A stretch of DNA of 64,000 nucleotides from an uncultured delta proteobacterium. GTDB taxonomy: Bacteria > Myxococcota > UBA727 > VGSZ01. The position numbers and the translations under genes were made by a program. The notes below the pieces were generated by a model. The model was not told where the DNA came from, ran no database searches, and saw only the letters and a program-made list of their open reading frames with translations. This document shows, piece after piece, positions 1 through 64,000 of the stretch. The stretch spans positions 480,001 through 544,000 of the forward strand of contig CAVZJB010000004.1 in assembly GCA_963775425.1 (NCBI GenBank), written 5' to 3'. Each line of letters opens with the position of its first letter. The first letter of the stretch is position 1.

Positions 1-519
1 CAGCTCGCCGCTCTTCTTTCCGTCCTCGAAGATCTTGGCGATGCTCTTGAAGACGCGCGCCACCTGCGGCTTCTCCAGCGCCTCCCCGAGGCGCGCGTTG
101 CGGCCGAACTCGAGGACGAGCACCTTCACCTCGAGGGGCGCCATCTCGAACGCGGAGAACGCCAGGTCGATGATCTGGCCGAGCTTGTCGACCATGGAAA
201 GCTCGGCCGCGACGATCTCGTCGATGGCCTTGGCGAAGAAGGCCCAGTTGGCGTCGAAGACGGCGGCGAGGAGGCCGTCCTTGTTGCCGTAGTAGTGGTA
301 GACGAGGCCGTAGGCGACGCCGGCCTCCTCGGCGACGTCCGAGATGCGGCAGCCGTGGTACCCCTTCTCCGCGAAGACCTTCACGGCCGCCCGCAGGATC
401 TGCTTTCTCCGATCATCTTTTGCGTCCCTCGCTTTGTCGTCGCGAGACGGCCTGCGGGCCGCCGGCGCGCGGACGGGCGCGGGGGTCGTGCGTGCTCTCG
501 TGTGTGCGGGTCTCGCCAT
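1..519 (-). CDS. TetR/AcrR family transcriptional regulator (3' end runs off the window)
   Basis: Not in the ORF track; translated by hand from ATG at 519 (GGAGG upstream): ...RRKQILRAAVKVFAEKGYHGCRISDVAEEAGVAYGLVYHYYGNKDGLL, a TetR HTH. Open to position 1. Confidence 0.9.
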   Translation of the reverse strand, partial: MARPAHTRARTTPAPVRAPAARRPSRDDKARDAKDDRRKQILRAAVKVFAEKGYHGCRISDVAEEAGVAYGLVYHYYGNKDGLLAAVFDANWAFFAKAIDEIVAAELSMVDKLGQIIDLAFSAFEMAPLEVKVLVLEFGRNARLGEALEKPQVARVFKSIAKIFEDGKKSGEL

Positions 520-607
520 TGGACACCGCCTCCTCGCTTTTGCGAGCATCGTGCTCGAGGGATCGAAAAGACCTTTGAACCAGCCAGGTCGAAGAGGATT
601 GACTGCA

Positions 608-1384
608 ATGTCAATACCGACGCTTGACACGCGCGTCAAGCGATTCCTCGTCGTGGGGAGCTGTTTCCTCTTGGGAGCGACGGCGCACGCCGACGTCTCG
701 AAGAGGTTGCGCGACGGGCTCTCGGCGTCGTCGCCCAAGGTGCGCATCGTGGCGGTGTCGGCGGTGGCCCGCTCGAAGGATCCGTCCGCGCGCGCGCTCC
801 TCGAGCCGATGCTGCGCGACTCCGACGCCGCCGTGCGCGCCGCCGTCATCGCCGGCCTCGGCAACCTCGGGGACCCGGCGGCGGTGCCTGCGCTGGAGGC
901 GCTGCGCGACGACGACGACACCGTGAAGGCGGTGCTCGCGCGGGTGCTCCCCAAGCTGGAGGCGCTGCGCGTCCACGTCTACATCGGCACCGGCGAGGAC
1001 AAGAGCGGCGCGGGCATCGGCGACCTCGCGCAGCTCCTCGCCGAAAAGACCGAGGCCTCCGTGCGGCAGAGGCTCGGGCCGGCGTTCGACGTCCACCACG
1101 ATCCGTCGAAGGAGAGCTTCGGCGCGGCCTCGCTCATCATCCGCTCCATCGACCAGCACGCCGACGGCGGCAACACGTTCGTCGACGTGCAGTGCGAGCT
1201 CACGCTCGTCGAGATGCCCAAGCGGACGCTGCGGGGAGCGCTCGCGAGCACCGCCAGCGTCGGGGTCGCCGGCCCCGTGAGCAAGAAGCTCATGGCCGAG
1301 CTCGCGCACGACGGCGTCAACGCCTGCGCGCCCGAGCTCGCCGACGACTTCGTCTCCTACATCCGCCAGCACGCCCGCCGCTGA
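608..1384 (+). CDS. Secreted HEAT-repeat protein
   Basis: Signal-like N-terminus (FLVVGSCFLLGATAHA|D); HEAT-like repeats PKVRIVAVSAVAR and LRDSDAAVRAAVIAGLGNLGDPAAVPAL. Start uncertain. Confidence 0.7.
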   Translation: MSIPTLDTRVKRFLVVGSCFLLGATAHADVSKRLRDGLSASSPKVRIVAVSAVARSKDPSARALLEPMLRDSDAAVRAAVIAGLGNLGDPAAVPALEALRDDDDTVKAVLARVLPKLEALRVHVYIGTGEDKSGAGIGDLAQLLAEKTEASVRQRLGPAFDVHHDPSKESFGAASLIIRSIDQHADGGNTFVDVQCELTLVEMPKRTLRGALASTASVGVAGPVSKKLMAELAHDGVNACAPELADDFVSYIRQHARR

Positions 1385-3478
1385 CTAGCGGCGACGGCGG
1401 CGCCCGCCCCGATCGCGGCCGCGGCCACGGGGGCTGCGGCCGCCCCCGCCCGAGGCGGCGACGGCGCGCATGCGCGGGCCGCGCTCGGAGAGCCGGGGCT
1501 GGCGATAGGAGGCGTTGGCCGCCTGCGCCACCACCTTCCACAGGCCAATCTCGTCGAGGGGCGCGCCCGCGGCGTGCAGCCGCAGCGTGTACAGCAGCAG
1601 CGACTCCTTGAAGCTCGGCCTGTGCACCACCTGGCGCGCCTGCTGCCCGTAGCGGCGGTGCGGCAGGAGGTCTTCCTGGCCGGCCAGGATCTGCGGGATG
1701 CGCTCGCGGTCGTGGCGCGTGAGGCGGATGCGCTCCATCCACTGTTGCGTGGCGTCCTCGAACCAGGGCTCGAAGTCGGTGGTGGACGCCGACATCGCCT
1801 CCCACACCGGCGCCAGGAGCACCGCAAAGGCCGCCGCGCTCGACATGTCGAGGTCGCGCTTCTTCCCCTCGTCGAGGGTGGTCAACAGCGCGTTCAGCCG
1901 CGCGCGCCGCTCGGCCGGCGTGGTCGGCGCCGGCGGCGGCGCGGGCTCGGCGCGCACGAAGATGCGCGGTGCGACCGACGCGTCGCCGGGCTCGCCCTCG
2001 GCGACGCTGGGCGCGGCGGCGCCCTCGGGCGCCTCCTCAGCAGCGGCCGGCAGGGCGGCGGGCGCGGCGTCCTCGGGGGCGTCGCCTGCCTCCGTCTCGG
2101 CCGGGGCCGCGGCGGCGCCCTCGTCGCCTGGCGCGGCGGCGGCGGCCGGCGCAGCGTCCTCGTCGGCGACCGGGGCCGGGGCGGGGACCGGGGCCGGCGG
2201 GGGCGTGAACGGACGCGCCTCGAGCGGCATGTCGAGGGCGTCCTCGAGCTCGCCGAGGATGGCGCGGCAGACGCCCACCTCGTTGCAGAGGTCCACCGAC
2301 GCCCGGGCGTGGCCCGAGGTCAACAGCCGCAAGAGCTCCTCCTGCAGCCGCGCCGGCGCGCAGCGGACGAGCTCGCCGACGTGCGCCTTCATCGCCGCGA
2401 ACGTCTCCTCCTCGATGGTGAAGCCGAGGCGGGTGGCGAACTTGATGGCGCGCAGGATGCGAACGGGGTCCTCGCGGAAGCGCACCTCGGGGTTGCCGAT
2501 GGTGCGGATGAGGCGCGAGTCGAGGTCGCGGCGGCCGTCGACGAAGTCGAGCACCTTGCCCTGGAGCGGGTCGTAGAAGAGGCCGTTGACAGTGAGGTCG
2601 CGCCGGCGCGCGTCCTGCTCCACGTTGCCGAACACGTTGTCGCGCTCGACGAGGAGATCCTGCGGCAGGTCCTCGAGCTCGTCGATGGGGTTGGCGCGGA
2701 AGGTGGCGGTCTCGATGACCTTCCCCGAGGGGAAGAACACGTGGGCCAGACGGAAGCGGCGGCCCACCAGACGGCAGTTGCGGAACACCGCCTTCACCTG
2801 GTTCGGGTGCGCCGCGGTGGCGACGTCGAAGTCCTTGGGCGTGCGCCCGAGGAGCAGATCGCGCACACAGCCGCCCGTGAGGTACGCCTCGTAGCCCTTG
2901 GCGTGCAGCCGCTTCACCACCCACAGCGCGTCCTGGTCGACGAGCTGCAGCGGGATCTCCGGGGGGCCCTCGGGCTGGGGCTCGGGCCGGTCGCCCTCGG
3001 CGGGGCCGTCGTCGGCGTGGGCGACGACGTTGAAGTGCACGGGCATGTCGTCGTCGTCTTCGTCGTCGTCGCCCTCGAAGGCGCTCTCGTCGACGACCGC
3101 GGGGTGGCCGCCCTCGCTCTCGCTCTCACCGGCGTTGTCGTCGTCGTCGTCGCCGGGCTCGCGAGGCCCGGCATCGTCATGCCCGGCGTCGTCATGCCCG
3201 GCGTCGTCATGCGCGGCCTCTTCGCGCCCAGCCTCGTCGCGCCCAGCCTCGTCGCGCCCAGCCTCGTCGCGCCCAGCCTCGTCGCGCCCAGCCTCGTCGC
3301 GCCCAGCCTCGTCGCGCCCGGCCTCGTCGCGCCCGGCCTCGTCGCGCCCGGCCTCTTCGTGCTCGGCCTCGTCGTGCTCGGCCTCGTCGTGCTCGGCCTC
3401 GTCGTGCTCGGTGTCGTCGTGCTCGGTCTCGTTCACGTTCTCGTTCTCGTTGTCGTTGTCGTTGTCGTTGTCAGGCAT
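1385..3478 (-). CDS. pcnB: Poly(A) polymerase I with acidic repetitive N-terminal extension
   Basis: YLTGGCVRDLLLGRTPKDFDVAT, the PAP-specific LVGRRFRLAHV motif, DARRRDLTVNGLFY, FREDPVRILRA and a basic C-terminal tail. Start MPDND at 3478. Confidence 0.92.
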   Translation of the reverse strand: MPDNDNDNDNENENVNETEHDDTEHDEAEHDEAEHDEAEHEEAGRDEAGRDEAGRDEAGRDEAGRDEAGRDEAGRDEAGRDEAGREEAAHDDAGHDDAGHDDAGPREPGDDDDDNAGESESEGGHPAVVDESAFEGDDDEDDDDMPVHFNVVAHADDGPAEGDRPEPQPEGPPEIPLQLVDQDALWVVKRLHAKGYEAYLTGGCVRDLLLGRTPKDFDVATAAHPNQVKAVFRNCRLVGRRFRLAHVFFPSGKVIETATFRANPIDELEDLPQDLLVERDNVFGNVEQDARRRDLTVNGLFYDPLQGKVLDFVDGRRDLDSRLIRTIGNPEVRFREDPVRILRAIKFATRLGFTIEEETFAAMKAHVGELVRCAPARLQEELLRLLTSGHARASVDLCNEVGVCRAILGELEDALDMPLEARPFTPPPAPVPAPAPVADEDAAPAAAAAPGDEGAAAAPAETEAGDAPEDAAPAALPAAAEEAPEGAAAPSVAEGEPGDASVAPRIFVRAEPAPPPAPTTPAERRARLNALLTTLDEGKKRDLDMSSAAAFAVLLAPVWEAMSASTTDFEPWFEDATQQWMERIRLTRHDRERIPQILAGQEDLLPHRRYGQQARQVVHRPSFKESLLLYTLRLHAAGAPLDEIGLWKVVAQAANASYRQPRLSERGPRMRAVAASGGGGRSPRGRGRDRGGRRRRR
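3172..3470 (-). repeat. In-frame 15-bp tandem repeats encoding (H/R)DEA(E/G) and HDDAG pentapeptides in the pcnB N-terminus
   Basis: gcctcgtcgcgccc(a/g) about 8 copies, gcctcgtcgtgctcg about 3-4 copies and gcgtcgtcatgcccg-type units, directly visible. Confidence 0.9.
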
Positions 3479-3537
3479 CGCTGTCGTTCTCCGTGTCGCG
3501 GGGCCGGCGACGAACGCCGCCCGGCCGCCGCGGCGCC

Positions 3538-4320
3538 CTACGTCTTTCTCGCGGGCGTGTTGTTGAGGGCCCAGATGTGTCGAAGGCCGTCGAGGGTGAG
3601 GAACTCGTCGTACGCCTCGAGCGTGCGAGAGACTCCCTCGAACAGGAACGCCAGGCCGCCGGTGGCGACCACCTTGGCGCGGGGCTCGAGCTCCGCCTTC
3701 ATGCGCTCCACGAGCGCGTCCACGAGGCCGGCATAGCCGTACAAGAGCCCCGATTGCAGCGCGTGGATGGTGTTCTTCCCGATGGCCCTGGGTGGCTTCT
3801 TGAGCTCCACGCGCGGCAGCTTGGCCGCCCGCGTGAACAATGCGTCCATCGAGATGTCGAGACCCGGCGCGATGGCCCCGCCAACGTATTCGCCCTTGGC
3901 GTTGACGGCGTCGAGGTTGGTGCCGGTGCCGAAGTCGACGACGACGAGCGCTTGCTTGTAGCGCGCCCACGCCGCCACGGCGTTCACGATGCGGTCCGCC
4001 CCGACCTCCACGGGGTTGTCGATGAGGATGGGCATCCCCGTCTTGGTCCCCGGGCCCACCACCACCGCCGTCTTGCCGAACGCGCCCGTGAGCGCCTCGA
4101 CGATCACGCGGTTGAGCGGCGGCACCACCGAGGCGAGCACACATCCCTCCACGGCGGCCGGTTGGACGCCGCGGCGCTCGACCAGGGAGAGCACCAGCTC
4201 GCCCATCTCGTCGGCCGTGGCCGAGCGGTTCGTCGAGATACGGAAGTGGTGCTTGAGGGACTCCCCTTCGTACAGGCCGATGACCGTATTTGTGTTCCCG
4301 ACGTCGAGGACGAACAGCAC
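3538..4320 (-). CDS. coaX: Type III pantothenate kinase
   Basis: LDVGNTNT, EVGADRIVNA, VVDFGTGT, GGAIAPG, VATGG and LTLDGL motifs. Confidence 0.95.
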   Translation of the reverse strand: MLFVLDVGNTNTVIGLYEGESLKHHFRISTNRSATADEMGELVLSLVERRGVQPAAVEGCVLASVVPPLNRVIVEALTGAFGKTAVVVGPGTKTGMPILIDNPVEVGADRIVNAVAAWARYKQALVVVDFGTGTNLDAVNAKGEYVGGAIAPGLDISMDALFTRAAKLPRVELKKPPRAIGKNTIHALQSGLLYGYAGLVDALVERMKAELEPRAKVVATGGLAFLFEGVSRTLEAYDEFLTLDGLRHIWALNNTPARKT

Positions 4321-4375
4321 GTGAATCTCCGGGCCTCTCTAGCATCCCCCCTTGCGGTTGGGTACAGGCATCGAC

Positions 4376-5425
4376 GTGCCGCCCACCGCCGGACCCTACG
4401 CCCACGTGCGCATCGAGGGCCTCGCCCACGCCGTCCCGCCGCACCGCGTGACCTCGCAAGCCATCGAGGACCGGCTCGACGCCACGTACCGGCGCCTCGG
4501 GATCCCCGCGGGCTGCATCGAGACCCTCGTCGGCATCATCGCCCGCCGGTTCTGGGATGAAGGCGCCCCCATCGCCGACCTCGCCAGCGGGGTGGCGAAA
4601 AAGGTGCTCGCCGACGCCGCGGGCGGCCGCGGCGGCGAGGACCTGTCGGCCCGCATCGGCGCCGTGATCTCGACGTCGGTGTGCAAGGACTTCATCGAGC
4701 CCTCGGTGGCCGCGCTCGTGCGCGGACAGCTCCGGCTGCCCGCCGAGTGCGAGGCCATCGACGTCGGCAACGCCTGCCTCGGCTTCATGAACGGCATGGA
4801 GCTGGCGGCGCAGTGGATCGAGCTCGGCAAGGTGGACGCCGCCCTCGTCGTCGACGCCGAGTCCTCTCGCACGGTGGTCGACCGCACCGTCGAACGGCTG
4901 CAGCGGCCCACGTCCACCATGCAGGACTTCAAGGAGGCGCTGCCCACCCTCACGCTTGGCTCGGGCGCGGTGGCCATGCTCCTCGTGCACGAGTCCATCG
5001 CCACCACCGATCACCGCCTCGGCGGCGCGGTGGCGCTGTCGGATCCGGCGTCGTCCACGATCTGCCTCGGCACCGCCGAGTGGATGAAGACGGACGCGCA
5101 GAAGCTCCTGCAAAACGGCGTGGAGCTCGCCGCGCGCACGTGGGCGCGGGCGGCGGAGCGCCTCGGCTGGACGCGCGACAACCTCGCCCAGCTCATCTGC
5201 CACCAGGTCGGCGCCACGCACATGGCCACGCTCTTCAAGCGGCTCGACCTCGACCTCGACAAGGCGTTCCTCACCTACCCCGAGCTCGGCAACATCGGGC
5301 CGGCGGCGGTTCCGCTCACGCTCGGCCTCGCCGTCGACGAGGGACGCGTCAAGCCCGGCGACACGGTCGCCCTCATGGGCATCGGCTCGGGCCTGTCGTG
5401 CATGATGATGGAGGTCTCGTGGTAG
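4376..5425 (+). CDS. oleA: OleA acyl-CoA condensing enzyme (thiolase/KAS III fold)
   Basis: FIEPSVA (catalytic Glu), NACLGFMNG (Cys), HQVG (His), GNIGPA (Asn), LTLGSGAVAM; first gene of the ole operon. Start GTG 4376 or TTG 4352. Confidence 0.9.
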   Translation: MPPTAGPYAHVRIEGLAHAVPPHRVTSQAIEDRLDATYRRLGIPAGCIETLVGIIARRFWDEGAPIADLASGVAKKVLADAAGGRGGEDLSARIGAVISTSVCKDFIEPSVAALVRGQLRLPAECEAIDVGNACLGFMNGMELAAQWIELGKVDAALVVDAESSRTVVDRTVERLQRPTSTMQDFKEALPTLTLGSGAVAMLLVHESIATTDHRLGGAVALSDPASSTICLGTAEWMKTDAQKLLQNGVELAARTWARAAERLGWTRDNLAQLICHQVGATHMATLFKRLDLDLDKAFLTYPELGNIGPAAVPLTLGLAVDEGRVKPGDTVALMGIGSGLSCMMMEVSW

Positions 5426-6429
5426 CGCAGCCCGTCCCCGCCGCCGCAGGCGCGCCCGCCGCCTCCCCGCTCGTCGACGAGGCGATCCCCCGGCCCCACG
5501 CGCCGCAGGAGATCGTGGTGCCGCGCGCGACGTCGTGGAGCGCCGAGTACCCCTTCGCCTCGCACTTCTTCGACGCGCGCGCCCCCGGCGCCGCCGACCC
5601 GCTGTGGATGCACGTCGTCGACGAGGGCCCGCGCGACGCGCCCGTCGTCGTCATGCTCCACGGAAACCCCACGTGGAGCTTCTACTGGCGCAAGCTCGTG
5701 CTCGCGCTGCGCGACCGCTATCGCTGCATCGTCCCCGACCACATCGGCTGCGGCCTGTCCGATCGCCCGCAGGCGTGGCCCTACCGGCTCGCGGACCACG
5801 TCGAAAACGTCGAGAAGCTCCTCGACGCGCTCGGCGTCTCGCGCTTCTCGCTCGCGGTGCATGACTGGGGCGGCGCCATCGGCATGGGGGTGGCCACCGA
5901 GCGGCCCGCCGCCGTCGAAAAGCTCGTCGTCACCAACACCGCGGCGTTTCGCTCCACCGAGATCCCGGCGTCCATCGCGTCAGTGCGCATCCCGGTGTTC
6001 GGCCGCGTCGCGGTCCTGCGCTTCAACGCGTTCGCCTTCGCCGCCACCTTCCGCGCCGTCGAAAACAAGCTGCCCGCGGCGGCGAAGGCGGGGCTGCTGG
6101 CGCCGTACGGAAACCCCCACGACCGCATCGCCACGCTGCGCTTCGTCGAGGACATCCCGATGAAGCCGGCGCACCCGTCGTGGGATCGCCTCGGGCGCAT
6201 CGAGGAGAAGCTGCCGCTCCTCGCCGACAAGCCGATGCAGATCCTGTGGGGCGACGCCGACTTCTGCTTCACGCCCAGCTTCCGCGCCTCATGGCAGCAG
6301 CGCTTCCCGCGCGCCACCGTCCACGCGTGGAAGGACGTCGGCCACTACGTCATGGAGGACGCGGCCGAACGCGTGCTCCCGCTCGTCGACGCTTTCCTCG
6401 GCGCCGCCGGGCCGCGGGGCGAGGCCTGA
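5419..6429 (+). CDS. oleB: OleB beta-lactone decarboxylase (haloalkane dehalogenase-like alpha/beta hydrolase)
   Basis: HGNPTWSF, PDHIGCGLS, VHDWGG (Asp nucleophile), GHY; GTG start after GGAGGT, overlapping the oleA stop. Confidence 0.88.
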   Translation: MVAQPVPAAAGAPAASPLVDEAIPRPHAPQEIVVPRATSWSAEYPFASHFFDARAPGAADPLWMHVVDEGPRDAPVVVMLHGNPTWSFYWRKLVLALRDRYRCIVPDHIGCGLSDRPQAWPYRLADHVENVEKLLDALGVSRFSLAVHDWGGAIGMGVATERPAAVEKLVVTNTAAFRSTEIPASIASVRIPVFGRVAVLRFNAFAFAATFRAVENKLPAAAKAGLLAPYGNPHDRIATLRFVEDIPMKPAHPSWDRLGRIEEKLPLLADKPMQILWGDADFCFTPSFRASWQQRFPRATVHAWKDVGHYVMEDAAERVLPLVDAFLGAAGPRGEA

Positions 6430-6432
6430 GCC

Positions 6433-8004
6433 ATGAACACGGTCGAAGGCATCCGCGCCTTTGCCGAGACGCAGCCGGACACGCGCGCGCTCGTCGACAT
6501 GAAGACCGGCGCCTCGCGCACCTTCGCCGAGCTCGTGCGCGACCTCGACGGCATCGCTGCGGCCCTCCGCCGAGCCGGCGTCCGCCCCGGCGACCGCACC
6601 GCGCTGTTCGTCTCTGAGCCGGTCGCGCTCACCACCACGATGTTCGCCTGCTTTCAAGCCGGCGCCGTCCCCGTGCTCATCGACCCCGGCATGGGCCTCG
6701 ACAACATGCTCGCGTGCGTCCGCGAGCAGCGCCCCCGGGTGCTCATCGGCGTCCCGAAGGCGCACGTGTTGCGGACGGTGGCCCGGCGGGCGTTCGCCTC
6801 CGTCGAGGTGCCGCTGGTCGTCGGCGGCGCGTTCCCCGGCGCCCGCCGCTTGCGCGCGGGATCCGGCGGCGACGCCGCCGACGCGGCCGTCCACGCCGCC
6901 GCCCCCGCCGACACCGCGGCCATCCTGTACACCTCCGGCAGCACCGGGCCGCCCAAGGGCGTCATCTACACGCACGCGAACTTCGCCGGCCAGCCCTCGG
7001 CCATCGCCGAGATGATCGACCTGCGCCCCGGAGACGTGCACGTCGCGTGCTTCCTGCCGTTCGGCTTCATCGCCGTCGCCATGGGGCTCACGGCGGTGTT
7101 CCCCGACATGGACTTCCGCTTTCCGGCCAAGGCCGACCCGCGAAAGATCCTGGCGGCGCTCGAGGGGGCGCGGAGCGCGTTCGCGTCGCCGGCCTTGTGG
7201 GAGCCCTTCTCGCTCTTCCTCGAACGCGAGCACGTGGAGCTCCCGGGGCTCGCGCAGGTGCTCACCGCGGGCGCGCCCGTGCGCCCCGAGCTGCACGAGC
7301 GCCTGCTCGCGCACCTGCCTGCCGGCGACGTCTTCACCCCGTACGGCGCCACCGAGGCGCTGCCGGTGAGCGTGATGAGCGGCCGCGCCGTCGTCGACGA
7401 GACGGCGGCGCTCACGCGGCAGGGCAAGGGCACCTGCGTGGGCCGCATCGCGCCCGGCGTCGAGGTGAAGATCCTCGCCGTCAGCGACGACGCCGTCCAA
7501 TCCATCGACGGCGCCCGCGAGCTCCCGCGCGGCGAGATCGGGGAGATCGTCGTGCGCGGCGCGTGCGTCACGCGCGGCTACGACAACAAGCCCGACGCCA
7601 ACCGCCTCTCCAAGATCCCCGACGGGGACACCGTGTGGCACCGTATGGGCGACGTCGGCTACCTCGACGACGCCGGCCGCCTGTGGTTCTGCGGTCGCAA
7701 GGCGCAGCGGGTGGAGACGGCGCGCGGGCCGCTGTACTCCATCCCCGTGGAGGCCGTCGCCGAGGACGGCGGCCGTCCACGCGCGGCGCTCGTGGGCCTG
7801 GGGCCGCGGGGCAGGCAGGCGGCGGTGGTCGTCGTCGAGCGCGGCCGCGACGCGCCGGAGCCGGCCGCGCTCGGCGTGCACGCGGCGCTCGCGTACGGCG
7901 ACGCGTTCCCCGTCGACCGCCGCCACAACGCCAAGATCGAGCGCGAGGTGCTGGCGGCGTGGGCGGCCAGGCGCCTGCCCCACCTCGCCGGCGGCGTGCC
8001 GTGA
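6433..8004 (+). CDS. oleC: OleC beta-lactone synthetase (AMP-dependent ligase)
   Basis: YTSGSTGPPKG, YGATEALP, WHRMGDVG and the OleC-type C-terminal FPVDRRHNAKI. Confidence 0.9.
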   Translation: MNTVEGIRAFAETQPDTRALVDMKTGASRTFAELVRDLDGIAAALRRAGVRPGDRTALFVSEPVALTTTMFACFQAGAVPVLIDPGMGLDNMLACVREQRPRVLIGVPKAHVLRTVARRAFASVEVPLVVGGAFPGARRLRAGSGGDAADAAVHAAAPADTAAILYTSGSTGPPKGVIYTHANFAGQPSAIAEMIDLRPGDVHVACFLPFGFIAVAMGLTAVFPDMDFRFPAKADPRKILAALEGARSAFASPALWEPFSLFLEREHVELPGLAQVLTAGAPVRPELHERLLAHLPAGDVFTPYGATEALPVSVMSGRAVVDETAALTRQGKGTCVGRIAPGVEVKILAVSDDAVQSIDGARELPRGEIGEIVVRGACVTRGYDNKPDANRLSKIPDGDTVWHRMGDVGYLDDAGRLWFCGRKAQRVETARGPLYSIPVEAVAEDGGRPRAALVGLGPRGRQAAVVVVERGRDAPEPAALGVHAALAYGDAFPVDRRHNAKIEREVLAAWAARRLPHLAGGVP

Positions 8005-9032
8005 AGGTGCTCGTCACCGGCGGCGGTGGCTTCGTCGGTTTCAAGGTCGTCGAAATGTTGCGCAAGCGCGGCGACGACGTCCGCGTGATCGCGCGGGGCG
8101 AGCACCCGCGGGTGGTCGGCGCCGGGGCGGAGCTCGTGCGCGGCGACCTCGCCGACAAGGAGGTGGCGCCGGCCGGCGTCGACGGCGTGGACGCGGTGGT
8201 GCACGTGGCCGCCAAGGCCGGCGTGTGGGGAGACCCGGCGGACTACGAGCGCTCCAACGTCACCGCCACCCAGAACGTGATCGACGCGTGCGTGGCCGCC
8301 GGGGTGGATCGGCTGGTGATGACCTCGTCGCCCTCGGTGACCTTCCACGGCGGGGACACGCTGAACGGAGATGAGTCGCTTCCGTATGCGTCGAAGCATC
8401 TCTACCACTACGGCCGCACCAAGGCCGAGTCCGAGCGGCGGGTGCTCAAGGCCAACGCCACGCCGCACAAGAAGGGCCCGGGCGTGCTCCTCACGTGCGC
8501 CCTGCGCCCGCACCTCGTCTACGGCCCGGGCGATCCGCACATCCTGCCGCGCCTGGTGTCCCGGGCGAAGGCGGGGCGGCTCGCGTGGATCGGCAGCGGC
8601 AAGAACGTCGTCGACGTCACCTACGTCGACAACGCGGCCCACGCGCACCTGCTGGCGCTCGACGCGCTGGGGGCGGACAAGGCAAAGCCCGCGGGCAAGG
8701 CGTACTTCATCTCCCAGGGCACGCCCGTGAGCCCGCCGGCGTGGGTGAACCGCATCCTCAAGGACATCGGCCTCGCCGAGGTCACGCGCAAGGTGCCCTA
8801 TCCGGTGGCCTACGCCCTCGGCGGCGTGCTCGAAGGCGCGTGGTCGCTCTTCGGCTTGAAGGGCGAGCCGATGATGACCCGCTTCATGGCCGCCGAGCTC
8901 GCCACCAGCCACACCTACGACCTGACGGCGGCGCGCCGCGACCTCGGCTACGAGCCCATCGTCGACGACGACGAGGCCCACGAGCGCGCCGTCGCGTGGT
9001 TGAGGTCCGAGCTCACGGCCGGCAGGCTCTGA
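8001..9032 (+). CDS. oleD: OleD 2-alkyl-3-oxoalkanoate reductase (3-beta-HSD-like extended SDR)
   Basis: VLVTGGGGFVG, HVAAKAGVWG, TSSPSV, YGRTK, LRPHLVYGPGD; GTGA overlap with oleC. Confidence 0.9.
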   Translation: MKVLVTGGGGFVGFKVVEMLRKRGDDVRVIARGEHPRVVGAGAELVRGDLADKEVAPAGVDGVDAVVHVAAKAGVWGDPADYERSNVTATQNVIDACVAAGVDRLVMTSSPSVTFHGGDTLNGDESLPYASKHLYHYGRTKAESERRVLKANATPHKKGPGVLLTCALRPHLVYGPGDPHILPRLVSRAKAGRLAWIGSGKNVVDVTYVDNAAHAHLLALDALGADKAKPAGKAYFISQGTPVSPPAWVNRILKDIGLAEVTRKVPYPVAYALGGVLEGAWSLFGLKGEPMMTRFMAAELATSHTYDLTAARRDLGYEPIVDDDEAHERAVAWLRSELTAGRL

Positions 9033-9056
9033 CGGCGCGATGCGGGGCGCCGTCGC

Positions 9057-12000
9057 TCACCGCAGCGCGACGCGTGGGCCTTCGCGCCGGCCCTGGGAGA
9101 GGCCCTCGGCGGCGTTCAGCAGAGGCGCGATGCGCTTGAGCTGACCGCGGGCGTCGAGCGCCGTGAAGAGGGTCTCGGCCTTGCGCGCGGCGCGCCAGGC
9201 GCGCTTGGGCTCGCGCGCGCGCAGGAGGAGCTGGCCGTAGCCGGCCATGAGGTCGCCGAGCTCGAAGTCGCGGTGGCCACGGCGACACAGGGCGACGGCG
9301 TAGAGGAACGCCTTGCGCGCCTTCTTGAGCTCGCCCTTGGCCGTGAACAACAGGCCCTGTGCGCGCAGCACGTGGGCCCGAGGCTCGTCGAGCCCGTCGG
9401 GCGGGAGCATGCGGGCGGTCTGTTTGATGAGGTCCTCGGCCTCCTGCTGCATGCCCTTGGCGAGGAGCGCCAGCGACGTGTCCGAGCGGGCGATGATCAC
9501 GCTGCCGTTGGCGCCTTGCTTCTCGAACGCGTCGACGGCCGCGCGCAGGTGATCGAGGGCGCGGTCGTAGTCGCCCTTGGCGTAGTAGGAGCGCCCGATG
9601 CTCTGAAGGCACTCGGCGCGGTCGGTGATGCGCGACAGTTCCGCCGCCACCGTGGCGGCGCGCTGGTACCTCGCGATGGCCTCCTTGTACGCGCCGGACA
9701 TGTAGAGCTGGTCACCGAGGGCCTTGGTGAGCTGCGCCTCCTCGACGCGGTGGCCCGACTTCTTGGCGAGGTCGAGCGCGGCGTTCAGGTTCTTGCGCGC
9801 CTCGAGGCGGTCGCGGTTGGCCGTCAGCGCCTCGGCGAGCCGGCGGCGGGCCGGGATCTCGTCGAGGAAGCGGCCCTCCTTCTGCGCCAGCGCCACGCGG
9901 CGCTTGGCGGCGTCGAGGGCCCGCTTGGGCTTGCCGGCCGCGAGGGCGGCTGCGCTGACGAGGTCGTCGAGGCGCAGCATGTCGTCGACGCCAGGCCTTG
10001 CCTTCCATAGTTCCATGGCCTTCGAAGCGTCCGAGAGGGCGCCCATGGGATCGCTTTGTTGCTTGAGGGCGCCGCGGGCGACGAACAGCCGCGCCACCGC
10101 CACGGGATGCTCCGACGGGTTCAAGAGCGTCAACGCGCGATCCACGGCGCGCAGCCCCGCCTCCGCCTGGCCCAACGCCAGCATGGCGCGGGAGAGCCAC
10201 ACGTGCATCTCGCCGAGCGCGTCGGGCGCGGCCCGCTCCACGTCCGGGCGCGTGACGGAGCCCTCGAGGAACGAGCGCGCCTCCGCCGTGTGGCCGGCGA
10301 GCAGCATGGCCTTGCCGATGACGAGGTCGGCGCGGGCGAGCGCCATGACGTCGCCACCGTTCTTCTGCAGGAGGCGCAGGGCGCGACGGCCGAGGGCGAT
10401 GGCGTCCTCGAAGCCGAACGTGCTCACGGCGTGCTCGGCCGCGATGAAGAACATCTGCACCGCCTTGAGCGTCTCCCCCGCGACCTCGTAGTGGTGGGCG
10501 AGCGTCTCGGCGACCGCGTCGACGTGGCCCTTGCTCCGCTCCTCGAGGACCACGGCGCAGGTCTTGTGCCACTTGTGCAGATCGCCCTTCTCCTCGAGCT
10601 TCTGCAACAGGGCGTCGCGGATGTTGGGGTGGCGGAAGACCACCCGGGGGCGCCCGTCCTCCTCGTCGACGACGCGGATCAGGCCGTTGCCCTCGGTGGT
10701 GGAGAGGGCCTGGCGCACCTGGGCGACGTCGAGGCCGGCGATGCCGGCGAGGAGCTTGGGCCCGCTCGGGCGGTTGAAGACCGCGAGCGCGCTCAGCGTC
10801 TTTCGCTCCACGTCGCTCAGGCGCTGCAGCCGCTCCTGCAGCACGCTGAGGAGCGGCGCCGAGGCGCCGAAGCTCTTGAGCTCGTCGAGCTTCCAGCCGC
10901 GCTCACCGCGCTTGAGGTCACCGCGATCGATCATGAGCGCGAGGAGCTCCTCCACCATCAGGGGGCTGCCGCGCGACTGCGACGTGAGCATGTCGGCGAG
11001 CCCCTCGGGCACGTCGCCGACGCCGAGGAGCGAGCAGGCGAGCTTCTTGACGTCATCGGGCGGCAGCGGCTCCAGCCGCACCCTGACGAGCTCGTTGCCG
11101 GCGGCGTCGAGGAGCTCGCGCGGCACCGGCGTCTCGTCTGCGGTGACCACGAGCAGGAGGCTGGCCTCCTTGGTGCGCCTGACGAGGTCCGCGAGCAGCG
11201 CGGCGCTGGCCGGGTCGCAAAACGGGATGTCTTCGACGATGAGCACGCAGACGTTGGGTCCGCCGAGGCCGAGGAACAGGTCCACGGCGGCGGTGTGGAA
11301 GCGGTCGCGCTCGAGCTTGCCCATCTCGAGGCTCGGCTGTGCACGCGCGCCGCCCACCTCGGGCAGCAGCCGCTCCACCACCTCCTTCTCGCTCTGCGTG
11401 AGCTGAGCGCGCCCCGCCAGCGGCGCCAACGCGCGCGCGAGGTCGGCGACCGGGCGATAGGCCCAACGCACGTCCTCCATGCACATGCCGATGGCGCTGC
11501 GCCCACCCTTGAGCTGCACCTCCGCCTTGAGCTCGTGCACGAAGCGGGACTTGCCGATGCCGTCGGGGCCGGTGACGACGACGAGGCGGGGCGATGTGGG
11601 CTTGCGCTCGCGCACGGCGTCCACGACGTCGGTGACGCGGGTGCGCTCCGCTTCGCGCCCGACCAGCCGCGCACGCCCGAGCGCCAGCGGCATGGCGACG
11701 TCGTGGTTGGGGATGAGGCGCGACAGCGCCGCCGCCACCTCCGCCGCCGACTGCGGCCTCGCGCTCGGCTCTTCCTCGAGGAGGTTGGCGATCAGGTGCG
11801 CGAGGTCCGCCTTCACCATGCCGGTGAGGTCCGGCGCCGGGGTCTTCCGCGCCTGCAAGAGCTCCTGCGGTGTGCCCCGGCCGTGCGGCAGCTTGCGCGT
11901 GAGCACCTGGAAGAGCGTGACGCCGACGGCGTAGAGATCGGCGGAGATGGAGTGGCCGTAGCCCCGCAGCACTTCGGAGGCGAGGTACGGCGGCGTGCCG

Positions 12001-12512
12001 GCCCAGCGCGCGCCGCGCTGCGGGGTGGGGTCGAGCTCGCGCCACAGGCCGAAGTCGAGCACGCGCACGCGCTCGCCGGGATCGGCGTGCTGCTGCACGA
12101 GGATGTTGGCGGGCTTGAGGTCTCTGTGGAGCACCCCGTGGCCGTGGATGAACTCGAGCGCGCGACAGATCTCGACGAAGAGCGCGACGACGTCGTCGAT
12201 CTTCTTGCCGGCGACGGTCTCGAGGAGCGGGCGGCCCACCACCAGCTCCTGCGTGAAGTACCAGGTGTTCTCCTCCGGCGCGGGGCCGAAGTCGTAGACG
12301 CTCACCAGGTTCGGGTGGTGCAGGCGCGACAACACCTCGAACTCGCGCCGAAAGAAATTCTCCCACCGCGGATCCTTCGCGTGGAGGAGCTTGAGCGCGA
12401 CGAACATGTTGTTGCGGCCGAGATCCTCACAGCGGAACACTTTGCCCGCCGCACCTTCGCCGAGGAGGTCGAGCAAACGATAGCGGCCATCGACGATGTC
12501 GCCGACTTGCAT
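9057..12512 (-). CDS. Ser/Thr protein kinase - STAND/AAA ATPase - TPR fusion
   Basis: LGEGAAGKV, VALK, HRDLKPAN, DFG; Walker A GPDGIGKS; Walker B LIVED; C-terminal TPR-like helices. Confidence 0.9.
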   Translation of the reverse strand: MQVGDIVDGRYRLLDLLGEGAAGKVFRCEDLGRNNMFVALKLLHAKDPRWENFFRREFEVLSRLHHPNLVSVYDFGPAPEENTWYFTQELVVGRPLLETVAGKKIDDVVALFVEICRALEFIHGHGVLHRDLKPANILVQQHADPGERVRVLDFGLWRELDPTPQRGARWAGTPPYLASEVLRGYGHSISADLYAVGVTLFQVLTRKLPHGRGTPQELLQARKTPAPDLTGMVKADLAHLIANLLEEEPSARPQSAAEVAAALSRLIPNHDVAMPLALGRARLVGREAERTRVTDVVDAVRERKPTSPRLVVVTGPDGIGKSRFVHELKAEVQLKGGRSAIGMCMEDVRWAYRPVADLARALAPLAGRAQLTQSEKEVVERLLPEVGGARAQPSLEMGKLERDRFHTAAVDLFLGLGGPNVCVLIVEDIPFCDPASAALLADLVRRTKEASLLLVVTADETPVPRELLDAAGNELVRVRLEPLPPDDVKKLACSLLGVGDVPEGLADMLTSQSRGSPLMVEELLALMIDRGDLKRGERGWKLDELKSFGASAPLLSVLQERLQRLSDVERKTLSALAVFNRPSGPKLLAGIAGLDVAQVRQALSTTEGNGLIRVVDEEDGRPRVVFRHPNIRDALLQKLEEKGDLHKWHKTCAVVLEERSKGHVDAVAETLAHHYEVAGETLKAVQMFFIAAEHAVSTFGFEDAIALGRRALRLLQKNGGDVMALARADLVIGKAMLLAGHTAEARSFLEGSVTRPDVERAAPDALGEMHVWLSRAMLALGQAEAGLRAVDRALTLLNPSEHPVAVARLFVARGALKQQSDPMGALSDASKAMELWKARPGVDDMLRLDDLVSAAALAAGKPKRALDAAKRRVALAQKEGRFLDEIPARRRLAEALTANRDRLEARKNLNAALDLAKKSGHRVEEAQLTKALGDQLYMSGAYKEAIARYQRAATVAAELSRITDRAECLQSIGRSYYAKGDYDRALDHLRAAVDAFEKQGANGSVIIARSDTSLALLAKGMQQEAEDLIKQTARMLPPDGLDEPRAHVLRAQGLLFTAKGELKKARKAFLYAVALCRRGHRDFELGDLMAGYGQLLLRAREPKRAWRAARKAETLFTALDARGQLKRIAPLLNAAEGLSQGRREGPRVALR

Positions 12513-12576
12513 CCCGGGCGAGCCTAGCAGGAACCCACCGCGCGCATCGCCCCGGCCGCGGCATGCTCGTCGAGGA

Positions 12577-13833
12577 TCAGCGCCCGGTGAACACGAGCAC
12601 GGCGGCGAGGCCGGCGAGCAGGGCGCCGAGCGCGACGGCGGCGGCCAGGGCCTGCCACCGCCGCCCTGGCAGCCGCACCATGCCGAGGATCGACACGACG
12701 ATGAACGCGAGGCTCGCCAGCACGCCGTAGGCGGTCAGCCACGCGCGCGCGAGCGGCGGCGGCGCGACCACGGTGGTCACGAGCTTGGGGGCCCGACGCT
12801 TGGCGGGCCAAAGACGTTGCAGGAGCGCGCGGGAGGCGGTGACGTCGCCCGGGTGCTTCTTGAGCCACGACAGCAGCGGGTCGCCTGCGGGGGCGCCCGC
12901 GGCGCGCATCTGCGTCTCGATGAACGACAACAGCGGCTTGTCCTCGTGCACGCGCAGCACCGCGAAGCGGCCGAGCTCGTCGGGCCAGGTGCCGCCGGCA
13001 TGGACCACGAGCAGCGTGCCCGGGGCGGCCCGGCCGAGGCGCAGCTTCACGGTGGCGCGCCCGTCGACCTCGACGTTCTGCGCGTCGACGACGACGCCGG
13101 CGGCGAGGAGATCGAGGCCCACCGCCCGCTTCTCGTCGGAGATCACGGTGACGTCGACGGTGCCGCCGCTGTCGACCTCGAGCGGCGCCTGAAGCCGGAG
13201 CCCGGACCGGTCCACGCGCAGCACGCGGCCACCGTCCACCTCCGCGCCCTGGATCTGCGGCGCCACCTCGACGACGGTGGGCTCCGAGGTCTCCTTGTCG
13301 AGCACCAGGAGCTTGCTCGGCAGGCGGCCGCTCACCTGACCGTCGACCGGATACAGCGGCCTGCCCCCGCGCCGGCCCATGAGCATGTCGCCTTCCCACG
13401 GCTGATAGATCAGCTTCTCCGTGAGGTGCGCGCGGCTCTCCTCGATGGCGCCGCGCACCACGGCGTGCACGGTCTTGTCGACGACGACGTCCGCCTCGAG
13501 CGCGCCGGGACCTGCGCCGTCGAGCCGCGCGGTGCCGTCGACGATGTCGGCGCTCACGGCCTCTCCTTGCGCCGGCGTCAGCGTCACGCGACCGGTGATG
13601 GTGCTGTGCTTGTCCGCGCCCGGCATGGCCGCGGACAAGCGCAGGGCCACCGGCGCGCCTGGGGCGAGCAGCGGCTCCCCCTGCACCACCACGCTCGGCG
13701 CCGGCGGCGGCTTCGACGACAACAGGCCGCCCGCGAACGCGCCGAGCGCGAGCACGATCAGAGTGAGCGCGGCGCCCTCCCACAAGCGCGGCCGCCCTCG
13801 CGCGGCCGCCGGTCCCGCCGGCGCGCCGCTCAT
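12577..13833 (-). CDS. Hypothetical membrane protein
   Basis: One N-terminal and two C-terminal hydrophobic segments around a beta-rich region; ATGA overlap with the rhomboid gene. Confidence 0.7.
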   Translation of the reverse strand: MSGAPAGPAAARGRPRLWEGAALTLIVLALGAFAGGLLSSKPPPAPSVVVQGEPLLAPGAPVALRLSAAMPGADKHSTITGRVTLTPAQGEAVSADIVDGTARLDGAGPGALEADVVVDKTVHAVVRGAIEESRAHLTEKLIYQPWEGDMLMGRRGGRPLYPVDGQVSGRLPSKLLVLDKETSEPTVVEVAPQIQGAEVDGGRVLRVDRSGLRLQAPLEVDSGGTVDVTVISDEKRAVGLDLLAAGVVVDAQNVEVDGRATVKLRLGRAAPGTLLVVHAGGTWPDELGRFAVLRVHEDKPLLSFIETQMRAAGAPAGDPLLSWLKKHPGDVTASRALLQRLWPAKRRAPKLVTTVVAPPPLARAWLTAYGVLASLAFIVVSILGMVRLPGRRWQALAAAVALGALLAGLAAVLVFTGR

Positions 13834-15737
13834 GGGGCGCCCTTTCCGTCGTCATGGCCGCCGTCGTCATGGCCGCCGCCGTCACCGTCGCCGCGGTCGC
13901 CGCCGTCGCCGGCGCCGCCGTCGCCACCGGGGGCGGAGCGGGACGCGTCGATGTGCTCCTTGCGCTCGAGCAGCGACGTGTCTCCGGGGAACTGGGTGAT
14001 GGCGGCCGCGCAAGCGAGCTGAGCGCGCGGGAGGTCGCCGCGCGCGATGAGGACGTCGACGAGGAGGAGCGCGACGTCCGGGTCGTCGTTGACGGCGACG
14101 CGCGCCCGCTCGGCTTGCGCGAGCGCAACGTCGAGGTCACCGCCCTGGTCGAGCTCGAAGCGCGCGCGCCCGACGCGGACGCGCCCCTCGAACCCGCCGC
14201 CGGTGCCGACGAGCTTCTCGGCGGCGTCGAACGCGCTTCGCGCGCCGGGGACGTCGCCGGCGGCCTCGTCGGCGAGGGCGAGGTCGAGCTGCGCGCGCAC
14301 GAGCTCGGGGTGATTGAGCACGGCGTTGTTGGCGTCGCGCTGGGCCTTGGTGTCGACGAGCTGCATACGCGACTTCACCTCGTGGAGGATCTCGGCCGAG
14401 CGCGGGGAGGCGCTCTTTCTGCGAGCCAGCACGAAGGCGCACTCCATCTCACCCCGGACGAACACGTACGCCTCCGCACTGAAGGGGCCGTCGCTGGCAA
14501 GGAACGAAAACGGCACGCGGCGCGCCTCCACCACCGGCGGCCGCGCGGAGCCGTCGGCGGCGAAGCCTACGCTGTCGTGGACGGGCGCGCCCACCTGCAG
14601 CGATCCGATGTGGCCGCCGCGCTCGAGTTGCTTCAGCTCCTGGTCCACGAACCTGCCGGTGGCGACGTCGAGCTCCGCGCGCGGCGTGCCCTGGAGCGGC
14701 CCCGTGCGCGCGCAGGCGATGGAGGCGAGCGCGTCGACACCGTTGCCGAACGCGAGGAAGCCGAGGGGGTCCGGGCCCTTGGTCCACGTGGTGGGGCGCT
14801 CGAGGACGATGCCGAACGCGTCGAGGTGATACGGGTGCCAGCGGAAGGCCACGCGCGGCACCAACGGCCCGAGCGCCACCACGAGCACGAGCAGCACCGA
14901 CGCCACGATGTACGGACGCGCCACCACCGCCGGCGGCTCCCGCGCGACGCGCAGCCGCATCAAGCGCGGCTCGAGGAGCGCGCCCATGACGAGCCCGGAG
15001 ACGAGGCCGCCCGCGTGCCCCCAGTTGTCCGTCGTGGGCCGCTGGAGCCCCAGGTAGAACATCACGGCGGCGTAGCCGACGACGACGACGCCGAAGTAGA
15101 GGCGGTAGCGCACGGGCAGCACCTCGGAGAAGCGCAGGCCGAAGACCACCGCGCAGCCGAGGCACGCGAAGATGATGCCGGAGGCGCCGACGGTGACGGG
15201 GCCGCTCATCAGCGTCGACAGCCCCATGGTCGCGATGCCGCCGGTGACGAGCAGCAGCAGGTAGTCGCCGCGGCGATACACGCCCTCGAGCACGGTGCCG
15301 ATGTTCAACAGCGCGAACAGGTTGAAGCCGAGGTGCGTGCCGTCCCTGTGCAGCAGGTTCGCCGTCAGGAGGCGCCAGAGCTGCCCCTCGTCGATGATGC
15401 GGGCGCGCGCCTTGGCGCCGAGCGCGATGAGCCCCTCCCGCGTGGCCACGCCGTCGCCCATGTGCCGCGCGACGAGGAACAGCGCGACGCACACGAGCGC
15501 GAAGAGGCCCGTGACGAGGGGGTAGCGCCCGAGGTGGAAGTGGCGCTGGAACAGCATGCGCCGCGGGTCGTAGATGGCGGTGAACAGCGACAGCTCGCGT
15601 GCCTGCACGAAGCGCTCGCCGGTCATGGCGGGGAGGCAGACCTCGGCGAAGGGCGAGATCTCGCCTCGCCTCGCGCGGTTCTCGAAGTCGTCGATCGTGA
15701 GGATCGACTCGTTTTCTCCCTCGCGGAGCCGGATCAC
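13830..15737 (-). CDS. Rhomboid intramembrane serine protease with C-terminal soluble/TPR-like region
   Basis: WRLLTANLLH...HLGFN, GASG (Ser), WGHAGG (His); long helical C-terminal extension. Confidence 0.9.
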   Translation of the reverse strand: MIRLREGENESILTIDDFENRARRGEISPFAEVCLPAMTGERFVQARELSLFTAIYDPRRMLFQRHFHLGRYPLVTGLFALVCVALFLVARHMGDGVATREGLIALGAKARARIIDEGQLWRLLTANLLHRDGTHLGFNLFALLNIGTVLEGVYRRGDYLLLLVTGGIATMGLSTLMSGPVTVGASGIIFACLGCAVVFGLRFSEVLPVRYRLYFGVVVVGYAAVMFYLGLQRPTTDNWGHAGGLVSGLVMGALLEPRLMRLRVAREPPAVVARPYIVASVLLVLVVALGPLVPRVAFRWHPYHLDAFGIVLERPTTWTKGPDPLGFLAFGNGVDALASIACARTGPLQGTPRAELDVATGRFVDQELKQLERGGHIGSLQVGAPVHDSVGFAADGSARPPVVEARRVPFSFLASDGPFSAEAYVFVRGEMECAFVLARRKSASPRSAEILHEVKSRMQLVDTKAQRDANNAVLNHPELVRAQLDLALADEAAGDVPGARSAFDAAEKLVGTGGGFEGRVRVGRARFELDQGGDLDVALAQAERARVAVNDDPDVALLLVDVLIARGDLPRAQLACAAAITQFPGDTSLLERKEHIDASRSAPGGDGGAGDGGDRGDGDGGGHDDGGHDDGKGAP

Positions 15738-15814
15738 CGGTCGAAGCTAGCACCCCGCGTCGTCGGGCGCGGGCTCGCGGCGCGCGTCGAAAAGCCCCCG
15801 CTCGTCCGCGGCGA

Positions 15815-18103
15815 CTAAGCGATGACGTGGAGGATGCGCGCCGCCGCGCGTGCGGGCTCGCTGGTGCCCGCCTGCGACAGCGGGATGCGGTCCTCGAAGA
15901 GCGCGAGCATCTCGATGAGCGCCGGGTCGTCGAGGCGATCGATGAGCTCGCGCGCGCGGCCGAAGAGCTCGGCGGCCACCGACGGGACGCCGCGCTTCTT
16001 GGCGAGCGCCGCGAGGCGCGCGAGCGTCACCGCTTCACCGCGCGGGTCGCCGACCTGCCGGTGCAGCGCGCGCGCGCGCTCCCACAGCGTCCGCGCCTCG
16101 TCGACCTCGCCGCACGCGACGTCGAGGTCGCCGAGCGACGTGAGCGCGATGGCCTCGAAGCGGCGGTTGTGCAGCTCCTTGTGGATGGCGAGGCCGCGCT
16201 TGATGTGGGAGCGCGCGTCTTCGAGCTGGCCGAGCTCGAGGAGGCAGTGGCCGAGCTGCGCCTCGTTGATCCCCTCCCAGCGGCGATCGCCGACGTCGCG
16301 TTGCACGAGGAGGGCCTCCTGGAAGCGGCGCACGGCCGCGGGCAGGTCGCCCTTGCGCGAGTCGAGCAGCCCGCAATAGCCGAGCGCGCGCCCGTAGACC
16401 TTGCGCTCACCGACCTCGTCGAGGAGCCGCAGCGCGCCCTTGTATTCGACGTCGGCGAGGTCGAGCCTGCCGATGTGCAGGTGGTGCGTGCCGATGTTGG
16501 CGAGCGCGCGGGCCTCGAGGAGCTTGTCCTTGGCGCGGCGCGCGCAGCTCAGCGCGGACTCGAGATCGGCGAGGCTGCCGCTCAGCTCGTGGCGCGCCCG
16601 TCGCGCGCGCCCGCGAGCCTCGTACGCGCGCGCGCGCAACGCGTAACCGACGCCGACGATATCGGCGGGCTCGAGGGCGCGATCGAGCAGATCGAGGAAC
16701 AGCTCGTGCGGCCCGCGTGTGGTGAGCACGGGCTCGAGCGCGAGCGCGCCGCGCAGGGCGGTGGTGATGGACGCGAGGTTCTGCGGGTCGGACGCGAGGG
16801 CGCGGCGAACGGCGGCGACGAGGTTGTCGGTCTCGAGCTCGAGCTTGCGACGAAGCGTGAGGCCGCCGTGGCCGTCGACGCCCTCCGCCCACTTGCTGCA
16901 CACCGAGAGGTAGTGCGCGGCGTGCCGGTTGGCGAGCGCCTCGCGGGCGACGTCGTGGCCGAGGCGCGCGTCGATGAGCTCGCGCACCACCGACGGCATA
17001 TCGAGCCGCTTCTCGTCCTCCGGCACGTCGTCACCGCGAAAGCGCGCGGGCAGGTCCTGCACGCGCAACAACGCCTTTTCGAGCAGCGACTCGAGCGCCG
17101 CGTCCACGGACGGCGCCTCGGAAAACGGGGACAGGTCGACGACGGCGACGGCGGCGGCGGCGTCGAAGCCGCCACGAAACACGGCCGCCTGCGCCAGCGC
17201 GCTCTGCTCCCACGGCGGCAGCAGATCGAGCGACCACGCCACCGCGCCCGCGAGCGCCGCGCGCTGCGACGCCGACCCGTTGCCGCCGACCAGGAGGCCC
17301 ACCCGGCGCGGCAGGCGCTCGAGCAGCTCGGACGCCGACAGAGCCCGCAGGCGCGCCGCGGCGATCTCGATGGCGAGCGGTACGCCGTCGAGCTGGCGCA
17401 CGATCTGCGCGATGGCGTGCAGCTCCGCGGGCGTGGGCAAGAACCCGCGCTTGGCCTCCGCGGCGCGCTCGACGAAGAGCGCCACCGCCTCCGCCGCGGC
17501 GATGGAGCGCGCGTCCTGCTGGGAGTGCTTGGCGAGCTTCAGCGGCCCGACCTTGACCACCCGCTCGTCGAAGTCGCCGCCGTCCTGGCTGCGGATCGGG
17601 GCGGGGGGCAACGACCGCGACACGTCGGCCACGACGGGGAACAGCGGCTCGCGGGCGGTGACGAGGACGCGCAGCTCCGGCGCCGCGGCGAGCACGGCGC
17701 TGAGCGAGGCGGCGAGGGCGGCGCCGGCGCCGTCGATGACGGCGAGCGTGGGGCCGGCCTCGTTGAAGGCGCCGGCGGCACGAGCGAGCTCGTTGGCCTC
17801 GCCGGCGCCGGGCTCTGGCAGGAGGCCGAGCACGAGGAGCAGCTCGCGCACGAGGCCGGCTCCGCTCGTGATCTCGACGGCGTCGACGAACCACACGCCG
17901 CCGCGCGACCCGAAGCGCGGCAGCTCCATGGCGGCGGCGCGCAGCGCCAGGCGTGTCTTGCCGATGCCCTCGGGCCCGACGAGCGACACGAGGCGCGCGC
18001 CGCCGTCCACCTGGCGCGCGATCTCATCGAGGAGCTTCAGCCGCCCGACGAACGAGCCACGCTCGACGGGGAGGTTGGTCCTGGGCGCGGCGCGGCGCGG
18101 CAC
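15815..18103 (-). CDS. STAND-type predicted ATPase with TPR repeats
   Basis: NLPVERGSFVGR, Walker A GPEGIGKTRLA, LVTAREPL, LDGVPLAIEIAAAR, C-terminal TPRs. Confidence 0.88.
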   Translation of the reverse strand: MPRRAAPRTNLPVERGSFVGRLKLLDEIARQVDGGARLVSLVGPEGIGKTRLALRAAAMELPRFGSRGGVWFVDAVEITSGAGLVRELLLVLGLLPEPGAGEANELARAAGAFNEAGPTLAVIDGAGAALAASLSAVLAAAPELRVLVTAREPLFPVVADVSRSLPPAPIRSQDGGDFDERVVKVGPLKLAKHSQQDARSIAAAEAVALFVERAAEAKRGFLPTPAELHAIAQIVRQLDGVPLAIEIAAARLRALSASELLERLPRRVGLLVGGNGSASQRAALAGAVAWSLDLLPPWEQSALAQAAVFRGGFDAAAAVAVVDLSPFSEAPSVDAALESLLEKALLRVQDLPARFRGDDVPEDEKRLDMPSVVRELIDARLGHDVAREALANRHAAHYLSVCSKWAEGVDGHGGLTLRRKLELETDNLVAAVRRALASDPQNLASITTALRGALALEPVLTTRGPHELFLDLLDRALEPADIVGVGYALRARAYEARGRARRARHELSGSLADLESALSCARRAKDKLLEARALANIGTHHLHIGRLDLADVEYKGALRLLDEVGERKVYGRALGYCGLLDSRKGDLPAAVRRFQEALLVQRDVGDRRWEGINEAQLGHCLLELGQLEDARSHIKRGLAIHKELHNRRFEAIALTSLGDLDVACGEVDEARTLWERARALHRQVGDPRGEAVTLARLAALAKKRGVPSVAAELFGRARELIDRLDDPALIEMLALFEDRIPLSQAGTSEPARAAARILHVIA

Positions 18104-18112
18104 ATCCCCACG

Positions 18113-18514
18113 TTAGCTACGTCGGCGCGGAACGGAAATGCCGCGCGGGGCAGGAAAGCGATGCCGGACGGCCTCGAAGTCCACGACGCGGCCGCCGTCG
18201 TCGAAGCGGATGCCCTCCCGCTCGAGGAGGAAACGCTGGCGGTCCGCCCGGGCGAGATCGCCCTTGAAGGAGATGCGTCCCTGGGCGTTGATGACCCTCT
18301 GCCAGGGGACGCTGTCGTCGTCGAGCGCGGCGAGCGCGAAGCCCACCTGGCGTGCCACCCGGCGCGAGCCGAGGGCGCCTGCGACGTCGCCGTACGTCGT
18401 CACTTTGCCCTTGGGGACCTTCTTGACGGCCGTGTACACGCGCTTGCGGAAGCCGGGCGCGACCACCCGCGGCTCGCCGGTGACCGTCGTCTTCGTCGCC
18501 TTCTCCTTGGCCAT
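18113..18514 (-). CDS. Alkyltransferase-like (ATL, MGMT family) protein
   Basis: VPKGKVTTYGDVA, ARQVG, VPWQRVIN (Trp replaces the catalytic Cys of PCHR). Confidence 0.9.
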   Translation of the reverse strand: MAKEKATKTTVTGEPRVVAPGFRKRVYTAVKKVPKGKVTTYGDVAGALGSRRVARQVGFALAALDDDSVPWQRVINAQGRISFKGDLARADRQRFLLEREGIRFDDGGRVVDFEAVRHRFPAPRGISVPRRRS

Positions 18515-18604
18515 CGCCCGCACGCTACCTCCTCCGCGCGGGCCGGCCGCAACCACGGGCGGCCGATTGACGCACGCCGGGGCGGTCGGCGACAGTCAGC
18601 GCAG

Positions 18605-19276
18605 GTGGAGCACGCGACCAAGACCCGGCGACGCGGTCGGCGGACGCAGGAGGAGCGCACAGCGACGATGCGCGCCCGCCTGCTGCAGGCCACCGCCGAT
18701 TGCCTCGTGGAGCTCGGCTACGCCGGCACCACCACCACCGCCGTCGTCGAGAAGGCGGGCGTCTCCCGCGGCGCGATCCTCCACCACTTCCCCACCAAGG
18801 CCGACCTCGTCGCCACCGCCGTGGAGTACGTCCTCGAGCAGCGCCTCAAGGAGTTCCACGCGCGCTTCGTCAGCCTGCCCAAGGACGAGGGCCTCTTCGA
18901 CTCCGTCATCGCCGCGCTCTGGGGGGAGATCGACGGCCCGACGTACTACGCATGGCTCGAGCTCATCGTGGCCTCGCGCACCGATCCGGAGCTGAAGAAG
19001 AAGGTGACCGTGATCGCCAACCACTGGGTCGAGAACGTCGACGCCACCTTCCGCTCCATCTTCGCCCTGCCCCGGACGCCGGACAAACACCCGCTCGCGC
19101 TCGCCCCCATCGTCACGTTCACCATCATGGAAGGCCTGGTGATCGAGAAGCTCGCCCGCAGCGACGACCCGACGCTCGAGAAGCGCGTCCTGCGCGCGCT
19201 CAAGACCATCGCGCCGTTGGCGACGCTGACGTACCTGCCCACCATGCCCGGCAGCGACGACGATCGCTCGGCCTGA
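18605..19276 (+). CDS. TetR family transcriptional regulator
   Basis: RRTQEERTATMRARLLQATADCLVELGYAGTTTTAVVEKAGVSRGAILHHFPTK. Start approximate. Confidence 0.9.
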   Translation: MEHATKTRRRGRRTQEERTATMRARLLQATADCLVELGYAGTTTTAVVEKAGVSRGAILHHFPTKADLVATAVEYVLEQRLKEFHARFVSLPKDEGLFDSVIAALWGEIDGPTYYAWLELIVASRTDPELKKKVTVIANHWVENVDATFRSIFALPRTPDKHPLALAPIVTFTIMEGLVIEKLARSDDPTLEKRVLRALKTIAPLATLTYLPTMPGSDDDRSA

Positions 19277-19286
19277 GCCAACGCGT

Positions 19287-19940
19287 TCAGTGGGCGGCGG
19301 GGGCGTGGCGCGTCGGCAACGGCGGCTTGTTCTCCGAGTACTTGGGGTCCGTGGCGCGCACGCGCACGGCCTCGAAGATGCCGCCGATCACCATGGTGGT
19401 TCCCCACAGCGCGACCGTGTCGGGGACGACGCCGGCGGGGTCGGCGAAGACGCGGTACATCGCGCGCGTCCGCGTCCCTCCGTTCATCGGCTCGAAGCGC
19501 CACTCCCCCTCGGTGTCGCGCACGCGCACCACGCCCAGGCGCTCGGGCGGCCCCTCTTGATCGGCGTCGGCCCAGTGCACGACGTACACGACGGAGCCGT
19601 CGGGGCGCACGAAGCTCTCGTCGGTCATGCGGATGGTGTAGTCGCGGTCGCTGATGATCGGCGCCGATGTGCGGTTGTAGACGATGACGCCGCGGGCGTC
19701 GCGCTTCAGGACGCGCGCCTCCTTGAGGTACGGCATGCGGCCCGTGGTGGCGCCGCAGTCGTCGATGGCGTTCTTCACCACCCACGGCGGCGCGTCGATG
19801 ACGCCGACGCCGAGCACCTCGCTCTTGGGCCCGCCGTGGTGCTGCCGCGTATAGACGATGACCCCGCTGTTGCGTCCTGCCTCTTTCCAGCCGTCCGTCA
19901 CCGGGCTGCAGGCGAGCCAGACCACGAGGCCGAGGAGCAC
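19287..19940 (-). CDS. Secreted START/SRPBCC lipid-binding domain protein
   Basis: Signal-like N-terminus; W...GVIVY, APIISDRDY, GVVRV, GEWRFEP, DPAGVVP pattern of START domains. Confidence 0.75.
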   Translation of the reverse strand: MLLGLVVWLACSPVTDGWKEAGRNSGVIVYTRQHHGGPKSEVLGVGVIDAPPWVVKNAIDDCGATTGRMPYLKEARVLKRDARGVIVYNRTSAPIISDRDYTIRMTDESFVRPDGSVVYVVHWADADQEGPPERLGVVRVRDTEGEWRFEPMNGGTRTRAMYRVFADPAGVVPDTVALWGTTMVIGGIFEAVRVRATDPKYSENKPPLPTRHAPAAH

Positions 19941-19941
19941 A

Positions 19942-20871
19942 TCAATACCGCTTCACCTGGGGATCGACCTCGACGGCCCACGCGTCGATGCCACCCGCGA
20001 GGTTGTAGACAGTGCGGAACCCGATCTGCAGGAACATCTCGGCCGCGCGCCGGGAGCGGCCGCCGTGGTGGCAGTGGAAGTACAGCGGCGTCTCCTTGGG
20101 CAGGCCCTCGATGTACGCCCGCGCGGCGTCGTCGAAGAGCCGGGCGGCCTCGATGGACGCAATGGCGCGCTCGCCCTCGTTGCGCACGTCGAACAGCTCG
20201 ATGGCGCCCTCTTCCAGGCGTTGTTTGAGCTCGCGCGGGCCGATGTCCTTCACGCGCGGGGGCTCGTTGGGGTTCTGGATGCGAAACGCGATGCCCGAGC
20301 CCTGCGGCACGGCGTCGATGACCACGCCGTGGGCGCGCCGCGCGCTCTGGCGATCGACCACGACGCTGAGCCCCTCGGTCTCGATGACGACGTCGCCGTC
20401 CTCCTTGGGGGAGAAGCCGAGCTGGTGCTCGAAGCGCGAGGAGACGGCGAAGCGCAAAAACCGGTTGTCCTCGTCCTCGCCCTCGCGCGCCTCCTTGAGC
20501 GCCGCCGCCGCCGCCGGCGTGACGGTGACGACGACCTCGAGGGGGGTGCGCGGGCGACCGAGCTTCTCGTGGAGCTCGCCGCTGCCGTACATCTCCTTGG
20601 CGATGTCGGCGCCGCCGACGAATTCACCCTTGATGTAGAGCTGCGGGATGGTCGGCCAGTCGGAGTAGACCTTGATGGCCTCACGGACGTCCGGATCCGA
20701 CAGCACGTCGACGGTGAAGTAGCTCGGCACCACGTCGTCCAGGATCTCGACGACGGCCGCGGAGAAGCCGCATCGCGGAGCGTCGCGTGTGCCCTTCATG
20801 AAGAGCACGACGTCGTCGGTGGCGATGAGCGAACGAAGCTTCTCTCTCAGCTCGGCAGGCAACTCGGACAT
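19942..20871 (-). CDS. grxD: Monothiol glutaredoxin Grx4 fused to an IscA/HesB-like domain and rhodanese
   Basis: VLFMKG..PRCGFS, WPTIPQLY, GGAD; middle domain VTVTPAAAAAL...FRIQNPN; C-terminal FDVR...CHHGGRS...NLAGGIDAW. Confidence 0.88.
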   Translation of the reverse strand: MSELPAELREKLRSLIATDDVVLFMKGTRDAPRCGFSAAVVEILDDVVPSYFTVDVLSDPDVREAIKVYSDWPTIPQLYIKGEFVGGADIAKEMYGSGELHEKLGRPRTPLEVVVTVTPAAAAALKEAREGEDEDNRFLRFAVSSRFEHQLGFSPKEDGDVVIETEGLSVVVDRQSARRAHGVVIDAVPQGSGIAFRIQNPNEPPRVKDIGPRELKQRLEEGAIELFDVRNEGERAIASIEAARLFDDAARAYIEGLPKETPLYFHCHHGGRSRRAAEMFLQIGFRTVYNLAGGIDAWAVEVDPQVKRY

Positions 20872-20937
20872 GAATGCATCCTCGCGATCGAAACAAGTGA
20901 GGTGGAACCGCATCCGGTTTACCATTGCTGTGTGGCC

Positions 20938-23194
20938 ATGCAGCTACCGCCTTTGAGCAAAGAAGGGGCGGTGACGTTCTCGTCGCCGGCGGCGCTGTCC
21001 GAACACTGGGAGACGTACGTGTCCAAGGGTGCGCTGCCCGTGCGCCCCGAGCGGGAGCTCGATCCGCTCGAGCAGCTCGAGGTGTTCGTGATCTGCCCGG
21101 GCCTGTCGACGCCTTTGCCGCTGCGCGTCGAGGTCGTCCAACTGCAACCCGAGCGCGCGCTCCTGCGCCTGCTCGACCCGCCGCCGCAGCAGCCGACCCT
21201 GCGGTCCGCGCCGCCGCCTGCAGAGCCGGCGCCGGAGCCCGAGCGACCGCCGGAGCCCGACGCGAGCGCGCCGCTCGTCATCGATCCCACGGTTGCGTTC
21301 TCGAGCGAGAAGGTCATCGAGCCCGACCCGCCGCCGTCCCCGAACCCGGGCTGGGCGCTCGTCGAGCCCGCGCCCGAGCCGGCGAGCGACCGTGCGCCCC
21401 ACAACGCGGCGCGCACCCAGGATCTCCTCGCGGCGATGCCGGCGCCGGACCTCGCGGAGCCCGCGCCCGTCGAGGCCCCCCGTCCGGCGCCGCCCCCCGC
21501 GCCGCCGCCCCCAGGGCCGGCGCTCGAGCCGATCGCCCTCGTCGAGGTCACCGGCGAGCGGGAGCGCACGCGGCTCGCGCCCTCCGCCCTCGAGCCGGTC
21601 GCCGCCGCGCCCGAGCAACGCGGCAGCCCCGAGGGGGCCGGGCCCGAGCCCGCGGACGCGAAGCCCGCGGACGACAAGCCCGGGGACGACAAGCCCGGGG
21701 ACGCTGGGGGGCCTGTGAGCCCGCCGCCGCAGGCGATGCCGCCGCTGTTCCTCGGCGACGCGCTGCGCTTTCACAGCGAGGCCGACCTGCGCGCCGCGCT
21801 GAAGGACATCGAGACCCTCGGCGCCGTCCTCGCCGTCGCCGACGGCGCGCTGCCGCCTTCCGTCGTCGAGGTCGCCATCGGCCTCGGCGAGCGGGCCAGC
21901 CGCGCGAAGGTGAAGGTGACGCTCGCCGCGGCCAGCCCGGGCACGGCCGTGGTGCAAGCGACGTCGAAGGCGGACTTCAAGGCCGCGATAGACGAGCTCC
22001 TGGCGTCGAGCACGCAGGCCATCCCCAACACGGTCCTCGTCGACCAGCAGCCCGGCGCCTCGCCCCGGCGCGGGTTCTCGTTGCCGCGCGAAGGCCCGCT
22101 GCAAAACCCGATGAGCCCCGAGGGCATCCTCGCGCTGCCGATGGCGCGCGCGCCGATGGACGCCGATTCTGTCGCCGCCGTCGGTGCCGCTCATGCTGCG
22201 CTGGCTGCGCACCATGCGCGGCGCGCTGCGCCTCGAGGTCAGGACCGAGGACCGCCCCGTGTTCAGCGCCGTGTTCGTCGACGGCCGCGAGATCCGTACG
22301 CCCGCGAGCATGGCGACCCTCGGCAAGGCGTTGGCCGTCCCCAAGGCGAGCTACCGCATCATCGACCTCGGCCGTGCGCCGACGATGTCCCACTCGGGAC
22401 GGACGCTGCACCTCATCGGCGAGGTCATCCGCGCCATCGTCAGCCAATGTGCCGTGGAGGAGCTCGCGCGCGCGTTCCCCAACCAGCCCGACAAGTGTCC
22501 GCGCGCCATCCCCGAGGTCGTCGCCGGCCTCGGCTTCCCCTCCCAACACCAGCGCTTCGTGAAGACCGACCTCGACGGCAACCAGTACCTCGACGAGGTG
22601 ACGCGCGCCGCCGTCGGCTCCCGCACGGTGTGGGAGGTGCTCTACCTGCTCACGCTCTACAACGGCATCTCCTGGGACGAGCCCGCGGAGTCGAAGAAGT
22701 CGCGGACCGGCCCCCTCGCCGCCCCACAGAAGGAGCGCACGGGATCGTTCGCGCAGCGCACGGGGACGTTCACGCCCCCCGACGTCGACCTCGACTGGGC
22801 GCCGTTCGACGGCAAAGACCACTTCCAGGTGCTGGGGCTTCACTGGTCCTCGAGCCCCAACGAGGTGGCCCCCGCGTTCCAGAAGTTGCGCAGCGAGTAC
22901 GGCGCCGGCGGCATCAAGCGCCCGTCCGACCCCGCCGTCGCCGACCGCATCTCCCGGCGGCTCGAGGAGGCCTATCGCGTCCTCAACGACGCCAACCAGC
23001 GGCGGGCCTATCGCCGGGAGAAGTACAACCTCGTGTGGTCGCACCAGGCGCAGCTGCTCGTGCAGAAGGCCAAGCTCGCGCTCTACAGGAAGGACGTGCA
23101 GGAGGCGATGAACGCGCTCCTCACCGCCGAGGACATCGCGCCCTCGGACGAGGCCAAGGCCATCCTGTCGTCCATCAAGCAGAAGCTCGGATAG
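20938..23194 (+). pseudogene. Frameshifted gene: PilZ-like (myxobacterial) N-domain, Pro-rich linker, C-terminal J-domain-like region
   Basis: Removing one T at 22167-22168 (gccgattctg to gccgatctg) joins the frame from ATG 20938 to the 22184-23194 frame, giving about 751 aa. C-terminal DHFQVLGL...LEEAYRVLND..QRRAY. May be a sequencing error. Confidence 0.7.
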
Positions 23195-23200
23195 ACGCCG

Positions 23201-24244
23201 TCAGGACGCCCAGAGCGCCGCGAGGTCGTCCAGCAGGTCCTTGGACTGCGTCTCCGAGATCTCGAACAGCCAGTCGCCGCTTTTCACCAGGTGTCCGGTG
23301 CCGTCGACGCGCTCGAGGATCTCGACCTTCTGCTGCGGGCGGCCCGCGACGTCGACGTCGAAGGTGGCGACGGCGGAGCCGGCGGACCTGGCGTCGGCGA
23401 CCTTGGTAGCGCGCAGGTTCCTGAGCGTGGTCATGAGCTTGCCGCCGGGCTCGCTCGGGTCGGCCTTGTCCTTCTCGTAGAACTTGCGCTTGGCGCTCTG
23501 CTCGCGATCCTTCTGCACGAAGGCCGCCGTCTTGTCGCCGAAGCGCACGCTGTAGCCCTCGATCTCGTCGATGTCGGCCGTGACCACGCGCCGCTCCATG
23601 AGCGTCTCGGGCGAGCCCTCGAAGCCGGTGACGGCCGCGGGCTCGAGCAGGTGAACGACGCTGTCGCCCTTCACGCGCGCGTAGCGGCCCTGCCCGCCGT
23701 AGGCGGACTCGCCGACGTCGAGGGTGACGGACTTGCCCGACTTCGTGGTGACGGTGATGGAGCGCTCGGGCTTGTCGAGGCCCATGGCCTTCAAGCGTGC
23801 GGCGTCCTCCTCGCCGAGCGTGCGCCGCGTCTTCAGCGGCTCGAAGGTCTCGAGCGAGCGGATGACGCCGTGGCCGCCGGGGAACTTCACCTCTTCGCGC
23901 GCGGGCGGCGCCTCCTGCGCGGTGCCGGCGTCGGCGCTCTCGGTGGCGGGGCCGGCGTCGGCGGCGGCGGGCTTGTTGGCCGGCTTCTTCTCGGGCTTCT
24001 TTTCGACCTCGCGCGAGAGGTCGACGACCACGGTGCGCGCGTTGTCCGCGCCCTTGCTCTCCACCGTGGAGCTGCCCTTGGGCCAGGTGTAGACGACCTT
24101 GACGACGTCACCCTTCTTGGCGTCGAGCAGCACCGTGGACGTGGGGCCGCCCTTCTTCTCCTCGACGCGGTGACCCTGCACCCACGCGAACGCGAGCGCC
24201 GCCACGAGGAATACGGCGTGACCGATCAGCGCGCGCGGGCTCAT
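23201..24244 (-). CDS. DUF4340-like membrane-anchored protein
   Basis: N-terminal TM; MGLDKP..ITV...LDVG...YARV...VHLL pattern; last gene of the ABC/GldG-like operon. Confidence 0.7.
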   Translation of the reverse strand: MSPRALIGHAVFLVAALAFAWVQGHRVEEKKGGPTSTVLLDAKKGDVVKVVYTWPKGSSTVESKGADNARTVVVDLSREVEKKPEKKPANKPAAADAGPATESADAGTAQEAPPAREEVKFPGGHGVIRSLETFEPLKTRRTLGEEDAARLKAMGLDKPERSITVTTKSGKSVTLDVGESAYGGQGRYARVKGDSVVHLLEPAAVTGFEGSPETLMERRVVTADIDEIEGYSVRFGDKTAAFVQKDREQSAKRKFYEKDKADPSEPGGKLMTTLRNLRATKVADARSAGSAVATFDVDVAGRPQQKVEILERVDGTGHLVKSGDWLFEISETQSKDLLDDLAALWAS

Positions 24245-26253
24245 GCCGCACCTCCCTTCCCGGCGCCGGGCCCTTGCCCCGCCCCGGCCGTATCGGCCGC
24301 GGACGACGGCGGCGACGGCGACGACGACGACGGCGGCGCGCCCGCGGGCGGGCGGCGGCGGCGGCGCTTCAAGCGGACGAACGTGAGACCGCCGCCGAGG
24401 CAGAGCGCCGGGCCGGCGAGGATGGTCAGGTAGAACCAGGCCGTGTCCTCATCGCGCGTGTGGCGGATGGGCACGTCCTCGTCGGGCTTGACGCCGGCGG
24501 CCGACAGCTTGTCGTCGTCGCGCAGCAGCCACAGGAGCCCCTCGTAGCCGAACACCTGGTTGGCGTCCTGCACCACGAGCATGTCGGCGAGCACGTCGCT
24601 GTCCCCGACGACGATGGCGCGCCCCTCGTGCGCGTCCTTGTCGCCGGTCTCCTTGGGCATCTCCACCGCGGCGGCGAGGTCGAGGACGGCGCGCGCCTCG
24701 GTCTTGTCGTCGGGCTTGCGGTCGTCGTTTTCGTCGATCCACGACGCCGCCGGCGTGCGCGCGAGCATGGAGACCTTGGGCCCGCCCTTGGCGTCGCCCT
24801 TGCGCTTCACCTTCTCCACCGCCGCGGCCGACAGGAACAGCAGCGCGGCCTTGCCGCGGGCGCTCGAGAGCGTCTTCACGCTCTTGTGGTTGCCGAACGA
24901 CGTCGAGAACAGGAAGGCGTGGTCCGCGTCGGTGTTGGTGTTCTTCACGTAGCTTCGGTCGTTGAGCACCTCGTGCACGCCGACCTTGACGCCGAGCGTG
25001 TCGAGCAGCGGCTGCAGAGACGCGGTGGCGGCGGCGCCGTCGTCGTCGCCCTTGATGGGCGGATCGAGCATCAACAAGAGCGAGCCGCCGCCCTCGACGT
25101 AGGTCGCCAGGGCCTTGGCCTCCTCGGGCAAGAACGGCTTGGTGGGCCCGGGGACGATGACGAGCGCGGCGTCCTTGGGCACCTCCTTGGTGAGGCCGTC
25201 GGCGACGCCGAGCTTCTTCGGCTTGCCGTTGAGCGCCTCGATGAGCTTCTTCAGCCCCTTCGCGCTGACGCGCTGGCCCGGGTGGGCGGAGACGTCGACG
25301 CTGCGCTCGCCGTGGCCGACGGTGACGTACACGTTCTGCGCGTCCTTGGTGATGCGCGCGAGCTTGCCGCGCACGTCGGAGTCCAGGTGCTTGACCTTGC
25401 GCTCGGCCTCTTCGCGCTCGTCGCCGATGGTGAGGTTGTCGGTGCGGGAGCCGCAGCGGAAGCCAACGGTGCCGTTCTTGGTGACCTTCACCTGCTTGGA
25501 CAGCTCGGGGTCCGCGGCGGAGTCCTGCGTGGTGACGCTGACGCCGTGGTGCTCGAGGGCGTCGAAGTAGTCGCGCACCACGCCGAGCCCGGTGGAACCG
25601 CGCTCGAAGAACAGGAAGATCTCGGGCTTGCCGGGCTTGCCGTCGGCGTCGGTGCACGACGCGGCGTCGAGCATGGACAGCGTTGCCGCCGACGGCGCCG
25701 TGGGCGCGGCGAACGAGAAGTCGCGCCGGATGTCGAGCTTGGCGGCGCCGTAGTTGAGCGCGAACAGCCCCGCCACCGCCGCCACCAGCGTGGCCGCCGT
25801 GCGCGCCGCCGCCAGCACGCGGCGGTTGTCGACGAAGCCGGTGGCGCGCATGGGCCCGGTGACGAGCTCGAGCGCGAGCGTGAGCGCTCCGCCGGCAACC
25901 AGCGCGAGCACGCCGCCGGCGAGCACCGGGTCGGGCACCTTGTCGCCGAAGACGAACCACTCGCTCAGCGCGCCGCCGACGAGCAGCAGCGCGTCCGCGG
26001 GGCCGCCGACGACGAGCAACAGCCGCTTGCCGTCGGCGTCGGCGGACAGGCGCCCGCGGATGCGGCCGGCGAGCATGCCGGCCCACGCGAGCCAGGCGAC
26101 GACGAGGCCGGCGGTGCGCGCGGTGTCGTCGAGGATGCGCAGCGACACGAAGATCGCGAGCAGGAACAGCGCTGCCAGGGCGTTGGGCCAGCCGGCGATG
26201 GCGCGGGAATTGGCGTGTGCGTTGGGTGCGGATTCGACGGGCGCCATGCTCAT
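24241..26253 (-). CDS. GldG-like ABC transporter auxiliary component
   Basis: N-terminal TMs, VYVTVGHGE, LVIVPGPTKPF, GGSLLLMLDP, IVVGDSD, C-terminal TM. Confidence 0.8.
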   Translation of the reverse strand: MSMAPVESAPNAHANSRAIAGWPNALAALFLLAIFVSLRILDDTARTAGLVVAWLAWAGMLAGRIRGRLSADADGKRLLLVVGGPADALLLVGGALSEWFVFGDKVPDPVLAGGVLALVAGGALTLALELVTGPMRATGFVDNRRVLAAARTAATLVAAVAGLFALNYGAAKLDIRRDFSFAAPTAPSAATLSMLDAASCTDADGKPGKPEIFLFFERGSTGLGVVRDYFDALEHHGVSVTTQDSAADPELSKQVKVTKNGTVGFRCGSRTDNLTIGDEREEAERKVKHLDSDVRGKLARITKDAQNVYVTVGHGERSVDVSAHPGQRVSAKGLKKLIEALNGKPKKLGVADGLTKEVPKDAALVIVPGPTKPFLPEEAKALATYVEGGGSLLLMLDPPIKGDDDGAAATASLQPLLDTLGVKVGVHEVLNDRSYVKNTNTDADHAFLFSTSFGNHKSVKTLSSARGKAALLFLSAAAVEKVKRKGDAKGGPKVSMLARTPAASWIDENDDRKPDDKTEARAVLDLAAAVEMPKETGDKDAHEGRAIVVGDSDVLADMLVVQDANQVFGYEGLLWLLRDDDKLSAAGVKPDEDVPIRHTRDEDTAWFYLTILAGPALCLGGGLTFVRLKRRRRRPPAGAPPSSSSPSPPSSAADTAGAGQGPGAGKGGAA

Positions 26254-26972
26254 CCCCTCCATCGGCGGGCACCGACGACCGCGGTGGCGCCGAGCAGCGC
26301 CGCGTACGTCAGTGACAGGTAGTAGACGACGCTCTCGAGCTTCACCGTCCCACGGGAGAAGCTCCGGAAGTGTTTGTCGAAGAGGTCGAGGTAGCCGACG
26401 ACGTCGCCGAACGTGCCCTCCACCTTGCGCGCCAGCATCCACGCCAGGATGAGCGCGACGATGAACCCACCGGCGATGACCGCGGCCAGCACCTGCGACT
26501 GCGCGAGGCTCGACGCGAACGCGCCGATGGCGACGCAGGCGCCGCCGAGCAGCGCGAGGCCGAGGTAGCCCGCGAACAGGTGGCCGAGCGTGATCTTGCC
26601 GTTCACCAGGACCAGGAGCGGCATGTACAGCGAGAGGAACAACAGCAGGCAGAGGAAGAGCCAGCCGCCGAGCCACTTGCCGAGCACGATCTGCCACTCG
26701 GGCAGCGGCGAGGTCTCGAGCAACACCAGGGTGCCGAGCTGCTTCTCCTCGGCGAACAGCCGCATGGAGATGAACACGCTGGCCACCATGGTGGTGCCCG
26801 ACGAGTAGAAGAAGAAGAGCTGCATGACCTCGAAGGACTTGCGCTCTCCGGCCATGGCCACGGCGTTGAACAGGAGGCCTTGCGCGAGGAGCACCACGCC
26901 GAGGATCAACCAGCCGGTGGCGGACATGAGGTACGAGACGAGCTCGCGCCGGGCGATGAGAACGGCACCCAT
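26250..26972 (-). CDS. ABC-2 type permease (GldF-like)
   Basis: IARRELVSY, SMRLFAEEKQLGTLVLLETSP, IVLGKW, six TM segments. Confidence 0.88.
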   Translation of the reverse strand: MGAVLIARRELVSYLMSATGWLILGVVLLAQGLLFNAVAMAGERKSFEVMQLFFFYSSGTTMVASVFISMRLFAEEKQLGTLVLLETSPLPEWQIVLGKWLGGWLFLCLLLFLSLYMPLLVLVNGKITLGHLFAGYLGLALLGGACVAIGAFASSLAQSQVLAAVIAGGFIVALILAWMLARKVEGTFGDVVGYLDLFDKHFRSFSRGTVKLESVVYYLSLTYAALLGATAVVGARRWRG

Positions 26973-26974
26973 GG

Positions 26975-27904
26975 CTACGCGGCCTCCTTTCGGGTCAGCT
27001 TGAGGAACACGCCCTCGAGACCGCCCTGGTCGTCGACGAGCTGGCGCACACCGAAGCCGTGCGCCACGAGCGCCCGCACGAGCTCCTCGCGTCCGGCGTC
27101 GCTCGCCGTGACGCGCAGCCTCGACATCCCGGACGCGAGGCCGGGCAGCGCCTCGAGGGCGGTGATGCCGCCGACCTTCTGGAGCTCCGCCTTGGCGGCG
27201 TCGGTGACGTCGCCGCGCACGAGGATCTCGAAGCGCAAAGAGCCCTGCTCGAGCTCCTCGGGCTTGCCCTGCGCGACGATGCGGCCCTCGTTGAGGACGA
27301 GGATGCGGTCGCAGGTGTGCGCGATCTCGCCGAGGATGTGGCTCGACAAGAGCACCGTGTGCTTCTCGGACAGGCCCCGGATGAGGCCGCGCATGGCGAC
27401 GATCTGCGCCGGGTCGAGGCCCGAGATGGGCTCGTCGAGGACCACCAGCTTGGGCTCGTGGATGATGGCCTGCGCGATGCCCACGCGCTGGCGGTAGCCG
27501 TGGGAGAGCCACTCGACGAGGTCGTCGGCGACGGAGCCGAGGTCCGCCAGCGCGAGCACCTCGTCGACGCGCTTGTGCACGCGCCCGGCGTCGAGGCCGT
27601 TCAAGCGGCCGGCGTACGTCAGCATCTGGCGCACGGTGAGCTCGGGGTACAGCGGCGGGCGGTCCGGCAGGAAGCCGATGCGGCGGCGCAGCTCGCGCGG
27701 GGTGGCGACGCCGTCGATGCCGTCGACGACGACCTTGCCGGCCGACGGGATCAGGAGCCCGCAAAGGATCTTGAGCACCGTGGTCTTGCCCGCGCCGTTC
27801 AGGCCGAGGAAGCCGACGACCTCGCGCTCGCTGATCTGGAAGCTCACGTCGGCGAGCGCCCGCCGCGCGCCGTAGTACTTCGAGACGTTGTCAGCGGTAA
27901 TCAT
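26975..27904 (-). CDS. ABC transporter ATP-binding protein (GldA-like)
   Basis: GLNGAGKTT, LSHGYRQRVGIAQA, VVLDEPISGLDP, LSSH. Confidence 0.93.
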   Translation of the reverse strand: MITADNVSKYYGARRALADVSFQISEREVVGFLGLNGAGKTTVLKILCGLLIPSAGKVVVDGIDGVATPRELRRRIGFLPDRPPLYPELTVRQMLTYAGRLNGLDAGRVHKRVDEVLALADLGSVADDLVEWLSHGYRQRVGIAQAIIHEPKLVVLDEPISGLDPAQIVAMRGLIRGLSEKHTVLLSSHILGEIAHTCDRILVLNEGRIVAQGKPEELEQGSLRFEILVRGDVTDAAKAELQKVGGITALEALPGLASGMSRLRVTASDAGREELVRALVAHGFGVRQLVDDQGGLEGVFLKLTRKEAA

Positions 27905-28042
27905 GGCGCCTGATTGAACACCGTTACGCCGTCGACGCAAGTACCGCCTCCGCCGGGGGCGAAATGCGACCGGAGGGATGCGACCGCGCTTGATGCTCGG
28001 GGGAATGTTCTCGGACGCGGCGTGTTGATCCATGCTCGGGGC

Positions 28043-29017
28043 ATGCTGCCCGCCGTGCTCGCGATGCGCCCCCGCTACGTCGAGAAGTTGTGGGCCGGCT
28101 CTCGCCTGAAGACGCTCCCGGCCAAGCGCCGCACGCCGCCGCCGCCGGGGACGGGGGAGGCCTGGGAGGTCGCGGATCTCCCCGAGGGCGCGTCCACCGT
28201 CGACGGCGGCCCCCTCGACGGGCTCACGCTGCGCACGGTCGTCGAGCGCTTCGGCCGGGCGGTCTGCGGCGCGCGCACGCGCGCGGTCGACGGCGCGCTC
28301 CGCTTCCCCCTGCTCGTCAAGCTCATCGACGCGGGCGACGACCTCAGCGTGCAGGTGCACCCGGGCGAGGCCTTCGCGCGCGCACACCCCGGGAGCTTCG
28401 CCAAGGACGAGGCCTGGCTGGTCGTGGCGGTGGAGCCGGGCGCGCGCGTGTTGCACGGCGTGCGCGACGGCGTCGACGCCGCCGCGTTCGCCGAGGCCGT
28501 CGTCGGCGGACGCGCCGACGCGCTCCTGCGCGAGGTGCGCGTGAGCGTCGGCGACGTCCTGCGCATCGCCCCCGGCACGCTGCACGGCGTGGGCAAGGGT
28601 TGCCTGCTGCTCGAGGTGCAGCAGCCGTCGGACACCACGTTCCGCGTCTGGGACTACGACCGCGTCGACAAGGACGGCCACAAGCGCCCGCTGCACATCG
28701 AGCAAGCCCTCGCGGTCGCGCGCTTCGGCAAGCAGGACCCGCCGCTCGTCTCCGACGCCCGCCCCGGCCGCCGCGCCATCGCCACCGCGCACTACGCCAT
28801 GGGCCTCGAAGCGGTGACGCCGGGTGCGCCGCGCGTCGTCGACAAACCCCGCGGCGAGCCCGCCGTCGTCTTCGTCCTCGACGGCAGCGTCACCGTCGGG
28901 GGCGTGGAGCTGCCGGCGGGCGCCGCCGCCGTCGTCGTCGCCGACGCCGACGGCGTCGTCGCCGAGGGAGACGGCACCCTCGTCGTCATGACGCCGGGCG
29001 ACGAGGCCGCCGCGTGA
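28043..29017 (+). CDS. manA: Type I mannose-6-phosphate isomerase
   Basis: GEAW, FPLLVKLIDA..DLSVQVHP, KDEAW, PGTLHG, LEVQQPSDTTFRVWDYDR, RPLH. Confidence 0.88.
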   Translation: MLPAVLAMRPRYVEKLWAGSRLKTLPAKRRTPPPPGTGEAWEVADLPEGASTVDGGPLDGLTLRTVVERFGRAVCGARTRAVDGALRFPLLVKLIDAGDDLSVQVHPGEAFARAHPGSFAKDEAWLVVAVEPGARVLHGVRDGVDAAAFAEAVVGGRADALLREVRVSVGDVLRIAPGTLHGVGKGCLLLEVQQPSDTTFRVWDYDRVDKDGHKRPLHIEQALAVARFGKQDPPLVSDARPGRRAIATAHYAMGLEAVTPGAPRVVDKPRGEPAVVFVLDGSVTVGGVELPAGAAAVVVADADGVVAEGDGTLVVMTPGDEAAA

Positions 29018-29059
29018 GGACCGCGCGCGCCGTCGTCGAGCGGCGTCCCCCCGGGGCGC

Positions 29060-29821
29060 GTGGGGCGGCACGTGCGTAAGCTCCCGGCCCGCGCGCGCGT
29101 GGTGTTCCCCAATCCGTCCACCGCGAGCCCCGAGGGCATCGTCGCCATCGGCGCCAAGCCGTGGCCCGAGGTCCTCAAGGACGCGTACACCCGCGGCATC
29201 TTCCCGTGGCCGCACGAGGGCTATCCGCTGTTGTGGTTCAGCCCCGACCCGCGCTTCGTCCTCGAGCCGAAGCTGGGGCACCTCAACAAGAGCCTGAGGA
29301 AGGCCATGAGGCGCACGGACCTCGTCATCCGCGCCGACACGCGCTTCCGCGCGGTCATCGAGGGCTGCGCCGACAAGCGCCGCCCCGGCCAGCGCGGCAC
29401 GTGGATCACCGACGACATGATCGAGGGCTACTGCGCGCTCCACGAAGAGGGCTTCGCCCACTCCGTCGAGGCGTGGCAGTTGCTGCCCGGGGGCGAGACC
29501 CTCGTCGGGGGCCTGTACGGCGTGAGCTTCGGCGCGGTCTTCTTCGGTGAGTCCATGTTCCAGACCGCGCCCGACGCGTCGAAGATCGCGTTCGGCACGC
29601 TCCTCGGGCAGCTCGTGAAGTGGCGCTTCGACCTCGTCGACTGCCAGAGCTACACCGACCACCTCGCCCGCTTCGGCGCCGTCCACTGGCCGCGCAACAA
29701 GTTCCTCGACGTCCTCAAGGAGGCCCAGCGCGCGCCCACCCGCCAGGGCCCCTGGACCTTCGACGTCACGCCCGCCCAGGCCGCCGACCTGCTGTCGGCG
29801 CCGCTGCCCGACGAAGCCTGA
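29060..29821 (+). CDS. aat: Leucyl/phenylalanyl-tRNA--protein transferase
   Basis: AYTRGIFPW, LLWFSPDPR, TWIT, AHSVEAW, LVGGLYG, FFGESMF, DASK, LVDCQ. Confidence 0.95.
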   Translation: MGRHVRKLPARARVVFPNPSTASPEGIVAIGAKPWPEVLKDAYTRGIFPWPHEGYPLLWFSPDPRFVLEPKLGHLNKSLRKAMRRTDLVIRADTRFRAVIEGCADKRRPGQRGTWITDDMIEGYCALHEEGFAHSVEAWQLLPGGETLVGGLYGVSFGAVFFGESMFQTAPDASKIAFGTLLGQLVKWRFDLVDCQSYTDHLARFGAVHWPRNKFLDVLKEAQRAPTRQGPWTFDVTPAQAADLLSAPLPDEA

Positions 29822-29927
29822 CCTCCGGTCGCTGATCAAGCGCGGCCGCTCCCTCCGGTCGCTGATCAAGCGCGGCCGCTCCCTCCGGTCGCTGATCAAG
29901 CGCGGCCGCTCCCTCCGGTCGCTGATC
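29822..29927. repeat. Intergenic 30-bp perfect tandem repeat, about 3.5 copies
   Basis: (c)cctccggtcgctgatcaagcgcggccgct three times plus a 17-bp partial copy, starting right after the aat stop. Confidence 0.97.
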
Positions 29928-29966
29928 CGCTCGCGGCGGACACGCGACCGCGCTACATCGAGCGGC

Positions 29967-31133
29967 ATGGACGTGTCCGTCCTCCCGCGCATCGCCGACG
30001 TCCCCGCGGCCGACTGGGACGCGCTCGCCGGCGACGACAACCCCTTCGTCGAGCACGCGTTCCTGCACGCCCTCGAGGAGTCCAAGAGCGTGGGCCCGCG
30101 CACGGGGTGGCTGCCGCAGCACCTCGTCGTCAAGGAGGGCGGCGCCCTCGTGGCCGCGTTGCCCTGCTACGTGAAGACCGACAGCTACGGCGAGTACATC
30201 TTCGACTGGCAGTGGGCCCGCGCCGCCGGCCGCGCCCGCGTCGACTACTACCCCAAGCTCACCGCAGCGGTGCCGTTCACGCCCGCCACCGGCCCCCGCC
30301 TCCTCGTCAAGCCCGGCGCCCCCGTCGAGCGCGCGCGCAAGGCCCTCGCCGAGGGCATGAAGCTCCTCGAAAAGGAGCTCGGCTGCTCGTCGTCACACGT
30401 GTTGTTCTGCCGCGACGACGAGGCCGCGTCGCTCGTGGACAACGGCTTCGGCCGGCGCGCGTCGCTGCAGTACCACTGGCGAAACGGCGGGTACGACAGC
30501 TTCGACGGCTTCCTCGCCGCCCTCCGCCACGAGGAGCGCAAGCAGATCAAGCGCGAGCGCCGGCGCGTGGCGGAGTCCGGCGTCGACGTCGAGGTCATGA
30601 ACGGCGCCGACGTCCCCGACGCCCTCTGGCCCGCCGTCTTCTCGCTGTACACCTCCATCAGCGACCGCAAGTGGGGCCGCCCCTACCTCACCCGCGCCTT
30701 CTTCGATCTCATGCCGAGGCATCGCGCCGTCGTCGTGCTCGCGCGCCAGGCCGGCGCCGTCGTGGCCATGACGCTCTCGTTCGAGAAGGGCCCGCACATC
30801 TACGGCCGCTACTGGGGCTGCTCCGAGGAGATCCCCGGGCTGCACTTCGAGCTCTGCTACTACCGGCTGCTCGAGCGCTCCATCGCGAACAAGGGCAGCC
30901 TCGTCGAGGCGGGCGCGCAGGGTGAGCACAAGCTCAAGCGCGGCTTCCTCCCCGTCGTCACCCACAGCGCGCACCACATCACCGACCCGCGCTTCTCCGC
31001 GGCGGTCATGCTGTTCCTCGAGGAGGAGCGCGCGGCGGTGCTCGAGGAGCAGCAGCTCCTCCTGCAGCACGGCCCCTTCAAGGACGGCGCCGCGCCCGAC
31101 CGGCCGCTCGTCGCCGGCGTCCCCGGGCTGTGA
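29967..31133 (+). CDS. DUF482/COG3146 FemAB-like GNAT-fold protein
   Basis: NPF..HAFL.ALE, GWLPQH, SYGEYIFDWQWA, YYPKL..AVPFTP, YGRYWG, LHFELCYY, EAGAQGEHKL.RGF. Confidence 0.9.
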   Translation: MDVSVLPRIADVPAADWDALAGDDNPFVEHAFLHALEESKSVGPRTGWLPQHLVVKEGGALVAALPCYVKTDSYGEYIFDWQWARAAGRARVDYYPKLTAAVPFTPATGPRLLVKPGAPVERARKALAEGMKLLEKELGCSSSHVLFCRDDEAASLVDNGFGRRASLQYHWRNGGYDSFDGFLAALRHEERKQIKRERRRVAESGVDVEVMNGADVPDALWPAVFSLYTSISDRKWGRPYLTRAFFDLMPRHRAVVVLARQAGAVVAMTLSFEKGPHIYGRYWGCSEEIPGLHFELCYYRLLERSIANKGSLVEAGAQGEHKLKRGFLPVVTHSAHHITDPRFSAAVMLFLEEERAAVLEEQQLLLQHGPFKDGAAPDRPLVAGVPGL

Positions 31134-31142
31134 GACGTCCTG

Positions 31143-31148
31143 TGTCAA
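31143..31148 (-). promoter_or_regulatory. Outward-facing -35 hexamer TTGACA at the IS110 end (circle-junction promoter)
   Basis: Joining the ends at the core gives TTGACA-17 nt-CAACCT pointing into the putative bridge RNA. Confidence 0.6.
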
Positions 31149-31171
31149 CCACCGCGCTGCGTCACGCCATC

Positions 31172-32377
31172 TCAGGCGGCGAGCGCGGCGGCGCGGCCGT
31201 GAAGGGCCGGGTCGTACGGGACGCGGGCTTTCCAGCACGCGTACAGCACCCGGAGCCACGCACGAGCGAGGATGCGGGTCGCATGCGGGTGGTCGTGGCC
31301 GCGAGCGCGGGCAGCGTCGTAGAGGGCGGCGGCCCATGGCGAGCTGTGTCGCGAGTTGTCGGCCCAGAGGGTCACGGCGGAGCGCAGGTGCTTGTTGCAC
31401 GCCCACCGGAACGCGACGCCGACGTGCTTGCCGGACGCGAACGTTACGGGGCACACGCCAGCCTCGGCCTCGAGGTGCTCGTGGCTGTCGAAGCGCGCGC
31501 GCTCGTCGCCGAGCTCGCTGAGAATCTGCGCGGCGTTGATGCGTCCGCTGCGCGGAAACGACATCACGATGTGCCCGTCGGGGTGCGCCTCGACGGCGTG
31601 TTCGACGGCGGCGCTGAGCTTCTTGAGACGTGCGACGACGATGTCGAGGACCGCGACGAGGTGCTGCACGGCTTCCCCCTTCGCCTCGGCCTCCATCTCG
31701 CCGCACTTGCCGCTGGGCGCACCTCGCAAGCGGCCCAGGAGCTCGGCGACGTCCCTGCGACCGGAGTAGTGGTTGCGCGCCAGGAACGCTTCGAGCCGCT
31801 TCTCGCCGACGCGCTCGGCGTGCTGCGGTGTCGGGTACCTCCCGAGGAACGCCAGCGCGATGGGCGAGTCGATGTCGCGGAAGATGCACGCGGCGCCGGC
31901 CCAGAAGCTCTCAACGAGCGCGCGCAGCTGGTTCGCCAGTGCAACCCGCTCGGCAACGAGGTCGCCGCGTGCGCGAACGAGGGCACGCAGCGCCTTCGTC
32001 TCGTCTCCGAGCGGCGTGAGCGTCTTGAAGCGATGCCCATCGGTGCGCAGCAAGTCTGCCAGCAGGTAGCTGTCGCCGGGGTCGCTCTTGGCGCCAACGC
32101 TCGAGTAGCGCGGACGCGTCGCTTTCACGACGTTCGGGTGAATCGGCACGACGTGGAATCCCGCATCGACCAGCGTGTCGACGACGAGCCCCGTCGGCCG
32201 CTCGATGGCGATGCGCAGCGGCGCTTCCTCAGTGAACCTACGGAGCTTCGCCACAGCGCCGGTGAGACCCTCCTCGGTGTGCTTGACGACGAGGCGGAGC
32301 ACGACGCTGCCCTTGTCGTCGATGACGCAGACGGCGTGTTCGTTCGCCGCCCAATCCAAACCTGCAAAGTACGACAC
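31172..32377 (-). CDS. IS110-family DEDD transposase/recombinase
   Basis: FAGLDWA (D), IAIERPTG (E), KSDPGDS (DD); C-terminal Tnp domain AEAGVCPVTFASGK (catalytic Ser), CNKHLR. GTG start after AAGGAGG. Confidence 0.95.
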   Translation of the reverse strand: MSYFAGLDWAANEHAVCVIDDKGSVVLRLVVKHTEEGLTGAVAKLRRFTEEAPLRIAIERPTGLVVDTLVDAGFHVVPIHPNVVKATRPRYSSVGAKSDPGDSYLLADLLRTDGHRFKTLTPLGDETKALRALVRARGDLVAERVALANQLRALVESFWAGAACIFRDIDSPIALAFLGRYPTPQHAERVGEKRLEAFLARNHYSGRRDVAELLGRLRGAPSGKCGEMEAEAKGEAVQHLVAVLDIVVARLKKLSAAVEHAVEAHPDGHIVMSFPRSGRINAAQILSELGDERARFDSHEHLEAEAGVCPVTFASGKHVGVAFRWACNKHLRSAVTLWADNSRHSSPWAAALYDAARARGHDHPHATRILARAWLRVLYACWKARVPYDPALHGRAAALAA

Positions 32378-32409
32378 GACGGACCTCCTTGTTGCGGTAC
32401 CGTCCCCCG

Positions 32410-32585
32410 GGCTGGGAGCCTTGATCGGTTGCTCATTGACAGGCGCTCCGTCGTCGTCAGCAAACATCGTCGGGCGCAACGTCCTGTAGCCGCTTCAAGG
32501 CTCCCGGCTTCGTCGAGGGGGCGGGTCTCACAGGGGCCGTTCACCGGCAAGCGAGCGCGGCCCTCCCCGACGAAGCCCGGGAGAC
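32410..32585 (-). ncRNA. Putative IS110 bridge RNA (target-binding and donor-binding loops)
   Basis: Two adjacent stems (gcttcgtcg/cgacgaagc; ggagccttga/tcaaggctcc) enclose 7-9-nt segments that match the element's target flanks and donor ends. Ends approximate. Confidence 0.8.
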
Positions 32586-32732
32586 GGCGCCGGGAAGATC
32601 GCTCAACCCGTCACCGCGGCGTAGAGGTTGTCCAATGAGCGGCCCGGCCGCTCCCGCGGGGCGTGACCCAGCTCGCGCGCACCTGTGTTGACGCGCGTCC
32701 GGCGCCGGGGGAGCCGGTGCCCGGAGGTCTCC

Positions 32733-33452
32733 ATGAAGAACGCCGCCATCCTCGCCGCCGCCTTCGCCGGCGCCGTCGTGTTCGCCGCCTGCCCCGTCGC
32801 CGCCGCCACGGTCCACGGCTCGGGCACCGCCAGGACCGAGTCTCGCGCGCTGTCGGCGTTTTCGCGCGTGGCGCCGTCGGGCTCCTTCACCGTCGACATC
32901 GTCGCCGGTGACAAGCCCTCCGCCGAGGTCACCGCCGACGACAACATCGTCCCCCTCGTTATCACCGAGGTGAAGGGCGGCGTGCTCGCGGTCCACCTGA
33001 AGCGGAACACCAGCGTGCGCACCAAGACGCCCATCGTCGTCAAGATCACGGTGCCCTCGCTCGAGGGCGTCTCCGCGTCGGGCTCCGGCGACACCGCCGT
33101 CACCGGCGTCCCCGGCAAGGACGTGGCGCTCCTGCTGTCGGGCTCGGGCAAGCTCGCCTGGAAGGGCGCGGCCGACGCCGTCTCGCTCAAGAGCTCCGGC
33201 TCGGGCGCGGCGACGCTGTCGGGCACCGCCAAGAAGCTCGAGGTCCGCGTGTCCGGCTCCGGCGACGTCGACGCGGGCGGCCTCGCCGTCGACGACGGCG
33301 CCGTCAGCATCTCCGGCTCCGGCGCGGTGCAGGTGAACGCGAAGGCCACGCTCGACGCCCGCATCGCCGGCTCGGGCCGCGTGCGCTACACGGGCGCGCC
33401 CACGGTCACCAAGAAGATCACGGGCTCCGGCACCGTCGCGCCGGCGACGTAG
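32733..33452 (+). CDS. DUF2807 / head-GIN domain secreted protein
   Basis: Signal peptide, VHGSG...ESR, DDNIVPLV, repeated SGSG beta-helix units; GGAGG RBS. Confidence 0.85.
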   Translation: MKNAAILAAAFAGAVVFAACPVAAATVHGSGTARTESRALSAFSRVAPSGSFTVDIVAGDKPSAEVTADDNIVPLVITEVKGGVLAVHLKRNTSVRTKTPIVVKITVPSLEGVSASGSGDTAVTGVPGKDVALLLSGSGKLAWKGAADAVSLKSSGSGAATLSGTAKKLEVRVSGSGDVDAGGLAVDDGAVSISGSGAVQVNAKATLDARIAGSGRVRYTGAPTVTKKITGSGTVAPAT

Positions 33453-33472
33453 GGCGCGCCTCGCCGAGCCCG

Positions 33473-34750
33473 TCAGAAGCAGTCGGGGTCGGGGAGCGGG
33501 CAGAAATCGTCGCAGAACTGCCCGTCGCCGTAGAAGCCGTTGGCGGCGCAGATGTCCTCGACGCACTGGGTGCCGGTGGCGTCGACGACGAAGCCGGGGT
33601 CGCACGAGCACAGGCCGTTGCCCGCCGGGCTCGAGTTGGCCGGGCACAGCGCCGTATCGTCGAGGACGCACTGGGTGCCGCTGGCGTCGACGACGAAGCC
33701 GTCGTCGCACAAGCAGAAGTTGGCGTCGGCCGGGTCAGGCGAGGCGTTTGCGGGGCAGCCGTCGCCGAGCGTGGCCGGGTCGAGCTCGCAGCCGGTGCCG
33801 GCGGCGTTCACGACGAAGCCGTCGTCGCACAGGCAGAAGTTGGCGTCGCTCGGGTCGGGCGAGGCGTTGTCCGGGCAGCCGGCGCCGACGGGGTCGGAGG
33901 CCTGCGCCTCGCAGCCGGTGCCGGCGGCGTTCACGACGAAGCCGTCGTCGCACACGCAGAAGTTGGCGTCGCTCGGGTCGGGCGAGGCGTTCGCGGGGCA
34001 GCCGTCGGCGGCGGTCTCGGGCGGGGGGGTGCTCGTGGCGGTGTCGGCGACGCAGCCGTTGCCGCTGCGCACGAAGCCGGGATCGCACGCGCAGGTCTCC
34101 GTGCCGGGCACGGGTGAGGCGTGCGGCACGCAGGTCGTCGTCGACGACGGGGTCGCGGGATCGCAGGTGCCGGTGGCGGTGTCGGCGGTGAAGCCGTCGT
34201 CGCACTCACAGACGCCGTTGCCGCCCGGGACGGGCGAGGCGTGGGCCGGGCATGCGCCGCCCGCGGCGCCCGCGGCGGCCACGCACGCGCCGGCGCCGCC
34301 GCAGACCTCGCCGGCGCCGCAGTCGGCGTCGCCGGCACACTCGACGCACAGGCCGGTGCGCGCGGCGTCGTCCGTGTTGCAGACGGGGGTGGCGCCGCCG
34401 CACTGCGCCGCGGTGCGGCACCAGCCGGGGAGGAGCGGCTCGCACCCGCCGGTGGAGGTGTCACAGAAGCTGTCGGCCGGGCAGTCGCGGGTCTCGGTGC
34501 AGGAGGCCGGCGCCGACGCCGGCGGCGCGGCGCACGAGCCGTCCAAGCACAGCTCCCCGGCGGCGACGTCGCACTCGAGGTCGGCGCTGCAGCTCGTGCG
34601 GGCGACGCAGGCGCCGTCGACGCAGCTCTCGCCGGCGAGGCAGGCGTTGTCGTCGTCGCAGGGGGCCCGGTTGACGGTGGCGACGCCGCCGCACGCCGCG
34701 GCCAGGAGCCCGAGGAGCCCGAGGAGCAGCAAGGGGAGCGACCGCCGCAT
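33473..34750 (-). CDS. Cysteine-rich repeat lipoprotein (EGF-like repeats)
   Basis: Lipobox LAAAC; about six CPxxASP...CxCDxGF...C repeats. Confidence 0.8.
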   Translation of the reverse strand: MRRSLPLLLLGLLGLLAAACGGVATVNRAPCDDDNACLAGESCVDGACVARTSCSADLECDVAAGELCLDGSCAAPPASAPASCTETRDCPADSFCDTSTGGCEPLLPGWCRTAAQCGGATPVCNTDDAARTGLCVECAGDADCGAGEVCGGAGACVAAAGAAGGACPAHASPVPGGNGVCECDDGFTADTATGTCDPATPSSTTTCVPHASPVPGTETCACDPGFVRSGNGCVADTATSTPPPETAADGCPANASPDPSDANFCVCDDGFVVNAAGTGCEAQASDPVGAGCPDNASPDPSDANFCLCDDGFVVNAAGTGCELDPATLGDGCPANASPDPADANFCLCDDGFVVDASGTQCVLDDTALCPANSSPAGNGLCSCDPGFVVDATGTQCVEDICAANGFYGDGQFCDDFCPLPDPDCF

Positions 34751-34870
34751 GCGGGGTGTATCGGCGAGGACGAGGCCCATCCCCTCCCCCGCGCCCGCGG
34801 ATCATGCCGTCACGACGGCCGATGGGAGGCGGTCCGAGCGGCACCTACACGCATCTGGTACCATGGCGGG

Positions 34871-35389
34871 ATGCATGGACGAACTGAGCGCATCCTCGTC
34901 GTGCTCGCCCTCGCCGCCGGGGTGGCGGGGACGGTCGCGTCGGACCCTCTGCCGCCCGGGGACATCTCGGGGTCGGCCGGGCCCATCACCGTCACGCTCG
35001 ACGCGGCCACGCCCAACGTCGAAAAGACCGTCGCCGCCACGCTGACCGCCTCGGGGCCGATCGACACGGGCACCGTCCGGCTGAGCGCCGACTTCAGCGA
35101 CGGCTCCGCGGCCCAGCTCAGCATGGGCATCGAGCCCGACAGCGGCGACGGCAACGAGACCCAGGTCCTGGACACCTCCGCGCAGCCGAGCGTCGAGCTC
35201 GCGGTCGACGCGTTCGCCGACTGCGCCGACAGCCCCTGCTCGCAGTCGTTCACCGTCCACTTCGAGCGCCTCGAGGCCGACGTCGTCGACCCGCTCACCT
35301 TCGACTTCACCGTCGACGGCGCCGCCACCGTCGTCGACGACGGCAGCGGCGAGACGCCCACCGGCTCGCTCGATCTCAGCGTGAACTGA
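34871..35389 (+). CDS. Hypothetical secreted protein
   Basis: Hydrophobic signal ILVVLALAAGVA, acidic beta-rich mature region, typical GC3 bias; TACCAT 6 nt before the ATG. Confidence 0.65.
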   Translation: MHGRTERILVVLALAAGVAGTVASDPLPPGDISGSAGPITVTLDAATPNVEKTVAATLTASGPIDTGTVRLSADFSDGSAAQLSMGIEPDSGDGNETQVLDTSAQPSVELAVDAFADCADSPCSQSFTVHFERLEADVVDPLTFDFTVDGAATVVDDGSGETPTGSLDLSVN

Positions 35390-35439
35390 GCTCGGCCTTC
35401 GGCGTCGTCGCGCGCGAGCTTGTGCGACGAACGTGGGGG

Positions 35440-37017
<1,578 letters not shown>

Positions 37018-37039
37018 AGCGGCCCCGAGTCTTGCACAC

Positions 37040-38695
37040 TCAACGTTTCTTCGTCGTGTCTTCGTCGTCGGCGAGCGAAATCACCCGGCGGCTGCCGGTG
37101 CTCACGCGGTGGCTGCGACCGGTGGTCGGGCGCTCCGGGTGCAGCGCGGCGGGACGGGTATTCTCGGCGGTGCTGGCGCTCGCCTCGAATTCCTCGGCGT
37201 CGGCCGCGGGCAGGACCACGCTGGGGCGCATCGCGCTCCGCTGCGGCGCCGTCGTCGACGGTGGATCGGCGAGGTGCGCGGGCAGCCGCGTGGGCTCCGT
37301 GGCCGCGAACTCGCCGTCGGCGGAGGGGAGGTCGTCGTCGGGCCGGAGCCCGAGGGCGTCGAGGTCGGGGCGCACCTCGACGAGGGTCGGCACGAGATCG
37401 TCGCCGTCGTCCGGATCCGGCGGCAACGCCGCCGCGCGGTTGCTGGCGGTGACCGGGCGCCGCGGCGACGGCTCGCTGCGCGCGGTGGGCTGCTTCGGCT
37501 CCGGGCGCGCAGGCGCGCCCGCCGGCCGCGGGTTCCTGCCGCTGTCGGTGGCGATGCGCGGGGGCACCGGCCGCGGCCGCGACGACGTGAACACCGGCTC
37601 CTCCGCGCTCGCGCTCCCGCCGGTCAACGCGGGGATGGGGGCGCGGCTCACCATGGTCAAGTGCTTCACCTGCGTGGTGACCGGGCTCGCCTGCGACGCG
37701 GGCGCGGGCTCCGGCTCGGGCTCCGGCTCGGGCTCCGTGCGCGGCGGCGCCTGCAACATCGGCTCGTGGAAATCGAGGTTGGGAAACTGCGACGTCAGCT
37801 CCGCGACCACGTGCCCGCGCTGCGCGACCAGGCCGTAGCTCTCGGCGATGGCGGCCAGGGACGCCTCGAACGCCGCGGCGGTCTGCGGCCGGTCCTCCCG
37901 CTTCTTCGCCAGCGACCGGCGCATGAGCTCCTCGAGCTCCGGCGGCACGAGGAGAGACGGATCGAGCCGAGGCACCTCGTTTTGCATCATGGCGGCGATG
38001 AACTGCGTGGCGGACTCGCCGAAGAACAGGCGCTCCGCGGTGAGCGCCTCGTACAGGAGGATGCCGACGTTGTAGAGGTCGCTCCGGAAGTCGAGCTTCC
38101 CCGCCATCAACTGCTCGGGGGACATGTAGCCGAACTTGCCCTTGATGATGCCGGCCTTGGTGCGGACCTCGGCGGTCTCCACCTTGGCGACACCAAAGTC
38201 GGTGAGCTTCACCTGCCCGTCCTTGCAGATGAAGATGTTGTGCGGGGAGATGTCACGGTGGATGAGGCCGAGCACGCGGCCGCTCTTGTCACGCGCCTCC
38301 GTGGCCGCGTAGTGCAGCGCCTTCAGCACCTCACGCGCGACGTGTATGCAGAACCACACCGGCAGCGTCTGCTCCTTGAGCGACGCCGCCTCGATGACCT
38401 CCGAGAGGTCGCGCCCCTCGAGGAACTCCATGACGATGAACGTCTCCTGCGCGCCGGCGCCCTCGGCCTGCGCGACGTCGTAGACGCGCACGATGTTGTC
38501 ATGCTCGAGGCACGCGGCGATGCGCTGCTCCTCGATGAACATGCGCATCATCTCCGGGTCCGTCAGGAGCTCGGGGAGCATGCGCTTTACGGCGTAGTAC
38601 CAGGAGCGGCCGCTCTCGTCGCGCGCGCGAGCGCGGTAGACCTCCGCCATCCCGCCCTGCGCGTGGAGGTTCAAGATCTCGAGGCCGGCCGTCAT
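37040..38695 (-). CDS. Ser/Thr protein kinase (paralog of the adjacent kinase)
   Basis: GGMAEV, AVKR, HRDISPHN, DFG, KGKFGYMSPEQ; Pro-rich tail. Confidence 0.93.
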   Translation of the reverse strand: MTAGLEILNLHAQGGMAEVYRARARDESGRSWYYAVKRMLPELLTDPEMMRMFIEEQRIAACLEHDNIVRVYDVAQAEGAGAQETFIVMEFLEGRDLSEVIEAASLKEQTLPVWFCIHVAREVLKALHYAATEARDKSGRVLGLIHRDISPHNIFICKDGQVKLTDFGVAKVETAEVRTKAGIIKGKFGYMSPEQLMAGKLDFRSDLYNVGILLYEALTAERLFFGESATQFIAAMMQNEVPRLDPSLLVPPELEELMRRSLAKKREDRPQTAAAFEASLAAIAESYGLVAQRGHVVAELTSQFPNLDFHEPMLQAPPRTEPEPEPEPEPAPASQASPVTTQVKHLTMVSRAPIPALTGGSASAEEPVFTSSRPRPVPPRIATDSGRNPRPAGAPARPEPKQPTARSEPSPRRPVTASNRAAALPPDPDDGDDLVPTLVEVRPDLDALGLRPDDDLPSADGEFAATEPTRLPAHLADPPSTTAPQRSAMRPSVVLPAADAEEFEASASTAENTRPAALHPERPTTGRSHRVSTGSRRVISLADDEDTTKKR

Positions 38696-38743
38696 GCACG
38701 GCAGCTTGGCACAAGTGCAACGCCGCCCGCTCGCCGGTGTCCG

Positions 38744-40204
38744 TCAGCGTGCAAGACGCACCACGGCTTCCAGGATCTCCCTCTCGTCGAGGGAGGCGAA
38801 GCCCATGCGCAGATACGGGCGCGCGACGCCGTCGAGGGCGAAGTCGCGCGCCTCCGCGACGCCCACGCCGTTTCGGCGCGCCCGCGCGACAAACGCTCCC
38901 ACGTCTCCCGGTGTGTGCGCCCACAGCGCCATGCCCCCGCGCGGCACGTCGAACTCGAGGGCGCCGCCGAGGCGCGCGCGCAACGCCGTGACGAGGACGT
39001 CTCGGCGCGCGCGATAGATACGCCGCATCCGGCGCACGTGGCGCAGGACGGTGCCGTCGTCGAGGAGGTCGGCCACCGCCGCCTCGAGGGCGAGGTCCCC
39101 CTGCCGGTCGACGTGGCGGCGCAGTCGCGCGGCGCCGTCGACGACGGCGGGCGGGCCCGCCATGAAGCCGAGGCGGAGCCCGGGGGCCAACACCTTGGAG
39201 AGCGTGCCGACGTAGACGCACACGCCTGCGTCGTCGTCCGCGGCGAGCGGCAGCGGCGGCCGCCCTTCGTATTGAAGCTCGTGGTCGTAGTCGTCCTCGA
39301 GGATGGCGATGCGCTCCCGGGCGCACAGCGACAAGAGCGCGCGGCGGCGGCGCGCGGCGAGGGGGACGGTGGTCGGATACTGGTGATGCGGCGTCACGTA
39401 CACCATGCGCACGCTGCCGCGGCCGCCGGCGGCGACGGCGCGCGCCAAAGCGTCGACGTCGAGCCCCTGCCCGTCGACGGGGACGGGCAGGAGCCGCGCG
39501 CCTGCGTGCAGCAGCGCCGCCCACGCCGGCGAGTAGCCGAGCTCTTCCACGGCGACCACGTCGCCCGGCCGGATGACGAGGCGCGCGGCCAGGTCGATGC
39601 CCATCTGGGCCCCGCGCACGACAACGACGTCGTCGGCGCTCACGTCGAGGCCGCGGCGCGCGGCGAGCATCCGCGCGAGCGCGCTGCGCAGCGCCGGGTG
39701 CCCGCGCTCGTCGCCGTAGCCGAGGAGCAGCGGGGCGCCGCGCTGCTTGAGCGCCTTGCGAAACGCGCGCGCAATCTCGTCGACCGGCAGGAGGCGCATG
39801 TCGGGCACGCCGCTCTGCATGACGAGCGTCCCCTTCGGCCACGACGTCGGCGGCCGCGGCAGCGCCGGCAGCGGCGGCGCCAGATCGAACCCCGGGGCGG
39901 CCTGCGCTCGTCGCGGACTGCGCCTCGCGGCGGCGGCGGGTGCCTCGCGCCAGTCGTCGGACACCAGCGTCGCGCGCGCCGGCGACGACGTGGTGAAGCC
40001 TTGCGCGCGCAGCTCGTCGTACGCCGCGACCACCGTGTTGCGGTTGACGCCGAGGAGCGCCGCCAGCTCGCGTGTGCCGGGCAACGCGTCGCCGGCGCGC
40101 AGGCGCCCGCGCGCCACGGCCGCGCCGAGGCCCTCGGCGATCTGCACGTACAGCGGCGTGTCCGCCGCCGCATCGAGCGGAACGGCGACGTCCCACGTGC
40201 GCAT
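38744..40204 (-). CDS. MocR/GntR-family PLP-dependent transcriptional regulator
   Basis: PLYVQIA...LPGTRELA..LGVNRNTV..AYDEL; VTPHHQYP, EDDYD, GTLSKVLAPGLRLG. Confidence 0.93.
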   Translation of the reverse strand: MRTWDVAVPLDAAADTPLYVQIAEGLGAAVARGRLRAGDALPGTRELAALLGVNRNTVVAAYDELRAQGFTTSSPARATLVSDDWREAPAAAARRSPRRAQAAPGFDLAPPLPALPRPPTSWPKGTLVMQSGVPDMRLLPVDEIARAFRKALKQRGAPLLLGYGDERGHPALRSALARMLAARRGLDVSADDVVVVRGAQMGIDLAARLVIRPGDVVAVEELGYSPAWAALLHAGARLLPVPVDGQGLDVDALARAVAAGGRGSVRMVYVTPHHQYPTTVPLAARRRRALLSLCARERIAILEDDYDHELQYEGRPPLPLAADDDAGVCVYVGTLSKVLAPGLRLGFMAGPPAVVDGAARLRRHVDRQGDLALEAAVADLLDDGTVLRHVRRMRRIYRARRDVLVTALRARLGGALEFDVPRGGMALWAHTPGDVGAFVARARRNGVGVAEARDFALDGVARPYLRMGFASLDEREILEAVVRLAR

Positions 40205-40205
40205 T

Positions 40206-42017
40206 TCAGGACTTCACGAGCTGCTCGAGCTGCCAGCGCTGCACGTGCAGGCTCTCCTCCGCGCGCGCGAGCGTGGCGCGGGTGCGCGCGAGGAGGACGC
40301 TGGGCGTGATGATGGCCGCGGCGATGCACAAGATCAGGAAGACGAGCGACCTCTCGTCGAGGGTGAGCAGCATCTCCTTCACCATCACGCCGCCGGAGAC
40401 GAACATGTACTGCGGCGACACAGCCTCCCACGCCAGCGCAGCCGCCACCGTCACGCAGCCGAGCGCGGTGCTCACGCGCCGGTGCCAGAGGTCGGGGTGC
40501 ACCTGCCGCGCGGTGGCGGTGGCGACGATGAGCACCGACAGGAAGCCGACGGGCCCCGTCAACCGCGTGAGCGGGAGCAAGCCGGCCAGGTCCGCGACCA
40601 CGGCCGCCGTCTGCAGCGCCATCGACGGCTGTTTGCTGCGCGCCACCAGGACGTTGAGCACGATGGCGACGCCCAGGGCGATCAGCGTGTACGCGAGCAG
40701 GAGCCAGTCGCGCACGCCCACCCACGCCGCGACCGGGACGAGCGCGAAGAACGGCAGCGCGCTGCCGACGCTGTAACGCGCGAGCAGCCGCATCTGCTCG
40801 TTGCGGTCCTCGTCGATTCGCCGCGTGACCTCCGGCGGGCGGTGCGCGGGGGGCGACGTCAGCAGGCGGAGCAGCGACGCGCGCGCCTCCTCGTTGTCGG
40901 GGTCGACGGCGACGGCGCTGCCAAGCTCTTTGAGCGCCTCGGCCCGCGAGCGGTCGTCGTCGGGCGCCACCAGCGCGCGCTCGGCCGACGCGAGGTGCAT
41001 GCGCGCCATCTCGCGGCGCTGGGACGCTTGCGCTTCGCCGGCGATGACGGCGTCGACGGCGTCGTGCAGCTCGCGCGCGCTCTGGTACCGGTGCGCGGGC
41101 TCGATCGCGAGCGCGCGGGCGCAGATGGCGTCGATGGCGGCGGGCACCGCGCGCCCCGGCGCGCGCAGCGCGGGGCGCGGCTCCACGCCGCGCAACGTGA
41201 GCAGGGTGGCCTCGAGCGCGTCGGCGGCCCGGATGTACGGCTCACGCGCGGCGATCTCGAACAGCAACGCGCCGAGGGCGTACACGTCGGTGGCGGGCCC
41301 GATGGGTCCGACGGACGGATCGATCTGTTCCGGGGCCATGTAGCCGGGTGTGCCGAGGAGGCTGCCGGCGACGGTGGCGGGCGTGGCGCCCGCGGCGACG
41401 GGCTCGCGCTCCGCGGTGGCCGCGCGGGCGTCGCCGTCGCCGAGCGGGTCGTCGTCGGACGCGCCCCGCCCGACGCGCGCGAGGCCCCAGTCGAGCAGGT
41501 AGACCTCGCCGAAGTCTCCGAGCATGACGTTGCCGGGTTTGATGTCGCGGTGGACCACGCCCTTGTTGTGCGCAAAGTCCACCGCGAGGCAGACGCTGGT
41601 GAACGCGGAGAGCAGCTTTCTGAGCGGCAGCGCGTCCTCGTGGAGGAGGGCGGCGAGCGTCTTTCCGCGCACGCGCTTCATCGCGAAGTAGGCGGTGCCG
41701 TCGTCGAGGATCTCGATCTCGTAGACGGGGACGATGCTCGGGTGGTCGAGCTGGGCCTGGACCCGCGCTTCGCGCAGGAAGCGCTCGTGCTCCGCGCCGG
41801 CCAACGCCACCTTGATGGCGACGTCGCGGCCGATGCGGGCGTCGCGGCAGAGCCGCACCTCGCCCATGCCGCCCCGCCCGAGGATGTTGCGGACCTCGTA
41901 GCGCGTCTCCAGGGTGAGCTCCCGCTCCGTGGTGTCCACCACGCGCGCGCCCGAGTCGCGCGCCGTGAGCGTGGGGTCGTCGAGGAACGGTTGAAAAATG
42001 GTCGCGAGCGTCTTCAT
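40206..42017 (-). CDS. Ser/Thr protein kinase with multi-pass membrane C-terminus
   Basis: LGRGGMGEV, VAIK, HRDIKPGN, DWG, GTPGYMAPEQ; about 5-6 C-terminal TM segments. Confidence 0.9.
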   Translation of the reverse strand: MKTLATIFQPFLDDPTLTARDSGARVVDTTERELTLETRYEVRNILGRGGMGEVRLCRDARIGRDVAIKVALAGAEHERFLREARVQAQLDHPSIVPVYEIEILDDGTAYFAMKRVRGKTLAALLHEDALPLRKLLSAFTSVCLAVDFAHNKGVVHRDIKPGNVMLGDFGEVYLLDWGLARVGRGASDDDPLGDGDARAATAEREPVAAGATPATVAGSLLGTPGYMAPEQIDPSVGPIGPATDVYALGALLFEIAAREPYIRAADALEATLLTLRGVEPRPALRAPGRAVPAAIDAICARALAIEPAHRYQSARELHDAVDAVIAGEAQASQRREMARMHLASAERALVAPDDDRSRAEALKELGSAVAVDPDNEEARASLLRLLTSPPAHRPPEVTRRIDEDRNEQMRLLARYSVGSALPFFALVPVAAWVGVRDWLLLAYTLIALGVAIVLNVLVARSKQPSMALQTAAVVADLAGLLPLTRLTGPVGFLSVLIVATATARQVHPDLWHRRVSTALGCVTVAAALAWEAVSPQYMFVSGGVMVKEMLLTLDERSLVFLILCIAAAIITPSVLLARTRATLARAEESLHVQRWQLEQLVKS

Positions 42018-42051
42018 CGCGGACAGTCTAGCCCCGGGCGCGCAGCCCGTA

Positions 42052-42095
42052 CTGGACCAGCGGATATGTACGATCTGGACCTTTGTGGTGGTCCA
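42052..42095. promoter_or_regulatory. Putative MocR operator: two direct CTGGACC repeats and one inverted GGTCCA
   Basis: CTGGACC at 42052 and 42075, GGTCCA at 42090, in the divergent intergenic region. Confidence 0.6.
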
Positions 42096-42116
42096 TCACA
42101 CCGGCACGATGCCCGC

Positions 42117-43175
42117 ATGAGACGTGAAGTGTTCCGCGGCGCTCGCGAGCGGGCCGTGGCGTTGCTCGAGCGCGCGCCCTTCGTTCACGTGGCGGGCGTC
42201 GACGCCGACGGCGCACCGGTTGCGCGCACGCTCCACGGCGTCGTCAACGGCAACCGCGTCTGCTTTCACGCGGCCCCCGTGGGTGAAAAGAGCGCGCTCG
42301 TGGGCAAGCCCGTCGTCGTTTGGGCGGAGGAGATCGTCGCCGAGATCCCCTCGACGTTCACCGATCCCGTTCGCGCCTGCCCGGCCACCACGCTCTACGA
42401 GAGCGCGCAGGTGCACGGGGTGCTCACGCGCGTCGACGACATCGACGACAAGGCCCGCGTCCTTCAGGCGCTCATGCGGCGCTACCAACCGCAGGGCGGC
42501 CACGCCCCGATCACCGCGGACGATCCACGCTACGCCGCCGCCGTCCGCGGCGTCGCCATCCTCGCCGTCTCGCTCGACGACGTCGACGGCAAGCGCAAGC
42601 TCGCGCAGAACAAGAGCCCCGAGGAGCGGGCCCGCCTCCTCGAGAAGCTGTGGCAGCGCGGCGCGCCCGGCGACGCGCGCGCCGTCGACCTCGTGCGCGG
42701 CGCCGCCCCCGGCGGGCCGCCGGTGACGCCCGCGTTCCTCGCCGCGCCGCGCGGGTTCCTCTTGCGCTGCGCGCTCGACGCGCCCGGCGACGCGGCACGC
42801 TTCGCCGGGGACGCCGCGGCGCTCCTCGACGATGCGTACTGGAACGTCGGCGTCGGCCGCGAGCGCATCGCCCGCGCACACCTCGCCTCGAGCGCGTGGG
42901 TGGGCGCCCTCGACGAGGCGGGCCGGCTCGCGGCCACGGCGCGCGCGCTCGCCGACGGCGCCAAGTGGGCGACCATCTACGACGTGATCGTGCGCGCCGA
43001 CGTGCGCGGTCGCGGGCTCGGCTCCGCTGTGGTGCGCCTGCTGCTCGAGCACCCCGCGCTGCGCGCGTGCACGAAGGTCGCGCTGCGCACGCGAGACGCG
43101 CAGGGGCTCTACGCGCGACACGGCTTCGTGGAACGGCCGGCGTCCCAGAACACCGAAATGGTGCTCGTTCGTTGA
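42117..43175 (+). CDS. FMN-binding split-barrel (PaiB/PNPOx-like) - GNAT acetyltransferase fusion
   Basis: CPATTLYESAQVHG, DGKRKLAQN; C-terminal AYWN, ARALADG..ATIYDVIV...RGRGLG, TRDAQGLYARHGF. Confidence 0.82.
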   Translation: MRREVFRGARERAVALLERAPFVHVAGVDADGAPVARTLHGVVNGNRVCFHAAPVGEKSALVGKPVVVWAEEIVAEIPSTFTDPVRACPATTLYESAQVHGVLTRVDDIDDKARVLQALMRRYQPQGGHAPITADDPRYAAAVRGVAILAVSLDDVDGKRKLAQNKSPEERARLLEKLWQRGAPGDARAVDLVRGAAPGGPPVTPAFLAAPRGFLLRCALDAPGDAARFAGDAAALLDDAYWNVGVGRERIARAHLASSAWVGALDEAGRLAATARALADGAKWATIYDVIVRADVRGRGLGSAVVRLLLEHPALRACTKVALRTRDAQGLYARHGFVERPASQNTEMVLVR

Positions 43176-43361
43176 CGAACGACAGATTTCCGTCCTCTGC
43201 CTGCAGAAGAACGATGGTTCGAACGCAGGCATTGCGCAGAACCGCAGAACTTGCATTTGCGCTGGCTCGTCGACGACGAGACATCGTGACTCAGGTTGTC
43301 GACAGTGATCATGGAGTGTCTGATGGGGACGATCCGTGCACTCGTGGACTCGAGGTGAGGA

Positions 43362-46300
43362 ATGACGACATCGCGCAAACAGTCCTCAGCGACGTCAACC
43401 GGACGCCGGGGCAAGCGCGCAGCCAGTGTCGTCCCGCCGCCCGCGAAGATCGAAAACGCCGATGAGCTGCTCGCCACGCTGCGCTCCTTTCGCCGCGGCG
43501 ACTTCACCGCGCGGATGTCGCCGCGCCACACGGGCATCGCGGGAGAGATCGCGCGCATCGTCAACGAGGTCATCGAGGCCAACGATCTGCTGGCGAACGA
43601 GCTGTCCCGCATCAGCGACGTCGTGGGCAAGCAGGGCCACGTCGGCCAACGGGCCTCGCTCGGCGCCATGCCGGGCGCGTGGCGCAACAGCATCGACTCG
43701 GTGAACGCGCTCATCAGCGACCTCGTCCTGCCCACCACCGAGGTCGGCCGCGTCATCGGCGCCGTCGCATCCGGCGACCTCTCCCAGAAGATGACCCTCG
43801 ACAGCGACGGCCGGCCGCTGCGGGGCGAGTTCCTCCGCACCGCCAAGGTCGTGAACGGCATGGTGGAGCAGCTCGGCTCGTTCGCCTCCGAGGTCACCCG
43901 CGTGGCGCGCGAGGTGGGCACCGAGGGAAAGCTCGGCGGTCAGGCGCAGGTCAAGGGCGTCGCCGGCACCTGGAAGGACCTCACCGACAACGTCAACTCC
44001 ATGGCCGGCAACCTCACCGCCCAGGTGAGAAACATCGCCGAGGTGACCACCGCGGTGGCCAAAGGCGACCTCTCCAAGAAGATCACCGTCGACGTCAAAG
44101 GCGAGATCCTTCAGCTCAAAAACACCATCAACACCATGGTGGACCAGCTCAACTCCTTCGCCTCCGAGGTCACCCGCGTGGCGCGCGAGGTGGGCACCGA
44201 GGGCAAGCTCGGCGGCCAGGCGCACGTCAAGGGTGTCGCCGGCACATGGAAGGACCTCACCGACAACGTCAACTCCATGGCGGGCAACCTCACCGCCCAG
44301 GTGAGAAACATCGCCGAGGTCACCACCGCCGTCGCCAACGGCGATCTCTCCAAAAAGATCACCGTCGACGTCAAGGGCGAGATCCTCGAGCTCAAGAACA
44401 CCATCAACACCATGGTGGATCAGTTGAACGCGTTCGCCTCCGAGGTCACCCGCGTGGCGCGCGAGGTGGGTACGGAGGGCAAGCTCGGCGGTCAGGCGCA
44501 GGTCAAGGGCGTCGCCGGCACCTGGAAGGACCTCACCGACAACGTCAACTCCATGGCCTCCAACCTCACGGCCCAGGTCAGGAACATCGCCGAGGTGGCC
44601 ACGGCCGTGGCCAAGGGCGATCTCACCAAGAAGATCACCGTCGACGTCAAGGGCGAGATCCTCGAGCTCAAGAACACCATCAACACCATGGCCGACCAGC
44701 TCAATTCGTTCGCCTCCGAGGTGACGCGGGTGGCCCGCGACGTCGGCACCGAGGGGAAGCTCGGCGGACAGGCGGAGGTGCCCGGCGTGGCCGGGACGTG
44801 GAAGGACCTCACCGACTCGGTGAACTCCATGGCCTCCAACCTCACCGCGCAGGTGCGCAACATCGCGGAGGTCACCACGGCGGTGGCCCAGGGCGACCTC
44901 TCCAAGACCATCACCGTCGACGTCAAAGGCGAGATCCTTCAGCTCAAAAACACCATCAACACCATGGTGGACCAGCTCAACTCGTTCGCCTCCGAGGTGA
45001 CGCGCGTGGCCGGCGAGGTCGGCACCGAGGGCAAGCTCGGCGGCCAGGCGCACGTGAAGGGCGTAGCCGGGACGTGGAAGGACCTCACCGACAACGTCAA
45101 CTCCATGGCCTCCAACCTCACCGCCCAGGTGCGCAACATCGCCGAGGTCACCACGGCGGTCGCCAAGGGCGACCTCAGCAAGAAGATCACCGTCGACGTG
45201 CGGGGGGAGATCCTCGAGCTCAAGAACACCATCAACACCATGGTGGACCAGCTCCGCGCGTTCGCCGCCGAGGTCACGCGCGTCGCCTGGGAGGTGGGCA
45301 CGGACGGGAAGCTCGGCGGCCAGGCGCAGGTCGAGGGCGTCGCGGGCACCTGGAAGGACCTCACCGACTCCGTCAACTTCATGGCCGGCAACCTCACCGC
45401 CCAGGTGCGAAACATCGCCGACGTGACCACGGCGGTGGCCCAGGGCGACCTCTCCAAGAAGATCACCGTCGACGTCAAAGGCGAGATCCTCGAGCTCAAG
45501 ACCACCATCAACACCATGGTCGATCAGCTCAACTCCTTCGCCTCGGAGGTGACGCGCGTCGCGCGCGAGGTGGGCACCGAGGGAAAGCTCGGCGGCCAGG
45601 CGCAGGTGAAGGGTGTCGCCGGCACCTGGAAAGACCTCACCGACAACGTCAACTCCATGGCCGGCAACCTCACCGCGCAGGTGAGGAACATCGCCGACGT
45701 CACCACCGCGGTCGCCCAGGGCGACCTGAGCAAGAAGATCACCGTCGACGTCAAGGGCGAGATCCTCGAGCTCAAAAACACCATCAACACCATGGTGGAC
45801 CAGCTCAACTCCTTCGCCTCCGAGGTCACGCGTGTGGCGCGCGAGGTCGGCACCGAGGGGAAGCTCGGCGGCCAGGCGCACGTCAAGGGCGTCGCCGGCA
45901 CGTGGAAGGACCTCACCGACAACGTGAACTCCATGGCCACCAACCTCACCAACCAGGTGCGCGGCATCGCGCAGGTGGTGACCGCCGTGGCGCGCGGCGA
46001 GCTCAAGCGCAAGCTCGCCCTCGAGGCAAGCGGCGAGATCGCGGAGCTCGCCCAGACCATCAATTCCATGACCGACACCCTCGCCACCTTCGCGGATCAG
46101 GTGACGACGGTGGCGCGCGAGGTCGGCGTCGAGGGCAAGCTCGGCGGACAGGCGAAGGTCCCGGGCGCGGCCGGCACGTGGAAGGACCTCACCGACAACG
46201 TCAACCAGCTCGCCGGCAACCTGACCACCCAGGTGCGCGCCATCGGCGACGTCGCCACCGCGGTGACCAAGGGAGACCTCACCCGCTCCATCGCCGTGGC

Positions 46301-49157
46301 GGCGTCAGGCGAGGTGGCCGCGCTCAAAGACAACATCAACGAGATGATCCGCAACCTTAAGGACACCACGTGGAAGACCACGGAGCAGGATTGGCTCAAG
46401 ACCAACCTCGCTCGCTTCACACGCATGATGCAGGGCCAACGCGACCTGATGACGGTGGCGCAGCAGATCCTGTCCGAGCTCGCGCCGCTCGTGAGCGCCC
46501 AGCACGGGGTGTTCTACATCGCCGAGGGAGACGCGGCCGCCGGCGAAGAGGTGCGCCTCAAGCTCCTGGCCAGCTACGCCTCCCGCGCGCGCGAAAAGGT
46601 CTCCAAGGTGTTCGAGCTCGGCGAGGGCCTGGTCGGTCAATGCGCCCTCGAGAAACGCAAGATCCTCGTCACCTGCGCCCCCGCCGACTACGTGCGCATC
46701 GGCTCCGGGCTCGGCGACGCCCCCCCTTCGAGCATCATCGTCCTCCCCGTGCTCTACGAGGGGCGCGTGAACGCGGTCATCGAATTGGCCTCGTTCTCGC
46801 AGCTCGCGGACATCCATCAGGTGTTCCTCGACCAGCTCACCGAGTCCATCGGCATCGTCGTCAACACCATCGGCGCCGGCATGCGCACGGAGTTGCTGTT
46901 GGCGCAGTCTCAGTCCTTGACGCAGGAGCTGCAGTCCCAGCAGGAGGAGCTTCGCGAGACCAACGAGCGCCTCGAGCAGCAGGCGCGGACGCTGCGTGAG
47001 TCCGAGGAGCGCCTCAGGCAGCAGCAGGACGAGCTGCGCAACACCAACGAGCAGATCGGCGAGAAGGCCAAGCTCCTCGAGCTGAAGAACCGCGAGGTGG
47101 AGTTCGCCAAGGGTGAAATCGAGGAGAAGGCGGAGCAGCTCGCGCTGACGTCACGATACAAGTCCGAGTTCCTCGCGAACATGTCGCATGAGCTGCGTAC
47201 CCCGCTCAACTCTTTGCTCATCCTCTCGCAGATGCTCTCGGAGAACGTCGAGGGCAACTTGATGCCCAAACAGATCGAATTCGCCAGCACCATCCACGCG
47301 TCCGGCACGGATCTCCTCGCGCTCATCAACGACATCCTCGACCACTCCAAGATCGAGTCCGGCATGATGGACGTCGAGGCCGCGGACGTCGCCTTCACCG
47401 ACCTGCGCGAGTACGTGGAGCAGAGCTTCCAGTATGTCGCGCAGCAGAAGGGTCTCGCCTTCGGCGTCACCCTCGGCGGCGAGCTGCCGCGGGCCATTCA
47501 CACGGACAACAAGCGCCTCCAGCAGATCCTGAAGAACCTGCTGTCCAACGCCTTCAAGTTCACCGAGTCCGGCAGCGTCACCCTCGAGATCGATCTCGCG
47601 CACGAGGGCTGGTCGCGGGATCACGAGGAGCTTGGTGCCGCCGACGCCGTCGTCGCGTTCAGCGTCGTCGACACCGGCATCGGCGTCCCCGCGGACAAGC
47701 AGCGCATCATCTTCGAGGCGTTTCAACAGGCCGACGGCACCACCAGCCGGCGCTACGGCGGCACCGGGCTCGGGCTCTCCATCAGCCGCGAGATCGCGCG
47801 GCTGCTCGGCGGTGAGCTGCGCGTCACCAGCCGGTTCGGACACGGCTCGCGCTTCACGCTCTACCTGCCGCGCAGCTACCCGGAACAAGACGCCGGGCCG
47901 CGCGAGCCGCACCCGCACGACACCTCGGTGGTCGCGACGCCCATCGTCGTGCCGTCCGACGACCGCGATCGGATCGACGGCGACGACCGCGTCCTGCTGA
48001 TCGTGGAGGACGATCCCGCCTTCAGCCGCGTCTTGCTCGAGGGCGCGCGCGCGCACGGCTTCAAGGGCTTCATCGCGCCGAGCGCAAACGCCTGCATCCC
48101 ACTCGCACGCAAGCTCAAGCCGACCGCAGTAACGCTCGACATGCGCCTCGCCGATCTCGACGGCTGGACCGTGCTCGACCGGCTGAAGCACGACGCCGCC
48201 ACGAGGCACATCCCGGTGATGGTCGTGTCCGGCGACGATCAGCGCCAGCGCGCGCTGCGCATGGGCGCGGCCGGCTTCCTGTTGAAGCCGGTGGCCCACG
48301 AGGACCTCGGCGCCATGCTCGACAAGCTCGCGCGGTTCGTCGACGACCCGGTGCGGCGCCTGCTCATCATCGAGGACGACGAGCGGGAGCGCGACGCGCT
48401 GCTCGCCCTCGTGGGCGCCGACGACGTGGAGACCACGGCCGTCGCCTCGGGGCGCGAGGCGCTCGCGGCGCTCGCCGACGGAAACTATTCGTGCGTCGTC
48501 CTCGATCTCGGCCTGCCCGATCTCCCCGGCATGGAGCTCCTGCGCACCATCCGGCATGACGAGCGTTGGGCCGAGCTCCCGGTGATCGTGTACACGGGCA
48601 AACCGCTGGCCCGTCACGACGAGACGGAGCTCAAGCGGCTGGCGGCCGCGGTGGTGGTGAAGGACGTCAAGTCCCCGGAGCGGCTCCTCGACGAGACCTC
48701 GCTGTTCTTGCATCGCGTGCACACGGAGCTGCCCGAGGGCCAGCGGCGGATGATGGAGAAACGCTACCACTCCTCGACGATGCTCAGCGGCCTCTCCGTG
48801 CTCATCATCGACGACGACGTGCGCAACATCTTCGCCGTGACCAGCGTGCTCGAGCGGCACGGCGCGTCCGTGCTCTACGCCGAGAACGGCAAGGACGGCC
48901 TCGCGGCGCTCGAGAAGGCCGCGCACGTCGACGCCGTGTTGATGGACATCATGATGCCGGAGATGGACGGATACGAGGTGCTGCGCCGCATCCGCGCCGA
49001 GGAGCGCTACAACGATCTCCCCGTCATCGCGCTCACCGCCAAGGCGATGCGCTCCGACCGCGAGAAGTGCATCCGGGCGGGTGCCTCCGAGTACATCGCC
49101 AAGCCCGTCGACATGGCGCAACTGCTCTCCCTCCTGCGGGTGCGCCTCGCGTCATGA
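43362..49157 (+). CDS. Poly-HAMP hybrid histidine kinase (HAMP array-GAF-HisKA-HATPase-3xREC)
   Basis: Nine 92-aa repeats (GTWKDLTD), [36 protein letters not shown], three receiver domains. Confidence 0.95.
43880..46290 (+). repeat. 276-bp in-frame tandem repeats of the HAMP array
   Basis: tggaa(g/a)gacctcaccgac recurs every 276 bp from about 43971 to 46179 (9 copies). Confidence 0.9.
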
Positions 49158-49813
49158 GCTGCAACGCGCCGCCCCCATGGCCGCCGCCGAGCGCAACAGC
49201 GCCGGCGATGTTCGACGACGCTCGCTTCTTCCGCGCCTTGCGCGAGCACGTGGCGCCGCGCCTGCGCACCTGGCCCTCCGTCGACGTGTGGCTCGTCGGT
49301 GCCGGCACCGGACAACAGGCGTACGCCGTATCCATCGCGCTTTGCGAGGAGGGCCTGGGCGGCCGCGTCCGGCTGCACGCCACCGACGCCGACGACGCGG
49401 CGCTCCGCCGCGCCCGCGAGGGCGCATACGCGTGCGCGGAGCTGCCGGCGGCGCGCGCCGCCTACCTGGCGGGCGGAGGGCGCGCGTCGCTCACGGACTA
49501 CCTCACCGTGCGGGGGGACGACGACCGCGGCTTCTTCACCGTGCGCGCACCGCTCCGCCGCAGCATCCTGTTCGCGCAGCACACGCCCACCACCGGCGCG
49601 TCCTTCGGGGAGATGCAGCTCGTCGTGTGTCGGGCCGCGCCCGCGCGCGACGACGACGCCGGCGCGCGCGCGCTCGCGGTGATGCACCAGAGCCTCTGCC
49701 GCTTCGGCATCCTCGCGCTCCCGCGCGGCGCGGACCTGGCCGGGCACCCGTTCGGCGGCTTCTACGAGCCTCTCCTTGTCGACGAAGGACTCTTTCGCCG
49801 AGGTGAGACATGA
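49154..49813 (+). CDS. Degenerate CheR-like methyltransferase (catalytic domain only)
   Basis: [58 protein letters not shown]. Confidence 0.7.
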
Positions 49814-51823
49814 CGCCGTCGCCGACCCGGATCCGGGCGCCCGTCTTGCTCGTCGACGACCGCGCCGAGGATCTCGCCGTCCTCGAGGCCGTGCTCGACG
49901 CGCCGGACATCGAGCCCGTGTGCGCCGCGTCCGGGATGTCGGCGCTGCGGCACCTGCTCGATCGTGACTTCGCGGTGATCCTGCTCGACGTGCACATGCC
50001 CGGCATGAGCGGGTTCGACCTCGCCGAGATCATCAAGCAACGGGACCGATGCAAAGATACGCCCATCGTCTTCCTCACCGCGGACAGCGACGACAGCTTC
50101 ATCACGCGCGCCTACGCCGTCGGCGCCGCCGACTTCCTGCAAAAGCCGATGCATCGGGAGGTGGTGCGGACCAAGGTCGGTGTCTTCGTGGAGCTGTTCC
50201 GGAGAGCCGAGGCGTTGCGGGCAGCGGAGCGCCGCGAGCGCGATCGCCAGCTCTCGGAGCTCGTGCGCAAGAGCGACGAGCGCTACAAGAACCTCGCCGA
50301 GGCCATTCCGCAAATCGTCTGGACGGCGGCGCGCAGCGGCGAGGTCACGTATTACAACCGGCGCTGGCACGACTTCACGGGGTTGCCCGATGAGCCGCCC
50401 CCGCCGTGGACCGCCGGCCTCCACCCCGACGACGTCGTCCTCTGTGAGCGCGAGTGGCGCGACTGCGTCTCGCGCGGCGCGAGGTACGAGGGCGAGTGTC
50501 GCATGCGCTCTGCCCGGGGCGACTATCGCTGGCACCTGTGCCGCGCGGTCCCGGACACCGACGAAAACGGCAACGTCATCGGTTGGCTCGGCACACACAC
50601 GGACTTTCACGATCTGCGCACGGCGCTCGAAGCCGCCGACAACGCCCGCGTCCGAGCCACGTTCCTCGCCGAAGCCAGCGAGCTCCTCTCCGCGTCGCTC
50701 GACTATCCCGCCACCCTCGCGCGCGTCGCCCGCCTGCCCGTGCCACGGCTCGCCGACTGGTGCGTGGTCGACGTGAACGACACCGGCAGGCATGAGCTCG
50801 CCGTCGCGCACATGGACGCCGATCGCGAGCACGCGCTGCGTGAGCTGTTCGCGGCCCCCAACAAGCCGCTTTCCCACGTCGACGGGAAGCCGAACGGCTG
50901 CGCGAACGGCCACAGGGACGTCGGCGCGGACGACGGCGCGCTGCGGGAGCTCGCCGCCTCGTCCATCCTGCAGTGCCCGCTGGCCGTCCGCGATCGTGTC
51001 CTCGGCGCCATGACGTTCGGCTCCTCCTCCCGCACGCTTGGCGAAGGAGACCGCCGCACCGCGGAGGACCTCGCGCGCCACGCGGCGCTCGCCGTCGACA
51101 ACGCGCGCCTCTATCTGGCGGCGCAGGACGCGTTGCACGAACGCGACGATTTCCTTTCCATCGCCGCGCACGAGCTGCGCACGCCGCTCACCACGCTCCA
51201 GCTCCAGCTCCAGAGCCTGCAGCGTCGCATCTCGGCCGGAGAGGCCGCGCGCGCCAAGATCGAGTCCGCCGTGCGCCAGGGCCAGAAGCTCGCCGGTCTC
51301 ACCGAGCGGCTGCTCGACGTCTCCCGCATCGTCGCGGGGCGCTTGAGCCTCGAGCTCGAGGAGCTCGAATCTCACGGACCTGGTCCGCGACATCGTCGAG
51401 CGCTTCACGCTGGAGGCCTCACAGGCCGGCTGCGTCCTCGAGCTCGCGTCCGACGGGCCCATCCGCGGCCGCTGGGATCGGCTCCGCGTCGAGCAGGTGG
51501 TGATGAACCTCCTGTCGAACGCCCTGAAGTACGGCCGCGGTGCGCCGGTTGCGCTGGTCGTCCAGCGGCGCGACGACGTCGCATGGATTGGCGTGCGCGA
51601 CCAGGGCATCGGCATCTCCGAGGAGGACCTGCCGCGCATCTTCGAGCGCTTCGAGCGCGCGGTGACCGCGAGGCAGTACGGCGGCCTCGGGATCGGGCTG
51701 TTCGTCGCGCGCCAGATCGTCGAGGCCCACGGGGGCTCCATCCGGGTCGAGAGCCGCGTCGGGGGCGGCTCGGCGTTCACCGTCCAGCTCCCCCTCGCGG
51801 CACAACCCGGAGAGACAGGATGA
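49810..51823 (+). pseudogene. Hybrid sensor kinase REC-PAS-GAF-HisKA-HATPase with a +1 frameshift
   Basis: AAHELRTPL; removing one A at 51368-51369 restores ELDLTDLVRDIVERF...WDRLRVEQVVMNLLSNALKY, about 670 aa. May be a sequencing error. Confidence 0.8.
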
Positions 51824-52224
51824 GCCTCCCGCGCCCCGTCATGATCGTCGAGGACGACCCGGACATCCGGGCGGCGCTGGCGGACGTCCTCGCCGAGGAC
51901 GGCCACACCACCATCACGGCCGCCAACGGACGCGACGCCCTCGACCAGCTCCACGCGTCGTCGGTCGCGCCGTGCGTGATCGTCCTCGATCTCATGATGC
52001 CCGTGATGGACGGCTGGCAATTCGCCGCGGGCCTGCGCGAGGTCTCCGCGTGGTCGGACATCCCCATCGTGGTGGTCTCCGCCGGCGACGACATCGAGGC
52101 GCACGCCGAGGCGCTCGGCGCCCACGGCCACCTGCGGAAGCCCGTCGACCTCGACAACCTCCTCGCCACCGTCGTGCGCTGCGCTCAGGGAGACGGCGAC
52201 CGAGGAGAGCCGCAGCTCAATTGA
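51820..52224 (+). CDS. Single-domain response regulator
   Basis: MIVEDD, VLDLMMPVMDG, VVSA, RKP; ATGA overlap with the kinase stop. Confidence 0.88.
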   Translation: MSLPRPVMIVEDDPDIRAALADVLAEDGHTTITAANGRDALDQLHASSVAPCVIVLDLMMPVMDGWQFAAGLREVSAWSDIPIVVVSAGDDIEAHAEALGAHGHLRKPVDLDNLLATVVRCAQGDGDRGEPQLN

Positions 52225-52345
52225 CTGGGCTCAATTGACTGGGCTCAATTCGACTGGGCTCAATTGACTGGGCTCAATTCGACTGGGCTCAATTCGACTG
52301 GGCTCAATTGACTGGGCTCAATTCGACGGGGCTCAATTGACGGGC

Positions 52346-52357
<12 letters not shown>
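52215..52357. repeat. 13-15-bp tandem repeat GCTCAATT(C)GAC(T/G)GG, about 10 copies, between convergent stop codons
   Basis: Units counted directly from 52215 to 52357. Confidence 0.95.
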
Positions 52358-54706
<2,349 letters not shown>

Positions 54707-54827
54707 GGGTGCTCCGCCTGAGCTCTTCTTCGTTGCCATTCCGCTCCATCCTACGAACCGCGGGGGTCCGTACCAAGCTCATCCGTCTCCGATGCGTCTG
54801 CGGGCCGACCGTTTCTCGAGCGCGGGG

Positions 54828-55250
54828 TCACGGCGTGACCCCGGAACCCTGGAGGGTGACGACGAGCGACTGCCGGCTGGTGTCGAGGGTGAACGTGCCG
54901 GTGGCGTCCCCGGCCTGGCTCGCGGTGAAGCTGACCTCGGCGAACCCGGAGCCCCCCGGCTGCTGCGGGAACTGGAATTGGGAGAGCGCGAAGCTGTCGC
55001 CGTCGAGCACGGGTGTTTCGAAGAATTCCTCGCCGCACCCCTCGACGATGTCGATGCGCCGGTGCGCCTGGAGGGGGACGTCGACCTGGCCGAAGTCGAC
55101 GATGCAGCCGTCGCACGGCTGGCCCTCGAGCTCGACGCGCGAGGCCGCGGGGCCGTCGCAGGCGGGGCCGTCGAAGGGACAGCCCGAGAGCGCCGAGGCG
55201 GCCGTGAGGGCGCCCGCGAGCGCCGCGGGGAGCGCGCGAGGCCACCTCAC
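54828..55250 (-). CDS. Small hypothetical lipoprotein (Ig-like, VDFGQV)
   Basis: Lipobox LSGC; GTGA overlap with the clpS stop. Confidence 0.6.
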   Translation of the reverse strand: MRWPRALPAALAGALTAASALSGCPFDGPACDGPAASRVELEGQPCDGCIVDFGQVDVPLQAHRRIDIVEGCGEEFFETPVLDGDSFALSQFQFPQQPGGSGFAEVSFTASQAGDATGTFTLDTSRQSLVVTLQGSGVTP

Positions 55251-55621
55251 ACGTCCGGCTCCATGGTCAGCATGAGGGGGTGGCCGTGCTCGCGCGCGTA
55301 CTCCGTGACCTTGTCGATCTTGGTCTCGGCGATGTCGCGCGTGTACACGCCGACGATGGCCCTGCCGCTCATGTGGACCTTGAGCATCAGGTGCTGCGCC
55401 TCCGTCGGGTCCTTGCGGAAGAACTCGATCAGCACGTGGACCACGAACTCCTGCGTCGTGTAGTCGTCGTTGTGCATGACCACCCGGTACATCACGGGCT
55501 TCTTGGTCTTGGTCCGCTCGAGGGTCTCCGTGCCCGTCCCCCGGTCGCGGTCGGGTCTCTTGGCGGGGCCCTTCTCGGGGGGCTTTTCAGGGGGCTTCGG
55601 GGGTTCCTTCGGATCCGGCAC
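55247..55621 (-). CDS. clpS: Clp protease adaptor ClpS
   Basis: YRVVMHNDDYTTQEFVV, MLKVH..G.A.VG.YTRDIAETK, HPL. Confidence 0.95.
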   Translation of the reverse strand: MPDPKEPPKPPEKPPEKGPAKRPDRDRGTGTETLERTKTKKPVMYRVVMHNDDYTTQEFVVHVLIEFFRKDPTEAQHLMLKVHMSGRAIVGVYTRDIAETKIDKVTEYAREHGHPLMLTMEPDV

Positions 55622-55674
55622 GGGGGAAATCTAGCAGCAGACGGCGTCCGTGGGTGCTGATACCCCTCCGCACC

Positions 55675-57468
55675 ATGCCCTTCGCCGGCCTCCCCATCGC
55701 ACCCGTCCTCCTCGAGGAGATCCGCGCCCGCGGCTTCTCCGAGCCCACGCCGGTGCAGCGGGCCGTCCTCGAGGCCGACACCGCCCGCGACCTCGTGGTG
55801 TCCTCGCAGACGGGCTCCGGAAAGACGGTCGCGTTCGGGCTCGCGTTCGCCCCCGCGCTCCTCGCCGGCGAGCGGACAAAGACCCCGCGCGTCCTCGTCG
55901 TCGCTCCCACGCGGGAGCTGGCGCAGCAGGTGGCGCAGGAGCTGTCCTGGCTCTACGCGAAGACCGGGGCGCGCATCGGCACCTGCGTGGGCGGCATGGA
56001 TCCGCGGCGCGAGAGCCGCGCGCTCTCCTTCGGCGTCGACTGCGTCGTCGGCACACCTGGCCGCCTGCGCGACCACATCGAGCGCGGCGCGCTCCGCCTC
56101 GGCACGCTGTCCTGCGTCGTCCTCGACGAGGCGGACGAGATGCTCGACATGGGCTTTCGCGAGGAGCTCGAGGCCATCCTCGACGCCACGCCCGAGGGCC
56201 GCCGCACGCTGATGTTCTCCGCCACGTTCCCGCGCGCCATGGAGCAGCTCGCGGGCAAGTACCTCACGGACCCGCAGCGCATCCGCGCCGGCGCCGCCAC
56301 CGCCGCCCACGAGGACATCGACGTCGTCTGCCACCTGGTCGCGCCTCGCGAGCGGGAGCACGCGGTGGTGAACGTGCTCCGCTTCTACGACGCGCCGTCG
56401 GCGCTGGTGTTCTGCGCCACGCGCGACGGGGTGGCGCACATGCACGCCGGCCTCTCCGAGCGGGGCTTTCACGCCGTGGCGCTTTCGGGCGAGCTGTCGC
56501 AGGCGGAGCGCAACCGGGCGCTGCTCGCCGTGCGCGAGGGACACGCGCGGGTGCTGGTGGCCACGGACGTCGCCGCCCGCGGCCTCGACCTGCCCGCCGT
56601 GGCGCTCGTGGTGCACGCCGACCTCCCCCAGGACACCGCGTCGTTTCAGCACCGCTCGGGGCGCACGGGGCGGGCGGGCAAGAAGGGCACTGCGGTCGTG
56701 CTCACGCCGTTTTCGCGCCGGCGCTTCATGGAGCGGATGCTCTCGGACGCACACGTGCAGGCGCGCTTCACCGCGCTGCCCACGACCAAGCAGATCCGCT
56801 CCCTCGACGACCAGCGCCTCGTCCATGAGGCCGTCTCGCTGGCCGCCGATGGCGAGCCGGTGGATCCGTCGCTCGCCGAGGCGCTCCTGGCGCAGCTCCC
56901 GCCGGACGCGCTCGCCGCCGCGCTCGTCCGAACGCTGCGCCGCGATCTGCCGTCCCCCGAGGAGACCCCGGAGACCGCCGCCTGGAAGTCCCAGGACCGC
57001 GACCGCGACCGCGGCCGCGGCTTCGAGCGCGGCCCGCGCGATCGCCGATCGGAGGGACCGCGCGCCGGCGACGGGCGCGGCGGCCCCCGAGGCGACGTCG
57101 ACGGCGTGTGGTTTCGCGTGAACGTCGGCCGCGAGCAGCGCGCCGACCCCAAGTGGCTCCTGCCCATGCTCTGTCGCCGCGGCGGCATCACCAAGCGCGA
57201 CCTCGGCCCCTTCGAGATCCGGCGCCGCGAGACGCGCTTCTCGGTGCACCCCGACGTCGCGCGCCGCTTCTTCGACCAGGCCTCGCGCCCCGACGCCAAG
57301 GACCCGAACATCCGCATCGCCACCGTCGACGACGCCGGCGGCCCCGACGAGCAGGCGCCGCGCGCGCGCCGGCGACCCGATCAGGCGCGGCCGCCTGCGG
57401 TCGCCGACAAGCGGCCCGGCCGCGACGGGCGCGCGAGCGGCAAGACCGATCGACGCCGCCAGAAGTAG
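55675..57468 (+). CDS. DEAD-box RNA helicase with DbpA-type RNA-binding domain
   Basis: Q motif PTPVQ, QTGSGKT, PTRELA, TPGR, DEAD, SAT, ATDVAARGLD, HRSGRTGRAG, WFRVNVGR. Confidence 0.93.
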   Translation: MPFAGLPIAPVLLEEIRARGFSEPTPVQRAVLEADTARDLVVSSQTGSGKTVAFGLAFAPALLAGERTKTPRVLVVAPTRELAQQVAQELSWLYAKTGARIGTCVGGMDPRRESRALSFGVDCVVGTPGRLRDHIERGALRLGTLSCVVLDEADEMLDMGFREELEAILDATPEGRRTLMFSATFPRAMEQLAGKYLTDPQRIRAGAATAAHEDIDVVCHLVAPREREHAVVNVLRFYDAPSALVFCATRDGVAHMHAGLSERGFHAVALSGELSQAERNRALLAVREGHARVLVATDVAARGLDLPAVALVVHADLPQDTASFQHRSGRTGRAGKKGTAVVLTPFSRRRFMERMLSDAHVQARFTALPTTKQIRSLDDQRLVHEAVSLAADGEPVDPSLAEALLAQLPPDALAAALVRTLRRDLPSPEETPETAAWKSQDRDRDRGRGFERGPRDRRSEGPRAGDGRGGPRGDVDGVWFRVNVGREQRADPKWLLPMLCRRGGITKRDLGPFEIRRRETRFSVHPDVARRFFDQASRPDAKDPNIRIATVDDAGGPDEQAPRARRRPDQARPPAVADKRPGRDGRASGKTDRRRQK

Positions 57469-57586
57469 CTTGCCGCCCATGGCGAAGGCGCCGCGGCGGT
57501 CGCAGGTCTCGATGCAGAGGCGCCGCCTGCGTGTTTGACGCAGCGCGGGGGCGCGTGGTCTCGTCCGGCGCAGCACAGGGGGACGA

Positions 57587-58717
57587 ATGGCTCGCGATCT
57601 CGCCGCCGCGCGCGCTCTGCTCGAGGGGCTCCCGGCGGAATTCAAGCGAAGGGACGGCACCGTCTACAAGCCGTGGGAGGTCGACATCGACGAGCCCGGC
57701 ACCGACGCGGTCGTCGTCTCGCTCGGCACGTCGATCACCTGGGGCCAGGGCCTGTTCTACGAGGACAAGCACGTCACCCACGTCTGCCGCGCGGTGCACG
57801 CCGCCGGCTTCGTCCCCGTCCTCGCGCACTACGCGCAGAGCGGCGCCGTCCTCTGGCCCGCGCCGGCGTCCAAGGGCGGCCTCGAAAACAACGTCGTGCG
57901 CAGCTTCAGCTCGCTCGGGCAGGTCCCTCACGCGGCAGCCGCCACCCGCAGGACGCAGTGGTCCGACGGCGAATTTCCTTCGGCGTCACCGCATATCTGG
58001 GAGCAGGCGCGCGCCGCCGCCACCGATCTGACGGCCAAGAAGAGGAACGCCGACCTCGTCCTTTTGGACCTCGGCGCCAACGACATCGAGTTCATGGCGG
58101 CGGTCCTCGGCAAGGACCCGAACAACGGGGAGGCGTCCCAATACGTCTTCCACTGCTGCAACCATCTGTTTCACTCGGCCGCGCACCTCGTGCGCGCCCT
58201 CCGCGCAAACCCGCGCTTCAAGGACGCGCCCATCGTGTGGCTCGGCTACCACCGCTGCATCACCGACGCCACGCGCTACGACGCCTTCCACGCGCACCCC
58301 CTCGCGCAGCTCTTGCTGCACTTCGTGAAGATCTTCTCGCTGGTGTTCACGCCATCGGTGCTGAAGGGCTTTCAGCACAACGTGGACGCGTTCGTGAACC
58401 TCACCAACGGCCTCGCCCACGACGTGCTCGGCACGGTGAACGATCCGCTCCTCGTCTTCGCCGAGAGCGGGCTGCAGCGCGACAACGCCGTCTTCGCCGC
58501 CGAGAGCGGCTCGTGGCCGAACGCGCAGATGCCGTGGGACGACCTGTACACGCCGCGCACCGCCGCCGCCGCCGGCGACGTCGCCACCGTGGCCATGGCG
58601 CAGTTCAACGCCTTCTTTCACCCGAACCGCTTGGGCTCGCGGTTGAACGCCGCCTCCATTGTCGCGGCGCTCAAGGAGCTCAGGGCGACGCCGCAGGGCG
58701 CGCACATCCGGATCTGA
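57587..58717 (+). CDS. SGNH/GDSL-like hydrolase
   Basis: Block I LGTSITWGQG, block II AQSGA, block III DLGAND, block V FHPN. Confidence 0.65.
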   Translation: MARDLAAARALLEGLPAEFKRRDGTVYKPWEVDIDEPGTDAVVVSLGTSITWGQGLFYEDKHVTHVCRAVHAAGFVPVLAHYAQSGAVLWPAPASKGGLENNVVRSFSSLGQVPHAAAATRRTQWSDGEFPSASPHIWEQARAAATDLTAKKRNADLVLLDLGANDIEFMAAVLGKDPNNGEASQYVFHCCNHLFHSAAHLVRALRANPRFKDAPIVWLGYHRCITDATRYDAFHAHPLAQLLLHFVKIFSLVFTPSVLKGFQHNVDAFVNLTNGLAHDVLGTVNDPLLVFAESGLQRDNAVFAAESGSWPNAQMPWDDLYTPRTAAAAGDVATVAMAQFNAFFHPNRLGSRLNAASIVAALKELRATPQGAHIRI

Positions 58718-58718
58718 G

Positions 58719-59738
58719 TCACCGCACCCAGAGCTCCATCGCGACGATCTCGAGATCCTCGTTGTTGGACGCGTCCGTGAACATCAACCTCAGCTCCACC
58801 GGCGTGGCCGCCGGGTGCGTGCCGCCGGTGTCGACCTGGAACTCCGGCGCAGACTCGGGGGCGTTCAGGCAGGACGCGTCGTCGATGTCGGCGCCGTCGA
58901 ACAGGAGATCGTCCTCGTCGAAGAAACGCACGGAGGGGTCGAGCGGGTCCACGGAGCGCCGCGGCTCCTCGCACAGGTAGTTGTCGCCGACGATGGCGGG
59001 CGCGTCCAATCCGCCGTCGCAAGGGCAGCCGGCCGGGCCGCTGACGGTGAGCGCGTCGGTCACGCCGTGCGCGAAGCTGAACACGTGCTCGCGCGGCTCG
59101 CCCACGAGGATGGCCATGCCGTCCACGAACGAGGAGCTGATGTTGGGGATGCTGTCGCGGAAGCCGTCGGAGCCGCCGAGACCGAAGCCGCGCACGAAGC
59201 CGCGCATCTCGCGCCACGCGTACGGCGGAGGGACGAACGCCGACGCCTGCGACGCCCCCGGCGCGGCCGGCCGCTTGCAACCGATCGACGACGCCACCCA
59301 ACCGGCGGGGCACGGCTCTGCGGCGTCGAAGCGCGTCAGCAGCGCCCAGCCACCGCCGGCGGTGACCATGTCGCACTCGACGTCCACGACGCTGCCGTCG
59401 ACGTCGAGCGCGTAGATCCCGCTTTGCGCCGCAGGATTTCGCGCGAGGGCGTCGACGCAGGTGGTGGGCGGCGCGCCGTCGCCCTCTCCTTCCCCTTCGC
59501 CCTCGCCCTCGCCCTCTCCCTCTCCCTCTCCCTCTCCCTCGCCCTCGCCCTCACCCTCACCCTCGCCTTCACCTTCACCTTCACCTTCGCCCTCGCCCTC
59601 GCCGGCGTCGGGGGAGCAAAGGCCGTTGACGCACTGCTCGAACGTCAGGCAGTCGGCGACGGTGTTGCAGAAGTGGCTCTCGGGCGCCGGGCAGGACGCC
59701 ACGAAAGAGATGAGGCCGGCGACGCACAGCGTTCGCAC
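58719..59738 (-). CDS. Lipoprotein with (GE)20 linker and fibrinogen-like domain
   Basis: Lipobox VASC, Cys-rich knot, GE repeat, then TTC...SGIY...VECDM..AGGGWAL. Confidence 0.75.
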   Translation of the reverse strand: MRTLCVAGLISFVASCPAPESHFCNTVADCLTFEQCVNGLCSPDAGEGEGEGEGEGEGEGEGEGEGEGEGEGEGEGEGEGEGEGEGDGAPPTTCVDALARNPAAQSGIYALDVDGSVVDVECDMVTAGGGWALLTRFDAAEPCPAGWVASSIGCKRPAAPGASQASAFVPPPYAWREMRGFVRGFGLGGSDGFRDSIPNISSSFVDGMAILVGEPREHVFSFAHGVTDALTVSGPAGCPCDGGLDAPAIVGDNYLCEEPRRSVDPLDPSVRFFDEDDLLFDGADIDDASCLNAPESAPEFQVDTGGTHPAATPVELRLMFTDASNNEDLEIVAMELWVR

Positions 59739-59765
59739 GGCCTCAGGATACCCGGTTGCGCGGGC

Positions 59766-61049
59766 TCAGTAGTTCTCGTGCTTCAATGACTCTTCGAGAC
59801 GAGGGTCGTTGATGCAGATGACCTTGTGGCGGTTCAGGAAGAAGCCGAACGCAGCGAGGAAGACGCCGGCGACGCCGAGGAAAGCGAAGAAGTCGACGAA
59901 GTGCGGCGCGAACTGCGACACCACCTCGCTGGCGGCGCCGTTGGCGGCGTGCTCGGCCTCGCCCTTGGCCATGTTGGCGACGTGCGCAGCGCCCGTGAAG
60001 TTGGGCAGGATGATCCAGTAGTGGTCGATGGCGTGCACCACGAGGAACCACACGGCGCAGATCTGGATGCCGATGCGGCTCCGCTTCACGTGGCGCGAGA
60101 GAATCATCAGGAACGGGATGCCGAAGTGCACGATGGGCAGCGCGTAGCTGATGGGCGCCCAGCCGCCGTGGATGCGATGGATCCACCACTCGGTCTCGTC
60201 CGGCATGTTGCCGTACCAGTGCAGCATGAACTGGGAGAACGCGATGTACGCCCAAAAGATGCAGTGGCCGAACATGAACTTGCCGAGGTCGTGGTAGTGC
60301 TCCTTGTTGATCGCCTTCTTCAGGACCCCCGCGCGCTGCAGCGCGGCCGCCACCAACGTGATGAAGGCGTAGAAGGCAAGGATGGAGCCGGCGAAGTAGT
60401 AGACGCCCCACATGGTCGAGTACCAGTGCGGGCTCAGCGACTTCATCCAGTCCACGGCCTGGAACGTCTGGGTCAGGGCGTAAAGCGCGATGCCCGGCGC
60501 CGACAGCGTCCACATCTTCTTGGAGAAGGAGTCGCGCTCGTCCTCCGTCTTCGCCGCGTCCTGCTTGGTGGACCAGGAGTAGAGCAGCCACGACATCACG
60601 GACCAGATGGCGAAGTAGATGGCGGCGCGGATGATCCACGGGCCTTCGGACAGGAACCAGCGCTTGCGAGCGAGGTTCTCGTCATGCATCCAGGTCCAGG
60701 GGAAGAGCTCCTTCAACCCGATGAGCCAGACCACGAGGAACAACGGGATGAAGACCGGCAGGGTCATCATCACGTTCTCCGCCAGGCGGCGCACCACGGT
60801 GGACCAGCCCGCGCGCACCGCGTGCTGGATGCACACGAAGCCGAGGCCGCCCAACGCGATGGAGAGCCAGAACTCGAAGCTCCACAGGTACGCGAAGAGC
60901 GCGCGGACCTTGCCGTCGGTGGCAAACATGCCGAAGGTGACGCCCAGACCGACGACGGCCATGGCGCCACCGATCATCGGCAGCTTTGCCCACATGGACG
61001 TGGGGGGGACGGTGATGTCGGTCGGCTTTTCGATGTGATCGTGGCTCAC
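59766..61049 (-). CDS. actF: Alternative complex III subunit F
   Basis: AGWSTVVRRLAE, LFPW, VDWMKSLSPHWYSTMWG, HYHDLGKFMF, WAYIAFSQF..WYGNMP; operon position. Confidence 0.88.
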   Translation of the reverse strand: MSHDHIEKPTDITVPPTSMWAKLPMIGGAMAVVGLGVTFGMFATDGKVRALFAYLWSFEFWLSIALGGLGFVCIQHAVRAGWSTVVRRLAENVMMTLPVFIPLFLVVWLIGLKELFPWTWMHDENLARKRWFLSEGPWIIRAAIYFAIWSVMSWLLYSWSTKQDAAKTEDERDSFSKKMWTLSAPGIALYALTQTFQAVDWMKSLSPHWYSTMWGVYYFAGSILAFYAFITLVAAALQRAGVLKKAINKEHYHDLGKFMFGHCIFWAYIAFSQFMLHWYGNMPDETEWWIHRIHGGWAPISYALPIVHFGIPFLMILSRHVKRSRIGIQICAVWFLVVHAIDHYWIILPNFTGAAHVANMAKGEAEHAANGAASEVVSQFAPHFVDFFAFLGVAGVFLAAFGFFLNRHKVICINDPRLEESLKHENY

Positions 61050-61056
61050 GACGTCC

Positions 61057-61971
61057 TCACTTCAGGCGCGGGTCGGTCAAGATGAAGTCGACGATGGTCT
61101 TCACTTCGGCGTCGGTGAGCGGAAGCTGCGGCATGGCCGGCGGGAACCCGTTCACGATCTTGGCGGCAGGGGTCTTGATGGACTCGGTCAGGTACGCCGC
61201 GTCCACGGTGACGGGCCCCTTGTCGGTCTGCTCGGTCTTGCCGGCGAGCCCCTTCCACGTCGGGCCCACCTTGGGCGTGCCGTCGAGCGTGTGGCAGGCG
61301 TTGCAGCCCTTGGACACGTAGAGCTTCTCTCCCGGCGCCATCTTGCTGAGGTCGACGGGCTTCTTGTACTCGGCGCTGCACGCCTTCATCGGGTCGTCCT
61401 GGCCGGTCTGCAACGTGCACAGGAAGGCGATGATGGCCCAGCGGTCCTTCTCGGGGATCTGCACGGCGTAGGACGGCATGTTCCCGCCGTTCACGCCCTC
61501 GCGAATGGCCCGGTACATCATGCCCACCGGCATGGAGACGAGGCGCGGGTCGAGGAAGCTCGGCGGCGCCACCGCGAGCGCGCTCGGGCGGGCGGCGACG
61601 AGGCCCTTGCCGTCCGCGTTCTTCCCGTGGCAGGGCGCGCAGTAGATGGCGAAGCGGTTCTTGCCGCGCGCGACGGTGGTGGCGTCGGCCGTGAACGAGT
61701 CGGGCAGGTGCGCGATGAGGTTGCCGTCCGCGTCCTTGCCGTACGAGAGCTGATCGTCGGCGTGCAGGTAGCCGCGGGCGACGGTGCCCGGCGGCGGCGC
61801 CTGCATGTAGTTGCCGTTCTTGAACACGCCGGACTGGTCGTGGCGGAAGGGCTTGCCCTTCTCCTGCGTGTCCATGTTCGGGTTCCAGTGAACCGGCGGC
61901 TTGTCGGTGGTCCAGCCGCGGCAGGCGGTGAGGCCACCGAGCGCGACGAGGGTGATGAGCAGGGTGCGCAT
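61057..61971 (-). CDS. actE: Alternative complex III subunit E, lipoprotein cytochrome c with two CxxCH motifs
   Basis: Lipobox LTAC, NPNMDTQ.K, PPPGTVARG, CAPCH, MPSY, DRWAI; second heme motif CNACH. Confidence 0.85.
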   Translation of the reverse strand: MRTLLITLVALGGLTACRGWTTDKPPVHWNPNMDTQEKGKPFRHDQSGVFKNGNYMQAPPPGTVARGYLHADDQLSYGKDADGNLIAHLPDSFTADATTVARGKNRFAIYCAPCHGKNADGKGLVAARPSALAVAPPSFLDPRLVSMPVGMMYRAIREGVNGGNMPSYAVQIPEKDRWAIIAFLCTLQTGQDDPMKACSAEYKKPVDLSKMAPGEKLYVSKGCNACHTLDGTPKVGPTWKGLAGKTEQTDKGPVTVDAAYLTESIKTPAAKIVNGFPPAMPQLPLTDAEVKTIVDFILTDPRLK

Positions 61972-61972
61972 G

Positions 61973-62509
61973 TCAGTCCTCGAGCTCCTCGACCAGCGAT
62001 GCGCCGGCGTCCTTCAGGAGCGCCTGCGTCTTCGCGAGATCGAAGTTCGGATCCTTCGCCTCGATGATGATGAAGAACTTGTCGTCGGTGACGCGCTCGA
62101 ACGCCCGGGACTTGAACGCCGGGTGGTGAAGCCGCGGCAGCCCGTTCAAGATCCAGTTGAAGAAGAACGCCGTCAGGCAGCTCGTGAGAACCGTGAACTC
62201 GTACCAGACCGGCACGAAGGCCGGGATGGAGAACAGCGGCTTGCCACCGACGATGAACGGGTACGCCGAAGCCATGGTCCAGCACTCGAAGCCGATGCCG
62301 AAGGCGGAGCCGGACAGGCCGATGCAGAGCACGATCCACGGCAGCGACGTGGCCTTCAGGCCCATCGCCCTGTCGAGGCCGTGCACGGCCCACGGCACGC
62401 ACGCGTCCCACTTGCTGTAGCCGGCGTCGCGCACGCGCTCGCAGGCCTTGTAGATGATCTGCGGAGACTCGTACTGCGCGAGGAGTCCCCAGAGTCGCGG
62501 GCCACTCAT
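61973..62509 (-). CDS. actD: Alternative complex III subunit D (DUF3341)
   Basis: VRDAGYSKWD..PWAVHGLD.AMGL, YP..VGGKP, PAFVPV.YE.TVL, DKFF. Confidence 0.88.
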   Translation of the reverse strand: MSGPRLWGLLAQYESPQIIYKACERVRDAGYSKWDACVPWAVHGLDRAMGLKATSLPWIVLCIGLSGSAFGIGFECWTMASAYPFIVGGKPLFSIPAFVPVWYEFTVLTSCLTAFFFNWILNGLPRLHHPAFKSRAFERVTDDKFFIIIEAKDPNFDLAKTQALLKDAGASLVEELED

Positions 62510-62550
62510 GTCAGTGCCCCCCTTCTTGGTGGATGCTGGCGGTGGCTTCT

Positions 62551-63990
<1,440 letters not shown>

Positions 63991-64000
63991 GTCAGCCGAG

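Follow-up and report, generated by a model that had tools for sequence, protein, structure and literature searches.

A mobile IS110-group insertion sequence from a 71.9% G+C genome and the putative IS621-type bridge RNA of its left end

The insertion sequence, its recombinase and its copies

The window, by which we mean the whole stretch of 64,000 nucleotides that was analyzed, carries on its minus strand an IS110-group insertion sequence of about 1.5 kb in which 1503 bp separate the two CT cores. Its recombinase gene is bordered by a non-coding left end of 260 nt and a non-coding right end of 37 nt, in keeping with the rule of a long left end and a short right end given for the IS110 group (PMC11208160). 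The element, its gene and its junctions are laid out as follows.

31133..32639, minus strand: whole insertion sequence, including the CT core at each junction, present as four identical full copies with unrelated flanks
31172..32377, minus strand: recombinase gene, 401 aa, GTG start; PF01548, PF02371 and NF033542; DEDD residues D8, E59, D99 and D102; Ser315 in an ASGK motif
32384..32390, minus strand: Shine-Dalgarno sequence AAGGAGG, read from the sequence 6 nt upstream of the GTG start
32640..32646, minus strand: left target (LT) of the window copy, CGGGCCG, from comparison of flanks across copies
32638..32639, minus strand: CT core of the left junction, between LT and RD, from the copies, homologue junctions and IS621 homology
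31133..31134, minus strand: CT core of the right junction, between LD and RT, from the copies and homologue junctions
31128..31132, minus strand: right target (RT) of the window copy, CACAG, from comparison of flanks across copies

The encoded protein matched the Pfam families PF01548 (1.5e-32) and PF02371 (2.3e-14), and the NCBIfam model NF033542, named "IS110 family RNA-guided transposase", was matched over residues 4-385 of 401 with 183 bits against a cut-off of 140. All four DEDD residues were invariant in seven homologues, and Ser315 aligned to the SG serine of the solved IS621 protein in a remote alignment (E=3.9e-7), the significant part of which was confined to the C-terminal domain. 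The protein therefore has the N-terminal DEDD RuvC-like domain and the C-terminal Tnp domain with a predicted catalytic serine by which the family is recognized. Its subfamily is very large and environmental, with at least 7934 proteins at E<=1e-20 among the 8000 scored. A preliminary description of this locus had called the recombinase possibly uncharacterised, a word that is fair for the element itself but not for its kind, which is already known and bears the name RNA-guided at NCBI (NF033542).

The source genome (18 contigs, 8.26 Mb, 71.9% G+C) contains four full copies of the element, which are 100% identical, and a fifth that is truncated after about 940 nt. Flanks of the five copies are unrelated and have in common only nCG before CTCA on the left and CAG after CTCA on the right. 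Because identical copies lie within flanks that are unrelated except for these short motifs, the element is mobile, recently active and site-selective. As judged from the four identical copies at different loci, the junctions repeat just the short core CT(CA), and long terminal inverted repeats are absent. Copies were also sought in 100 related genomes, where matches extended over only 24-73 nt and reached at most 49 bits, with no extra insertion or empty site among them.

The window copy sits between a FemAB_like gene (29967-31133, 9e-140) and a DUF2807 gene that starts at 32733. The last codon and the stop of the FemAB_like gene overlap the right target and the core; viewed on the plus strand, CACAG holds this codon and some of the stop. 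The two flanks form an inverted repeat about the site of insertion, CCGGGC ... GCCCGG.

Structure of the left end across homologues

Homologous elements were collected in a scan of species genomes, which gave 10 loci, and in a scan of metagenomes, from which the best 80 of 164 relatives (52-68% identity) were retained. The 300 nt upstream of the gene were taken for alignment, and 76 loci had enough sequence; left out were L016 and L020 (the same element as L015), L017, L094 and 11 loci with less than 230 nt upstream. Left junctions were placed by alignment and right junctions by an invariant TTGACACAG motif together with a fixed spacing, without individual checks, and 48 left and 63 right junctions were usable once three false ones (the right-end matches of L055 and L103 and the left end of L059) had been dropped from the counts. 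Two homologue clades, whose left ends open with something other than the expected core and RD, contribute no LT or RD data. One is the L012-type clade (L012, L013, L059, L062, L068, L076, L096 and L115) and the other the L095-type clade, in which CCGCGGTGGGCAACC is conserved; the true left junctions of these clades either lie outside the extracted sequence or are unusual.

Folding and covariation place the following elements in the left end, with column numbers referring to the alignment.

32399..32588, minus strand: structured body of the putative bridge RNA, made up of closing helix, target-binding arm and donor-binding arm (fold and covariation)
32591..32610, minus strand: possible 5' stem-loop upstream of the closing helix (RNAfold only)
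32576..32588, minus strand: closing helix, 5' strand, pairing with 32399-32412 at -33.2 kcal/mol in the window
32399..32412, minus strand: closing helix, 3' strand (duplex energies and pairing in the alignment)
32559..32577, minus strand: outer stem of the target-binding arm, 5' strand (covarying pairs, columns 20-33 with 81-96)
32506..32522, minus strand: outer stem of the target-binding arm, 3' strand (covarying pairs)
32536..32548, minus strand: inner hairpin of the target loop, GCCG GUGAA CGGC (columns 46-49 with 64-67, 98.6% of cells paired)
32494..32505, minus strand: outer stem of the donor-binding arm, 5' strand (columns 101-106 with 200-205, 92.6% of cells paired)
32414..32425, minus strand: outer stem of the donor-binding arm, 3' strand (pairing and repeat)
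32443..32477, minus strand: inner stem of the donor loop (GCGC/GCGC) and a variable hairpin (columns 129-132 with 170-173, 100% paired, almost invariant)

The 265-nt left end folded at -143.2 kcal/mol, compared with a mean of -114.1 (sd 5.7) for shuffled sequences (z=-5.09), and 0 of 200 shuffles were as stable. Both stems named in the preliminary description are present on the minus strand, namely a 9-bp stem GCTTCGTCG/CGACGAAGC at 32568-32576/32507-32515 in the target-binding arm and the perfect 10-bp repeat of the donor-binding arm at 32495-32504/32415-32424, and each arm consists of an outer stem, an internal loop and an inner hairpin. When a structure of 30 pairs was scored on 74 distinct left ends, 93.5% of cells were paired, against 75.9% in shuffled sequences and 41-46% when the partner was slid. 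Two-sided changes occurred in 24 of the 30 tested pairs, and G-U pairs were retained across the same left ends, which fits an RNA on the minus strand. RNAalifold predicted 27 pairs from the 74 distinct sequences, 22 of them compensatory.

The closing helix was absent from the RNAalifold prediction; it was proposed by eye and then tested separately. Duplexes formed from a locus's own strands averaged -15.7 kcal/mol, against -10.5 for mismatched strands, and in 67 of 73 loci the own pair was the more stable. Pairing on the alignment reached 64.1% of the helix's cells, compared with 52.1% after shuffling, a weaker result than for the inner helices. Since this helix joins the two arms, which in the window are separated by a spacer of 1 nt, the body of the RNA is predicted to form a tight three-way junction. 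A search of Rfam 15 (E<=10, positions 30900-32900) returned seven weak matches, none relevant, the best with 22 bits against a threshold of 50. The wording of a three-way junction for bridge RNA or IS110 was not found in the running text of the matches listed, and the supplementary tables of Durrant et al. may already list both the subfamily and the structure.

Guides, core and competing readings

Six segments in the internal loops can be assigned as guides according to the rules described for IS621 (Durrant et al., 2024, PMC11208160; Hiraizumi et al., 2024, PMC11208158).

32550..32558, minus strand: left target guide (LTG) GCGCUCGCU, corresponding to top-strand LT1-7 plus the CT core (family register scan, z=10.5)
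32527..32533, minus strand: right target guide (RTG) CUGUGAG, reverse complement of CT+CACAG
32525..32526, minus strand: handshake guide of the target loop, AC, complementing donor positions 6-7 (GT)
32478..32487, minus strand: left donor guide (LDG) ACAGGACGU, equal to the terminal 9 nt of the right end, with a next U that could wobble with the first core base
32432..32438, minus strand: right donor guide (RDG) CAAUGAG, reverse complement of CT+CATTG
32430..32431, minus strand: handshake guide of the donor loop, CA, whose C complements target position 7 (G in 5/5 own sites)

Each guide was compared with its DNA partner under these rules, with permuted partners as the control; the homologues are mutually related, so that the z-scores and P-values given here overstate independence. 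The RTG matched the flanks at target positions t10-t14 with frequencies of 0.89-1.00, against 0.41-0.97 for permuted partners (z=8-11, n=62), and at no position past t14. This abrupt end of the signal delimits the RTG to 7 nt, exactly CUGUGAG; CTCACAG follows all four full copies, with an RTG match of 7/7 at each. The RDG matched its partner at d12-d14 with frequencies of 0.98-1.00, against 0.50-0.83 (z=6-8, n=44), and the LDG gave z=4.6-8.2 at its variable positions (n=41). In the window, LDG and RDG match the tips of the right and left ends at 9/9 and 7/7, respectively. Opposite core position 8 the LDG has a U that might form a U-G wobble; across the family this position matches at 0.22, and the pairing is not Watson-Crick.

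The four strings that the preliminary description had named as guides, GGGCCGC (32557-32563), CTGTGAG (32527-32533), ACAGGACGT (32479-32487) and CAATGAG (32432-32438), are all found on the minus strand where it had put them. How readily such words arise was assessed by dinucleotide shuffling of the 258-nt left end (5000 shuffles). The word of the LDG turned up in 6 of the shuffled sequences, that of the RDG in 26 and that of the RTG in 84, and no shuffled sequence contained all three. By comparison, GGGCCGC occurred in 477 of these shuffles, and 2461 contained some 7-mer of the 15-nt left flank. The RTG, LDG and RDG matches are thus beyond chance, and the GGGCCGC match is of the sort expected by chance in sequence of 68% G+C.

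Covariation between guides and flanks in homologues, which the preliminary description had set as a check, bears out three of its four placements, and the fourth, the LTG, was misplaced by six bases. When a 9-nt window was moved along the 5' side of the target arm, a signal appeared at one offset only, that of GCGCUCGCU at 32550-32558, where 207 of 336 positions matched at LT1-7 (0.62 against 0.39 permuted, z=10.5, n=48 element/flank pairs). The register GCCGCGCTC (offset -4), which is perfect at copy 2, gave z=0.8 across the family, and neither it nor any of 15 further offsets rose above chance. The family match of the LTG was, going from position 7 down to position 1, 0.98, 0.79, 0.71, 0.52, 0.65, 0.46 and 0.21, position 1 being without signal. 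At the element's own five sites the LTG matches 5, 5, 8, 6 and 5 of 9 bases, the window site being one of those with 5/9 (6 with wobble). Taken as a whole, the comparison suggests that the left target is read, but loosely.

The handshake segments follow RTG and RDG, as in IS621. AC is found in the target loop of 73 of 76 loci and GT at donor positions 6-7 in 62 of 63, and the C of the donor-loop handshake matches t7 at a frequency of 1.00, where permuted partners reach 0.91 (z=6.9), and gives no signal at t6. In the window, complementarity is 2/2 for the target loop and 1/2 for the donor loop, and neither segment pairs with its own partner, in accordance with the rule under which exchange would be blocked by cognate pairing (PMC11208158).

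CTCA is common to all copies and stands at both junctions of the window copy (32636-32639 and 31131-31134), and it had been taken in the preliminary description as a core of 4 nt which the left guides largely exclude. The sharing of CTCA is borne out, and it extends to 55 of 63 homologous right junctions; the extent of the core is not, since the other eight right junctions have a target other than CA at positions 10-11. In seven of these eight, the RTG specifies the bases observed, and left junctions keep CA in 48 of 48. The target follows the RTG while the left junction keeps CA, which places the exchange point before position 10, a placement that agrees with cleavage behind the T of a CT core, as described for IS621 (PMC11208158). 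CTCA is accordingly the CT core followed by a CA that occurs by coincidence in both the right target and the right donor. In 69 of 76 loci the LTG, RTG and RDG all carry CT as their core letters, and in four (actinobacterial-type) all three carry GT, with two partial cases; position 10 is C in 62 of the 63 targets and in all 48 donors. With regard to the exclusion of the core by the left guides, this holds roughly for the LDG, which would reach the first core base only through the possible U-G wobble, and fails for the LTG, which ends in CU.

Two other accounts of the left end compete with a bridge RNA guided in the manner just described. The exact model of the preliminary description, with GGGCCGC as LTG, a CTCA core and both left guides stopping short of it, has in its favor that GGGCCGC equals the left flank of the window plus one core base at 7/7 and that CTCA is so widely shared. 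Against this, the GGGCCGC register (offset -6) does no better than chance over the 48 element/flank pairs of the homologues (83/336, z=-0.8) and matches the other four copies at only 4, 4, 4 and 5 of 7, and its first four bases form one strand of a covarying helix: GGGC at 32560-32563 pairs with GCCC at 32519-32522 (columns 30-33 with 81-84), with many compensatory changes at columns 30/84 and 31/83, and the C that follows is nearly invariant in homologues whatever the flank. Together with a crossover before position 10, these results leave that model hardly credible. The structure might instead have its function in the DNA, or be no more than a 5' leader in the transposase mRNA, serving as a recombinase binding site or in translation control, with the matches to the element's ends being sub-terminal repeats and no guides at all. 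Such a role would suit the position of the structured body, which ends 8 nt upstream of the ribosome-binding site, and LDG and RDG do lie in the same element as their partners, so that their covariation could reflect repeated protein-binding sites. RTG and LTG, however, covary with DNA outside the element that differs between copies; in each loop one guide equals the top strand and the other its complement, as in IS621; G-U pairs and compensatory changes are kept on the minus strand; and the core letters of three guides switch jointly from CT to GT. We regard a DNA or leader function without guides as very improbable.

A more serious alternative accepts the bridge RNA and supposes that targeting is effectively by half-site, the RTG and two or three bases left of the core choosing the site and the rest of the LTG contributing little. 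On the left, C-G at positions 6-7 is all that the five own sites have in common, compared with a perfect CTCACAG on the right; the family signal of the LTG declines from position 7 (0.98) to position 1 (0.21); and insertion at half-matches has been reported for IS621 in a 2026 preprint (10.64898/2026.08.31.748434). These points are opposed by LTG positions 2-5, which exceed permutation (z=3-6.7), and by several homologues with AT-containing guides, such as L101 and L123, that match 8/9. The genome itself also speaks against it, since 208 unoccupied CTCACAG sites have a mean LTG match of 2.24/7 compared with 3.8 at the five occupied sites (Monte Carlo, P=0.012), and six unoccupied sites match at 6/7. 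Targeting that is effectively by half-site seems rather unlikely to us, and a half-site bias is possible.

Weighing these alternatives, we read the region as the left end of an active IS110-group insertion sequence that encodes an IS621-type bridge RNA, with the target loop first and the donor loop second, and we assign this reading, which is also that of the preliminary description, a probability of roughly 0.88. The sequence layout, the mobility of the element, the covariation of the helices and the covariation of guides and flanks across homologues are established here; from IS621 we infer the existence of the RNA, its promoter, the chemistry and the order of strand exchange.

Proposed cycle and comparison with known systems

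Two hexamers at opposite ends of the element could together form a promoter, as has been described for IS621, in which a promoter is rebuilt upon excision (PMC11208158, PMC11208160).

31143..31148, minus strand: TTGACA, candidate -35 box of the right end, separated from the core by 8 nt; the promoter would be complete only in the circle
32625..32630, minus strand: CAACCT, candidate -10 box in the left end, 17 nt past the -35 box across the circle junction, a weak match

Among 63 homologues, the right-end hexamer is TTGACA in 52, TGGACA in 7 and TTGACC in 4. TTGACA lies mostly outside the LDG partner and is therefore not conserved for pairing. In the loci with both ends, the best junction hexamer lies 17-18 nt away in 42 of 42 and reads nAnnnT in 38 of 42, figures for which hexamer and spacing (16-19 nt) were both picked to fit TAnnnT. 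A scan of the integrated copy for consensus sigma-70 promoters found 0 sites, and a terminator scan of the same copy found one terminator-like site, at chance level.

By analogy with IS621, the element would excise as a circle, and the RE-LE junction so formed would join the -35 box TTGACA of the right end to the weak -10 box CAACCT of the left end. An RNA of about 200 nt, probably starting near 32618, would be made from this junction and would fold into two arms with internal loops and a common closing helix. The DEDD/Ser recombinase (D8, E59, D99, D102, S315) would then cut and join at the CT core, and the handshakes, the AC after the RTG with the donor GT and the C after the RDG with the target G, would be expected to form after the first strand exchange.

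As biology the element is ordinary, because IS110 elements are expected to carry bridge RNAs, which were predicted in 85.7% of them (Durrant et al., PMC11208160). Bridge recombinases are under development as programmable tools that insert, excise and invert DNA, and orthologues are being screened for better activity; here the element offers a natural example, annotated in full, from a genome of 72% G+C, with a guide map corrected through 76 aligned homologues. The correction matters for reprogramming, in that edits to GGGCCGC as a supposed LTG would break a helix without retargeting the enzyme.

Several known systems can be set beside this element. NF033542, whose curated cut-off the window protein passes, is a model of the protein only and is silent on RNA and guides. 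The transposase of ISCro4 (PDB 9t56), a solved bridge recombinase compared here by protein alone, belongs to the same two-domain family and aligns in its C-terminal domain (E=9.8e-7), and is remote in sequence. The IS1111 group has the same family of DEDD recombinases and the same two-loop guide logic (PMC11208160), but its RNA (bridge/seek) lies in a long right end and its sub-terminal inverted repeats are long, whereas the RNA here lies in the left end.

The closest likeness in layout is to IS621, which has the same DEDD RuvC-like domain and Tnp domain with catalytic serine, an RNA encoded in the long left end (here read from the sequence) with the target loop before the donor loop, and in each loop an internal loop between outer stem and inner hairpin. 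Guides on the 5' side equal the top strand and guides on the 3' side complement it, the LTG has 9 nt and ends in the CT core, handshake bases lie past RTG and RDG, and a -35 box, here a candidate, stands in the right end. The differences are several. The protein is only remotely similar, in its C-terminal part alone (E=3.9e-7); the RTG has 7 nt compared with the 4 nt of G77-G80 in IS621; and the LDG stops at donor position 7 (6 in many homologues), whereas that of IS621 reaches the first core base. The third base from the core start is nearly always C here, a feature not described for IS621 in the portions of PMC11208160 and PMC11208158 available to us. In the IS621 RNA a 5' stem-loop precedes the target arm, and a flexible linker connects this arm to the donor arm (PMC11208158); no closing helix is described in those portions, whereas the arms here are 1 nt apart and joined by one.

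These differences raise the prospect that this widespread soil subfamily is a distinct mechanistic variant, with a closed three-way-junction bridge RNA, arms about 1-4 nt apart, an RTG of 7 nt, an invariant C directly past the core and loose reading of the left target, which we put forward tentatively and hold to be less probable than its opposite. In the IS621 synapse the loops are about 80 A apart and probably come from two RNAs with flexible linkers (PMC11208158), and the closing helix and near-absent linker predicted here bear on whether a synapse is built from one RNA or two. If the variant is real, its rigid junction would imply either an obligate two-RNA synapse or a complex of different geometry from that of IS621.

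Insertion context of the window copy and a truncated copy

The window copy is inserted exactly where the FemAB_like gene at 29967-31133 has its stop codon, and the insertion point is surrounded by a host inverted repeat, with CCGGGC in the left flank and GCCCGG in the right flank (31120-31134 and 32636-32655). Judged from its sequence, this insertion site looks like a terminator hairpin, and short complementary flanks are also present at copy 2 of the element. The same genome carries a fifth copy (locus L005; G000 contig C18:86446-87382), which retains the left junction and roughly the first 940 nt of the element; beyond that break the sequence is unrelated, and a frame of 478 aa on its opposite strand gave no Pfam match.

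Homologous loci with atypical cores or left ends

At homologous locus L019 the core reads GC at the left junction and GT at the right junction. The left target guide (LTG) of this locus ends in GC, while both right guides, for target (RTG) and donor (RDG), specify GT; the GC/GT pattern is what would be left as the expected remnant of a staggered exchange at a mismatched-core target.

Two clades depart from the usual left end. In the first (L012, L013, L059, L062, L068, L076, L096, and L115), the left end is GATCnTCGATCCTGG at the place occupied in other loci by the core plus CACTGG. Conserved sequence extends farther upstream in these L012-type loci, and therefore either the true left junction lies outside the 300-nt extract taken upstream of the recombinase gene or the end has been rearranged; their RDG nevertheless specifies CTCACTG. 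Members of the second clade (L095, L100, L102-L104, L106, L109, L110, L114, L116, L117, and L119) share the conserved stretch CGCCGCGGTGGGCAACCCGTGTT, which replaces the normal left junction, and TTGACA is located within their left end. On this sequence pattern, the L095-type elements may be inserted in a conserved repeat or may form part of a bigger unit that carries an internal promoter of its own.

Donor ends and pairing of the left donor guide

The donor segment of the window element is flanked by a 5-bp sub-terminal inverted repeat, with the following halves:

31144-31148, near the right-end tip: GGTTG
32625-32629, near the left-end tip: CAACC

Examination of the left donor guide (LDG) across 76 loci showed that the base opposite core position 8 (window position 32478) is A in 27 loci, U or C in 24 loci each, and G in a single locus, such that Watson-Crick pairing with this core position is possible in only approximately one third of the loci. 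In this respect the homologue family differs from the description of IS621. A short sub-terminal inverted repeat is noted for the IS110 group in PMC11208160, and the homologues, which share only 2-3 bp (GGT/ACC) of GGTTG/CAACC, are similar in this respect.

What the first reader, a model, noticed from the sequence alone, without database searches (positions are those of the whole stretch)
32431..32533. Right-hand guides extend into the post-recombination junctions (handshake-like bases)
The RTG-like segment continues as CTGTGAG-AC, matching the hybrid left junction ctgtgagac (31128-31136), including two IS-derived bases. The RDG-like segment continues as CAATGAG-C, matching the hybrid right junction caatgagc (32633-32640), including one target-derived base. 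In IS621, handshake bases pair with the exchanged strands and bias direction. Inference: this RNA is set to favour insertion products.
Basis: partly seen in the sequence, partly recalled or inferred. Interest (0 to 1): 0.7.

Follow-up and report, generated by a model that had tools for sequence, protein, structure and literature searches.

The report
IS110 bridge RNA handshake bases
The flagged bases are the expected "handshake" nucleotides of an ordinary IS110-family jumping gene whose guide RNA is built, like the well-studied IS621, to pair better with the products of insertion than with the starting DNA.

Summary
Observation confirmed. The window holds an intact IS110-family element on the minus strand (cores at 32639-32638 and 31134-31133; 4 full copies and 1 partial in the genome). 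Its left end encodes a two-loop bridge RNA.

CUGUG-AG-AC (32533-32525) is RTG, core pairing and two handshake bases. CAAUG-AG-C (32438-32431) is RDG, core pairing and one handshake base.

The extra bases pair with the non-cognate substrate: IS-end G-T at positions 6-7, and flank G at position 7. They do not pair with the cognate one. That gives 0 handshake pairs before strand exchange and 3 after.

In 86 related RNAs found with a covariance model the same pattern holds:
- target-loop base 1 with donor position 7: 70 of 70
- target-loop base 2 with donor position 6: 68 of 70
- donor-loop base 1 with target position 7: 60 of 60
- cognate pairing: 0 of 54 at three of the four positions, 12 of 54 at the fourth

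These positions are nearly invariant in the clade, so independent covariation is thin: one fully compensated switch, plus two compensated differences from IS621.

The mechanism and its bias towards insertion are already published for IS621 (Hiraizumi 2024, 2026). This is a new member of a known kind, of low interest.

A side observation may be more interesting: this clade inserts exactly on TGA stop codons of convergent genes.

The parts
31133..32639 (-). IS110-family insertion sequence including the CT core copy at each boundary. The body is 31135-32637, 1503 bp.
   Evidence: 5 copies in the own genome share exactly this stretch. The CT core is found at 59 of 60 left and 68 of 70 right junctions of relatives.
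32640..32641 (-). Target positions 7 (G, 32640) and 6 (C, 32641) of the left flank. Position 7 is the partner of the donor-loop handshake base.
   Evidence: G in 5 of 5 copies; position 6 is C in 4 of 5. Position 7 pairs with the donor-loop handshake base in 60 of 60 relatives.
32633..32637 (-). Right donor (RD) CATTG, the first bases of the IS left end, complementary to the RDG.
32561..32568 (-). Target-binding loop, outer helix, 5' strand. It pairs with 32515-32521.
   Evidence: Helix 1: 7 of 7 pairs show compensatory changes; 95.6% of cells are paired.
32550..32558 (-). Left target guide plus core (GCGCUCG-CU), 9 nt as in IS621.
   Evidence: Position by homology. LTG identity to flanks at positions 1-7 across relatives is 10, 28, 39, 31, 36, 53, 60 of 60, against 8.6 to 58 when shuffled.
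32536..32548 (-). Target-binding loop, inner hairpin.
   Evidence: Helix 2: 99.7% of cells paired.
32527..32533 (-). Right target guide CUGUG (32533-32529) plus the core-pairing AG (32528-32527).
   Evidence: Pairs with CACAG plus CT at 4 of 4 right junctions. RTG against RT in relatives is 51, 65, 68, 68, 70 of 70, against 27, 34, 35, 62, 68 when shuffled.
32525..32526 (-). Target-loop handshake guide A (32526) and C (32525). It pairs with donor T7 (31135) and G6 (31136), not with target G7 and C6.
   Evidence: In relatives: 70 of 70 and 68 of 70 paired with the donor; 0 of 54 and 12 of 54 with the target.
32490..32504 (-). Donor-binding loop, outer helix, 5' strand. It pairs with 32415-32428.
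   Evidence: Helix 3: 10 of 11 pairs show compensatory changes.
32478..32485 (-). Left donor guide AGGACGU-U, 8 nt as in IS621. It matches the IS right end AGGACGT plus the core C through a U-G wobble.
   Evidence: LDG against LD identity at positions 1-7 in relatives is 70, 70, 68, 69, 70, 69, 45 of 70.
32432..32438 (-). Right donor guide CAAUG (32438-32434) plus the core-pairing AG (32433-32432).
32430..32431 (-). Donor-loop handshake base C (32431), which pairs with target G7. The second position, A (32430), does not pair with target C6 at 4 of 5 sites.
   Evidence: In relatives: 60 of 60 for base 1; only 36 of 60 for base 2, which does not track target position 6.
31172..32377 (-). Recombinase gene, 401 aa, GTG start, with AAGGAGG at 32384-32390.
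   Evidence: Pfam DEDD_Tnp_IS110 1.9e-32 and Transposase_20 2.6e-14. NCBIfam NF033542 'IS110 family RNA-guided transposase' 183.1 bits against a cut-off of 140. D8, E59, D99 and D102 are invariant; S315 is kept in 7 of 8 aligned.
31135..31150 (-). IS right end, GGTTGACACAG plus 5 nt. It contains a -35-like TTGACA (31148-31143) and the left donor AGGACGT (31141-31135, with d6 = 31136 and d7 = 31135).
   Evidence: The motif was found at 71 related loci.
31128..31132 (-). Right target CACAG in the flank. Together with the core T its complement forms the codons CTG TGA that end the plus-strand ORF 29967-31133.

Best explanation
The span lies in the bridge RNA of an intact IS110-family insertion sequence read on the minus strand. 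The RNA has a target-binding loop (LTG 32558-32550, RTG 32533-32527) and a donor-binding loop (LDG 32485-32478, RDG 32438-32432).

The two bases 3' of the RTG (A, C) and the one base 3' of the RDG (C) are handshake guides. They cannot pair with the substrate their own loop holds. After the top strands are cut next to the CT core and swapped, they pair with positions 7 and 6 of the incoming strand: IS-end T and G for the target loop, flank G for the donor loop.

Insertion therefore gains three RNA-DNA pairs (0 to 3) and excision would lose them. This biases the reaction towards the inserted state, as shown for IS621.

Shown here: the element, its ends, the RNA fold, the guide-substrate complementarity and its conservation. 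Inferred by analogy: the strand-exchange chemistry and the direction bias.
For: Recombinase family: Pfam, NCBIfam and a weak PDB hit to the IS621 and ISCro4 transposases.

Copies and junctions.

RNA fold: MFE -133.1 kcal/mol against -104.2 for shuffles, z -6.08. A covariance model built from 8 relatives finds the RNA in 86 of 90 sources, with the window at 142.4 bits. Of the structure's cells, 95.4% are paired, 21 of 26 pairs show compensatory change, and slid controls give 30-45%.

Architecture mirrors what IS621 passages describe: a 9-nt LTG, an 8-nt LDG, and handshake bases directly 3' of the core-pairing bases.

Handshake counts in relatives: non-cognate pairing 70 of 70, 68 of 70 and 60 of 60. 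Cognate pairing 0 of 54, 12 of 54, 0 of 54 and 0 of 54. Per element there are 0 (42 loci) or 1 (12 loci) pairs before exchange and 3 (23 loci) or 4 (31 loci) after.

One element (L022/L091) has switched LTG7, target position 7 and the donor-loop handshake base together, to C, C and G.

Relative to IS621 (target 6-7 = G-C, donor 6-7 = A-T, handshake bases A81 U82 / G166 U167), two of the pairs here are compensated changes: U:A to C:G and G:C to C:G.

Published function: PMC11208158 and PMC13626964.
Against: There is no expression, circle-junction or empty-site evidence for this element.

The handshake bases and their partners are almost invariant in the clade, so the high counts reflect few independent events. 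The base after the target-loop handshake pair is also conserved although it pairs with donor position 5 in only 2 of 70, so conservation alone could be structural.

Where donor position 6 or target-loop base 2 does vary, the change is not compensated by a Watson-Crick pair: L028 and L111 have A at d6 against C, and L110 has a G-U wobble.

Donor-loop base 2 does not follow target position 6 (36 of 60).

That the flank G at position 7 is target-derived rests on the IS110 model, the LTG match and L022, not on an empty site.

The short words are not rare in the window by themselves.
Confidence: 0.85

Rival explanations
1. The extra bases are conserved linker nucleotides of the RNA scaffold, held for fold or protein contacts. 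Their complementarity to the opposite substrate is a frozen accident of one ancestor and has no effect on direction.
For: Near-invariance of A-C and C across 83 RNAs, and of the next base as well. Changes at donor position 6 are uncompensated in L028 and L111. Donor-loop base 2 does not covary.
Against: The L022/L091 triple switch. The compensated differences from IS621. Cognate pairing is avoided at three of four positions in 54 of 54 loci. IS621 experiments show these exact positions control strand exchange.
Confidence: 0.08
2. The IS boundaries or the crossover point are mis-set, so the extra matches are simply longer ordinary (cognate) guide pairing.
For: CTCA is shared by both junctions, so the crossover cannot be fixed to CT from the copies alone. 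The G at position 7 is identical in 5 of 5 copies, and no empty site was found.
Against: The bases 5' of the shared CTCA differ between the two junctions: C-G in the flank against G-T in the IS end. They therefore cannot come from one substrate wherever the crossover lies within CTCA. Position 6 varies among copies. Position 7 follows LTG7 in L022.
Confidence: 0.03
3. The repeats act as DNA, as subterminal inverted repeats bound by the transposase, and not as RNA guides.
For: At the DNA level each word is an inverted repeat of a junction. No RNA data were available.
Against: The RTG-like segment tracks host flank sequence that differs from locus to locus: 51 to 68 of 70 at variable positions, against 27 to 35 when shuffled. 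The segments lie in internal loops of a helix-supported RNA fold. The protein is scored as an RNA-guided IS110 transposase.
Confidence: 0.02

Closest known systems
IS621 (E. coli) bridge recombinase, bridge RNA and handshake guides (PMC11208160, PMC11208158, PMC13626964)
   Same: DEDD plus Ser recombinase. The RNA lies in the left end upstream of the gene. It has two loops, with a 9-nt LTG, an 8-nt LDG and a CT core. Handshake bases lie directly 3' of the core-pairing bases. Two handshake pairs form on the target loop and one on the donor loop. There are more pairs after exchange than before. The right end carries a -35-like box.
   Different: The protein is only distantly similar (phmmer E 3.9e-07, C-terminal part only). 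The handshake pairs have other letters (C:G where IS621 has U:A; C:G where IS621 has G:C). There are 0 pairs before exchange rather than 1. The RDG is contiguous, with no flipped-out bases evident. Both substrates share CTCA. Targets are gene ends rather than REP elements.
ISCro4 / IS622-type bridge recombinases used for genome engineering
   Same: Same family and RNA-guided logic. ISCro4 transposase is a PDB hit at E 9.8e-07.
   Different: The match is distant. I saw only search listings and abstracts for the IS622 work.
IS1111-group elements with seekRNA (bioRxiv 10.1101/2024.04.26.591405)
   Same: DEDD transposase and an RNA with two internal loops that read the target and the IS ends.
   Different: There the RNA lies downstream of the transposase gene (passages). 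Here it lies upstream, in the IS110-type arrangement.

Membership tests
IS110-family bridge-RNA element (IS110 group) | Recombinase with a DEDD RuvC-like domain and a Tnp domain carrying a catalytic Ser | tested here: met
   PF01548 and PF02371. NF033542 scores 183.1 bits, above its cut-off of 140. D8, E59, D99 and D102 are invariant in 8 aligned proteins. S315 in an SG motif aligns with the IS621 'ESG' motif. That this Ser is the catalytic one is inferred.
IS110-family bridge-RNA element (IS110 group) | Non-coding RNA in the left end, upstream of the gene, with two stem-loops that each carry an internal loop | tested here: met
   Rfam holds no matching family: there was no hit above chance.
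IS110-family bridge-RNA element (IS110 group) | LTG and RTG match the flanks, and LDG and RDG match the IS ends, on opposite strands around a short core | tested here: met
   The LTG match is weak at positions 1-5 for the window's own five sites (3 to 6 of 7 by eye).
IS110-family bridge-RNA element (IS110 group) | CT core dinucleotide at both boundaries | tested here: met
   Window copies: 5 of 5 left and 4 of 4 right. Relatives: 59 of 60 and 68 of 70.
IS110-family bridge-RNA element (IS110 group) | Handshake guides: 2 nt 3' of the core-pairing bases of the RTG and RDG, complementary to positions 7-6 of the non-cognate top strand | tested here: met
   3 of 4 positions pair in the window. The second donor-loop position does not pair, as in wild-type IS621.
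IS110-family bridge-RNA element (IS110 group) | Promoter rebuilt across the RE-LE junction of the circular form | tested here: inconclusive
   A conserved TTGACA lies 10 nt before the right core. No convincing -10 was seen in the left end. The promoter scan of the integrated copy found 0 sites.
IS110-family bridge-RNA element (IS110 group) | Circular intermediate; insertion favoured over excision through handshake pairing | not testable with these tools
   No run holds the locus well enough, and contigs of the two small holders gave no joint over the IS.

The most novel reading that the evidence does not exclude
In this clade both substrates share CTCA, whose complement is TGAG. Together with the invariant G at target position 7, which is read by both LTG7 and the donor-loop handshake base, this may act as a stop-codon homing device.

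The element lands exactly on the TGA of a convergent gene and keeps the stop codon intact with its own core copy, so it persists as a near-neutral insertion.

Of 57 unique right flanks, 54 have a stop codon at that position. Of those 57, 37 meet a strict gene-end criterion, against 22 of 339 TGAG sites elsewhere in the window. All 4 full copies in this genome meet it.

Whether this is evolved targeting or only survival of harmless insertions is open.
Probability: 0.4. Interest if true: 0.55.

Novelty: new member of a known kind. Interest (0 to 1): 0.25.

Why it matters
It shows that the handshake rule worked out on IS621 also holds in a distant, high-GC, soil-type clade of IS110 elements: more RNA-DNA pairs after strand exchange than before, and no pairing with the cognate substrate. 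The pairs here use different letters. This is useful as an independent natural example for designing bridge RNAs.

It adds no new mechanism. The stop-codon landing pattern of the clade could be of wider interest for how RNA-guided insertion sequences choose harmless sites.

Tried and rejected
Rfam scan of 30500-33500: only two sub-threshold chance hits (mir-598, snoZ206) and no bridge-RNA family.

Empty site in 30 relatives: the flanking gene is only about 70% identical and its downstream DNA is unrelated, so no empty site was obtained.

Reading-frame test of whether the flank G belongs to the target: not decisive, because the site lies on a stop codon. At L004 the phase is compatible with a downstream gene starting at an overlapping GTG.

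Sequencing runs: no RNA holder is listed. Two DNA holders carry 5-6% of the words. Laying them gave only short related fragments and no joint across the IS.

Promoter and terminator scan of the integrated copy: 0 promoter-like sites.

I fell back on the window alone, which holds two unoccupied GCTCACAG sites, neither an in-frame stop.

Distant plasmid relatives (8 of 618 records fetched):
- The model found the RNA in L111 (127.9 bits), L115 (39.3 bits) and L116 (16.2 bits), and not in the other 5.
- By eye, the target-loop RNA of all three keeps AG-AC. The right end ends in G-T in L115 and L116, while L111 has A at d6.
- L116 shows G at the donor-loop handshake position, but I could not place its left junction with confidence, so it is not counted.

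Literature on stop-codon targeting: one search listed nothing on it. The 'stop codon' hits in the seekRNA preprint refer to the transposase gene.

Full report
WHAT IS THERE

The window carries an IS110-family insertion sequence on the minus strand. A 401-aa ORF (31172-32377, GTG start, AAGGAGG seven bases upstream) matches Pfam DEDD_Tnp_IS110 (1.9e-32) and Transposase_20 (2.6e-14). It also matches NCBIfam NF033542 'IS110 family RNA-guided transposase' at 183.1 bits, above the cut-off of 140. Its only solved relatives are the IS621 and ISCro4 transposases, and they are distant (E 3.9e-07 and 9.8e-07, C-terminal part). D8, E59, D99 and D102 are invariant among 8 aligned relatives. S315, in an SG motif that aligns with IS621's ESG, is kept in 7 of 8.

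The genome holds 4 full copies and 1 truncated copy at 99-100% identity.

BOUNDARIES

In element orientation, all 5 left junctions read flank-G|CT|CATTG. All 4 right junctions read ..GACGT|CT|CACAG-flank.
- Left flanks differ at positions 1-5. Position 6 is C in 4 copies and T in 1. Position 7 is always G.
- Both junctions share CTCA, so the crossover cannot be fixed within those four bases from the copies alone.
- The bases 5' of CTCA differ: C-G in the flank and G-T in the IS end. Wherever the crossover lies, the G-T is IS DNA and the flank G precedes the shared stretch.
- No empty site could be found. The relatives searched are only about 70% identical, and public runs hold only fragments.

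THE OBSERVATION

CTGTGAGAC occurs at 31128-31136 (+) and 32525-32533 (-), and nowhere else in the window. CAATGAGC occurs at 32633-32640 (+) and 32431-32438 (-), and nowhere else. Two occurrences of such short words are not rare by themselves: 11 of 100 and 33 of 100 shuffles reach that number. The argument therefore has to come from position and from relatives.

THE RNA

The minus strand 32640-32395 folds far better than shuffles (-133.1 against -104.2 kcal/mol, z -6.08).

I fetched 10 related loci from genomes (45-67% protein identity, several phyla) and 80 from metagenomes. I built a covariance model from 8 of them and found the RNA in 86 of 90 sources. Three of those hits are cut at a contig end, and three others match the model only in part.

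On that alignment the four helices are paired in 95.4% of cells, and 21 of 26 pairs show changes on both sides. Slid controls give 30-45%. The alignment was fitted to the model, which favours the structure somewhat.

The layout in the window is:
- outer helix, 9-nt LTG (GCGCUCG-CU), hairpin, 2-nt linker, RTG CUGUG, core-pairing AG, then A-C, linker, outer helix;
- then the same plan for the donor loop, with an 8-nt LDG (AGGACGU-U), RDG CAAUG, AG, then C-A.

These lengths and orders are those given for IS621: LTG A50-U58, LDG A123-C130, handshake bases at 81-82 and 166-167 directly after the core-pairing bases (PMC11208158 passages).

GUIDES TRACK THEIR SUBSTRATES

I located left junctions by the complement of RDG plus core, and right junctions by the conserved right-end motif. 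Neither search uses the handshake bases. Counting each distinct junction once:
- RTG pairs with the right flank at 51, 65, 68, 68, 70 of 70, against 27, 34, 35, 62, 68 when shuffled.
- LTG equals the left flank at 10, 28, 39, 31, 36, 53, 60 of 60, against 8.6 to 58 when shuffled.
- LDG equals the IS end at 45 to 70 of 70.

Rows dropped before counting: loci whose contig ends before the junction, left junctions found only with one mismatch, and duplicates.

THE HANDSHAKE POSITIONS

In the window:
- The target-loop bases A, C face target G7, C6 (no pair). After exchange they face donor T7, G6 (two pairs).
- The donor-loop base C faces donor T7 (no pair) and after exchange target G7 (one pair).
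- The next base, A, pairs with neither, except with the T at position 6 of the L005 site.

So there are 0 pairs before exchange and 3 after.

In relatives:
- Non-cognate pairing is 70 of 70, 68 of 70 (69 with wobble) and 60 of 60.
- The second donor-loop base pairs in only 36 of 60 and does not follow target position 6.
- Cognate pairing is 0 of 54, 12 of 54, 0 of 54 and 0 of 54.
- Per locus there are 0 (42) or 1 (12) pairs before exchange and 3 (23) or 4 (31) after.

HOW STRONG IS THIS?

It is less strong than the counts look, because these positions hardly vary in the clade.
- Independent support is one element (L022 and L091, the same insertion) in which LTG7, target position 7 and the donor-loop handshake base changed together to C, C, G.
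- There are also two pairs that differ in a compensated way from IS621 (U:A to C:G, and G:C to C:G; IS621 letters).
- Against covariation: where donor position 6 is A (L028, L111) the RNA keeps C, and L110 has a wobble.
- The base after the target-loop handshake pair is conserved too, without pairing (2 of 70).

In two distant plasmid relatives (33% and 32% protein identity) the model still finds AG-AC in the target loop and G-T at the IS end. A possible second switch in L116 could not be verified.

MECHANISM

By analogy with IS621, the recombinase-RNA complex holds the target on one loop and the circular IS junction on the other. It cuts the top strands after the CT core and swaps them. The handshake bases then pair with positions 7-6 of the incoming strands.

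Hiraizumi et al. showed that pairing after exchange promotes the reaction and pairing before exchange blocks it (passages). They also showed that the natural pattern (1 pair before, 3 after) drives insertion and suppresses excision, and they call the pattern highly conserved among IS110 elements (abstract and passages).

The element here fits that rule with 0 pairs before and 3 after.

NOVELTY

The mechanism is in print, so this is a further natural example from a distant clade.

SIDE OBSERVATION: STOP CODONS

The complement of core-T plus right-target positions 10-11 is TGA in 53 of 57 unique right flanks, and TAA in one more. In 37 of 57 the frame ending in that stop is open through the whole flank examined (40-100 codons) and has the highest third-position G+C, at least 0.8.

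Among 339 other TGAG sites in the window, 22 meet the criterion applied with 100 codons. That control is slightly stricter than for the shorter flanks.

All 4 full copies in this genome sit on the stop codon of a convergent gene. In the window this is ORF 29967-31133, whose TGA at 31131-31133 is kept by the IS's own core copy. Two unoccupied GCTCACAG sites in the window are not in-frame stops.

One literature search found nothing on this.

Noticed in passing
31128-31134 and right junctions of L002-L004, L021-L110: Insertions of this IS clade sit exactly on the TGA stop codon of a gene that converges on the transposase gene, and the IS core copy keeps the stop intact. Of 57 unique flanks, 54 have a stop codon there and 37 meet a strict gene-end criterion, against 22 of 339 background TGAG sites in the window. 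All 4 full copies in this genome do so.
   Followed up: partly
31140-31150 (minus strand): The IS right end carries a nearly invariant GGTTGACACAG, with a perfect -35-like TTGACA 10 nt before the core. It was found at 71 related loci. This fits a promoter rebuilt across the circle junction as in IS621, but no clear -10 was seen in the left end.
   Followed up: partly
32550-32558 versus left flanks of L001-L005: The five insertion sites in this genome match the LTG well only at positions 6-7. Positions 1-5 mostly differ. Family-wide, LTG positions 2-5 match in about half to two thirds of sites. Left-target recognition therefore looks loose, which is reminiscent of the 'half-match' idea in a 2026 preprint of which I saw only the listing and abstract.
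   Followed up: partly
L005 (own genome, contig 18): A fifth copy is cut off after about 940 bp of the element. Only its left junction is present.
   Followed up: no
LDG position 7 in relatives (alignment A3): LDG position 7 equals donor T7 in only 45 of 70 loci. In many relatives the donor's position 7 is therefore not held by its own loop.
   Followed up: no
26975-30133 region: A short peptide-level repeat (..ISDRRERPRL.. three times) appears in a long minus-strand ORF listing upstream of the flanking gene. It is probably a tandem DNA repeat and was not examined.
   Followed up: no
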